Origin: Octopus vulgaris
Lineage: Eukaryota
Direction: 5' to 3'
Length of the DNA stretch: 64,000 bases
Assembly: GCA_951406725.2 (NCBI GenBank)
Contig: OX597833.1
Location: 31,992,001 to 32,056,000 of the forward strand
Under the pieces are notes generated by a model. That model worked only from the letters and a program-made list of their open reading frames with translations. It had not been told where the DNA came from and searched no databases. Shown here piece by piece: positions 1-64,000 of this stretch. Each line of letters begins with the position of its first letter. The first letter of the stretch is position 1. A program made the translations under genes and the position numbers.

Positions 1-233
1 ATTCGCGTTTTCAGCAGATTGAGTTGCCAAGTGTGAGCTATGTAGAAACTCTGTTTATCGAATTTCTTCGCAACTTCGATATGGGGAAAAAGTGCGTAAT
101 TCTCGATGTCAATAAATTGTTATTGTATTTTATTGTGTACTGTCCACTTTTTGTTCTCTCTACTAGCCACATACTGCTTGAAGCTTACAAACTTCGTACA
201 TTCGGAAACCCGGATCGTTTTTATATAAACATA

Positions 234-592
234 TACTTCTTTTATCTTTTGTTTCAGTCATTAGGCTGCGGTCATGCTGGGGTACCGTCTTGAAAATGTT
301 TGAAACGAATGAATCGACTCAATACTTTTGTTTAAGCCCAGTACTTATTCTATGGAACTCTTGACGAACCGCTAATTTATGGGGATATAAACACACCAAC
401 ACCGGTTGTCAAGCGGTGGTGGGGACAAACACAAATACGACGTGCTGCTTGCTGGTTTCGTCTACCTAATCGACTCACAAGGCTTTTAGTCGGCTATAGG
501 TTATATATAGCAGAAGACACTTGCTTAAGGTGCCAAGTAGAGGGACTGAACCCGGAACCTTGAGGTTGGGAAGCAAACTTCTTACCATACAC
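234..592 (-). mobile_element. tRNA-derived SINE, family A (CORE-like body), diverged copy
   Basis: Reverse complement begins with a tRNA-like head (TGGTAAGAAG...GGTTCAGTCCC) followed by GGCACCTTAAGCAAGTGTCTTC. It aligns by eye along its length with the + strand copy at 48153-48560. Confidence 0.75.
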
Positions 593-1005
593 ACACACAC
601 ATACAGTATTGGTTTCAAAATTTGGCACAAAGCCAGCAATTTCGGGGTGGGGTGGGGTAGTCGATTGCATTAACCTCAGCGCTCAATTGCATATATATAT
701 ATATATATATATTAGAAGAAATGAGGTACTCAGAAATCTGGATGGTTTTATATATATACATACACACACATACATACACAACTCCATAGTTTGTGTATTT
801 TATATATGCCTAAAACATTTTATCATAAAATTATCCATCTATCTATTGTATGTATATATGTGGGCAGGTAGGTAGGTAGGCAGGTAGGTTAAGTATGTAA
901 ATACACAAGCCAGCTGCTATAGAGTGAGCGAGCTCTTTAAAGATCAACGTTGTGGGAAGTGTGAACAGCTGGGAAGAGATGGAAAATTTTCCCTTCACTA
1001 TCCGA

Positions 1006-1384
<379 letters not shown>

Positions 1385-1572
1385 TATTATGTTATGTCCA
1401 TTTATGGCCAAATGGTTTAACTTTATGGCGTATCGTCAGATACCAAAAGCTAAAACCTTTACGGACAGGAAATCTAAGGTAATCCCATAAACCGGCCTTC
1501 CCCATTTTTAATATATTACTGCTCTACATCTTAGTGTGTGCATCATCTTTCGTATTTTTTTTTAGAAACGAC

Positions 1573-1619
<47 letters not shown>

Positions 1620-3251
1620 TGTACGTGTATGTGTGTGTATATATATGTGTAACAGATATACACATGTATAGGTAATACATACATGTAGACACGCATTACA
1701 TGCTATAACTGCGTTTTAACTGTGTAAATTAGGAGACGAGCGTCGGACTTGTCTTAAAGACAAACAGGCGGATCTAATAAATTATAACTCTTTCTGTCTA
1801 ATCAAGGCGGAGAAGCGGTATTTGCTCTGGCTTTTTAGCGTCCTGTGTTCAAGACACACTGAGGTCAACTTCGACCTTCATTCTTCAGATGTCCACAAAA
1901 TAACGTATTAAGTCTAGGACGGTGGATGGACGGAATTATAAGTGCGTTGAACAAAATACTTTGTCATATTTCCTCTGGCTCTTTATTTTCCGATTTTGGC
2001 TGTCATGTCACTTGTGCATGCAAAGCTGTATCGGCCCCTACCTTTCTTTTGGAGAACATTTATGTTGAAGGAAAGAGGCTTGCTGCTTGAGCAACTGCTA
2101 GTTTTGCCATAAAATAATTTTGCTCTGGCCTGTGCTCTAGAAAGGGATTTTCTTGAGGCACATACGTAATCAGATCCAGAGTATGTATTTTTGCGTAAGA
2201 GGTCTGTTATATGAAGACTTTAGTGTAGATTGCTTCTTTTCATTGTGTAGCCCTAACTGAAGAAATCTGTGTTCAAAGGTGTTTTAACCATAAGAGAATT
2301 ACTTTGACGAGTCATTTCTTTTTAAGACGGTAGAGTGAGATTTGAAAAATTAGGTTGCTATTTGAGCGATTATGAAAAGATTCCACTGTTGTCTTTGAAC
2401 ATTTACATTCCGATGAATGTCCTAGTTATATATAAATTTATATTTCAGCAGTTATCAGTGATGCTTAGTCTTAGCTCAGCCCTGATTGAGCTTATATCCC
2501 TGATAAAAAGTCATGATCGGTTATTTTGTTTTTTATTCAGCCACAATGCTTCAAAGATTACCATTATCCTACGTAGCATTATTTAAAAAAACAAAAAGCT
2601 GGAGTAGATGCTTTGTTTTAATCATCACTGTTGACGCCAGGCAAGAACATGGTGACATTCAGAAGTATGCGACTTGAGGGGTTGATATTGCCAGGAGGAG
2701 CAACGACTTCGATGCTCCATGTGCGCGCGCACACACATACACCCATACATTAAATACATGCATCGCAAATGACTCTCAGAGCAAGCAAGCAATTGTGACT
2801 TGTGAAGAACCTCATTCATTCCTAGTCCGTTCAGCAATCGACTAGTCCCATTCTATGCACTTTTGCCCGCCATTACACTTCTCTCTATATACTCTATAAT
2901 CAAATCTTTATTGTATGATATTCCCTTTTACCGTAAGTAGGTTTGAAAAACGTAAGCAGAGATCGGCGACGATAAATTTTAAGGGATGAAATTGGGTACG
3001 CGCGCGCATATATATTCATGTGAGAGAGTAATTAGGAAGGACTAGGGTACTCATTGTGTCTGAGAAAGAGAACTCGATACATTTGTAAAGATTTATTATA
3101 GGGATTGGAAAGTTCAATACATTACAAGCCAGGAATTTCCATTTAGATACCTGTATGTATGTGTAAACACACACAATCTTTAGACAAGCCTCGACCTACA
3201 TAAACACACACACACACACACACATATATATACTTACATACATACGTATAC

Positions 3252-3284
<33 letters not shown>

Positions 3285-3311
3285 TATATATACTTACATA
3301 CATACGTATAC

Positions 3312-3397
<86 letters not shown>

Positions 3398-3439
3398 CAT
3401 ACATACACATATATATCCATATATATCAACATATTCGCC

Positions 3440-3612
3440 ATGATAGATCGTTAGTCACTACACATTCTTTATTTTCTCTCCTTGTTTCTTTCTGTGGAAG
3501 AGCGTAGGCTCGAAACGTTAAATACTTTTTCACTTCTCGAGCGTTAAACTAATACATATGTTTGTTGCCTATACTACCTGTCTTCGTCTTTTTTTTTTGT
3601 GAATTCTCCCTA
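3440..3612 (+). mobile_element. Short Penelope-like terminal-repeat remnant carrying a degenerate minimal hammerhead
   Basis: Contains TCTTTCTGTGGAAGAGCGTAGGCTCGAAACGTT and the tail CCTGTCTTCGTCTTTT...CTCCC shared with the elements at 11323-11932, 16975-17673 and 34880-35121. Confidence 0.55.
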
Positions 3613-3616
3613 TATG

Positions 3617-3835
3617 TTTCTTTATTATCCACAAGGGGCTAAACATAGAGGGGACAAACAAGGACAGACAAACGGATTAAGTCGATTACATCGACCCCAG
3701 TGAGTAACTGGTACTTAATTTATCGACCCCGAAAGGATGAAAGGCAAAGTCGACCTCGGCGGAATTTGAACTCAGAACGTAACGGCAGGCTACGCATTTC
3801 ACCCGGCGTACTAACGATTCTGCCAGCTCGCCGCT
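3617..3835 (-). mobile_element. tRNA-derived SINE, family B (Meta-domain-like body)
   Basis: Reverse complement reads GCGGCGAGCTGGCAGAATCGTTAG (A box-like)...GAGTTCAAATTCC (B box-like)...GACTTTGCCTTTCATCCTTTCGGGGTCGATAAATTAAGTACCAG. Near-identical copies at 22364 and 60192. Confidence 0.8.
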
Positions 3836-3883
3836 TAATTCTCCCTATATATATCTACATACACATTTATGTATACACATACA

Positions 3884-3957
<74 letters not shown>

Positions 3958-3984
3958 CACACATATATGTATGTGTATACATAA

Positions 3985-4037
<53 letters not shown>

Positions 4038-4959
4038 TAAATAAAATAAAACATATGCATATATATAAACATATATGTACGTACCTACCTCTACATGTAC
4101 ATATACACGCATATATAAGTACAGGACACCAAAAGGACGTCGAACACAATGAGAAACGAAAACATAGACACAAACCAAAGGAACTGGACATTTTTTAAAA
4201 ACAGCAAAAAAATAGAGTACAGGACAATTAACACAAAGAAAAAACCCCTTCTTCAGTCGCTATGGTTTCATCTACTCTACGTTTCGAAGGATTGTGTATA
4301 CATACATCTATATATAAGGTGCACTAGCCAGACTAGCGATTTGGTCGGAGATCGTGTGTTAAAAATAAAACATTTGTAGCGTGGAAGACATACTAGGTAT
4401 TCAAAAACACACCAAGACAGTTAATTTCATTTGAACATTTATTATCTGTTGTCAAAATTTTCGTCGCACCAACTGCGACTTGTGCACTGATGTGATTCGA
4501 CCGCATCTCATTATATATATCTCTATCACACACACACACACACATATGTAAATATGATTGATAATGCCGATCATTCTAGATAATCAAGTATTTCTGGATC
4601 AGTCACCACTCTGCTATTACTGCTGCAGCTGCTGCTATTAAAATTATCACCCTCCGACATTGCCATGGCAACAAATTGTGGGGCAAGAGTGTTGTTTAAG
4701 GCAACATAAAGGCTTTGCTTGTTAGTAGTTGTTGTTAGCAATGGTGTCGGTGTCGACGTTGGATAGATGATGCGTGGTGACAGTATGGATGAGTAATGGT
4801 GATAGAGTTATAGACCGTCGTGGTGGGAACAATGATGTGACGATGGCGTCGCTATTATTCGTCATTGTTGAAGGAATAACTATTGTGGTAGCGAGTGATA
4901 TTGGTGATGATGGTGTTGCTGGCACGATAGTATTATTCGTGGTTGTATGCTGCCAGGTC

Positions 4960-6670
4960 AGCTCAGTTCAAGCCAAAACCGTTCTAGCTGTGACCATCCC
5001 ATCTTTTCCTACGAGCAGAGGGCCTAGACCCATATCGAATGTGTCGCTTTTTAAAAATGATATTCTATGGTTCCAAGAAGATATGACTGCTCTTTTTAGC
5101 AGGATAGCTGCTCTGTCATTGGCTCGACCTGGGGATGAACTTAACTTTTCATAGTTCTCTGTCTGTGGTGTTGGTGGCCTAGAAACATGTAAAACACAAA
5201 AGGGCATTCCAGCCGTGGCTACACCGTTTTCCTTTTGTAGGACACCCAGTATTACATTATCCATTGTGTCCTTTTCTAAGACATTGTGTGTACGCAATTT
5301 GAAGGAGATTTAGCTGTTATTTCTAACAAGTCGAATGATTACGTAGAACTTCTCTCGCTGACATGAGCTTGCGTAGGTGCTAATGGTAATGAGAGGGAGA
5401 GGGGTTATAGTAGAGCATGAGAGGGTGCTGGTGGTGAGATCTTGGTGGCGATGGCGACAGTGAAAATAGAAAAAGGAGTGATGGTGGCTGCGTTGGTGTT
5501 TAGTGATGGATATTGAAGTAATAATTCTTACGAAGGCAATGAGGCCCCAAAGAATGAAAATGGAAGAACGTATGTTGTGACACTGATGCTTCTTCCTAAC
5601 GCATCAGCTATGACTCTAAGTTGTTATTTAACCCCAGTTCAACCCTGATCAAATAGACCTATGATCAAAAGTATGCTAACCATGACCATCACGTTAATTT
5701 CATTAAGTAAACTAATACGATTGTATGAAAGATTACATTATCCATTACGTCTGTTCTTGTTTTAAGATGGTATTGTGTGATTTGAGGACGATTTGGTTAC
5801 TATTTCTAACAGGATGAGTGAACACGATGCTACCTATACATTAAGCTCGATGTATGTGGAATAAAGTCATTGTAGTTGTTTAGCGCCCCCATGCCAACCA
5901 TGAGCGAGCAAGCCAATGATCAACAGCATTCCAGCCGTGAACATCCCACCTTTTTTGCGTGTGCATGGAACGCAGGAACCACATTAACTAACGTGCCCTT
6001 TTTTATGAGAAGAAAAGTGTTATATTATAAGGATCTGTGATAGTTGTTTCAAGCAGTCCGAACACAATATAAAGGGTCTTGCTGGCTCGGTCTTCCCTTT
6101 TCTTTTTTTAAGATGGTAGGGTGTGATTTACGGGAGGTTTGACTACCATTGTGTTTTAAGTGAGGAACGGTGTTCTTAAGCCTTGTGTGTGTATGTGTAT
6201 GTGTGTGTGTATATTATATATATATATAACACTCACATAAAGAAGGGAGGAGCTAGGGTAAAGCTGGTTAGATGTTAATGAGGATGAAAATGTACAGAAA
6301 GCGTGGGTGGGATAACACAGGGCGGGCCAGTACTGAGAGGGAGAGAGAGGAGAGTAGAGAAAGGTCCTTGTAGGTAAAAGGTCGGTGGTAGTGGGGCTTT
6401 AAAACTGACAAAGCTAACTCCCATACTTTTCGATTGTAATGGCAACTTTTAGCTGTTGTTTAGTTTCATGTCAGCCCTGATCGAACAGATCTGTAAACCG
6501 AATGCATTTCAGCCATGGACAGCGATCCCACATCTTTTTCCCTCTGTAGGTAGAGTGAATCACAAGACTATCTTGTATGCTTTCATTTATAAGATGGAGG
6601 ATGGTAAATAGTTTGAGGGATATTTGGCTACTATTTCTAGATGATCAAGCAGCCACGTTGAGGCGGCATC
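4960..6670 (+). repeat. Cluster of ~6 degenerate copies of a ~200 bp interspersed repeat
   Basis: Recurrent motif ...ATTCCAGCCGTGACCATCCC...AAGATGGTAGGGTGTGATTTGAGGGAGATTTGGCTGCTATTTCTAG... (approximate by-eye consensus) near 4960, 5200, 5630, 5880, 6110 and 6460. Further copies near 10030-10800 (reverse), 52430-52660 and 54830-54960. Confidence 0.6.
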
Positions 6671-7989
6671 GTTAGTTCCTTTTTTGTTGTCTGGCTTTGG
6701 TGATGTTAATGATTATAGTGGATATGATGGTTAATGGGTTAGAATAAATAGACGAATTTGTCTTTTTCAAATTCTTCTTAATTTCGTGATAGGTAGATTG
6801 GATGGATGAAATGGTTTACACTCCTCAGATGCACGTTTTTCCCATTCTAGGCTACATACAACCAACGAATTTGAATCCCTAAATTGGAAGATTTTGCAAA
6901 TTTATTGGCAGAAATGTGGCAGGAGTGAATCTAATCTAAAGACATGTCTTCGGTGGTTCAACAAAGGACACAATGTCAATGTTCTCTTAATGACTTAATT
7001 TTAACAGTAACACCAACAACAATATTTACTATTGTATCATTTTCATCCATAAAAAAAAAATGACAAACAGGAAAAAGAACAACAAATTTTGAAGAAAAAG
7101 AATGGCAACAATAAATAGAACAACGAAAAGACACAAATAATATTAAAATATTAAGATCTGAACTTTCTTGGTTTTGGTGGGGAAATATATCGCTACCATT
7201 ATCAAAACTCCCTTACTATGTTCTTTTCTTTCCGAGTCAAAACTAACGTCCGAAACGTCGAGATAATTCCTCATTCAAGCATGAAATTAGCACCATATTC
7301 ATTGCACTGTTCTTTCCATGTTCCTTCTTTACAGATTTCAATATATATACATATATATATTATTCATAATACATGTAACTCCTACTGTGTTGATTGCCTT
7401 TTCTTTCGTTTGTCGAGTCTCTCGTGAGTGCGTATGTGTGTGTGTGTATATGTATGTATACACACATCGCGTATATACGCATCGAGTGTCGAGACAATGT
7501 AACGTGTATAATAGTCATACACATACTGAATGATACTCTACTGCGTTATATCCATATACACCAGTTATGGGTCAATGTATGTAATTATTATTGTCAGCAG
7601 AATATCAAAGTAAAATTGTTCTAAACTTTTTCTTTTTCTTTTATTCTGTGTCGGCAACGTACACGTAAAACAGCCTATCAATGTTAGTCATGATCAATCA
7701 ATTTAACTGTCTGTCTGTCTATATACACATGTCACATACATACATACATACATACATACATACATACATACATACATACATACACACACATATATTACAT
7801 AGTATATATAATACACATGGAAACCAATTAAATCTATAACAGTTCCTTTCATTCTCTTCTCCCTTCAACTTCTTATTTCTAGAAATTTCGGAAATTACAT
7901 TCTGTGGACATTCAAAGAAATCGAACAGGATATATTAACATCGAAATCTATTTCGAGTAGACTCAACAATTATAATAATTCTTTCAACT

Positions 7990-8973
7990 TATAGGCACAA
8001 GGAATGAAATTTTGTGTTGTGTGTGTCTATGTGGGTGGTTGGGGGTCTAGTCGATTACATCGAATCCAGAACTTGACGTTTTAGTTTTTCGACTCCGAAA
8101 GTGAAGGTTGAACTCGGCCTGATTTGAATCCAGAACCTAAAGGCGGAAGAAATGCCGCTAAGCTTTTGGGCTGGTATGCGAGCGACTCTATCAGTCTACA
8201 GCCTTTATCAACAATTATAACAATGATAGGAATGGAATGATAATTATTTCGTAGAGAAGCTGAAAAGCATAAAATTTTGTGGGGATGGAACAATGGGCTT
8301 CAGAACTTCAATCGTACTTCCTTTTTCAGTCCCGGCAGGATGAAAGCGAAGATGATCTTCGGATTTGAGAGAATGTAGACACAAGATAAATTGCTGCAAC
8401 AGCAAATATATACACGATACTCTAACTGTTATGCCAATCCATAGTAGTAATTCTTTCTTCATACCAATCCATAATAACGAATTCTTTTATTGGACTTGAA
8501 TGCCCAAGATGTTGTGGATAGTAGTAGTAATCATTTTTAACGTGGTAAAAGTCCATTATACCAATTCCAGTACTGGACTGGTAATTTATCGACCCCGGAA
8601 TGGTGAAAGCAAAGTTGACCTTGGCGGGATTTGATCTCAGGACGTAAAGAACCAGAATAAATACTGTAATGTGTTTTATTCGAATCCGATAATTTTTTAT
8701 ATTGGACTTTGAGTGCCAAATACATTGATGATGATGATGATAATAATAATAATAATAATAATAATAATATAGCACAAGGCCTGAAATTTGGAGAGAAGGA
8801 ATAAACAAGTCAATTACATCGATCCCAGTGCGTAACTGGTACTTATTTCATCGTTCCCGAAAGGATGAAAGGCTAAGTCAAACTCGGTGGAATTTGAACT
8901 CAGAACGTAACGACGGGCGAAATACCGCTAAGCATTTTAGACAGGTGTGCTAACGAGTCTGCCAGCTCCCGCC
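7990..8973 (-). mobile_element. Three tandemly oriented family-B SINE copies (about 7990-8205, 8545-8690, 8771-8973)
   Basis: Each contains a variant of TCGACCCC...GAAAGGATGAAAGG...GACCTCGGCGGAATTTGAACTCAGAACG; copies are separated by (TAA)n tracts. Confidence 0.7.
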
Positions 8974-9166
8974 TTATTAATAATAATAATAATAGTAATA
9001 ATAATAATAATGATAATAATAATAATAATAATAAAATAATAATAATAATTCTTTTATTAGCCACAAGGGCTTGCATAAAAACAACATGAAATGACAAAAC
9101 AGGACGATACAAACGGATTTTAAAACGTGAAAACAAAAATAACAATAAATATCAAAAATCTCTTAC

Positions 9167-9512
9167 CTGTTCTTCGTATACTTTCGTCATGTTTTTGTTG
9201 GTGAATGACAATATTTTTATATTGATATATATTTACGAGTGTTTATTATACTATTTATAGACTGTTGGAGAGAGAAAATCAGAGGGATTTTGTAATTTTC
9301 TTTTTTCAGTATTAATTAATAACTAGAAGTTGGACGAAGATAAACGAGCTTATATCGTATTATAAGATTACTAAATGAAGAAAAAAACAACAAAGTAGAA
9401 TTAATAATTGTATTTATATATATATATATATATATATGCTGATAAATTATATATATATCTATATAAATGATATTTATGGTTATAATTTCAAAAATTGATT
9501 TCAGAAATGGAA
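9167..9512 (-). other. Candidate host-gene exon: 5' UTR plus first coding bases (MTKVYEEQ)
   Basis: Minus strand: acceptor CTTAATTTCAG| at 9513, AAAAACATG start at 9190, 24 nt in frame, then consensus donor CAG|GTAAGA at 9166. No upstream ATG in the 322 nt before the start. Confidence 0.4.
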
Positions 9513-11144
9513 CTGAAATTAAGATGTGAACGCAGAGCTTAATTACATCTGAATGCCGTGGGAGGTGTAACTAAGCATTATATAGCTAGCTACAGAATGG
9601 ACGAGTCCATTGTGTCGACGCCAGTACTTTTCCAACAGGATTCATTCTTTATATGTTTATTTTTATATCGTTTAGTTTTATTTATTATACTTATTTATCA
9701 TATTTGTTTTATTTTATTTTATATATTTAATTCACTTAATATACTAAATCATTATTACAATTAAATTTTTGATTTTAGTTCTAGTTTTTGTACCTACATC
9801 GCTACAATTACCCCCCCCCCATCATCATCATCATCATCAACGAGAAAAACCAAAAGGTAGACCTGGTAGAAATAGCAGCCCAAAGCTTCCTCATATTAAC
9901 ACACATACACGCACACATATTAACAGACACATACATGCACACACATGCACGCACGCGTGCGCATACACAGACGCACACACGCAGACACATCTTTACTGTG
10001 TAGACCTAGATATACTACGTCTCAAAAAATAATAAAAAAAAAGGCTAGGAGGATAGTCACGACTGGAATGTCTTTGATCAAATGTCATTTTAATCAGGAT
10101 AGACTCAGGTACTGAACGACCACAGCTGTAATATAGCACCAACTTACACAATACCAACAACAACTATAATCATAGAAACAATAACCACATCGACAACAAA
10201 ACCCATAACAATTGTAACAACTAGAACCACCACCAGCAACAGCACCATCACCACCAGAACAACAACAAGAACGTGTTGTGTATGGAAATAGCCAAACTCC
10301 TATCCATCCGAGACCGCTAGCGTGTTTCAACTTCCTTTAGTACAGTTTTAGCCATTTCACTTAGCTTTAAACACTAACGATACCCAATTAAAGGTAAGGC
10401 ATGCACATCACAACTACCATCTCTATGAATAAATTATTGAAGATTTATTTTTTTCATTTTTGCTTTTGATGGACGCTTATGTAGTCCTAGATACATTATG
10501 TCTGGAAATATGGCAGGGTAGTCACGATTAGAACGTCTTAGGTTTGCTTGATCAAGATAGAGAGAGGGGGAAGCTAAACAACTACCGCAACTATAACATC
10601 ATACCGTCAACATGGATAGACGGGACAACGAGTGACGCACAGCATAGTCATTCGATCTGCTAGAAACAGCAGTCAAAGTTCTTCCAGACTAAAATTAAAA
10701 AAGTTATTTGGCAGTGTGGTCCTAGATACAAACTAACTGAAATAATCAGAATGGTCATGGTTGGAATACTTTTGATCAGTTAGGGTAGACTTGGGGTTAA
10801 ACAACAAATGCAAGAGAGAGAAAGGGGAGATAAAATATAGTAACAAGGAAAGACAGCGAGAAAGAGAGAGTGAGAAGGAGAGTAAGAAAGAGAGTGCGAG
10901 AGAGGACAGATACAGTATAGTAAGAGGGAAAGACAGAAAAAGAGGGTACGGTAGTGTGAAAGAGAAATATATAAAGATAGAAAGACAGACCAAGCGAGAG
11001 AGAGTGCTTGAGAGTGAAAGAGAGTCAGAGCGAGACGTAGAAATGAATGATACGGGAGTGGTTGAGATAGCCTGGCAAACAGACAGAACACACACACACA
11101 CATACATACGCCTACACACGCACATCTAGATACATAGATGGATG

Positions 11145-11196
<52 letters not shown>

Positions 11197-11322
11197 AAGG
11201 AGAGCGAAAGAATAGTAAATAAAGAGGGACAATGGGGAATGTATGTACACACACACGCATACACATATGTTGATGCAAACAGGAACAATAGAACTCAAAA
11301 TGTGAGTCTATATTTTTTATCA

Positions 11323-11524
11323 ATATTTAACAGAAGTAATAAAGTGACTCAAGCTCCGAGAGTTTCGTGCATTGACACTTACCGCCAAGGCACGAAACTC
11401 TCCGATCTTGAGTCTCTCTATTGCTTCTGCTAAATATATATGGACCTATACTAATACATACTAATACATACACCAACCCCATACATACGCACGTCCAGAC
11501 CAATCTTACGCACTAATACTCTCT

Positions 11525-11561
<37 letters not shown>

Positions 11562-11931
11562 TATACATACTAATACATACACCAACCCTATACATACACA
11601 CATCCAGACCCCTCCCACGCACTTTTAGCTGGTCCCTCAACCCTTTTATCAACCCTATTATCTCCCCTTATTTCGCTCTCGCGTCTCATGTTTGATCTTT
11701 GACCTCTGGCCGAAATCAGATCGCCATGTTGATTCGTTAGCTACTGCACGCATTTTTTTTCTCTCTCTTCTTTCTGTGTTTTTCTCTCTCTGTGTATCTT
11801 TCTGTTGAAGAGCGTAGGCTCGAAACGTTAAAGACTTGTTTTATTTATATTTCCTGAGCGCCATACTAATACAATTGTTCGTTTGTTTTCCACCTGCCTT
11901 CGTCTTTTGTTTATTTTCATAAAGCTTCCCG

Positions 11932-11932
<1 letters not shown>
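11323..11932 (+). mobile_element. Penelope-like non-autonomous element with 5' fold-back and a hammerhead-like motif (11797-11834)
   Basis: 48 bp inverted repeat (11323-11370 / 11390-11437, 6 mismatches). HHR-like TCTTT-CTGTTGA-A-GAGC-GTAG-GCTC-GAAA-CG-TT-AAAGA. Ends directly in (TA)n. Confidence 0.6.
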
Positions 11933-11988
<56 letters not shown>

Positions 11989-12055
11989 ATGTATGTATGT
12001 ATGTATGTATGTATGTATGTATGTATGTATGTATGTATGTTCGTACGTACGTACG

Positions 12056-12089
<34 letters not shown>

Positions 12090-12284
12090 TGTATGTATGT
12101 ATGTTCGTACGTACGTACGTATGTATGTATGTATGTATGTATGTATGTATGTATGTATGTATGTATGTATGTTCGTACGTACGTACGTACGTATGTATGT
12201 GTTTATGTGTGTGTACCTGCATATTCTCCACCTTCCTACTTCTTGTTCCTTCCTCCCTCCATCTGTCTCCCTCTCCTTCTGTCT

Positions 12285-12450
12285 CTTTTACTTGTTCTAA
12301 TCATTGGACTAGCGGCCATGCTGGGGCATCGCATTGAAAGTTTTCAGTCGATCAAATCGACTGCAATACCAATTTTGAGGCAGTTACTTTATTGAAATCT
12401 GGCCGAACTGCTAAGTTACGGAGATGCAAGCAAACTGGTTGTCAAGCGGT
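12285..12450 (-). mobile_element. 3' tail fragment of family-A SINE
   Basis: GCGGCCATGCTGGGGCA...CTGCTAAGTTACGGAGA...GGTTGTCAAGCGGT matches 240-420 and the reverse complement of 48390-48560. Confidence 0.6.
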
Positions 12451-13089
12451 CTAAAACATTCTTATACATTTAGTCATACACATACACACATACGTACGTA
12501 CGTTTTGACGGAGATTTTTCAAACTTTTTTCACCACATCCTTCTAAATGATGGCGGGGGGGGGGGAGGGGGAAGCTTCTTTGTGAAAAGATTTTTTTGAA
12601 AATTTACGCATCAGACCAACTTCGTCTAACTTTTTTGCACTACGTACTTAAAAACAATGTGAGATGTCTTTTTAGTAGAAAAAAAAATGGAAATCGGTGA
12701 TCACCATCATAGTAACGTAATTTAAAAACAATAGTGAAATCTTTCTTTACTATTTTCATTAAACCCACCCACCATCGGGATCCGACAATTTCGGCTTTTT
12801 TCGAAATTTTTTAAATCATAGTTTTCAAATACGGACAGTCCGAATCTGCAATTTGTTTCTGATTATAATTTCACAATAATTTTCGGACGAAAAGGTGATT
12901 TAAGGGAGATTCAGCTGTTGTTTCTAGCACATCCCACAACCACTTGGTACATTCCTCGTTTCTTTGTCATTTTAAAAGTATTAATGTTTTTCAATATTTT
13001 TCTCCCCATAGACATTTTTTGGAACGATGGTCCATTGCTGGGATTTAATCTACTGCAAAAGAAATTTGTTATTTAAAGATATCAGAAGT

Positions 13090-13370
13090 GAATGCAATAG
13101 AATAATAGTTGACAGGTTGAGAGAGGTTACTTTCTTGAGAATGAGACACTGCAGCGTGTTTCCAATGATGAAAGTAGATCCCCGAAGAGACGGAGAGATG
13201 GAAGTGTTTGGTGAGCATAGAGTTAGCTCTGGGGCGTTGAGGATAAAGGAGAGAACGTCAAGAGTGGTGGCTTTATTGCTTGGAAGTGATCGAACTAGAC
13301 GAGTTTTACCAAATGCGTTCAGTGTGAAGTTGGCAGCAAAAAGTGCAGCGAAAGTGGAGGCAATCTTTGT
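13090..13370 (-). pseudogene. Degenerate CR1/Jockey-group LINE ORF2 fragment (region just upstream of RT)
   Basis: Translation FAALFAANFTL...LPSNKATTLDVLSFILNAPEL resembles the LINE pre-RT KA.GPD.I...LK..APEL motif. Confidence 0.45.
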
Positions 13371-13384
13371 GGTATGTATGTATG

Positions 13385-13418
<34 letters not shown>

Positions 13419-13689
13419 TGTATGTATGTATGTATGTATGTATGTATGTATGTATGAACAGTCATAATAAAGAAGTGAAAAATGGAGCCAATGCTGCAAT
13501 GAAACACTACTGCAGTATATGTGATCAGCTGCTTCAAACACCTTTCAGGGCTCAAAAATCATTTCAGCTCTCACGCTCGGAAAGAGCAATTATACGTACA
13601 GCGACCATGTACGGATACAAACACATAAACATACATACATTCCTACATGTGTGCATGTCTGTGTTTGTATATGTTTGTATTTTAATATA

Positions 13690-14545
13690 TGGGGTCGTAT
13701 AAAAAATAAAGGTGGGCATAACTTTTTTAATCAACTGAGATAAGTCGTTCAAATTGCACGTGGTGGTAGAGTAACTTTCTTTCAGCTCTTCATTGCAGGC
13801 AAGTAATTGATTCCAAACAGAAGCAGGATGGCGTCTTTGAATTTTTGTCGAAGAGGGATTGCAGGCTCTACGACATCGACAAAGAGCTTATAGTTTGCTT
13901 ACGGGGATGACACTATTGATAAGAACAATTTGCACAGACGAATGAAGTTAAACGAAGAAGCCAGCGTTGATGACAAATCACTATCATGAATTGTCAGCGA
14001 GCGGACGAAGAGCTTTGCGCGAACGGACGAGTCATAATTCGTCGTTACACAATTGGATTGTTATCATAATGCATTTCAGAAAATGAGAGACGACTTTGGA
14101 TGTTGAGAAAATGTAGGTACCTCAACCGTTGTCATTCTATTTGATGGAAACAAGAGTGGAAGTTTGCTTTGATTAGCTGAAAGCACCTGAAGCCAATAAC
14201 GATAGTTTTTTTCCCCCTATCTGATGATAAGAGATGAGACATGGGTGTACCTTTATGACCCGGAAACGAAGGCTCAGTTTATGGAATGGTATCACACCTC
14301 TTCTCCGAGGTTTAAAGAGTTCAATATCTAGCGTTCAGTGAAAGGTGTGGTGTCTGTCTTGGGAGATAAGGGCTCCAATCTCGTTGATTTTGTGGAAAAT
14401 GGCTGTAATGTGAACAGTTAGCGATGCAGCCTCGTTGATACACTAAAAAATAGTTTAGAGAAAACAAAAGGAAGAAGAAACCAAACAAGAGACCAAAATA
14501 AGTCATAACATTTTTGTGTTACTTCCCGTATAAACCTCACACGTA
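13690..14545 (+). mobile_element. Highly decayed mariner transposon
   Basis: 14234-14310 translates DETWVYLYDPETKAQFMEWYHTSSPR, the mariner first catalytic D motif. The rest is frameshifted and deleted; TIRs are only weakly recognisable. Confidence 0.65.
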
Positions 14546-14623
14546 TTGTGTTTATTAAATAATATTTATCTCTCAACAGATGGAGTACTTTTTTCGTTGA
14601 TTTTACCATCACGGAACAGTACA

Positions 14624-14665
<42 letters not shown>

Positions 14666-14688
14666 GCATATATACATACATATATATA

Positions 14689-14809
<121 letters not shown>

Positions 14810-14980
14810 AGAAAGTTGGTTTGTGAAAGCACGTGGGTGAATATATAGAAAATAGTAAAGAGTGAAAAAACTACAGAAGGCTTAAATGTTAAAAAATATA
14901 TATATATTTGCGTCAATATGTCTGAAGAATATTAGAAAATTAAAAAAAACATTTTTTTCTCTCATAATGACATAATTTAA

Positions 14981-15019
14981 AAGAAAGACCGGTTTCGCGT
15001 GTAGCTTTTCAAATTTCTT
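14981..15019 (-). ncRNA. Minimal type I hammerhead variant (U3-A8) in the PLE 3' region
   Basis: Minus strand AAGAAA-T-TTGAAAA-GC-TACAC-GC-GAAA-CCGG-TC-TTTCTT: 6 bp stem I (with one bulged U), 2 bp stem II, palindromic stem III. Lies ~110 nt after the GIY-YIG stop codon. Confidence 0.55.
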
Positions 15020-15128
15020 GCGACGTTATGTTTATGTTGAATAGAGTTATCGTTATGTTTATGTTCAGAAGAGTTCTAAATAAGGGAAGGTAGTGAGTGA
15101 TTTCTTCCGGTGTAAGGGAGATAATCGC

Positions 15129-16414
15129 TTAACATTTTTTTCCTTTCCCTTGGTGTGAATTTCTCTGTATCAGTATGTTCGGATGGTTGAGTCTGGGCTT
15201 GTACTTTTCAATGAAGAATGTTTCCTTGTTTAGTCTAATTTGTGTTGATGATCCGAAAGCACATTGGTAAAATGGAAAGATTAAAAATTGTGGTAGTAGT
15301 TGTTTTGCGCATTTCTCAATGTGCTCACTAAAAGGTATCATTCTATATTCTGGGAATGCAATCTGTTGTCGATGCAGTGTGCATCTACGTCTGAGTGATA
15401 GTCCCGTGGAACCCACGTAGTCTTGGTGGCATCCCGAGCATTTTATGACATAAATTATGTTTTCAGAGGCACAAGTAAAGTTAGATTTGATCTTGAAATT
15501 CTGTCCCTCTTTAAAGAGGAATTCTGATCCTTCTAGCAGGTTAGGACATGTTGCACAGTTCGATCTACCACATTTTTTACTTTTGCATCCGTAATTTCAG
15601 AAGACAATTTTGCCTTTGTGAGAATCTTTTAAAGTGATTTAGGCTGTTTGTAGCTTTTAATGATTTGGTGTATGTTTAGAATTTCCTTTAATTTGGGGTC
15701 TTTATGAAGTATTGGTAAATTCTGGGTGATGATGGTGAAGGCTTCTTTGTTTCTGGGGTTGTATGTAGATATGTAAGGTAGTATTTTCGGGGAAGGTGTG
15801 TTGTTGTGTTGAACTTTTCTTAAAGTTTCTATGTTGATTTTTGTTGCACGTCTGATCCCATCCTCTATGAGTTGAGCTGGGTAATGTCTGTCAATTAGGG
15901 TGTTTTTGAGTTCTTGCAGTCTAAAGTTCCTGGTATTTTGTTCTGACACTATTGTGCATATCCTTCTTGCAAGGTTGAAGGGGATGTTTGTTTTAGTGTG
16001 TCTTGGGTGGCATGAATTAAAAAGAAGGTATTGTTTGGCGTCTGTGGCTTTGTAAAAAATGTCTGTTTCTATTTTGAGGTTAATTTTTTTAATTAGTATA
16101 TCCAAGAACGGGAGCTCATTTTGGTTGTATTCCATTGTGAACTGTATATTTGGGTTTATGCTGTTCAATAGGTTTTTAAATTTTAGGAGTTTATCTGTGT
16201 TCTCATTCCAGAGAATAAAACAATCGTCTAAGAATCGTTTCCAATTCTCTTTTATGTATTGAGAGAGGGGGTTTCCAAAGATTGATAAAGATTCCTGGTA
16301 AATGATTATTTCCATGTATCCCATTGTTAGGTTCGCAATGACTGGTGCTGCCCATAGCAATTCCGGGTTTTTGACGGTAAAATGTATTGTCAAACATGAA
16401 GTGGTTATTGTGTA

Positions 16415-16416
<2 letters not shown>
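15129..16416 (-). pseudogene. Penelope-like retroelement (Neptune-type): RT C-terminal half plus GIY-YIG endonuclease, 5'-truncated with frameshifts and stops
   Basis: RT motifs FYRQKPGIAMG, WKRFLDDCF, LPFLDI and FYKATDAKQYLLFNSCHP; Cys linker CGRSNCATC; endonuclease FTCASENIIYVIKCSGCHQDYVGSTG...RCTLHR...KETFFIEKYKPRLN. Confidence 0.9.
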
Positions 16417-16506
<90 letters not shown>

Positions 16507-16912
16507 GTATGTATGTATCCAAGAGTTAAGGAATAGAGTAGATAAAATCCGGGTTACATATGTTTCATAGCGAGCGGAACCTCGGTAGTGGTAAATATCC
16601 AAGCAAGGTGTATACACGGCAATCCCCGGTAAACCTAACTGCCTATCGTTAAATATAAAATAATTTTTTTCAGCTTATCGTACTTCGATACGGTGAAAAT
16701 CCACAACCTTCCGCTCATATAAACCACTACTGTTCCTGAAAGTTATTTGTTTTTATATTTTCTACGAATTGCTTGAAGCTCACTTTCTTCCTAGACCTCG
16801 ATCCATAGATCTTACATATACATACATGTATGTATGTATGTATGTATGTATGTATGTATGTATGTATGTATGTATGTATGTATGTATGTATGTATGTATG
16901 TATGTATGTATG

Positions 16913-16974
<62 letters not shown>

Positions 16975-16977
<3 letters not shown>

Positions 16978-17673
16978 AGAGTTTACGAAAAAAAAAACAA
17001 AAGACGAAGACAGGTGGTGTACAAAACAAACAGATGTATTGTGTGTAGTGGCTAACGATCTATCATGGCGACTGACTTCGGACAGAAGGGTCACACACGA
17101 GAGGCAAGAAGTAGAGGAGATAACAAAGTAAAGATGACCCCCAACACGAAGGTGCGTGTGTGTATAAGAGAGTATGTATGTGCGTGTGAAAGAGAGCTGG
17201 TGGTATGGACGTGTGCGTGTATGTATGTGTAGGTGTGAAGATGTGGGGATGGGTGTGTGGGTGGTGTGATGTGATGTGATATGTAATGTTGCATGGTGTA
17301 GTGTGGTGTGGTGTGATGTTGTTGGGAGGTGGGGGAGGTGAGAGTGGGGAAAGCCCGGGTGGGGTGTGGGTTCGGTTGGGGTAGAGTTGGAGTTTGTGGG
17401 TAGGCAGAGGGTGGGGGTAGAGGTGGGGTATGTGGGAGAGGGTGTGTGGGATAGGATGGGTGATGGGATGGATGATGGGAAGGCGGAGTAGGAATGTGTG
17501 GGGCTGGGTGAGCTTATGAGAGGAGGGGAAGGTGGGTATGTGAGGAGAGAGGGGAGGAGAGCGTAGGCTCGAAATGTAAAAGACTTTTTCTATTCCTGAG
17601 CGTTATAGTAATACATCTGTTTGTTTTGTACACCACCTGTCTTCGTCTTTTGTTTTTTTTCGTAAACTCTCCC
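16975..17673 (+). mobile_element. PLE-like element with ~65 bp terminal inverted repeats and G/T-rich interior
   Basis: 16975-17040 is the reverse complement of 17610-17673. Contains a partial HHR motif GAGCGTAGGCTCGAAATGTAAAAGA near 17558; flanked by TA repeats. Confidence 0.65.
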
Positions 17674-17832
17674 TATATATCACATGCTCAAGTGGTCGCA
17701 CATGTTGATCCTGTCATTTCTTACCACACACGAACTTCTCCACTGGACTCTCTATCTACTCTTTATGGATTCTCGTTTGGACATTTACTCTCCTACCTAC
17801 GGATCACTGTTGACTCTACTCTTGATGCGAAA

Positions 17833-18719
<887 letters not shown>

Positions 18720-18720
<1 letters not shown>

Positions 18721-21700
18721 GTAGCGAATCTTGCATACATGAAGCGGATTCGATCCAACATAGCAAAATTTAAATCAACACTGTTACAGAACTTTTCCCA
18801 CGATGGAACAATGGTTTTTCTCTAACAGCAGTTTTACATTTCCCAGATGCCATTAGCTAGGCCAAAATAATGTCTTCACCACTTGACTCTTTCTAACCTC
18901 TTCTACTTCACCAAAAGCTAGAATAGATAACAAGATCACCAACTAAATCTATTGTTCTCAATGATATATCTATCCTTCTGGATCTTAATATAAGCAAGCA
19001 CATCCCAAGCAAAAATCAGTTTAGTCACCAGCAGGTGACGACAACTCAACCAGTCAGTCACATCGTGACGACTCAACGAGGTCTGGCTGACCAACCTTGG
19101 TCAGAGGAAGAAATGAAGTTTATTGTCAGACAACACGGCCTGAGGAAAAAGAAAGACAACGTCCCACACTCTCTCACTCTCACTAGCTCCAAATCTGTTC
19201 CTTTACAACATCATGCTATCTCTCTCTGTAATTACTACTAACAATTTGTGTACGCCAAACCAAGCACAAAAAATTCTCCCACATCTAACTTAACTTTTGC
19301 ATGCTTTTGGATTTATCAACCTGCCCGTCGAGGTAAAGTATTGTAACGTAACGGTAAATAAATATTTCCTTAAACTTCATGTACTTTGATCTTTCGCATC
19401 CTACAACATACAACTGCTGTCTCTGATAAATCATAACATTGCATTACTAATCAAATTAAGACCGTTACATCTGGTGACCCTGTAAAAAAAAAAAAGAATT
19501 CGCTGCCTTCTGAAATTGCATTACCAACCGTTACAAACTGGCAACTCCAACGTTGCACCATAACAGGCTACAGAAATTAAACTTCATCGCTTACAACTAG
19601 TGTAAAGATGCTACATGCAGCTGCATTTTCGCTGACATCGTTGCTAAACGAAAGGAAAAATAATGACAACCTTCGTCATCATCAAGATGCACCTTCCAGC
19701 AACCCGCTACAGAGAGCACTATACTGCAATGCAATCTACGATGCACTACACAACAATGCAACACTGCACAAGATTTTCGCCGACCATGAAAGCCTATAAC
19801 AGCATCATTTCAACAGCTTCATGCCCAGAAACTAACTGGAAGAAATTACGGAAGCCCGCACATGCAACATTTTCGGCACACTCACGCTTTTCGTCTCGTC
19901 CTGACGTACAAACCCTGCATTGTCTATGAACTTTTGCACGTACATAAGACTCTCGCATAGACTTTCAACAACTTTTTGTTTGCATGCATATCTTTTCACT
20001 TTCAGCTGAAGACTTTTAACAAAGGACACTATTTTCAGTTAAGTTTGTTATTTTCGCTTTTTCTATTGTTCTGTTTGCACTGCACACTTTCAACTGTTTA
20101 CGAGTTACCCAAATTCCGCGATGCACATATTCCGCAAAGCACACATTGCGCGATGCCCATTCCGCAATGCACAAATTCTGCGATGCACATATTCCGCGAA
20201 GCACACATTGCGCGATGCACATTCCGCAATGCACACATTCCGTGATGCACATATTCCGCGAAGCACACATTGCGCGATGCACATTCTACGATGACTCGTT
20301 TCACTAAAACAGCTAAATTCATGTGCATATATTTTTGAAGGCTCATTATCATTATTCATACTTTGCATGTACCCTCTTTTTCATTCACCTTGAAAATGTT
20401 TGTATTTTTGTGTACACACACACATGCACCTTTCCTCAGCCTGGCCTTACGCACGCATCTGCACACATGGTTCATACACACACAAATGCTATCTCTGTCA
20501 CATTCATGCACCACACTTTCTCGCTTGTTTTCCATGCTCAATGCGCCCTTGTAGACACAACTCATCTCTGTAAGACCCTAGGTCGATCACGTATACATAG
20601 AGAAAGTTTTGTGTCCCTCACAATGCGCCAGCATGCCACACTTTTGCTCCTGCACGATCGAAGCATATAATACTTCATGCATCGGCTAACACCCTCAGCC
20701 TTACTGCATTTATCACTGGCATATTCAATACTGTACACTGTATTGTATGCATCTACTGCCTTATTTTGCAATTCGTCTGCATCAGCTCAATTCTTCTCCC
20801 GACTCGAAGCACGTCGGATGATCACATGCTCTGCGCTCATGTTTAGACATAATTTATCTCTGTTAGACCCCTGTTTGGTCACGTAATTAACAGAGCAAAT
20901 TATCTGTCTCGCGCATCACTCCAGCATGCTTACAATGTCGTCCTTGCTATCTCAGCAATTAACCACAACAGTACCGGACGCATTTCACTGCTCAAAAACA
21001 TTCCAAGGCATTTACCATGCATTTCTTTTTTTCCTTCGATCGTTCGTTTCCTTACCAGGAAGCTCACTAGCGGGGGAGTGTGCGTAGCGAATCTTGCATG
21101 CATGAAGCGGATTCGATCCAGCATAGCAACATTTAAATCAACACTGTTACAGAACTTTCCCCACGATGGAACAATGGTTTTTCTCTGACAGCAGTTTTAC
21201 ATTTCCCAGATGCCATTAGCTAGGCCAAAATAATGTCTTCACCACTTGACTCTTTCTAACCTCTTCTACTTCACCAAAAGCTAGAATAGATAACAAGACC
21301 ACCAACTAAATTTATTGTTCTCAATGATATATCTATCCTTCTGGATCTTAATATAAGCAAGCACATCCCAGGCAAAAATCAGTTTAGTCACCAGCAGGTG
21401 ACGACAACTCAACCAGCCAGTCACATCGTGACGACTCAACGAGGCCTGGCTGACCAACCTTGTAGTTTCTGTCAGCAACTTGAGACAACACCTAACAATT
21501 CTCTCTAGCTCTAATTCTGTTATCTTACAACATCATTCTATCGCTATCTGTGAATTACTACTATCTATTCGTATACGTAAAACTATGTAAAGAAACATTC
21601 TACCGCAGCAAACTTAACTTTCGCATGCTTTTGGATGTATCAACCTGCCCGTCGAGGCAAGGTATTGTAACGTAACAGTAAATAAATATTTCTTTAAACT

Positions 21701-21740
21701 TCATGCACTTTGTTCTTTCACATCTTACAACATGCAGCCA
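18720..21740 (+). mobile_element. Non-autonomous LTR retroelement (Gypsy-like). 5' LTR 18720-19469, 3' LTR about 21083-21740 (3'-truncated)
   Basis: TG...CA bounded LTR; PBS TGGTGACCC at 19472, compatible with the tRNA-Trp 3' end; purine tract AGCGGGGGAG before the second LTR; long direct repeat; no gag/pol ORF in the 1.6 kb interior. Confidence 0.85.
20112..20292. repeat. Minisatellite of 14-17 bp units (ATTCCGCGATGCACAT-like) inside the LTR element
   Basis: About 11 degenerate units read directly. Confidence 0.85.
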
Positions 21741-21758
21741 TAATAACAATAACATTTA

Positions 21759-21932
<174 letters not shown>

Positions 21933-21973
21933 GAGCAGTTACTATTTATATCTCGTTTAGAGAATTATTATTG

Positions 21974-22015
<42 letters not shown>

Positions 22016-22363
22016 TGCAGGTCCAGTATGGAAGGCTTTCGGATTGAGCCTTTGTGATGCGGATACAACTCCTTAATTGTCTTTAAATAATGGCTAGTGC
22101 GAGCACAGAGAGCACAGTCAGATGGGTGAGCTAGCACCGACCGACAGTAGAGGGCTAGCATTAAATTCAATCGGAGGAGTGAGCAGAGTAGGCAGGGTAA
22201 GCAGCATTGATTCCGAAGGTGGGGCCAGAACGGAGGTCGGGTGGTGCGGAGGAGGGTTAAAAGTTGTAGGAGTGGTGGGATTGGCAGGGTTAATTCCGTT
22301 TCCATCGGTGGGGCTAGGACGAAGGACGGGTGGTGGGGAGAATTGTATATATATGTATATATA

Positions 22364-22597
22364 TTTCTTTATTGGTTAGCCCACAGGGGGCTAACCATAG
22401 AGGTGACAAACAAGGACAGACAAAGGGATTAAGTCGATTACATCGACCCTAGTGCGCAACTGGTACTTATTTAATCGACCCCGAAAGGATGAAAGGCAAA
22501 GTCGACCTCGGTGGAATTTGAACTCATAACGTAAAGACAGACAAAATTCCGCTAACCATTTCGCCCAGTGTGCCAAGGTTTCTGCCAGCTCGCCGTC
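22364..22597 (-). mobile_element. Family-B SINE, full length
   Basis: Aligns end to end with 3617-3835 and 60192-60420. Confidence 0.85.
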
Positions 22598-22607
22598 TTT
22601 GTATATA

Positions 22608-22698
<91 letters not shown>

Positions 22699-22700
<2 letters not shown>

Positions 22701-22940
22701 TCATCATCATCATCATCGTTTAACGTCCGTTTTCCGCGCTAGCACGGGTTGGACGGTTTCGACCGGGGTCTGGGGAGCTCGGGACTGCCCCAGGCTCCAG
22801 TCTAGTCTGGCAGTGTTTCTACAGCTGGATGCCCTTCCTAACGCCAACCACTCCGCGAGTGTAGTGGGTGTTTTTTACGTGCCACCTGCACAGGTGCCAG
22901 AGGGGTCTGGCATCGGCCACGTTCGGATGGTGCTTTTTAT
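22699..22940 (-). mobile_element. RTE-like LINE/SINE 3' end with (GAT)n tail
   Basis: (CAT)n on the + strand followed by TTTCTACAGCTGGATGCCCTTCCTAACGCCAACC, a motif typical of RTE-related 3' ends. Truncated where the satellite begins. Confidence 0.55.
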
Positions 22941-25900
22941 GGGGGGGGTGCAGAAATATAGGGGAGCACCAGTGGGAGGGGTGGTTCAGAGGACAGGTAC
23001 TAGGCAAGTAGAACGTAGGATATCGAGAGAGGGGTAATGCATGGTGAAATAGCGTATTGAAGAGGGGGGTTCAAAGAGTAGACACCTATAATGGTGGTGG
23101 GGGGGTGCAGAAATATAGGGGAGCACCAGTGGGAGGGGTCGTGCAGAGGAAAGGTTCTAGGCAAGTAGAACGTAGGATATCGAGAGAGGGGTAATGCATG
23201 GTGAAATAGCGTATTGAAGAGGGGGGTTCAAAGAGTAGACACCTATAATGGTGGTGGGGGGGTGCAGAAATATAGGGGAGCACCAGTGGGAGGGGTGGTT
23301 CAGAGGACAGGTTCTAGGCAAGTAGAACGTAGGATATCGAGAGAGGGGTAATGCATGGTGAAATAGCGTATTGAAGAGGGGGGTTCAAAGAGTAGACACC
23401 TATAATGGTGGTGGGGGGTGCAGAAATATAGGGGAGCACCAGTGGGAGGGGTGGTTCAGAGGACAGGTTCTAGGCAAGTAGAACGTAGGATATCGAGAGA
23501 GGGGTAATGCATGGTGAAATAGCGTATTGAAGAGGGGGGTTCAAAGAGTAGACACCTATAATGGTGGTGGGGGGTGCAGAAATATAGGGGAGCACCAGTG
23601 GGAGGGGTGGTTCAGAGGACAGGTTCTAGGCAAGTAGAACGTAGGATATCGAGAGAGGGGTAATGCATGGTGAAATAGCGTATTGAAGAGGGGGTTCAAA
23701 GAGTAGACACCTATAATGGTGGTGGGGGGTGCAGAAATATAGGGGAGCACCAGTGGGAGGGGTGGTTCAGAGGACAGGTTCTAGGCATGTAGAACGTAGG
23801 ATATCGAGAGAGGGGTAATGCATGGTGAAATAGCGTATTGAAGAGGAGGGGTTCAAAGAGTAGACACCTATAATGTGGTGGTGGGGGGGGGGCAGAAATA
23901 TAGGGGAGCACCAGTGGGAGGGGTGGTTCAGAGGACAGGTTCTAGGCAAGTAGAACGTAGGATATCGAGAGAGGGGTAATGCATGGTGAAATAGCGTATT
24001 GAAGAGGGGGTTCAAAGAGTAGACACCTATAATGGTGGTGGGGGGTGCAGAAATATAGGGGAGCACCAGTGGGAGGGGTGGTTCAGAGGACAGGTTCTAG
24101 GCAAGTAGAACGTAGGATATCGAGAGAGGGGTAATGCATGGTGAAATAGCGTATTGAAGAGGGGGTTCAAAGAGTAGACACCTATAATGGTGGTGGGGGG
24201 GTGCAGAAATATAGGGGAGCACCAGTGGGAGGGGTGGTTCAGAGGACAGGTTCTAGGCAAGTAGAACGTAGGATATCGAGAGAGGGGTAATGCATGGTGA
24301 AATAGCGTATTGAAGAGGGGGGTTCAAAGAGTAGACACCTATAATGGTGGTGGGGGGTGCAGAAATATAGGGGAGCACCAGTGGGAGGGGTGGTTCAGAG
24401 GACAGGTTCTAGGCAAGTAGAACGTAGGATATCGAGAGAGGGGTAATGCATGGTGAAATAGCGTATTGAAGAGGGGGTTCAAAGAGTAGACACTTATAAT
24501 GGTGGTGGGGGGGTGCAGAAATATAGGGGAGCACCAGTGGGAGGGGTGGTTCAGAGGACAGGTTCTAGGCAAGTAGAACGTAGGATATCGAGAGAGGGGT
24601 AATGCATGGTGAAATAGCGTATTGAAGAGGGGGTTCAAAGAGTAGACACCTATAATGGTGGTGGGGGGTGCAGAAATATAGGGGAGCACCAGTGGGAGGG
24701 GTGGTTCAGAGGACAGGTTCTAGGCAAGTAGAACGTAGGATATCGAGAGAGGGGTAATGCATGGTGAAATAGCGTATTGAAGAGGGGGGTTCAAAGAGTA
24801 GACACCTATAATGGTGGTGGGGGGGGTGCAGAACTATAGGGGAGCACCAGTGGGAGGGGTGGTTCAGAGGACAGATTCTAGGCAAGTAGAACGTAGGATA
24901 TCGAGAGAGGGGTAATGCATGGTGAAATAGCGTATTGAAGAGGGGGGTTCAAAGAGTAGACACCTATAATGGTGGTGGGGGGTGCAGATATATAGGGGAG
25001 CACTAGTGGGAGGGGTGGTTCAGAGGACAGGTACTAGGCAAGTAGAACGTAGGATATCGAGAGAGGGGTAATGCATGGTGAAATAGCGTATTGAAGAGGG
25101 GGGTTCAAAGAGTAGACACCTATAATGGTGGTGGGGGGTGCAGAAATATAGGGGAGCACCAGTGGGAGGGGTGGTTCAGAGGACAGGTTCTAGGCAAGTA
25201 GAACGTAGGATATCGAGAGAGGGGTAATGCATTGTGAAATAGCGTATTGAAGAGGGGGGTTCAAAGAGTAGACACCTATAATGGTGGTGGGGGGGTGCAG
25301 AAATATAGGGGAGCACCAGTGGGAGGGGTGGTTCAGAGGACAGGTTCTAGGCAAGTAGAACGTAGGATATCGAGAGAGGGGTAATGCATGGTGAAATAGC
25401 GTATTGAAGAGGGGGTTCAAAGAGTAGACACCTATAATGGTGGTGGGGGGTGCAGAAATATAGGGGAGCACCAGTGGGAGGGGTGGTTCAGAGGACAGGT
25501 TCTAGGCAAGTAGAACGTAGGATATCGAGAGAGGGGTAATGCATGGTGAAATAGCGTATTGAAGAGGGGGGTTCAAAGAGTAGACACCTATAATGGTGGT
25601 GGGGGGGGTGCAGAAATATAGGGGAGCACCAGTGGGAGGGGTGGTTCAGAGGACAGGTTCTAGGCAAGTAGAACGTAGGATATCGAGAGAGGGGTAATGC
25701 ATGGTGAAATAGCGTATTGAAGAGGGGGGTTCAAAGAGTAGACACCTATAATGGTGGTGGGGGGTGCAGAAATATAGGGGAGCACCAGTGGGAGGGGTGG
25801 TTCAGAGGACAGGTTCTAGGCAAGTAGAACGTAGGATATCGAGAGAGGGGTAATGCATGGTGAAATAGCGTATTGAAGAGGGGGGTTCAAAGAGTAGACA

Positions 25901-28900
25901 CCTATAATGGTGGTGAGGGGTGCAGAAATATAGGGGAGCACCAGTGGGAGGGGTGGTTCAGAGGACAGGTTCTAGGCAAGTAGAACGTAGGATATCGAGA
26001 GAGGGGTAATGCATGGTGAAATAGCGTATTGAAGAGGGGGTTCAAAGAGTAGACACCTATAATGGTGGTGGGGGGTGCAGAAATATAGGGGAGCACCAGT
26101 GGGAGGGGTGGTTCAGAGGACAGGTTCTAGGCTAATAGAACGTAGGATATCGAGAGAAGGGTAATGCATGGTGAAATAGCGTATTGAAGAGGGGGGTTCA
26201 AAGAGTAGACACCTATAATGGTGGTGGGGGGGTGCAGAAATATAGGGGAGCACCAGTGGGAGGGGTGGTTCAGAGGACAGGTTCTAGGCAAGTAGAACGT
26301 AGGATATCGAGAGAGGGGTAATGCATGGTGAAATAGCGTATTGAAGAGGGGGGTTCAAAGAGTAGACACCTATAATGGTGGTGGGGGGTGCAGAAATATA
26401 GGGGAGCACCAGTGGGAGGGGTGGTTCAGAGGACAGGTTCTAGGCAAGTAGAACGTAGGATATCGAGAGAGGGGTAATGCATGGTGAAATAGCGTATTGA
26501 AGAGGGGGTTCAAAGAGTAGACACTTATAATGGTGGTGGGGGGGTGCAGAAATATAGGGGAGCACCAGTGGGAGGGGTGGTTCAGAGGACAGGTTCTAGG
26601 CAAGTAGAACGTAGGATATCGAGAGAGGGGTAATGCATGGTGAAATAGCGTATTGAAGAGGGGGTTCAAAGAGTAGACACCTATAATGGTGGTGGGGGGT
26701 GCAGAAATATAGGGGAGCACCAGTGGGAGGGGTGGTTCAGAGGACAGGTTCTAGGCAAGTAGAACGTAGGATATCGAGAGAGGGGTAATGCATGGTGAAA
26801 TAGCGTATTGAAGAGGGGGGTTCAAAGAGTAGACACCTATAATGGTGGTGGGGGGTGCAGAAATATAGGGGAGCACCAGTGGGAGGGGTGGTTCAGAGGA
26901 CAGGTTCTAGGCAAGTAGAACGTAGGATATCGAGAGAGGGGTAATGCATGGTGAAATAGCGTATTGAAGAGGGGGTTCAAAGAGTAGACACCTATAATGG
27001 TGGTGGGGGGTGCAGAAATATAGGGGAGCACCAGTGGGAGGGGTGGTTCAGAGGACAGGTACTAGGCAAGTAGAACGTAGGATATCGAGAGAGGGATAAT
27101 GCATGGTGAAATAGCGTATTGAAGAGGGGGGTTCAAAGAGTAGACACCTATAATGGTGGTGGGGGGTGCAGAAATATAGGGGAGCACCAGTGGGAGGGGT
27201 GGTTCAGAGGACAGGTTCTAGGCAAGTAGAACGTAGGATATCGAGAGAGGGGTAATGCATGGTGAAATAGCGTATTGAAGAGGGGGGTTCAAAGAGTAGA
27301 CACCTATAATGGTGGTGGGGGGTGCAGAAATATAGGGGAGCACCAGTGGGAGGGGTGGTTCAGAGGACAGGTTCTAGGCAAGTAGAACGTAGGATATCGA
27401 GAGAGGGGTAATGCATGGTGAAATAGCGTATTGAAGAGGGGGTTCAAAGAGTAGACACCTATAATGGTGGTGGGGGGTGCAGAAATATAGGGGAGCACCA
27501 GTGGGAGGGGTGGTTCAGAGGACAGGTTCTAGGCAAGTAGAACGTAGGATATCGAGAGAGGGGTAATGCATGGTGAAATAGCGTATTGAAGAGGGGGTTC
27601 AAAGAGTAGACACCTATAATGGTGGTGGGGGGTGCAGAAATATAGGGGAGCACCAGTGGGAGGGGTGGTTCAGAGGACAGGTTCTAGGCAAGTAGAACGT
27701 AGGATATCGAGAGAGGGGTAATGCATGGTGAAATAGCGTATTGAAGAGGGGGTTCAAAGAGTAGACACCTATAATGGTGGTGGGGGGTGCAGAAATATAG
27801 GGGAGCACCAGTGGGAGGGGTGGTTCAGAGGACAGGTTCTAGGCAAGTAGAACGTAGGATATCGAGAGAGGGGTAATGCATGGTGAAATAGCGTATTGAA
27901 GAGGGGGGTTCAAAGAGTAGACACCTATAATGGTGGTGGGGGTGCAGAAATATAGGGGAGCACCAGTGGGAGGGGTGGTTCAGAGGACAGTTTCTAGGCA
28001 AGTAGAACGTAGGATATCGAGAGAGGGGTAATGCATGGTGAAATAGCGTATTGAAGAGGGGGGTTCAAAGAGTAGACACTTATAATGGTGGTGGGGGGTG
28101 CAGAAATATAGGGGAGCACCAGTGGGAGGGGTGGTTCAGAGGACAGGTTCTAGGCAAGTAGAACGTAGGATATCGAGAGAGGGGTAATGCATGGTGAAAT
28201 AGCGTATTGAAGAGGGGGTTCAAAGAGTAGACACCTATAATGGTTGTGGGGGTGCAGAAATATAGGGGAGCACCAGTGGGAGGGGTGGTTCAGAGGACAG
28301 GTTCTAGGCAAGTAGAACGTAGGATATCGAGAGAGGGGTAATGCATGGTGAAATAGCGTATTGAAGAGGGGGGTTCAAAGAGTAGACACCTATAATGGTG
28401 GTGGGGGGGTGCAGAAATATAGGGGAGCACCAGTGGGAGGGGTGGTTCAGAGGACAGGTTCTAGGCAAGTAGAACGTAGGATATCGAGAGAGGGGTAATG
28501 CATGGTGAAATAGCGTATTGAAGAGGGGGTTCAAAGAGTAGACACCTATAATGGTGGTGGGGGGTGCAGAAATATAGGGGAGCACCAGTGGGAGGGGTGG
28601 TTCAGAGGACAGGTTCTAGGCAAGTAGAACGTAGGATATCGAGAGAGGGGTAATGCATGGTGAAATAGCGTATTGAAGAGGGGGGTTCAAAGAGTAGACA
28701 CTTATAATGGTGGTGGGGGGTGCAGAAATATAGGGGAGCACCAGTGGGAGGGGTGGTTCAGAGGACAGGTTCTAGGCAAGTAGAACGTAGGATATCGAGA
28801 GAGGGGTAATGCATGGTGAAATAGCGTATTGAAGAGGGGGGTTCAAAGAGTAGACACCTATAATGGTGGTGGGGGGTGCAGAAATATAGGGGAGCACCAG

Positions 28901-31900
28901 TGGGAGGGGTGGTTCAGAGGACAGGTTCTAGGCAAGTAGAACGTAGGATATCGAGAGAGGGGTAATGCATGGTGAAATAGCGTATTGAAGAGGGGGTTCA
29001 AAGAGTAGACACCTATAATGGTGGTGGGGGGGTGCAGAACTATAGGGGAGCACCAGTGGGAGGGGTGGTTCAGAGGACAGGTTCTAGGCAAGTTGAACGT
29101 AGGATATCGAGAGAGGGGTAATGCATGGTGAAATAGCGTATTGAAGAGGGGGGTTCAAAGAGTAGACACCTATAATGGTGGTGGGGGGTGCAGAAATATA
29201 GGGGAGCACCAGTGGGAGGGGTGGTTCAGAGGACAGGTACTAGGCAAGTAGAACGTAGGATATCGAGAGAGGGGTAATGCATGGTGAAATAGCGTATTGA
29301 AGAGGGGGGTTCAAAGAGTAGACACCTATAATGGTGGTGGGGGGTGCAGAAATATAGGGGAGCACCAGTGGGAGGGGTGGTTCAGAGGACAGGTTCTAGG
29401 CAAGTAGAACGTAGGATATCGAGAGAGGGGTAATGCATGGTGAAATAGCGTATTGAAGAGGGGGTTCAAAGAGTAGACACCTATAATGGTGGTGGGGGGT
29501 GCAGAAATATAGGGGAGCACCAGTGGGAGGGGTGGTTCAGAGGACAGGTTCTAGGCAAGTAGAACGTAGGATATCGAGAGAGGGGTAATGCATGGTGAAA
29601 TAGCGTATTGAAGAGGGGGGTTCAAAGAGTAGACACCTATAATGGTGGTGGGGGGTGCAGAAATATAGGGGAGCACCAGTGGGAGGGGTGGTTCAGAGGA
29701 CAGGTTCTAGGCAAGTAGAACGTAGGATATCGAGAGAGGGGTAATGCATGGTGAAATAGCGTATTGAAGAGGGGGTTCAAAGAGTAGACACCTATAATGG
29801 TGGTGGGGGGGTGCAGAAATATAGGGGAGCACCAGTGGGAGGGGTGGTTCAGAGGACAGGTTCTAGGCAAGTAGAACGTAGGATATCGAGAGAGGGGTAA
29901 TGCATGGTGAAATAGCGTATTGAAGAGGGGGTTCAAAGAGTAGACACCTATAATGGTGGTGGGGGGTGCAGAAATATAGGGGAGCACCAGTGGGAGGGGT
30001 GGTTCAGAGGACAGGTTCTAGGCAAGTAGAACGTAGGATATCGAGAGAGGGGTAATGCATGGTGAAATAGCGTATTGAAGAGGGGGGTTCAAAGAGTAGA
30101 CACCTATAATGGTGGTGGGGGGTGCAGAAATATAGGGGAGCACCAGTGGGAGGGGTGGTTCAGAGGACAGGTTCTAGGCAAGTAGAACGTAGGATATCGA
30201 GAGAGGGGTAATGCATGGTGAAATAGCGTATTGAAGAGGGGGTTCAAAGAGTAGATACCTATAATGGTGGTGGGGGGGTGCAGAAATATAGGGGAGCACC
30301 AGTGGGAGGGGTGGTTCAGAGGACAGGTTCTAGGCAAGTAGAACGTAGGATATCGAGAGAGGGGTAATGCATGGTGAAATAGCGTATTGAAGAGGGGGGT
30401 TCAAAGAGTAGACACCTATAATGGTGGTGGGGGGTGCAGAAATATAGGGGAGCACCAGTGGGAGGGGTGGTTCAGAGGACAGGTTCTAGGCAAGTAGAAC
30501 GTAGGATATCGAGAGAGGGGTAATGCATGGTGAAATAGCGTATTGAAGAGGGGGGTTCAAAGAGTAGACACCTATAATGGTGGTGGGGGGTGCAGAAATA
30601 TAGGGGAGCACCAGTGGGAGGGGTGGTTCAGAGGACAGGTTCTAGGCAAGTAGAACGTAGGATATCGAGAGAGGGGTAATGCATGGTGAAATAGCGTATT
30701 GAAGAGGGGTGTTCAAAGAGTAGACACCTTATAATGGTGGTGGGGGGGTGCAGAAATATAGGGGAGCACCAGTGGGAGGGGTGGTTCAGAGGACAGGTTC
30801 TAGGCAAGTAGAACGTAGGATATCGAGAGAGGGGTAATGCATGGTGAAATAGCGTATTGAAGAGGGGGTTCAAAGAGTAGACACCTATAATGGTGGTGGG
30901 GGGTGCAGAAATATAGGGGAGCACCAGTGGGAGGGGTGGTTCAGAGGACAGGTTCTAGGCAAGTAGAACGTAGGATATCGAGAGAGGGGTAATGCATGGT
31001 GAAATAGCGTATTGAAGAGGGGGGTTCAAAGAGTAGACACCTATAATGGTGGTGGGGGGTGCAGAAATATAGGGGAGCACCAGTGGGAGGGGTGGTTCAG
31101 AGGACAGGTTCTAGGCAAGTAGAACGTAGGATATCGAGAGAGGGGTAATGCATGGTGAAATAGCGTATTGAAGAGGGGGTTCAAAGAGTAGACACCTATA
31201 ATGGTGGTGGGGGGTGCAGAAATATAGGGGAGCACCAGTGGGAGGGGTGGTTCAGAGGACAGGTTCTAGGCAAGTAGAACGTAGGATATCGAGAGAGGGG
31301 TAATGCATGGTGAAATAGCGTAATGAAGAGGGGAGTTCAAATAGTAGACACCTATAATGGTGGTGGGGGGTGCAGAAATATAGGGGAGCACCAGTGGGAG
31401 GGGTGGTTCAGAGGACAGGTACTAGGCAAGTAGAACGTAGGATATCGAGAGAGGGGTAATGCATGGTGAAATAGCGTATTGAATAGGGGGTTCAAAGAGT
31501 AGACACCTATAATGGTGGTGGGGGGTGCAGAAATATAGGGGAGCACCAGTGGGAGGGGTGGTTCAGAGGACAGGTTCTAGGCAAGTAGAACGTAGGATAT
31601 CGAGAGAGGGGTAATGCATGGTGAAATAGCGTATTGAAGAGGGGGTTCAAAGAGTAGACACCTATAATGGTGGTGGGGGGTGCAGAAATATAGGGGAGCA
31701 CCAGTGGGAGGGGTGGTTCAGAGGACAGGTTCTAGGCAAGTAGAACGAAGGATATCGAGAGAGGGGTAATGCATGGTGAAATAGCGTATTGAAGAGGGGG
31801 TTCAAAGAGTAGACACCTATAATGGTGGTGGGGGGGTGCAGAAATATAGGGGAGCACCAGTGGGAGGGGTGGTTCAGAGGACAGGTTCTAGGCAAGTAGA

Positions 31901-33545
31901 ACGTAGGATATCGAGAGAGGGGTAATGCATGGTGAAATAGCGTATTGAAGAGGGGGGTTCAAAGAGTAGACACCTATAATGGTGGTGGGGGCTGCAGAAA
32001 TATAGGGGAGCACCAGTGGGAGGGGTGGTTCAGAGGACAGGTTCTAGGCAAGTAGAACGTAGGATATCGAGAGAGGGGTAATGCATGGTGAAATAGCGTA
32101 TTGAAGAGGGGGTTCAAAGAGTAGACACCTATAATGGTGGTGGGGGGTGCAGAAATATAGGGGAGCACCAGTGGGAGGGGTGGTTCAGAGGACAGGTTCT
32201 AGGCAAGTAGAACGTAGGATATCGAGAGAGGGGTAATGCATGGTGAAATAGCGTATTGAAGAGGGGGGTTCAAAGAGTAGACACCTATAATGGTGGTGGG
32301 GGGTGCAGAACTATAGGGGAGCACCAGTGGGAGGGGTGGTTCAGAGGACAGGTTCTAGGCAAGTAGAACGTAGGATATCGAGAGAGGGGTAATGCATGGT
32401 GAAATAGCGTATTGAAGAGGGGAGTTCAAAGAGTAGACACCTATAATGGTGGTGGGGGGTGCAGAAATATAGGGGAGCACCAGTGGGAGGGGTGGTTCAC
32501 AGGACAGGTACTAGGCAAGTAGAACGTAGGATATCGAGAGAGGGGTAATGCATGGTGAAATAGCGTATTGAAGAGGGGGTTCAAAGAGTAGACACCTATA
32601 ATGGTGGTGGGGGGTGCAGAAATATAGGGGAGCACCAGTGGGAGGGGTGGTTCAGAGGACAGGTTCTAGGCAAGTAGAACGTAGGATATCGAGAGAGGGG
32701 TAATGCATGGTGAAATAGCGTATTGAAGAGGGGGTTCAAAGAGTAGACACCTATAATGGTGGTGGGGGGGTGCAGAAATATAGGGGAGCCCCAGTGGGAG
32801 GGGTGGTTCAGAGGACAGGTTCTAGGCAAGTAGAACGTAGGATATCGAGAGAGGGGTAATGCATGGTGAAATAGCGTATTGAAGAGGGGGGTTCAAAGAG
32901 TAGACACCTATAATGGTGGTGGGGGGTGCAGAAATATAGGGGAGCACCAGTGGGAGGGGTGGTTCAGAGGACAGGTTCTAGGCAAGTAGAACGTAGGATA
33001 TCGAGAGAGGGGTAATGCATGGTGAAATAGCGTATTGAAGAGGGGGTTCAAAGAGTAGACACCTATAATGGTGGTGGGGGGTGCAGAAATATAGGGGAGC
33101 ACCAGTGGGAGGGGTGGTTCAGAGGACAGGTTCTAGGCAAGTAGAACGTAGGATATCGAGAGAGGGGTAATGCATGGTGAAATAGCGTATTGAAGAGGGG
33201 GTTCAAAGAGTAGACACCTATAATGGTGGTGGGGGGGTGCAGAAATATAGGGGAGCACCAGTGGGAGGGGTGGTTCAGAGGACAGGTTCTAGGCAAGTAG
33301 AACGTAGGATATCGAGAGAGGGGTAATGCATGGTGAAATAGCGTATTGAATAGGGGGGTTCAAAGAGTAGACACCTATAATGGTGGTGGGGGGTGCAGAA
33401 ATATAGGGGAGCACCAGTGGGAGGGGTGGTTCAGAGGAGAGGTACTAGGCAAGTAGAACGTAGGATATCGAGAGAGGGGTAATGCATGGTGAAATAGCCT
33501 ATTGAAGAGGGGGTTCAAAGAGTAGACACCTATAATGGTGGTGGG
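22941..33545. repeat. Satellite array, 155-157 bp monomer, about 68 near-identical copies, G-rich on the + strand
   Basis: Unit TGCAGAAATATAGGGGAGCACCAGTGGGAGGGGTGGTTCAGAGGACAGGTTCTAGGCAAGTAGAACGTAGGATATCGAGAGAGGGGTAATGCATGGTGAAATAGCGTATTGAAGAG(G)nTTCAAAGAGTAGACACCTATAATGGTGGT(G)n; length variation lies mainly in the two G runs. Confidence 0.98.
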
Positions 33546-33623
33546 AGAAACGACATCCGGTATAGTTGGAGCAAAATAGAGATATCCGGTATTGCTGGTG
33601 GGGGTGGGTAGGGCGGGCGCGCG

Positions 33624-34505
33624 GCGAAGAATCGGCAGCCAATTTCTAATCAGCCCTGTAAGGGAGATAGATATTAAATATCTATAACGATAACTAGTGA
33701 ATTATACAGAATATGCAAAAACGAGGCGAGGCTGAAATAGTAAACAGAGTGGCGACTAGGGGGATCAGAATAATAATAATTAATAAATAATAATAATAAT
33801 AAATAGAGATACGGATGAATTAAAGTTCAAAGATTTCTTATCTTGGGATCACTTCGTTTACGGACAGACTTGGCAAAAGGAATTCGGAATCAAGAGTGAG
33901 GCAGGTTACTAGCTTAAGTATGCATAGCCATGGCGAGGGGTAGGAAGAGAGGAGTCCAGACAGACGACAATGTAAAAAGAGGGGGAGAGAAGGGAAGAGA
34001 AAAACCCCGCGAAGAATCGGCAGCCAATTTCTAATCAGCCCTGTAAAGGAGATAGATATTAAATATCTATAACGATAACTAGTGAATTATACAGAATATG
34101 CAAAAACGAGGCGAGGCTGAAATAGTAAACAGAGTGGCGACTAGGGGGATCAGAATAATAATAATTAATAAATAATAATAATAATAAATAGAGATACGGA
34201 TGAATTAAAGTTCAAAGATTTCTTATCTTGGGATCACTTCGTTTACGGACAGACTTGGCAAAAGGAATTCGGAATCAAGAGTGAGGCAGGTTACTAGCTT
34301 AAGTATGCATAGCCATGGCGAGGGGTAGGAAGAGAGGAGTCCAGACAGACGACAATGTAAAAAGAGGGGGAGAGAAGGGAAGAGAAAAACCCCGCGAAGA
34401 ATCGGCAGCCAATTTCTAATCAGCCCTGTAAAGGAGATAGATATTAAATATCTATAACGATAACTAGTGAATTATACAGAATATGCAAAAACGAGGCGAG
34501 GCTGA
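33624..34505. repeat. 385 bp tandem repeat, about 2.3 copies
   Basis: CGAAGAATCGGCAGCC recurs at 33625, 34010 and 34395; copies are almost identical; the last one is cut by (TA)n. Confidence 0.95.
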
Positions 34506-34507
34506 TA

Positions 34508-34626
<119 letters not shown>

Positions 34627-34799
34627 TAAATGTGTGTGTGTTTATATATGTAACGGCTTCAAATTTTTGGTTGTAACGGGAGAAATTGATTGGTAAACAA
34701 TGTTATGCTGATGATGTTGGTGTCTGCGGTTGTAACGATCAAAAGTTATTGTTATTATATATATATATATGTATATATATATATGTATATATATATATG

Positions 34800-34869
<70 letters not shown>

Positions 34870-34879
34870 TAAATAAAAA

Positions 34880-34993
34880 TTAAATATAAATAAAACAAGT
34901 CTTTTACGTTTCGAGCCTACGTTCTTCAACAGAAAGATACACAGAAAAGAAACACGGAGAGAAACAAGGAAAGAAAAAAAATGCGTGCAGAAG

Positions 34994-35041
<48 letters not shown>

Positions 35042-35121
35042 CTGACCGCCATACTAATACAATTGTTTGTTTGTACTCCACCTGCCTTCGTCTTTTGTTT
35101 ATTTTCATAAAGCTTCCCGTT
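34880..35121. mobile_element. PLE-like terminal remnants in opposite orientations, separated by (TA)n; HHR-like motif on the minus strand at 34900-34937
   Basis: Minus strand TCTTT-CTGTTGA-AGAACGTAGGCTC-GAAA-CG-TA-AAAGA; 35039-35121 matches 11851-11932. Confidence 0.6.
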
Positions 35122-35461
35122 ATATATATATATATATAATTACGTGTAAATGCGTATATATATGTATATGTATATATGTGTGTGTATATACATATATATA
35201 TATATATATAAATGTATATGTAGCCATTTATTTATATTTGTGTGAGTGTGTGTGTATGTATGTGTGTGTACACACACATACACAGGCGCACGCGCACACA
35301 CATATATGCTAAGTTAAAGAAATGAGGACCACTAGTGTCGCGAACCGTGCTTTAAGTTATTAGAAAAGTATATTTTTTTGAGTATATACGCAAACCTTAC
35401 ATAGTTCCGACTAGCCGCGCGAAGGTAGTTATGTATGTATGTATGTATGTATGTATGTATG

Positions 35462-35492
<31 letters not shown>

Positions 35493-36179
35493 GCACGAGC
35501 GTTCGCGTGTGAAAATTTTCTATTTACATGTACATTGTGCTATTATTACAGACATAAGTCAATGAGGCATATTAATAGGGATTCGTTTGTTTGACACGTG
35601 GGTGACATATAGCGTGCCGTATGTCTGTTTACGTATCTATCTGAGTGTCGATGTCCTTGTTTTGTTGGGGTTTTGACAGATCTGTCCTGACTAATGAGTC
35701 CTAGAATTAAAGGTTTTCCTACTATGACCATTCCGTCTTATTTTCGAATATTGTTTATTGAGGATTATAATTTTTCACGCCACCGCATCTTTTTGAATCA
35801 AATAAACACCACATCAACCACAACCTTATTTTACACTAAATGTCGAGTTATATTAAGTTATAACCGCTTACGTTCTGAGTTCAAAGCGCCCGCTTATTTA
35901 CTTAGTTTTTTTTCTTTTATTCACTCTCTTGTTGTCTGTAAAATATATACCCGTAATACAGTGTCAAATGTAAGTCGTACCAGGCAATAGTGCTTTCTTC
36001 CTGGTTGTATGAAATTGAACAATCTACAAAACTCAAGTAGACAAGTTACATGCATATATGAGGAGACATCTGCGACGAATTATGAATTGGTAAGATCAGC
36101 AATGAAGAGATCCAATGGCGTGCTGGTCACCTTCCTATGATAGAAATCCTCATTGATAGAAATTTATGTTGGTTGGGTT

Positions 36180-39100
36180 CATCATCATTCATCATTGTTC
36201 GACCGTGGTCGAGACAATGGAATTTACTATGTTACGCCAGACTTCACGGTCCATCATAGCATTACGGAGGTCCTGTTGCTGGATGCCTGTATCCCTGGAG
36301 ATTACATCAGGGTAGGAGAGTGTGCGCCCTCTGGTATTGCGAGTAGATGGCTTCCAGAGGAGAAGAGTAGAAATTACTTCTTTTTCAGCTCTACAACAAG
36401 GGTAGCTTCACAAGAGATGACACAGGTGGTAATTTCCCATATATTTGCATTTTGGTTGGATGGCGCTTCCACGAGAGATTTTGAGCTCTCATAAGGAGGC
36501 GAGTGTAGGTTCCATTCAACCGCCTCTCAAGCTTCTTTGATAACGTCCAGGTTTCTGAGCCATATAGTAGAATTGGTTCGACTGTGGCTTTGAATATTTC
36601 AAGTTTGAAGTCTCTACTTAGATTTGATGACCAGATCTTATGCATGTCATTACAGGCTGACCAGGCCATACCCTTTCTAGTTAGAAAGTCTTTTCCAGAT
36701 GATGATATGTATGACCCAAGATATTTATAATCAGAAACCATATTTAAAGGCGCACTGTTGAGAGTGTGGATGATGGATGCAATCGCTGTTGGACAGGCAC
36801 TTGTTTATGTATTCAGTTTTGGCCTCATTGAGGTAAAGACCTACACAATTTGAGGCTTGTTCAAGAGATTGTAAAAGAGACTGGGCATTGGAGAGAGAAT
36901 CACTGATAAGAGCGATGTCGTCAGCAAAGTCAGTGTCTGTCAAGTACTCAGCTGGGTGTCTGGAACTTCTTCTTGGTTTTATTTCAAAGCCCTTGCCAGA
37001 GATGGTATCAACTGACATACGTAGCACATAATCAACAACAATGATGAAAAGAAATTGGGCGAGTGTGTCTCCCTGCAGTATTCCGGCTTTGATTGAGAAA
37101 GATGATGTTTTTCCATCAGGGGTTAAGATGGTTGAAGACGTATCTGTGTAGAGGACCTTGATGGCAGAAATAATTTTGTCTGGTATCCCATAGAGCTTAA
37201 GGATTTCAAACATCTTGTACCTATCTACAGAATCGAACGCTTTAGAAAAGTCTACAAATACCATTGCAAGATCGCGATTAAATGCTTTTGATTCTTCAAT
37301 AAGTCTGCACAGGCATAGTATCTGGCTCAGCGTTGAGCGCCCATGTCTGAATCCATTTTGGTTCTTTCGGAGCAAAGGTTCAACAAAAAGGACAAGACGA
37401 TTTAGGATCAGTTTGTTGTACAGTTTTGCAGCAATTGACATTAGAGATATGCCCTTGTAGTTGGTGACGAGGGACAAATCGCCTTTTTTGGGTATTGGAA
37501 TGATTTGAGATTGGTGCCAAATCTTTGGAGCGACAAAGGTGGAAAGTGTGTGGTTGCAGAGGTTGAGCAAAAGTGTGTGAAATCTATCATCCTTCCAAAT
37601 TACAGCTGGGATGTTGTCGGGACCAAATGCTTTCGAGGCTTTTAGTTGCTTGGTGGCTGCTGTTAGTTCAAATATGGTAAAAGAGGAGGTGTTGATGTCC
37701 AGAGTGTCTGATATAGGCACACTTGGAAGAGTGGGGTTATCAGGGATTTTGGCATTCTTCCCAAGGAGGTTTTTAAAATGGGTTGATCAATTTTCTAAAC
37801 GCTTCTTAGCTGATCCCCCTTTAATTCTAATTGATGACCCAGAATTTTTGCCTGATAGGTCTTTGATGGATTTCCAGGCGAGATGGTGTTTTTTACTAAT
37901 GTGCTCTTTCGATAGTTTACTAATTTTGCCATTGATAAATTCGACCTCGGCGTTCAAGTAAGCCTCAGCAAGATTCTTCCTGGCAGCTATGAGTTGGATC
38001 TTCAGTGACTGGGATGGAGAACGGTGGTAAGCTAGTGATATAGACTTTAGATGGTTTCTGGCTTCGATGACATTTGGGGAATTAGAAGGTTTGCTCTGGC
38101 CCCTACTCTTCCTTTTGGGAAGAGTAGCCAGTGCAACTTCCTCTGTTGATTTGATGAGGCTGCTGTATACTTCCTCAATGTTCTCAGCATATATTTCAGA
38201 AGTAGACAGAGATTGAAATGTGTTATAGACCTCAATAGTAAATTGTTTGGACATATCGGGGTTAGATAAGACTTCCTCCCAGTCGATCATTTTGATCGGG
38301 TGAGGCTTAGTTTTTTTGAATGAGCGAAGACTAAGCTTAACGGTAGCTGATACAATTCTGTGGTCAGAGCCGACAGGACTAAAGGAAGAGTAGGATCTCG
38401 AGTCTTTAACACTATTGCGCCATTTCTTTCGAAAGATGAGGTAGTCAATTTGTGCCCTATTACCAAGTGGGGACTCAAATGTCCAAAGTTGACCTTTTGG
38501 TTTCATAAAAGAATTGTTGGAGGTGTAGAGATTAAATTCCCCCAAGAAGTCTTTGAGCATTTCTCCGTTCCGATTGGTTTTAGAGTTGAAAGTAAACTTG
38601 GTCTCATCGGGTCCTAGTCTAGCATTCAGATCACCAGCTATAACCAGAAAATTATGGAGAGGTACTTGCTCAATGGTTGAACGAAGGGTTGTATAAAAAT
38701 TTTCAATTTCGTCTGCCACAGACGAATTATGTGGGCTATACACACATACCAATGTTGTTTTTGGGTTTCCATCTATCTCAAGCACCATAATTCTAGGTGA
38801 GATTGACTCTATACTCAAGAGAGTATCACTAGCTTTTGATGAAAGTAGAAATCCGATACCTCTAACTGTTGAATTAACAGTATTCTTTGATGCTGAGGAG
38901 GTTACAAGTTGATAAGAACCGACTTGATGGTATTTGAGGATGTTGTCAGAGTGGTAAAATCGGTGTTCTTGGACAGCTATTATATCAATGCCATGTGATT
39001 CTGCATTTGCACCAAGTTCTTATAGACGGCCAAGAGAGCCGAAGGTGCGGGCATTGAGGGTGCTGAGTATCGTATGATTTTTACAGCTGATGAGGTGTTT

Positions 39101-39580
39101 GTTTGGTGTTGTTTGGTTGGGGGCTGACTCTTCTCCATCAGGTGATACCCGTCTGTTAAGATTGAGGGCATCACCGTCAATGGATGCCCTTGGAGGTGCA
39201 ACATGATCAGAGACAGGACCCGGCAAAGCAGGGGCTGGACCTACATCCGCAGGTATACCATTAGGTCTGGTTCCCTGGGGAAGAGGAACCCTGGTGTAGT
39301 TAATTGTAAATTCCATAGTCTTTTCAAATGGCTAATAATGTGTGCGCGCGCCACTACTACACACATTGGAATGCATTGTACAACCAAGTACTAAAGAAGA
39401 TCTTTCCTCCTCCATGAAACAAAGCTGTTCCCGCTGGACGTCAACCAGTATTTCTAAGCTACGGACCGAGTGATTTATTGTAAGGTTATCTCCCTAGACA
39501 GATTGCCTTCACTACGGCTAAGGAGCCCTTTCTACCCCACTGACACAGGTTGTACTGGTTTACAGTTTACCAGTAGTAGG
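36180..39580 (-). mobile_element. Near full-length RTE-clade LINE (APE endonuclease plus RT), inactivated by a few stops, frameshifts and a deletion
   Basis: APE motifs STLNART, AGDLNARLG, NRNGEML, QIDYL, SDHRIV (37787-39100). RT motifs YKGISLMS, QNGFR, FVDFSKAFDSV, GILQGDTLA, DFADDIAL (36731-37720). Then YKYLGS, LLYGSETW, C-terminal AMMDREVWR and an (ATG)n-like tail. Confidence 0.93.
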
Positions 39581-39586
39581 ATCCGA

Positions 39587-39930
39587 TGCTGCATACAACA
39601 GACCTGACCTGACAAAATCGTTCAGAATTGGTTGAGCAATGGCATTAATGGGAAGGACAATGGTTACGTATATAGGCTGGACAACAGCTGACACTCAGAC
39701 AACTCCTTTACTCCCACCTTTTCCGACGTGACAAAGTGGTATGACAGAGCCACTATAAAGTCAGACAGTCAGTCGTTGTAGGAGGTCAGTAGTTGTAGAA
39801 TCGTTGTACGAGTTCTCAGTTGGAGTCAGTGTCAGTTACGTGATATATACGAGTTCGAGTTACGTTTCAAAGTCAGCCATAGCATGATAGACGAGTCAAA
39901 GTTAATAAGACGCGGAATATCGCCACAACA
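39587..39930 (+). mobile_element. Possible solo LTR
   Basis: TGCTG...CAACA imperfect inverted ends, TATAAA near 39754, AATAA near the 3' end; no TSD found. Confidence 0.3.
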
Positions 39931-39944
39931 CTTCCTTTCTAGGT

Positions 39945-41020
39945 AGGTGTAATCATGCTACTGCTGCCCTTGGTTGATTTTAATGTTTGGTAAATGGATG
40001 GATGCCTTCGCTGTTGACTACCTGTTTCCTTGTCATGACTAATATTACACACTTACCTATGCCAAATTTCATGCCTATATCTTTGCTGAAGAGTCTTACA
40101 GTATGTATTAAGGAATCTATCTCTTTTTCATCCTTACTAAAAAACTTCAGATCATCCACGTAGAGCAACTGGCTAATCTTTCCATTACTATTTCTGAACT
40201 GATATCCTGCCTTTGCCTTCCTTAATACTAAACTGAGGAGATCTAATGTAAGACAAATATTAAAGGAGACAATGAGTTCCCTGGAAAATTCTTCTTTTGA
40301 TATTAACTTTCCCCAATAGTGTGTCATCTGAGTATAGATCTGCTTTCCATTTCTTCATGCTACAGATAATGAATTCTCTTATGTTGTCTGTTATACTGAA
40401 TATACTCAAAACATTCACTTATCCATGAGTGTGGGATCATGTCATAGGCTTTCCTATCATCTATCCATGCTATTGTTAGATTCCTTTTATATAGCTTTTT
40501 CTTAGAACTGCTTTGTCTATATATAATCGACCAAGCGTTCCTCTAGCCTTCTTCCAGTAACTTTTCTGTTCTTCTGGTAGTAAATTCTGGTTGTCAAAGT
40601 GCGTTTAACCGCTTTCTGAAAGCATTCCTGCTAACAACTTCCACACTAATGGTAAGCAATAGCTATAGTTGCTAGCTGTATTATCCTTGCTCTTATCCTT
40701 CATAATGAGTATTGTCCTCCCTCTAGTCATCCAATCTGGTATTATTCCCCCATTAAGGCAATCGTGAAGTTGTTCCCTCAGCCTCCCATGTAAACTACTG
40801 AATTACATTAGCCAGTACCCTTGAATTAAATCTGGTCCGAGGTTCTTCCAATTCGGCATTTTTCCTAACACTTTACTCATTAATGCACTAGTTAATCTTA
40901 GATCTGGCTGCTCCTCACTCACTACTTTCTTTAACCATACTACATCCCCATATGATTGACTGTTTTATCCCAAATGTTACTCCAGAACTTTCTAGCTTAC
41001 TTTGAATTAGGTTTCCCATC
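39945..41020 (-). pseudogene. Degenerate R4/Dong-like non-LTR retrotransposon RT fragment
   Basis: GPDLIQGYWL, IPDWMTRGRTILIMKD, WIDDRKAYDMIPHSW and QLLYVDDLKFFSKDEKEIDSLIHTVRLFSKDIGMKFGIGKC. Confidence 0.8.
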
Positions 41021-41276
41021 TCAATAGAGGCGATTGATTGGTTAAAATTCGAAAAATTAAACTACGTTAAACTTACAAATTACAATTTTCTCAAGAAAGC
41101 CAAGAGAAAAAAATGTTTTGACACATTCTACCAGTATACGAAGTTTAAAAGTGTTTAGTTAACTAGAAATTGTGTTGAAAACTGCCGTTCAAAAGGAAAA
41201 GATCCAATATACATTCTTTCATATATCTTTCCCTGACTAGAAAAGCTTACTTAGTTTATTGTGAAAAGAAATGAGC

Positions 41277-41373
<97 letters not shown>

Positions 41374-41956
41374 AGTGAAAGAGAAAGCGTAACAGTAAAT
41401 ATAAGATTGAGAGACACAAGTGGCTTGTATACTTACTTCCCTACATAAAATTCCATTCATTAGCAGCAGTATTACGATGGTATTACTAATGGCTCGTTAA
41501 TTAAAAAACACATTGATTGACGTAACCTTGAAACGACGAGAAATGACTAGAAATAGACTAGCACAATCAATCTTCTTAGTAATCTGTGTTAGATACTGAC
41601 ACAACATACTTCACATACTATGTTGATGATAATGGCGGTGATAGTAGTGGTGGAAGTGGCAATACTGGTAGTAGCTTATAGCGGTGGTGATGATAATAAT
41701 TATGATGGTTGTGGTTCATGATATCATCACTGTTGAGAGTAGTGATTAATAGAGATAGTAGTGGCGATGGTGGCGGTATTGGTAGGGTCTTGGTGGTGCT
41801 GCTGGTGATGTTGAGTGTCATTATTTTTTGCTCTTGTTATTCATGTCGTGGTGGCGGTGTTGATGAAGACGGTGATAAAGTTGGTAGTAGTAGTGGCGTT
41901 GGTATTGGTGGTGGTTGCATTAGTGGTACGAGATAGTAGGGGTGATAGTTGTTTGC

Positions 41957-42780
41957 AGAGGTGGGCACTGTTAATCGAAAAGTTAACTTCGTTAATCGTT
42001 AATCCGTTAATTCTTTGAAAATTTAACAGAAGTTAACGTTAATTCGTTAACATAAACTTTTATTGACAAAAGGCATAACTACAGTTTATACCCCACCGAC
42101 TTTGTTGCCTCGTAAATTTCCAGAGAAAGGGATACTTTTTAACGTAACTTTCACCTGTAGATTGAGTGTATGTAAAGATCTGATAGAAAAAAAATTCCGA
42201 AAGACTGGGGAGAGAAATTTCGGAAAATTTACAGGACCCGACATTTTCTCCCTCATAACTTTCTGGAAAATGAGTATTTTTTAATGAAATTTTATACAAA
42301 TATCTTTCAAACGGTGTAGATTACGATTACAAAGAAATTTGTAGGCAAAATATTTGGAAGAGGGGAGTGGGAGGAGTTTCTGGAAAACGGAGTTTCGAAT
42401 CAGACAGCCCATATAAGTTGGAATTTCTCCGTTTTGACGGGGATCTTTTCCAATATTTTTCACTAAATTCTTTGGAATGATGGGAGACATCTTTTCACGA
42501 AAAAAAAATAATTTTGAAAATTCATTATTTTTTTACTATTCCACCCTAGTCCGAAACGATTTTGGCCATTTTTTTTCACTACGCACTGAAAACCCGCGAG
42601 AGAAACATTTTCGGTTAAAAAAAAAAATTGTTAATAATTTCAGGGGAAAATGTGTGATTTAAGGGAGATCTGGCTGTTGTTTCTAGCACATCCCCAAACC
42701 TCTCTCCTCGTTTCTTTCTCACTCACGCATCTGCTGATATTTTTCAATATTTTTCTCCCCATAAACAAATTTTATGGAAT
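41957..42780. mobile_element. DNA-transposon-like remnant (hAT-like end with GTTAA subterminal repeats); distal part related to 12500-13025
   Basis: CAGAGGTGGGCA followed by multiple GTTAA repeats; 42430-42780 and 12500-13025 share GTTTTGACGG..., GTGATTTAAGGGAGAT..GCTGTTGTTTCTAGCACATCCC and TTTTTCAATATTTTTCTCCCCATA. Confidence 0.45.
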
Positions 42781-43149
42781 AATGATGTCAAAGTAATACA
42801 CGTGTAGTCCTAACCGAGCAAGACCATGTTAAGCGTGTGTGTGTAAGAAAAGAACACACCTAAAAACATCTTTAGTGTTCATATTAATATGTCAAATGTA
42901 ACGCCTATTCGCGTTATTTTGAATTATTCATGTTCAAGAGGGTGTCCACAATATTCGCTTGTAACTTAGTAAATTTCCTATATACAGATATAAAATTTTG
43001 TCTGTGGGTGCTTTATATACCACTGGTTTATAGTTATGTAATTTTAGCTGATCTTGCTGAGTAAATTTGACTTTTATGGGCAAATAAATTTAATTAACAG
43101 GTGTAAAAGCAATAACATTATGAATAAACACTAAAATTGAAATTTTTAA

Positions 43150-43630
43150 TGCATCTTACCTGTTTGATTTGTTACTAAAATTATCCCAAATCATTATATC
43201 AGGTCTGTTGTGCTTACATTTCATTGAGGTCCTCACTGGGACATTCCACCAGTACCATACTGTACATACTGTAGGTTCTTATTTTTTGTTCTCGGGGTTA
43301 TCCTTCCGATGGATTTCATTATAGAATGTCCTAGCTACTATATCATGTCTCATCGGTATATAACACCGTGATGACATTTTCGGACAACTGCTTACGATGA
43401 GGGTGATATCTTTAGTGTTAACTCCACAAAGTCTGCATCGATTGTCACATTTTACTGCTTTTCCTGTATCTCTATCCCTTTTGTGCATAAAGTATTTGGT
43501 TGATATTTTCTGTTCCTGGATTGCAAAGTGGGAGGTAGTATTGGTCCATGAAAGACTACTTTGATGATTAATGTTACTATCAACTCAGAGTTTTATGCTA
43601 ACATATCCATGCATAGTCTTCTGTTCATTT
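43150..43630 (-). pseudogene. R4/Dong-like C-terminal zinc knuckle and restriction-like endonuclease fragment
   Basis: FAIQEQ, CRLCG...IVSSCP...RHDIVAR and WWNVPV...HNRPDIMIWD. Confidence 0.75.
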
Positions 43631-43739
43631 GATGATACGTTGCGGTAGAGTCTTGCGACATCCTTGTCTAATTTTATCTATCGACGCCCCATCCCCAACA
43701 AACAAAACAAAACAAAACAGAACGCTACTTGTATCAAGA

Positions 43740-44090
43740 AAGCATCATCGTCCCACTCACCCTTTAATCATGAGCAGCATGCAACACGAGCTTCCCAAGC
43801 GCTCTCAATATTGGACCTCACAATTACTGCTGACCTTTCTTGGCACATCCTTAATATAGCTAGGTGTGCATCCCAGCAACTGGTCCTTCACTTCAGGGCC
43901 TGAAAATATTTCAGCCTCTAATTCCTGGCACACAACAAAGCTTAGGTGAAGTCTTCGATGGGGTATTGTTCGCACATCAAGAACACTGTCGCTGACGCTG
44001 CACATTCAGACGTCCAGGGGTAGGCCACTCGACTGACGGGCATAAAGTCACTTATAGACACACTCCAGTCTTTATCACACAGGCCATTTA
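43740..44090 (+). pseudogene. CR1/Jockey-group LINE RT C-terminal fragment
   Basis: LSILDLTITADLSWHILNIARCASQQLVLHFRA*KYF, followed by a degenerate YCSHI motif. Confidence 0.6.
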
Positions 44091-44342
44091 TGAGACGCAA
44101 CATTAATTGCTATGGTTGGCCATTCCACCTCAAAAATTTGGTTCTCTGAATTTTCCTACCTCTTCATGTCTTTCTTAGAACGCTGATTTGCAAAGGCTCA
44201 AAAGGAAGATTAACTGGTTAAAGGGCCAGTAAAAGCCATAGGCACTACCTCTTCTTTAAGATACAGTTAGTAAAAAAAAAACAAAAACAAAACAAACCTT
44301 ATCGTCTTGAAAGAAAGGCACGTGCACACAAATTCTCCTCCG

Positions 44343-44384
<42 letters not shown>

Positions 44385-44554
44385 CACTTCCCCTCTGGGT
44401 TTAAATCCTGTCTGACTTCCATCTTTTCGAGTCAATGAAGTAACACTCCAGGGTAGTGGATTGGTAAATTGTTAAAGAACAGAAATGATAGAGAGAAGAA
44501 AGAAGAAATTAATGAGATAGTGGTTCTCGTGTATCTGGAGTGGGGAATCTTTAC

Positions 44555-44866
44555 CTATAAATCAAATAGTTTAGCTTGAGATGTTGTCTGGAATGTTTGA
44601 GGGTGTAGTAGATGTAAGCAGTATCCCATTGGACGTTTCTTTTGAGTCTTGTAGAATTTGTTCCAGCTGTTTGCGTTAACCAACTTGAGTGATAGACTTA
44701 ATCCGTTGCCCGGTTTAACAACATAACCTAATCCTTGGGTACCTTTAACGGAGTTCACTTAGTTGCAAGCATTCAGGTTATGCTTTCGGTTTGAGAATGA
44801 CTTCCTCTCTTCTTACAAGAAGCCTTAAAAGATAAAGGTTCATACGCGTTGACCTTCCTTTCCTCA
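44555..44866 (-). other. Candidate non-coding (5' UTR or lncRNA) exon, 312 nt
   Basis: Minus strand long T-rich tract TTTGTTTTGTTTTTCTTGTTTAG| at 44867 and donor TAG|GTAAAG at 44554; unique-looking sequence with stops in all three frames. Confidence 0.35.
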
Positions 44867-45302
44867 CTAAACAAGAAAAACAAAACAAATGAAAAAAAGA
44901 GAGATATATAAACAAATCCAACAAACATGCAGCCAACTCGTGAACAACACAAGGCTAATGCAAACAGTCTTTGACAACAAAGTATTCAGTCCGACATTCA
45001 ACCGATTCTGATAATCTATCGTAGTGTTTTATAGCCGATATAATCTAATCCAGTGTTTCTCAACTATTTTGTCTTTCGTTCCATTGCGATTGCTGAAAGA
45101 ACGTACTCACCCCACGTGAACAAAGAATATAACACATACACATGTGTATACATACATTCATACATACATACATACATACATACATACATACATACATACA
45201 TACATACATACATACATACATACATACATTCATACATACATGCATGCATGCAATCATACATACATACATTCATGCATACATACATACACACATACATACA
45301 TA

Positions 45303-46571
45303 CGAGGGGCGTTCAATAAGTAATGCCCCTGACCCACTTACAGTTGTTTGATCTAGCTGAAATTTTGCATGTGCACTTATTTATACCTCTATAGATTAAG
45401 TGGCGAATTACAGCTCTGAACTAATTGTGGTTTCTGATTTACAGGTGTTTGAACTGAGTCAAGTGTGAAATGGAGCCTGTTGAGTGTCGAGCAGTGATCT
45501 GGTTTTTGTATTTGAAAGGACGCACACCACGGGAGACTTTTGATGAAATGAAAGTAACTTATGGTGATGATGCCCCATCATATGACCTTGTAAAACGCTG
45601 GCATTGTGAATTCAAACATAGTCGGAACTCTGTGGAAACAGCTCCCAGATCTGGTCGCCCCTTCTGCCGTTGATGAGACGTCTGTCCGTGAAGTTGAAGC
45701 TGCCATTTTGGAAGGTCAACGCATAACTATTCGCCAAATAGCCCATAAGGTCAAGATTAGTACCGGGTCTGTGGAAACTATCATTCATGACCATTTGCAT
45801 ATGCAAAAGGTGTCTGCCAGATGGATTTCCAGGTTGCTCACACCTTTCCAGAAGCAAGAACGCGTTGAGTGCTCGAGGATGAATTTGGAGATGTGCCAAG
45901 AAGATGAGTCAAAATTTTTCAAATGACTGATCCCACAGGATAAAACCTGGGTCCATCACTATGATCCATAGACCAAAGCCCAGTCAGTGCAGTGAAAGCA
46001 CCGTGACTCACCTCCTCCAAAGAAGGCAAGGGTGCAGCCCTCCGCTGACAAGGTTATGCTCACAGTCTTCTGGGACCAGGACGGAGTAGTGATGACAGAT
46101 TTCCTGGCAAAGGGTACCACAATTACAGGAGCCTATTATGCTTCACTTTTGAGGAAATTAAGAGAAGCTATCAAAATCAAGAGGCGGGGCAAGATCAGCA
46201 AAGGCATCCTCCTCCTGTAGGACAACGCTCCGGTTCACAACTCGCGTGTCGCCAGATCAGAAGCACAGGCGTGCAGCTATGAACTCCTCCCCTTGCACCC
46301 TCTGATTTTCACCTCTTCCCAGCCATGAAGTTGATTTTGAAAGGAAAGCATTTCCCAGATGATGCAGCCTTGATTTCTGAAGTCACGTCGTGGTTGTAGG
46401 ACCAAGCTGGGGTCTTCTACAAAAACGGTCTCCAGAGCTGTATCAAACGATGGGAGAAATGCATAACTCTGGGTAGTTCCTATGTAGGAAAAGACTAATA
46501 ACTGTGCCAAGTGTCGTTGCTCTACTGCTATGGGAAGTGAGTCAGGGGCATTACTTATTGAACGCCCCTCG
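45303..46571 (+). mobile_element. Full-length mariner transposon with a defective transposase (about 45470-46500)
   Basis: Perfect 31 bp TIRs CGAGGGGCGTTCAATAAGTAATGCCCCTGAC (45303-45333 / 46541-46571), TA TSD inside (TACA)n; peptides KVSARWISRLLT, DKTWVHHYDP, KVMLTVFWD, DNAPVH; several stops and frameshifts. Confidence 0.95.
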
Positions 46572-46984
46572 TACATACATACATACATACATACATACAT
46601 ACATACATACATACATACATACATACATACATACATACATACATACATACACACACACACGCACATACATACATACATACATACATACATACATACATAC
46701 ATACATACATACATACATACATACATACATACATACATACATTCATGCATTCACGCTTAGATATGCTAGTGGATACTTGCAACTGGAGACACTCAAAGAA
46801 GCAGAAACCTAAATTTAGCGATTCCAAAGCCGGTGTTCGACGCTTTTCGCCTGCTATTGATATACTTGTGTGCTTTTTAGCATTATACATCTATACCAGA
46901 TGCTTTCTTGAGATGAAAACCACAGCTTTATGGCTTTCTGCAGTATGTGCCAGTATATCCAAGTTAAGTAATCTATACAGAATG

Positions 46985-47029
<45 letters not shown>

Positions 47030-47147
47030 TGTAGTTAAATAATGATAATAATGAAATTATTGTATACAGTGCCATTTTATTTCTAGTATGTGCGGCGCTA
47101 TTCATTAGTGCCCTTATTATTATAATTATATTTCTATAATATATATA

Positions 47148-47680
47148 TATATTATATTAAATTAGAGATAAAACCACTATTAGGCAAATCATACAAAGAA
47201 AAACTTAAGCCAATACATAAGATTAATTAATTTATATTATTTTAAATATATATCAAAATTATTAAAAAAAGATAATTAGTATAACACTACGATCGTTTCA
47301 TGGCTGTCCAATTCGTAAAAATTCGAGTTACAGTCATTCTTCAGGTGATTGAAATATTTAACTTGGCGAGGTTTAAATATTTAAATATTTCAATCACCTG
47401 AAGAATGACTGTAACTCGAATTTTTACGAATTGGACAGCCATGAAACGATCGTAGTGTTATACTAATTATCTTTTTTTAATAATTTTGATATATATTTAA
47501 AATAATATAAATTAATTAATCTTATGTATTGGCTTAAGTTTTTCTTTGTATGATTTGCCTAATAGTGGTTTTATCTCTAATTTAATATAATATAATATTT
47601 TACTATAAAATTGGATTCAATCCTAAATCTGATTTTTCCCTGTAAGTTTGGATTTATTCCCTAATATTTTATTATATATA
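47148..47680. mobile_element. PLE-like fold-back element: 214 bp inverted repeat arms (47148-47361 / 47381-47594), each containing a hammerhead
   Basis: Arms appear to be exact reverse complements with a 19 nt spacer; the right arm continues ~85 bp to a TA tract. Confidence 0.85.
47395..47457 (+). ncRNA. Type I hammerhead ribozyme motif (mirror copy on the minus strand at 47285-47347)
   Basis: CAC-CTGAAGA-ATGACTGT...ACAGCCAT-GAAA-CGATCG-TA-GTG; palindromic stem III, short stem I, A-U at position 10.1-11.1. Confidence 0.7.
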
Positions 47681-47699
47681 TATATATGTATATATATAG

Positions 47700-48047
47700 T
47701 GGCACTCCATCGGTTACGACGACGAGGGTTCCAGTTGATCCGGTCAACGGAACAGCCTGCTCGTGAAATTAACGTGTACGTGGCTGAGCACTCCACAGAC
47801 ACGTGTACGCTTAACGTAGTTCTCGGGAAGATTCAGCGTGACACAGTGCGTGACAAAGCAGGAAGAAAGAGTGAGAGAAAGTTGTGCTGAAAGAGTACAG
47901 CAGGATTTGTCACCACCCACTGCCGGAGCTTGTGGAGCTGTTAGGTGTTTTCGCTAAATAAACACGCACAACGCTCGGCCTGGGAATCGAAACCGCGATC
48001 CCACGACTGCAAGTCCGCTGTCCTAACCACTGGGCCACTGCGCCTCC
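47700..48047 (-). mobile_element. tRNA-derived SINE, family C
   Basis: Head GGAGGCGCAGTGGCCCAGTGGTTAGG...GGTTTCGATTCCC (A and B boxes); 3' half shared with 56900-57064. Confidence 0.8.
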
Positions 48048-48152
48048 ACACACACACATACACACACACGCACACGCATACACACACGCACTCGCACACA
48101 CGCACACACTCACACACACTCACTCACACACGCACACACACACATATGTACA

Positions 48153-48333
48153 GGGGTGGCTATGTGGTAAGAAGGTTGCTTCCCAACCACATGGTTCTGA
48201 GTTCAGTCCTCACTGCATGGTATCTTGGACAAGTGTCTTCTACTATAGTCTTGGGCCGACCAAAGCCTTGTGGGTGCATTTGTTAGACGGAAACTAAAAG
48301 AAGCCTGTCGTATATATGTATATATATACATAT

Positions 48334-48381
<48 letters not shown>

Positions 48382-48556
48382 CTGTGTTTGTCCCCCCTCC
48401 ATCGCTTGACAACTGATGTTGGTGCGTTTACGTCCCTGTAACTTAGTGGTTCGGCAAAAGAAACCAACAGAATAAGTACTAGGGTTACAAAGAATAAGTC
48501 CTGGGGTCGATTTGTTCGACTGAAGGCGGTGCTCCAGATGACTAAAACCAGTAAAA

Positions 48557-48560
<4 letters not shown>
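48153..48560 (+). mobile_element. Family-A SINE, full length, with internal (TA)n(TG)n
   Basis: GTGGCTATGTGGTAAG A box-like, GAGTTCAGTCC B box-like, then CTTGGACAAGTGTCTTC and a tail shared with 234-420. Confidence 0.8.
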
Positions 48561-48620
<60 letters not shown>

Positions 48621-49053
48621 CCAAAAGTATATATACGCCGCTATATGTATATATATAAAAAAATAAAAACAAAGAAATGAAACAAGAACGTAAAAGTCGA
48701 CAACAAAACATCCAGACAGTTGGCTGATACAATGAAGGACAGGAAAAAAACAAAAACAAAAGACAAAAACAAGGGCGGGTCATTCGGCGCCTTCTATCTT
48801 CAGAGGCATCCCTGACAAGTAAGCATCTCCCAAGCCGAACTCCCAGCTCTTCGGTGCATATACTAGCGCCGAGTTAATCGAATGTAATCCAGTCACAAAC
48901 TTTCAGGTGCCAATGTTAGTAAATCAGTATTATACTGAGGTTAGATCAGTGTGTCTCAAGGTGGGGCGTGGAAGTATTTTCGTGCGAGATGGGTTACATC
49001 AGAAGGGGACATAAGTACGTAACAAGAGCAGTAATGATTTAATCTTTTGATGA

Positions 49054-49117
<64 letters not shown>

Positions 49118-49121
<4 letters not shown>

Positions 49122-50292
49122 TCAGTAATAATATAGGGTGAAATTAATTAATTTGGAATAATCATTAATTTCACCAAGTAGATTTCGGCATGTAAAAGCC
49201 TCATTCGAGGAAAGTTTAAGTAATACTAAGTAATTAAGGGTTTAGCAACGATTTGCCTCACCACACACCGAATTTAGAAATAGCAGTCAAAGAGTTATAG
49301 CTATTCTTTCTACTAAAAGGGAGATCTCAGTAAAACCACAGCACTTGAAAGGCAAACACAGACAGGCAAGAGAGAAAGAAATGACGGCAATCTATCATAC
49401 AATTTTAAGTCACCTACGGACGTACGTTTCCAAATTAAGTTTTAAGAAAGCATAAGAATTAGATAATTATGTCTTACCCAACTTCTTTTCTCATCAGCGT
49501 AGGACACTACAATTATGAATAATTGAGAGAAAGAAATGACGGCAATCTATCATACAACTTTTGTATGTCTTCTTGCCTGTCTGTGTTTGCCTTTCAAGTG
49601 CTGTGGTTTTACTGAGATCTCCCTTTTAGTAGAAAGAATAGCTATAACTCTTTGACTGCTATTTCTAAATTCGGTGTGTGGTGAGGCAAATCGTTGCTAA
49701 ACCCTTAATTACTTAGTATTACTTACACTTTCCTCGAATGAGGCTTTTACATACCGAAATCTACTTGGTGAAATTAATGATTATTCCAAATTAATTAATT
49801 TCACCCTATATTATTACTGATAACCATATTTCATCCCAGTAAATGACCACAACATCTTGTCTTGGCTACACGCTGGTGGGAAGGGGTTGGTGACACAAAC
49901 TTTCATTCACACTTTGAATTTGGTGATACTGGTAACGGTTTTAGCTCGCTCTGATACTGAGTTGAGATGATGCCTTCTAGTATCTCGAAATTTAATATAC
50001 AATTATTCATAATTGTAGTGTCCTACGCTGATGAGAAAAGAAGTTGGGTAAGACATAATTATCTAATTCTTATGCTTTCCTAAAACTTAATTTCGAAACG
50101 TACGTCCGTAGGTGACTTAAAATTGTATGATAGATTGCCATCATTTCTTTCTCTCTTGCCTGTCTGTGTTTGCCTTTCAAGTGCTGTGGTTTTACTGAGA
50201 TCTTCCTTTTAGTAGAAAGAATAGCTATAACTCTTTGACTGCTATTTCTAAATTCGGTGTGTGGTGAGGCAAATCGTTGCTAAACCCTTAAT

Positions 50293-50296
<4 letters not shown>
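49118..50296. mobile_element. PLE-like element with one inverted and two direct partial terminal repeats, between (TA)n tracts
   Basis: 49118-49370 is the reverse complement of 49572-49824; 49230-49526 is the reverse complement of 50000-50296; contains HHR copies on both strands. Confidence 0.85.
50022..50112 (+). ncRNA. Type I hammerhead ribozyme with a long stem II insert (mutant mirror copy on the minus strand at 49413-49503)
   Basis: CCTACG-CTGATGA-GAAA...(60 nt domain)...TTTC-GAAA-CGTACG-TC-CGTAGG; fully canonical core, 6 bp stem I, predicted cleavage after GUC at 50106. Confidence 0.85.
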
Positions 50297-50326
<30 letters not shown>

Positions 50327-51474
50327 AAGGCAAAAAAAATGGAATAAGAACGTAACAGGCGACGACAAAACATCCGGACAACCTTTCCATCCTCTTTTAC
50401 CTCCCTTGTACCTTTCTCTATGTTCCTTTCCTTTCTTTTCCTCTCTTTCTCATCCCTTCCTAATTTTTCAATCCCTTTGCCCCTACCTCTCTACCCTCCT
50501 TCCACGTGACCGGTGTTCCGCCAATCCTGTCTTTCTTGGTTCGACTTCAATCCGTGTAGCGTCTCATATTCCTTCCCATGACTTTCATCTCTTATGTTAC
50601 TGCCGTAAGACTTCACTCCACACACGCCAGCTTAATTTAATTCGTCCTCAGTCGAAAGACTCTTCTTGTTACTGTCTTGTTTGTATTTGTAATTTTGTGT
50701 ACCTTTTCTCCGTTTTTCGTCCTTGTTTTCGTATACATTCACTTGCTTTCTTCCAAAGAATCTAGTGCTCTGAGCTTAGAATTTCTTGGGGCCGGCCAGA
50801 TTGGAGCAGTCTCGAGTGTAACCGGCCGAAACTGCAGAGATGATCTGGAACTAGGCGTGTTGTTAAAAGCTTGTGAAGTGTAATCGGTAGCCGGCGTCCA
50901 GTGGAATGGTCGGCAGCTCAGGTCAGTGAAACAGTTTCCTTCACTAGATACAGGCAGAATATTGTGGAAGAGAGCGTGCAGCGTGACACGGCGCACAAAG
51001 TGTTGGACCGGGTCCGAAACTCGTAGCTGGATGGAGTGAGTGGTATGAAACGGGGATCCCTACAAAGGAGAGAACGTTCGGTTTCAGAGAAAAGAAGATC
51101 AGGAGGAATAGTAACAAGAGTGAAGGAGAGAGGTGTGGGAGGAGGTGAATGGGGGTGGGAAAGGATTGGTGGAGGCGTCGGGTGGGACAGGATTGAAGTT
51201 TGCAGTGTTTAGTGTGGGCAAGAAAGTTGTGGAGATGTTCTTTCTTTCTGAGTAAACATTTGCTCTCGCATAAAATATTGTACACCCCACTTTAAAAAGA
51301 AAGCTTACGTCTATTTGATACTGGTTTTAACAATGAGGTTAGGATTTTAGAAGAGATTGTTGAGATGAGGTGAAGTGGTGCTCTAGCTCGTATGCGATTG
51401 AATGAGTTTCATTTTGTAGATATGCAGTTCCTCTCTGTCTGTCTGTGTCACACACACGCTCTCTCTGTGTCTCT

Positions 51475-51537
<63 letters not shown>

Positions 51538-51555
51538 ACCTTTAAATAAATAATA

Positions 51556-51613
<58 letters not shown>

Positions 51614-51640
51614 ACCTTTAAATAAATAAAATTTATCTCT

Positions 51641-51692
<52 letters not shown>

Positions 51693-51694
51693 GT

Positions 51695-51788
<94 letters not shown>

Positions 51789-52061
51789 ATATTGCCTTTA
51801 TTATTAGTAGACAGTACACTACCTATGTTGAAAGATGAGTTGTGGAATTCTTTTAAACTAATATCGCTCATGTAACAATGAATTTGGTCTTGTGTTCCTT
51901 ATCTACTTACGTAAAAGGAGGTACGGTACGGTACCAGGTTATTTAATCTATACAATTTAGCTCTTTAAATATCAGCAATTACGTTCGACTGTCTGCTACT
52001 AGTGTTTAATACTGTCTGCTCCTGTAATTTCCCATTATTTTTAGTTTCTGATTTAACCACC

Positions 52062-52998
52062 ATTTATTCGATAAATGGACCAGGTTATTATAAGAAAATG
52101 TCTCAAGATTGAACGTGTTTTTTTTTTGTTTGGCTCCAATTGTTGATGTTATAGTTGTTATCATTTGTAGTCATCGTCGTAATCGTGTTGTTGATATTTG
52201 ATTTCAACTTGTTTGTTTTTGTTTTTCTTCCATTTATTAATTTACACTGTTTCTTAACAACTAAAAAAAAAAGTAAATGACTGATCGCAGCAGCAGCAGC
52301 ACTGCCATCACTTCTTACTACTATAGATGCTGCAGCTACACCCCCACCACCACCAAAACCACCAGATGTCGAACAGATGTCTAGATGTACAGATGACATC
52401 TGACTGAAATGATAGTGTCTCAGCCTGTTGATAGATTGACTGTTATAGATATTGCTGCTTAGCTTCAAGGTAACTATGACTGAACAAATCCATGATTAAA
52501 GGTATACCATCCATGACCAGCCATCCTGTTTTTCTAAGTATAGGGAGCTCAAGACCACATTATTCAACGTCACCATATTTTTAAAGACTATAACACGTGA
52601 TTTTAGGGAGACTTGGTGGCTATTTCTAGTAGGTCGATCGATCACATTGAGGCACCTTTGACTGAGAGCTTCATAGTTTGAATGCAATTACTTACAGTGT
52701 TCCTAGTTAAGGCTAAAGTTGTTTTTCGCTATGAGGTGGTGAAGATGCGACAGCAGTAGCGGTGGCAGTGGCATCGGTAGCCGAAGTGGTGCATATTACT
52801 GAATTTTCACATTAATTCAAAGACGTCACAAGTTTGCAAGAGGTGGAAGATGCAATCATTTATTCAATAAATGGACCAGGTTTTTTTATAAGAAAATGTC
52901 TCAAGACTGAACGTTTTTTTTTTGTTTGGCTCTACTTGTTGATGTTATAGTTGTTATCATTGTAGTCATCATCGTAATCGTGTTGTTGATATTTGATT
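52062..52998. repeat. Dispersed ~140 bp direct repeat (52062-52203 and 52858-52998)
   Basis: Both copies read ATTTATTC.ATAAATGGACCAGGTT...GTCTCAAGA.TGAACG...CGTAATCGTGTTGTTGATATTTGATT with scattered differences. Confidence 0.85.
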
Positions 52999-53080
52999 GA
53001 ATGAAGCCTCCACAAATAATGCATGCTTGCTATTTATTTGATCGATCGCAATATATGATATATATGATTGGTACTTGTGA

Positions 53081-53400
53081 AGGCGCATAGCCCAGGCTAG
53101 AGCGTCGGGTTCACAATCATGAAATAGTGAGCTCGATTCCCGTACCGGGCTGTTTCTTGTGTTCTTGAGCAAGACACTTTATTTCACGTTGCTCCAAAAA
53201 TGATTTGCGACGTCACTGTTACCAAGCTGTATCGGCCTTTACCTTTTCCTTAGATAACATCGGTGGCGTGGAGAGGGAAGGCTGATATGCATGGCTGGCT
53301 GCTGGTCTTCCGTAAACAACCTTTCCCGGACTTGTGCCTCGGAAGGGAACTTTCTGCAGTCCCATGGTCATTCATGACCGAGCGGTGTCTTTAGCCTTTA
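53081..53400 (+). mobile_element. tRNA-derived SINE with V-like body and a distinct 3' tail
   Basis: Degenerate head ending GCTCGATTCCC, then TTGAGCAAGACACTTTATTTCACGTTGCTCCA (shared with 56820); tail related to the fragment near 2020-2160. Confidence 0.65.
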
Positions 53401-53699
53401 TGATTGGTGCTTAATTTATCGATCAGAATGTAATGAAAAATAAAGCTGACATTCCAATTAAAATAATCGTTTAATCAGAGGAAGAACAGGCCCCTGGACT
53501 TTTTCCAAATCCTTCGTGACTAGTAAGAGGGGGATTCTGTTAAAGGAGCACAAGAGCCAGATAATGTGTTAAGCCGGGCAACAGATTAAGGCTACCACTC
53601 AGTAACAGTTTCCGTCTTCTAATTTTCATTCAGAATGTTTTGGGTCGAATATAGTAGAATACACCCGTACAAGGTAACACACGGTGGGATTGAACCCGA

Positions 53700-53900
53700 A
53701 GCTGAAACCAGACAGGATTTCCCCTTCCAAGTGAATGCACGTGAGGCATCATCTTGTTGCCAAGCATGTCCAGATACGAATCACTTGTCACAGAGCCCTC
53801 AGAATAAAATGGTCCAATTACTTGATTGTGCCAATCCCAAACCACACCATTACCTGGCCTCTGCCTTGTTGATTATCTGCCTCCATTCAACGAGGACTGG
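53700..53900 (-). pseudogene. Tc1/mariner superfamily transposase fragment
   Basis: VW...VIGPFYSEGSVTSDSYLDML...P......PVWFQ matches the segment preceding the second catalytic Asp. Confidence 0.6.
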
Positions 53901-56741
53901 TTTGTGAGTAATATCGGCAGTTGTGAAAAGAGATTGAAAAAGAGAATGTTAGCAATTTCACACATTGCAGGATGGTGCGTGACTTTATGACAACACTGTA
54001 GATCTATTTATTAGACAACATCAGTTTACGACAGAGCCTTTTGCTCTTCATCGAAAATAAGAGGAACATAAAAATTTCCTCTTCTTTACGGTAAGCAAAT
54101 TTATTTCACTATTGAACTCTGTATTTATGGCTTAGACAAGAAGGACAGTTCCATGGATCCCCTTCAGGGTCTCCGAAACTGGCGGAAGGAAGGAAAAAGT
54201 TATCCTTGGAGGGGACACATTCCCAGAATGGAACAATCTGGACTTCACTCAAGGTACTCAAGTATTAAAGCGGGCAGTGGGTTAAGTCAACCACCCAAAG
54301 GATTTACTCCTGTCATGAAATAATTTCTGCAATTTCACCACTCTATTGCCAATATTTATTTTAGCGGTCCCGGAGATGGGTTGAAATGTAGGCCACAAGT
54401 TCTAACAAACTAGATCCTAAAAGGCATTCTTTTTATTGTCACCCACGCCCACAATTTTTGTTATTTCATACAATGGGGTTTTTGTTTCATTTTATTGTTT
54501 TTTACCATATTGGTAGAGTACTATTTACTTTGTGGGCGGGTACCTTTTGAATATTTGGTTGGTATTTGTTTCATAGATTTCATTGGAATGTAAATAAATA
54601 AATAAAATAATAGTGGCTTCTGTGGGGTTTGAACTGAGAATGTGAAAAGAAGTTTAAAAAATTGTAATATACTTCGTTTTATGCTCTCCCGACTCTCCCA
54701 ACTGACGTTGTCAACCATGTTATTTAACTTCTAATAGAAAGGTTATTTAGTTACTCTTTTTGCTTGTTCGCAAATACATCATTATGAAGTAGCCAGTTAT
54801 ATGCCTAGAAACTGACGTTGTTAACGATGTTGTTGTTTGGTCCTAAAACGTCCCAGGTCAAAGAGATTTTCGGTCAAAGACGTTCCTTCCAGCTTTTTTC
54901 AGTCCTCGTGTTCCTTGGACATTATCCAATGTATTCATTTTATAAAATAGCGACGATAAGTAATTTTAGAGAGAGAGAGAAAGAGAGGAAAGGAGGGGAG
55001 AAAAAGAAAGAAAGGGAAAGAAAGAGAGAGAGAGGGGGAAAGAAAGACAGAAAGAGAAACAAAGAGAGTTAACTGGTCTTTCTACTAGATCAGTCAACCA
55101 GTTTGAAGTCTCCCTCTTTGACTTGTAAACTGTTGATGTTGTTAATTCTACCAATTGACACAGCAGGCTATATATTATTTAACAGTAGTATTTTTGTATT
55201 TTTCCCTCTTAACAACAAGATCAAATATACTTGCTTATCTGAAAGAAAGAAAAAGAAAAAGCCTAACCCTCATACCACCCAGATTCCTGATATATTTCAA
55301 ATTTAGCTTAGAATGCTTCTCCCACTAAGATTCCCCGCCCCCCGACAACTACGTAGCTGCTATGGTGGTGGTGGTTTGGCAAGACATTTCTTTCAAATTA
55401 CATGACTGATTTCAGAATAAACGGTAGGTTACAGATATGACGTCATTCCACAATTGTCTGACGAGTAAAGAGCTAATTCGTATGTCATTAGTGGAAATTT
55501 TTTTCTTTGTAATCGTATGAGAAGGGTAGCGGCCATGAACCTTTTCAGGGACACTGTGACTGGGGGTGATGGTGCGGTAGTGAAGGCGACAACACTATCC
55601 TGACAACAGTATTCTCGACAGTAACTTATCAACAGAGTGGACTCAATGAAAGAAAAACAAAGGCCAAGTGGAGAGAGGATTAAACTAAGTGACAGATACA
55701 AAAAGATACAGATTGTTCTCGAGTCATATAAACTGATTGGGCTGTTTTCTTGGGTTCCGTGGCGTATATATTCCCCGCTGGATGGGACGCCCGTCTGTTG
55801 CAAGAATATTCATTTTTGCCACGTTTTGAATCAACGTGAAAGAAAGTGTTTTGCTCAAAAACACACACAATATTACGATCATAAGTCCAATGCCCTAACT
55901 GCTAAGCCATGAGCTCCCACGATATTAGGTCTACTCTATGTTATTCTATACTTCATGTTATGTCATTTATTGTCCTGACAGGGTAATCAGAGTGATAACT
56001 AGTTGTCCGCTAACAAACGAGATCTCTACAGTTGATGGTGTACGTCGCTATGCACGTGTGTGTGTGTATAAGCATATATATATACTTGAATAATATAAAT
56101 GTATAATACATATATGTATATGTGTGTGTATGTATATGCGTGTGTGTGTGTATATATATATATGTATGTGTCCGTACCATCTAGGTATTATACACACACG
56201 CATAGGAATTTATGTATGTATGCATGTAGGTAACATACGTATATAACATATTGCAACTTTGTTTCGAGTAATCCCATCGCCTGGTTGTTCTCTTAAACAA
56301 GAGTAGTACGGATGTGAATTTTCAGTCCTGGCCAGGAACATACACTCTTTTGTACAGATGTGGCAACAATATGTGTCTCACCCATTAAATGTTCAGAGAC
56401 GCATGCCTTCATTCCATCATAAAATATTCCATTGATGTTTTGCCTTTTTCGGCCACGTCTAGTTCTACGAAGCAGTACATAATAGAGATGTTAAAAATCG
56501 AGCGACGCCTGTTTGGAGCCTATTAAAGTGAAAAAAAAAGGTGTTGCACAGGGTTAATCCTACTCTTTAAACAATGTGTGCATTTGCTTTTGATGCAACC
56601 GAAGTCGCAAGTGTTTTCCTCCTCCCAGAGAGATGTATAAACAAAGACTAGGTAGGGGTCTCTGCTGTTGAATGGCCATTGACTCAACTGAGTTCATCCG
56701 TCCTTTGACAATTTTTTTATTTCGTACCGTGGGGTGTCCAA

Positions 56742-57064
56742 GGTGCGTGGCTTAGTAGTTAGGGTATTCGACTCACGATCATAAGGCCGTGACTTCGATT
56801 CCCGGCGGCGCGTTGTGTTATTGAGCAAAAAAACTTTATTTCATGATGCTCCAGTTCACTCAGCTGGCAAAAATGAGTTGTACCTGTATTTCAGAGGGTC
56901 GGCCTTGTCACTTTCTATGTCATACTGAATCTCCCTGAGAATTACGTTAAGGGTACGCATGTCTGTGGAGTGCTCATCTATTTGCACGTTAATTTTACGA
57001 GCAGGTTGTTCCGTTGATCAGATCAACTGGGGACCCTTGTCTTCGCAACCTACACCGTGTGCCA
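56742..57064 (+). mobile_element. tRNA-derived SINE related to family C
   Basis: GTGGCTTAGTAGTTAGGG A box-like, CTTCGATTCCC B box-like, V-like body, and a tail shared with 47700-47860. Confidence 0.75.
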
Positions 57065-57269
57065 GTGTAGAGTGTCCAGCGAAAACCATCTTCCTTATCA
57101 AGTTGGCTAGGTAAGAAAGCCTGTTTAGTCGCCGACAGCCCGAACATGCAAAAAGTTCTACTTGTAACACTAAGAGTGACCCGACATATGTGTGTGTGTG
57201 TGTGTGTGTGTATGTATACATATGCATCTCTTTCTTTCTTTCTCTCTCCCCTCTCTCTCTGTATATATC

Positions 57270-57560
57270 CTTCAGTGTCTAGTATGCGCTGAACAACATT
57301 TGTAATGAGTGGAATGTGTCCACAAATCCTCTCTTTGGTCATGAGGTGTTTTGAACCACCACTAGAAACTTGGTATTCGAACCGCCAGAGTGCTCTTGAA
57401 TTCTTTCATATTCCAGGTTTCAGATTCACAGAGAAGAATGTTCTCTATATATGTCATGAAGGCCAGTCTTGTTGACTTCGAAATTACCAGATACTGCAAA
57501 GCTTGTTACAGGCACTTCATGTCCTTCGCATGTCAGCAAGTTTTCCTTACGGTCCTATGT
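57270..57560 (-). pseudogene. Old RTE LINE fragment
   Basis: ENILLCESETW and TKERICGHIPLITNVV align with EPILLYGSETW and TKMQIYGKLPPVSSLV of the RTE at 36391-36741. Confidence 0.55.
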
Positions 57561-57860
57561 TGCAAATAGCCAACAGGCTTATTGAAAATAATTAATGACA
57601 GTAGCAGTATTAATATCAAAAGGTAACCTTTATATCCAACTTAACGTGAATGTCTTGCTAGAGCGTCAAATACTTCTTTATTTATCTTGAGAGGATCTCT
57701 CATATAGACGCATGGTGTATAAAAATACAATACTGCCTCTGTCGCTAATAATTATTTTCTGATAAGCCTATTGGCTGTCTGCGACATCACTACCTGAACG
57801 GGCACTGAAATCCCATATATCGCTAGCAGTGAGATTGGGCTGTATACGGCTACCAGACGT

Positions 57861-57906
57861 CTGCCACTGAGGAGATGGTGCACGTCGAAATCAAGTGATC
57901 TGGCAG
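57861..57906 (+). ncRNA. Canonical type I hammerhead ribozyme at the tip of a long hairpin (57817-57948)
   Basis: CTGCCA-CTGAGGA-GATG-GTGCA-CGTC-GAAA-TCAAGTGA-TC-TGGCAG: all core nucleotides present, stems I, II and III pair, G10.1-C11.1 intact, predicted cleavage after AUC at 57900. Confidence 0.85.
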
Positions 57907-58148
57907 TTCTGGCACCCGTAGTAGCCGATTCTCGTCTGCCAGCGATATGAGTATTTATGCTTTTATGCACCATTCATCCATATGAATGTCGTCTCAAGGT
58001 AAATTACGCTGTGTTAGGAACTCTAACAATACGCCTACGTTAAGTTGGATATAAAGATTGCCTTTTGATATTGACATTGCTTCTGTATTTATGTATGTAT
58101 GTATTGCATATATGTATGTATATGCATATTTTTATATATATGCATATG

Positions 58149-58211
<63 letters not shown>

Positions 58212-58241
58212 GCATATACACACATACATATATATATATAA

Positions 58242-58328
<87 letters not shown>

Positions 58329-58330
<2 letters not shown>

Positions 58331-58828
58331 AATTGAGATAGGGGTTGTAAATGCAACTCTCTATGGGATAACGTATATCCAATATACTGCTAGTGAAGTA
58401 CCCAACAAAGTTAATACATAAATGTTAATGATTGCGATGCAATCAATCCATTTACTGTATTATATGGGCAGAGGTAAAATGATTTACCACAAATTACTAA
58501 TACAAGATAAGAAAATGACCAACCATAAAGGACTAATATTGGTAAAATGAGACATAATTATCGACATGGCCGAAACAGCTGTAAGATCTAATTTATACTT
58601 ATATTTATATTTTCTTGTATTTATATTCTCTTTTATATATATTCTTCTTATTATACAACATTACTCTTTTATGTACACTTTTTTATGTACATTCCTTTAT
58701 GTACACTGATTTGTTCTGCTTTTTATATTTAACCCTACAGTCTCTTATGTGGTGATTCAATAAAGTATGTGATTGAGTATTATCTGGTAATTGATATTTG
58801 ATTTAGATGTATTTCTCCATTTTCTTAT

Positions 58829-58830
<2 letters not shown>
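58329..58830 (+). mobile_element. PLE-like remnant between (TA)n tracts, with the 3' half of a hammerhead
   Basis: GGCCGAAACAGCTGTAAGATC at 58568-58588 (palindromic stem III, no CUGANGA half); AAGATAAGAAAATG near 58505 is the reverse complement of the terminal CATTTTCTTATCTT. Confidence 0.5.
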
Positions 58831-58865
<35 letters not shown>

Positions 58866-60191
58866 ATAAATATAAATATATATGTATATATATGTGTGTG
58901 TATATGTATATACATATATGTCTATATACAAATGCATTTGTGTATATTTATATAAGTATATACATATGTATATGTATTTATGTGTGTGTGTCTACGCGTG
59001 CTCACGCACGCACTCTCTTTCTCACACACGTACACTCACCCACACTCTCACAGAGAAACAGTCACTTCACCAAGGTCGTATCGAATTCTCATAGGACAGT
59101 CTTTGTATGTATCAATGTACGACATCACTGTGTTGCAACATGTTACAACATGTTGCCGACGGATATTATATTTTCTTAATGACTTGCAAAAAAAAAAAAA
59201 ACTATGCAAACATTAAATGGTTTTGTTACGTAGTGCAGGTCAATCTGACATGTGTAAGTGGATAAATGCTTGGCGGCGCTGTACGAGTTCCTTTTGAAGG
59301 TTAACCCTCCTCTTATCTTGCATACATGTTGTTCGTTTCAGACAATTTTCTACATATATGCACTAAATTAGGTGTTGGACGCAAAATGTCACCCGGTGAA
59401 CATAACAGCTGATTCAAGGGTACCTTTAGCAGAGGATAACTTCCTCTTGTCCTTCAACCAGCTTGAAAGCTCTGTAGCATCTGTAGAAATTCCTAGTTAG
59501 GTAATGATTTGAGAGCTATATCTTCCCGCAGTTGACCACTTCAATGAAAATTGGTGTAGTGGATCAATGAAAAATGGTGTAGTGGATCAAATAGGGCTAG
59601 GGAGAAGTGAAGTCAGCCATACAATTTTTAACGCCTGCCAACTACTCATGAGCAAAGCTGTCGTTAAAAGATGTCCATAATCAAATTGTATAGGGTGTTA
59701 GTGGAGAGGATGCACAACAACGATAGAGTGAGAATACTATGAGAGCTAAGTAAGAAATGACATGCAGCCCTTTTCTGGATGGCATGCATCTGAACATCAT
59801 CAAGAAATAAAATATTCCAAAATCTTTTATCAAATCTCGGAAGAGTACATTGAACGAATGCGTTTGGGATACAAGGTGATCCCTATAAAAAAACAAAACA
59901 AAAAAAAACAAAAAAAGCAAGAACAAAGCAGGAAAACAATTTCACCTACACCCCAATATTCTTCAGAGACATGTCCAAAACGGATTTATATAAAACGGTA
60001 GCTGTCACATATGTAGAAGGGATCCAATCGCCAACGAAGTATCTCACGAGAATCAACTGGCCATACCTATGCAATAAATGGAAGCTTCCGATGAGCCGAG
60101 TCCATTTGAGAAGGGTTTTCTTATTTTACAGAACATCTTTCATTTCCCTAACGTCACTAAATGCGTGGCGTGAATACTACAACTTAACCTA

Positions 60192-60420
60192 TTTCTTTAT
60201 TACCCACAAGGGGCTAAACACAGAGGGGACATACAAGGACAGACATAGGTATTAAGTCGATTACATCGACCCCAGTGCGTAACTGGTACTTAATTTATCG
60301 ACCCCGAAAGGATGAAAGGCAAAGTCGACCTCAGCGGAATTTGAACTCACAACGTTGCGCCAGACGAAATACCGCTAAGCATTTCGCCCGGCACGCTAAC
60401 GTTTCTGCCAGCTCGCCGCC
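60192..60420 (-). mobile_element. Family-B SINE, full length, with target-site duplication
   Basis: Flanked by ACTACAACTTAACC at 60176-60189 and 60425-60438, with a further copy at 60445-60458. Confidence 0.88.
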
Positions 60421-61059
60421 TTACACTACAACTTAACCATTTATACTACAACTTAACCATTTACTTTTCTACAGATCAAGTGAAACTTTGTGCTCGTACA
60501 TTAATCATATAATACTTCCACCATCGTCGCCGCCGCCGCCGCCGCCGCCATCCTCCTTCCCCCTCCCCCTCCCCCGCCTCCTTCCCTCCCCCCGCATCCC
60601 CTCCCCCGCATCCCCTCCCCCCACATCCCCTCCCCCCTCCTCTTTAACTTAATCAGTACCACATAGTCATCACTACCACTATTGTCGCCTTGATCGTCTC
60701 CCCATAATTGTCGTCATCATAGTCGTTGTCATAGCCGCCGCCGTCATCGTTGTTGTCACATGATAGCTGCATCATAATTTGTTGACCAAACAAAAGAAAA
60801 ATAAAATGTTATTGTACAATCTTCTCCATAACTTCTACAACACATCATCTACACTGCATTCCTCAACTTCCTTAACCACCACTCACCGCTCCTTCTCTCA
60901 ATATGACACTGCTAGATAACGTAAACTCAATGTACAGGAGTGGTTTGTTGTGACGAAGTGTGGTGATTGCGTTTCAGTGGAAATTCCCTTTCGGGTTTGA
61001 TATGAAAATTAAGCAGATTCCAGCATTTCTGTGAGGAGTAGGGGGGAAATGTACCACAC

Positions 61060-61122
<63 letters not shown>

Positions 61123-61194
61123 ACATGCATTCAAACATACTTCAAACACTGAACCCAGGGTCCCACCACCGGATGTAGTTTAGAGTCATATCCA

Positions 61195-62655
61195 TACAGT
61201 GGAGTGCCTATGGAAAGGAGGGGTGATAGTGATTGAATGGTTAGCGAGGCTTATGAATGTTTGCTATATGGATAGAAGAATACCAAAGGACTGGTGCAGT
61301 GCCTGTATAGTGCTACTGCACAAGAGGAAAGGAGATAAATGTGAGTGTGAAAATTTTAGGGGTATAAGTCTGTTGTGTGTGGTTAGTAAACTGAATGGGA
61401 GAATATTTGTATTAAGGCAGATGTGTGAGAAGGGAGGGGTGTATACTAGGCCTTTATGGACCCAGAGAAGGCACATGACCGTGTGGATAAGGATACAATG
61501 TGCAGGTTGTATGGAGTAGATGGTAGATTGTTGAGAGCGGTACAGGATTTTTATAGAGAAAACGGCGTGCGTTAGGGTAGGTGGTGAAGTGGTTTAATGT
61601 GGAGGTGGGTTTAAGACAGGCTTGTGTGATGTCCGTGGCTGTTTAATTTATATATGGATGGTGTGGTGAGAGAGGGGAATGCTAGAACCTTTGGTAGGGG
61701 AACCCTGATGGTGGGAGGAAATGGAGAGAAATGGCAGGCGAGTCAGTTGTTGTTTGCTGATGATATAGCACTGGTGGCGGATTCGGAAGAGCAACTGAGG
61801 AGACTGGCGTTAGTGTTTGGAAGAGTGTGTGAGAGAAGGAAACTGAAAGTGAATGTAAGCTAAGAGTAAGGTGATGAGATGTTCGAGATATGGAATGGTT
61901 GGTAGGATGAATGTGAATATAATTGGTGAGAGGAAGTGAGTGTCTTTAAGTATCTGGGATCACAAGTGACGGCGGATGGGGGTATTGGTTGAGGAAGTAG
62001 GATATAGAGTGAGGAGGGGAGTAAGATACTTGGAGTTGTGAAAGGTATGCTGAGAGATATGAAAGCAAAAAGAGGTGTGTATGAGGGCATGGTTGTGCCG
62101 ACAATGTTATATGGTGCAGAGACGTGGGGTCTGAGAGAGGCGGAAAGGAGGCGACTAGATGTGTTTGAGATGAGATGTTTGAGGGCTATGGTTGGTGTGA
62201 CACGGATGGACAGGATGAGGGATGAGGAGGTGCGAAGGCGAGCAGGAATGAGCGAAAATCTATGTACCAGAATAGAGAGACGATTGTTGAGGTGGGGTTT
62301 GGCCACATGGAGAGGAGGGCGAGAAAGGTAGAAGTGGTAGGCAGCTGAACCAGAGGCAGACCTCGGTTTGTGTGGATGGATGGAGTGCGAAAAACTTTGG
62401 TGGTGAGAGGTGTTGGCGTGAGAGAGAGACGAGAGAGTTTATAAATGATAGGAACGCTTGGAGAGTTTGTGGCGGGGGTAAAACCAGCATATTCTGTCGG
62501 GCCCCGCTGCTGATATCGGGGGTTGCTTTCTATGTTTTGATCCGAGCATAGGACGGGGCTCGCCTCTTTGAACTGGGAAATGAATGGAATGCCTGGTGTG
62601 TGTCTTGTGGTTACCTCCTCCTATGAGGAATAGGCATTAGTAAATATAAAAAAAT
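61195..62655 (+). pseudogene. 5'-truncated, degenerate RTE-clade LINE (RT and C-terminus)
   Basis: IPKDW...HKRKGDKCECENFRGISLL, LFNLYMDGVVRE, QLLFADDIALVA, FKYLGS, VVPTMLYGAETW, RLDVFEMRCLR; many indels. Confidence 0.88.
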
Positions 62656-62737
62656 TCGAGGCTCCGATGACGCTATATTCAGGCACTCAACTATGAGTGC
62701 GCTGTATCTTATAACAGAAACAACTGTAAGCTAATGA

Positions 62738-62845
62738 AGTTCATAATATTTTTCTCTGTCACCCCATTTTATTACCGGTCTATACTCGTCTAACACTTCG
62801 CTCTAAAGCATACATATATTGAGTTCTATAACATGTTATTATTCT

Positions 62846-62894
<49 letters not shown>

Positions 62895-62998
62895 GTTCAT
62901 AATATTTTTCTCTGTCACCCCATTTTATTACCGGTCTATACTCGTCTAACACTTCGCTCTAAAGCATACATATATTGAGTTCTATAACATGTTATTAT

Positions 62999-63075
<77 letters not shown>
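62738..63075. repeat. Tandem duplication of a ~110 bp unique segment plus (TC)n(TA)n
   Basis: AGTTCATAATATTTTTCTCTGTCACCCC...GTTATTATTCTATCTC is identical at 62738 and 62894. Confidence 0.9.
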
Positions 63076-63078
<3 letters not shown>

Positions 63079-63290
63079 GTAGCTCCTTCATAATTAGTGA
63101 TTTATATCATTATAGTCCAATGTATATATATATATATACTTTGGGTATGGTAGATGAGTTCAGCAAAAATTTAGATTCAGATGAATATGGTACTTAAGTT
63201 GAGGCACCAGAATTTAGTACGGTATTATTCATACAATTTCAAAGTAAGATGATTAACATCAAAATAAGCAACAAGGATATCCTAAGGTAA

Positions 63291-63377
63291 TGCAGTACGA
63301 TCGTTTCATGCAACTCCATTTAATTGAACAATGCAATCATTATATCAATTTAAAATGCAGAGCAATCTTCAGCTGCA
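63291..63377 (-). ncRNA. Type I hammerhead motif with long stem II, inside a probable decayed PLE (63139-64000)
   Basis: Minus strand TGCAG-CTGAAGA-TTGCTC...AATTGA...TCAATT...GAGTTGCAT-GAAA-CGATCG-TA-CTGCA; 5 bp stem I, palindromic stem III; U-U at 10.1-11.1. Confidence 0.7.
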
Positions 63378-64000
63378 CAAAGACATTGAATTTAATTAAA
63401 TTAGAACAGATGGACACATTAGTATAATTATACCTAAAATCTCCAAGATGTTAAGGAGATAGACAAAGAACATGCTGTCTCACTCCAGTTTAGAAGTTAC
63501 TGAATTTTCAAGAAGATATACATTGTTACAGACTCTGCCTGTCACTGACTTTTTTGTCTTTACGGGGTCAGTTTTAATTTATAGACTAGTTTATCAAATC
63601 CCTTATATATCTAAGGCTGAGAGAACAGAGGGCAGTATCTGTTAGGGGTATAGCTGAAGTTGCAGACAGACATCATAGTTGGTATAGTCATAAAAATCAA
63701 GATTTATTCGAAGCAATATCATGCGGTTTGGTAAAGGAAAACTTAAAACAAGATGTTAGGGGGTCTCTCACTAGCAGACCATTGATAATGAAACAAGGAA
63801 AGTCTTATCATGTAGTACTATAGTTAAATATTTTAAACAATGCTGCTATATTGTATACAGTTAAAGTTTAGGGTTATTCAAAGGATTATTGAGAAGAATA
63901 CTATAACAATAGGATAGAAATTTATGAATACTTTTCAATATTACACCAAACTTTACCACAGTAGAGGGAGGAAAAGAAATTATCCTGAAATTGTTTAATA

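Follow-up and report, generated by a model that had tools for sequence, protein, structure and literature searches.

A hammerhead ribozyme in the octopus genome as an old copy of a probable 343-nt retrozyme family with Penelope-type insertion ends

The hammerhead motif at positions 57861 to 57906 of the window (i.e., the whole 64,000-nt stretch of Octopus vulgaris contig OX597833.1 that was analyzed) in all likelihood belongs to an old copy of a dispersed 343-nt non-LTR retrozyme that presumably owes its genomic insertion to a protein encoded by a Penelope-like element (PLE). The window locus is ordinary as such; at the family level, its relatives add a probably unreported group of invertebrate retrozymes. 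The features of the locus are as follows (window coordinates).

57557 to 57729, minus strand: inverted, 5'-truncated arm lacking the ribozyme (from blastn, a profile match, and direct reading).
57729 to 58086, plus strand: direct arm, comprising one full 343- to 344-nt unit and ~14 nt of the next (from repeat matches in the source genome, period 344).
57729 to 57768, plus strand: tail segment (unit positions 1 to 40); arms terminate either immediately ahead of this segment or toward its distal end.
57816 to 57949, plus strand: imperfect rod of ~135 nt prolonging helix I, an inherited family feature.
57861 to 57906, plus strand: type I hammerhead motif, with predicted cleavage after C57900.
58087 to 58328, no strand assigned: (TATG)n/(TA)n microsatellite immediately 3' of the direct arm.

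The unit (57729 to 58072; G+C content, 44%) has a period of 343 to 344 nt, as the sequence beyond its end returns to its start; the period is 344 at the window copy, which is itself a monomer, and 339 at a tandem locus (L013). The 173 bases of the inverted arm directly upstream correspond to unit positions ~228 to 343 continuing into 1 to 58 (i.e., across the unit junction). In blastn, this arm is 76% identical to 57950-58086 and 80% identical to 57729-57787, and it matches the family profile with 133 bits. The first-pass annotation, which was made from the window sequence, had described the hammerhead as stand-alone and lacking a terminal-repeat context. Since a PLE-type inverted partial copy of the unit lies just outside the coordinates considered there, and since the unit is a dispersed repeat, the hammerhead is neither; the contrast drawn in that annotation between a retrozyme and a Penelope element was likewise mistaken here, given the adjoining inverted arm.

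The motif itself has all the elements of a type I hammerhead (i.e., the core CUGANGA / GAAA / NUH, three helices, and an open helix I), as the annotation had read it. Helix I consists of 6 bp (CUGCCA/UGGCAG; 57861-66/57901-06), the core strands are CUGAGGA (57867-73) and GAAA (57887-90), and helix II has 4 bp and a 5-nt loop (GUGCA). Helix III has 3 to 4 bp, and the cleavage triplet AUC ends in C57900, with the predicted cut 3' of it. Across the family, helix III together with its loop is perfectly palindromic; the window copy departs from this by a single private change (at 57894). This motif is the sole descriptor match on both strands of the 64-kb window; dinucleotide-matched random sequence gave 0.07 loose and 0 strict matches per 64 kb (100 runs). 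An Rfam scan of the hammerhead region, a check that the annotation had envisaged, returned no ribozyme match at the gathering threshold or at E ≤ 10.

The rod is predicted to be strongly structured (z = -3.56 with the flanking hairpins; z = -4.86 alone), and none of 200 shuffles of the rod alone folded equally well. The column-majority sequence of the family forms the same rod with greater stability (-68.8 kcal/mol), of which the window copy retains 47 of the 51 pairs. The predicted fold contains the rod pairings listed in the annotation and its three extra hairpins but lacks the extension suggested there (GGGCA/TGCTT). In every context tried, the CUGA core is paired with the strand of helix III in the most stable predicted fold; the active hammerhead fold lies 2.4 kcal/mol above it in the window copy, and the family majority has the same core-hiding alternative, by 1.4 kcal/mol. 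The annotation had counted a core-sequestering fold against the ribozyme. Such a fold is narrowly favored by the prediction, which does not decide activity, because the folding model omits the core and tertiary contacts. The predicted unit circle is 59 to 69% paired and is branched with one rod, not rod-like throughout.

The dispersed copies for which the annotation had suggested a genome search were found, i.e., the unit is a many-copy repeat. A query with 57700-58060 yielded at least 63 matches in the source genome at the 40 places scored of 776 candidates. Three further queries added loci (63 to 778 first-look candidates per search, 40 of them scored each time), and the resulting set, family A, comprises 97 distinct loci and 152 arms after the removal of duplicates, which is a sample and not a copy number. 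The median pairwise identity is 73% (best, 80%; first 30 loci), and the arms diverge by 13 to 24% from the column majority; three loci (L135, L136, and L138) are segmental duplicates, 98% identical over 3 kb. The copies are circularly permuted and run head to tail for up to two units, beyond which no tandem array extended at the sampled loci; the longest arm has 704 nt, and 7 of 100 arms hold hammerheads in tandem. The excess of arms of exactly one unit is confounded by the choice of query. With a length of 343 to 344 nt and a G+C content of 0.44, the unit falls within the ranges of retrozymes (~170 to 400 nt; <45 to 50%). The suggestion in the annotation that the window holds a retrozyme monomer is thus borne out by unit size, G+C content, the canonical type I hammerhead, head-to-tail copies, a self-paired circle, and the lack of an ORF.

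A PLE insertion signature is present in the family, consisting of 5' truncation, an inverted upstream arm, a one-ended tail, and AT-rich or microsatellite targets. On a circular profile, the 3' ends of 83 of 100 arms fall within unit positions 321 to 40 (i.e., 18% of the circle), a figure that is biased for the main arms by query choice, and the 5' ends are scattered over the unit. The same region holds the 3' ends of 18 of the 25 adjacent inverted arms, which were not selected by query, and of 41 of the 54 arms in a fresh short-query sample (two being segmental duplicates). Inverted arms lie on the upstream side in all 25 cases. The 3' ends form two groups ~30 nt apart, and a ~30-nt tail occurs at one end only in 19 of the 21 classifiable loci among 30 with two arms (Fisher P = 0.0005, with end classes defined on the same data). 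Nine of these 30 loci fall outside the end classes, including the window copy, whose arms end at unit positions 58 and ~14 to 17. A microsatellite lies ≤40 nt from 30 of 128 family ends, compared with 11 of 128 control stretches. In the accessible text of Craig et al. (PMC8557442), PLEs are described as having 5' truncation, partial tandems, an inverted upstream copy, a 30- to 40-bp one-ended tail, and a microsatellite bias, and that of Frangieh et al. (PMC11167929) shows the PLE tail to span the interval between two internal sites at which reverse transcription starts. By analogy with the latter study, the tail segment of the octopus unit is likely a reverse-transcription start region.

The predicted cut site is crossed by 75 of the 100 arms (once by 68 and twice by 7). 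Since most arms read through it, the template was not a cut linear monomer; an uncut multimer or a religated circle would fit. For PLE insertion, both target strands are reported to be cut and extended, and the main template in vitro is uncut RNA (PMC11167929, accessible text). The 5' ends do not accumulate at the cut site, as they would with a cut RNA template: 9 of 100 arms start in unit positions 165 to 185 (6.1 expected), and only about two of them start cleanly there, the others being fold-back junctions through helix I. A small cluster of 5' ends at unit positions 149 to 156 (10 of 152 arms) is unconvincing given the many bins inspected. Repeats within a locus are 75.0% alike versus 72.0% between loci (60 of 83 pairs, which are non-independent); this fits varied templates and cannot separate a circle from a multimer.

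We infer the following course of events in the founder elements. Founder loci would have been transcribed as multimers, which the hammerhead would have cut to unit length, as a monomer or, via the palindromic helix III, as a dimer, and the unit-length RNAs were probably closed into rod-rich circles. AT-rich or microsatellite DNA would have been nicked on both strands by a reverse transcriptase/GIY-YIG protein that a PLE supplied in trans. Synthesis of cDNA would have begun at two tail sites, each lying roughly half a unit from where the hammerhead cuts, with one 5'-truncated arm arising from either primed end, so that the two arms would form a divergent inverted pair. A more specific version, which we offer tentatively and consider somewhat doubtful, is that the PLE protein reverse-transcribed round the ligated retrozyme circle, with the palindromic helix III hiding the core in the monomer circle. 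The cDNA would then have run from two fixed tail sites opposite the ribozyme and passed the sealed cut site once or twice. If true, this would be direct genomic evidence of circular-RNA-templated retrotransposition in an animal.

The hammerhead core is better conserved than the remainder of the unit (0.94 for core columns versus 0.84 for other non-CpG columns in family A). In helix II, 39 two-sided changes were counted versus 17.7 expected under independence (62 copies, uncorrected for kinship and CpG decay). Covariation over family A is weak, with 15 pairs showing two-sided change versus a shuffled mean of 14.7 (25 rows), and RNAalifold recovered helix II alone. A search by core pattern, in which 40 of 1,845 first-look candidates were scored, revealed a sister family (family B; L187 to L216, e.g., C1:144985105-144985419) with a U3-A8 core, a 6-nt loop II, a different rod sequence, and the same tail. 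The two rods are 74% identical, and of the 51 rod pairs, 6 differ compatibly on both sides and 5 on one side, while 8 are broken. U3-A8 was found in 17 of 25 family B copies, while the 94 rows of family A have C3-G8 in 60 and U3-A8 in 0; the exchange is a natural core covariation, according to the accessible text of two studies (PMC4209133, PMC3088659). The AT-rich tail is common to both families and is the best-conserved stretch between them. Over the tail (unit positions 1 to 40), their majorities agree in 40 of 40 columns, compared with 60 to 95% elsewhere; this was measured on an alignment to the family A profile, which favors agreement, and the raw rows bear the tail identity out. Family B arms also stop at the same two sites as those of family A. 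The swap of C3-G8 for U3-A8 with the tail kept suggests, at the level of sequence, that ribozyme catalysis was likely under selection in the founder elements. A second relative of the unit, far more decayed and with its hammerhead broken, lies at 46765-46984 of the window (plus strand), between (TACA)n and (TA)n. It is 72% alike to a piece in L217, and the two probably represent a third, older family (family C).

The same insertion signature would be expected if the unit were the pseudo-LTR (pLTR) of an old autonomous PLE and the copies its 5'-truncated remains. This explanation gains from the many PLEs in the source genome, decayed ones included, from the accessible part of a 2026 preprint that derives retrozymes from pLTRs, and from PLE protein remnants near 3 of the first 64 loci. 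We nevertheless consider it unlikely. The three remnants are 0.4 to 2.3 kb off and lie behind a microsatellite, behind another repeat, or on the opposite strand, i.e., they are separate insertions, and there were 0 PLE peptide matches in 35 further family A loci and 0 in 25 family B loci. No ORF with reverse transcriptase and GIY-YIG domains adjoins the unit at the 64 + 35 family A or 25 family B loci; the remark in the annotation that the hammerhead has no PLE ORF beside it holds at the window locus. Units are preceded by their own 3' ends (up to two units) and never by an ORF, and the 5' ends have no flank shared in register, unrelated repeats aside. Moreover, the hammerhead is canonical, while most animal pLTRs are reported with the minimal form.

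The search for a partner PLE compared unit and tail profiles with the terminal regions of 43 PLE-endonuclease loci (taken from 150 scored of 6,136 candidates and mostly from one young family) and gave no convincing match. The young family has a 781-aa reverse transcriptase and GIY-YIG frame (L105:1945-4287 and L106:1964-4306), with at least 17 copies of that frame length, and was rejected as the autonomous partner, having no similarity to the unit. We take it to be Neptune-like on account of a zinc-finger-like motif before GIY-YIG. Its frame is preceded by a 333- to 359-aa open frame, which, if real, is unusual for single-ORF PLEs. Loci L023, L035, L058, and L083/L217, considered as partner-linked, proved on inspection to be separate insertions. 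The window also holds a decayed PLE reverse transcriptase and GIY-YIG remnant (15186-16415, minus strand; 48 to 60% identical to the young family), which is 41 kb from the hammerhead and unrelated to it. Other hammerhead-like motifs with a long helix II lie near PLE loci, all on the minus strand (L106:5530, L107:6406, L107:3234, and L112:323 and 818, the L112 pair being 495 bp apart); they are unrelated to the unit.

The annotation had also raised a domesticated ribozyme, i.e., a window copy adopted by the host as a functional (e.g., intronic) ribozyme. The copy is indeed well preserved: it is among 4 of 93 hammerheads with an intact core and fully paired helices, ties for the most rod pairs retained among 63 copies, and has a circle z of -3.1 versus a median of -1.3 in 14 others. 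The insertion is also shared, since contigs from two other organisms cover it. The window copy was, however, the query and was chosen for intactness, and pairing is retained in 5 of its 9 changed pairs versus 38.6% in other copies (P = 0.24). It has itself drifted by 14% from the family majority, the third-smallest distance among 66 (median, 18%). The preservation is no better than chance and ascertainment would account for. The unit diverges at 21 of 370 (5.7%) and 25 of 361 (6.9%) positions in the two other organisms, and its flanks diverge by 4.4 to 8%, so that the insertion is old and shows no constraint on the unit as a whole. A domesticated ribozyme should be single-copy and more conserved than its flanks; this unit is high-copy and, at the whole-unit level in two organisms, has the divergence of its flanks. 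We thus hold domestication to be very improbable, and the window copy of the retrozyme would have decayed neutrally since insertion and be merely among the least damaged.

An integrated exogenous viroid-like circular RNA, the remaining suggestion of the annotation, would fit the unit length, the extent of pairing in the circle, and the circular permutation of the copies, but can practically be dismissed, as the candidate copies number in the hundreds and belong to two or more families, which have PLE-type ends and share an AT-rich tail, and the unit has a ribozyme on a single strand (by descriptor, both strands of the window) and a branched fold, not the both-polarity ribozymes and full-circle rod of viroid-like replicons.

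Several other repeats share the window with the retrozyme copy. Upstream of the unit, 55800-57100 consists of very high-copy repeats, judged by summed contig depth. A 156-bp satellite occupies 22943-33545 (68 copies, 98% alike, with a strong GC skew) and is adjoined by a 385-bp unit in 2.3 tandem copies that are 99% alike (33624-34509). Fragments at 61184-62331 (plus strand) read, by motif, like what is presumably a LINE reverse transcriptase.

Animal non-LTR retrozymes were described in 2020 and were tied to PLEs in a 2026 preprint; the 343-nt family is probably previously unreported. No description of it was found in the literature (repeat libraries [Repbase and Dfam] and supplements were outside that search), and it may be catalogued under another name. 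In the main text of a repeat annotation of octopus from 2026, the words ribozyme, hammerhead, and retrozyme occur 0 times, and the accessible text of the 2020 study (Cervera & de la Pena 2020, PMC7229834) has 0 occurrences of "inverted," "octopus," or "cephalopod." In that text, retrozyme units measure 350 to 390 nt in mussel, ~330/350 nt in axolotl, and 220 to 245 nt in coral. The octopus family resembles those elements in its non-coding ~300-nt unit, G+C content below 45%, canonical type I hammerhead, head-to-tail copies, self-paired predicted circle, and coexistence with PLEs in the same genome. It differs from them, as far as they are documented there, in that its copies are old (73% pairwise identity) and mostly of 0.3 to 2 units with inverted arms; it is described here from genomic DNA, with no long array among the sampled copies.

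Retrozyme-type elements have been proposed to be non-autonomous PLE derivatives, on the basis of vertebrate data (Li, Clavereau & Pollet 2026, bioRxiv 10.64898/2026.07.22.740005; accessible text). Like those elements and the MRC1-type derivatives of Chlamys (PMC8557442), the octopus copies are dispersed monomers that would have been moved by PLEs in trans. In its accessible part, the preprint argues from pLTR homology and from co-occurrence, for the most part in vertebrates, while the present case relies on insertion ends, with no homologous pLTR found. Retrozyme insertion ends that match the two PLE reverse-transcription starts, together with a one-ended tail, constitute evidence that the accessible portions of the retrozyme papers do not give, and the family evidence bears on whether retrozymes move through circles or uncut multimers. 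The tail, as the stretch best kept between sister families, may be a short cis signal that could be tested with purified PLE protein. Compared with the pseudo-LTRs of EN+ PLEs (Penelope/Poseidon and Neptune), the octopus repeats enclose no ORF and, in place of a minimal hammerhead, have a canonical one (helix I of 6 bp) with a long rod. They share with those pseudo-LTRs, as described in the accessible text of three studies (PMC4209133, PMC8557442, PMC11167929), 5' truncation, partial tandems, an inverted upstream copy, a 30- to 40-nt one-ended tail, AT-rich or microsatellite targets, a palindromic helix III, and the U3-A8 variant.
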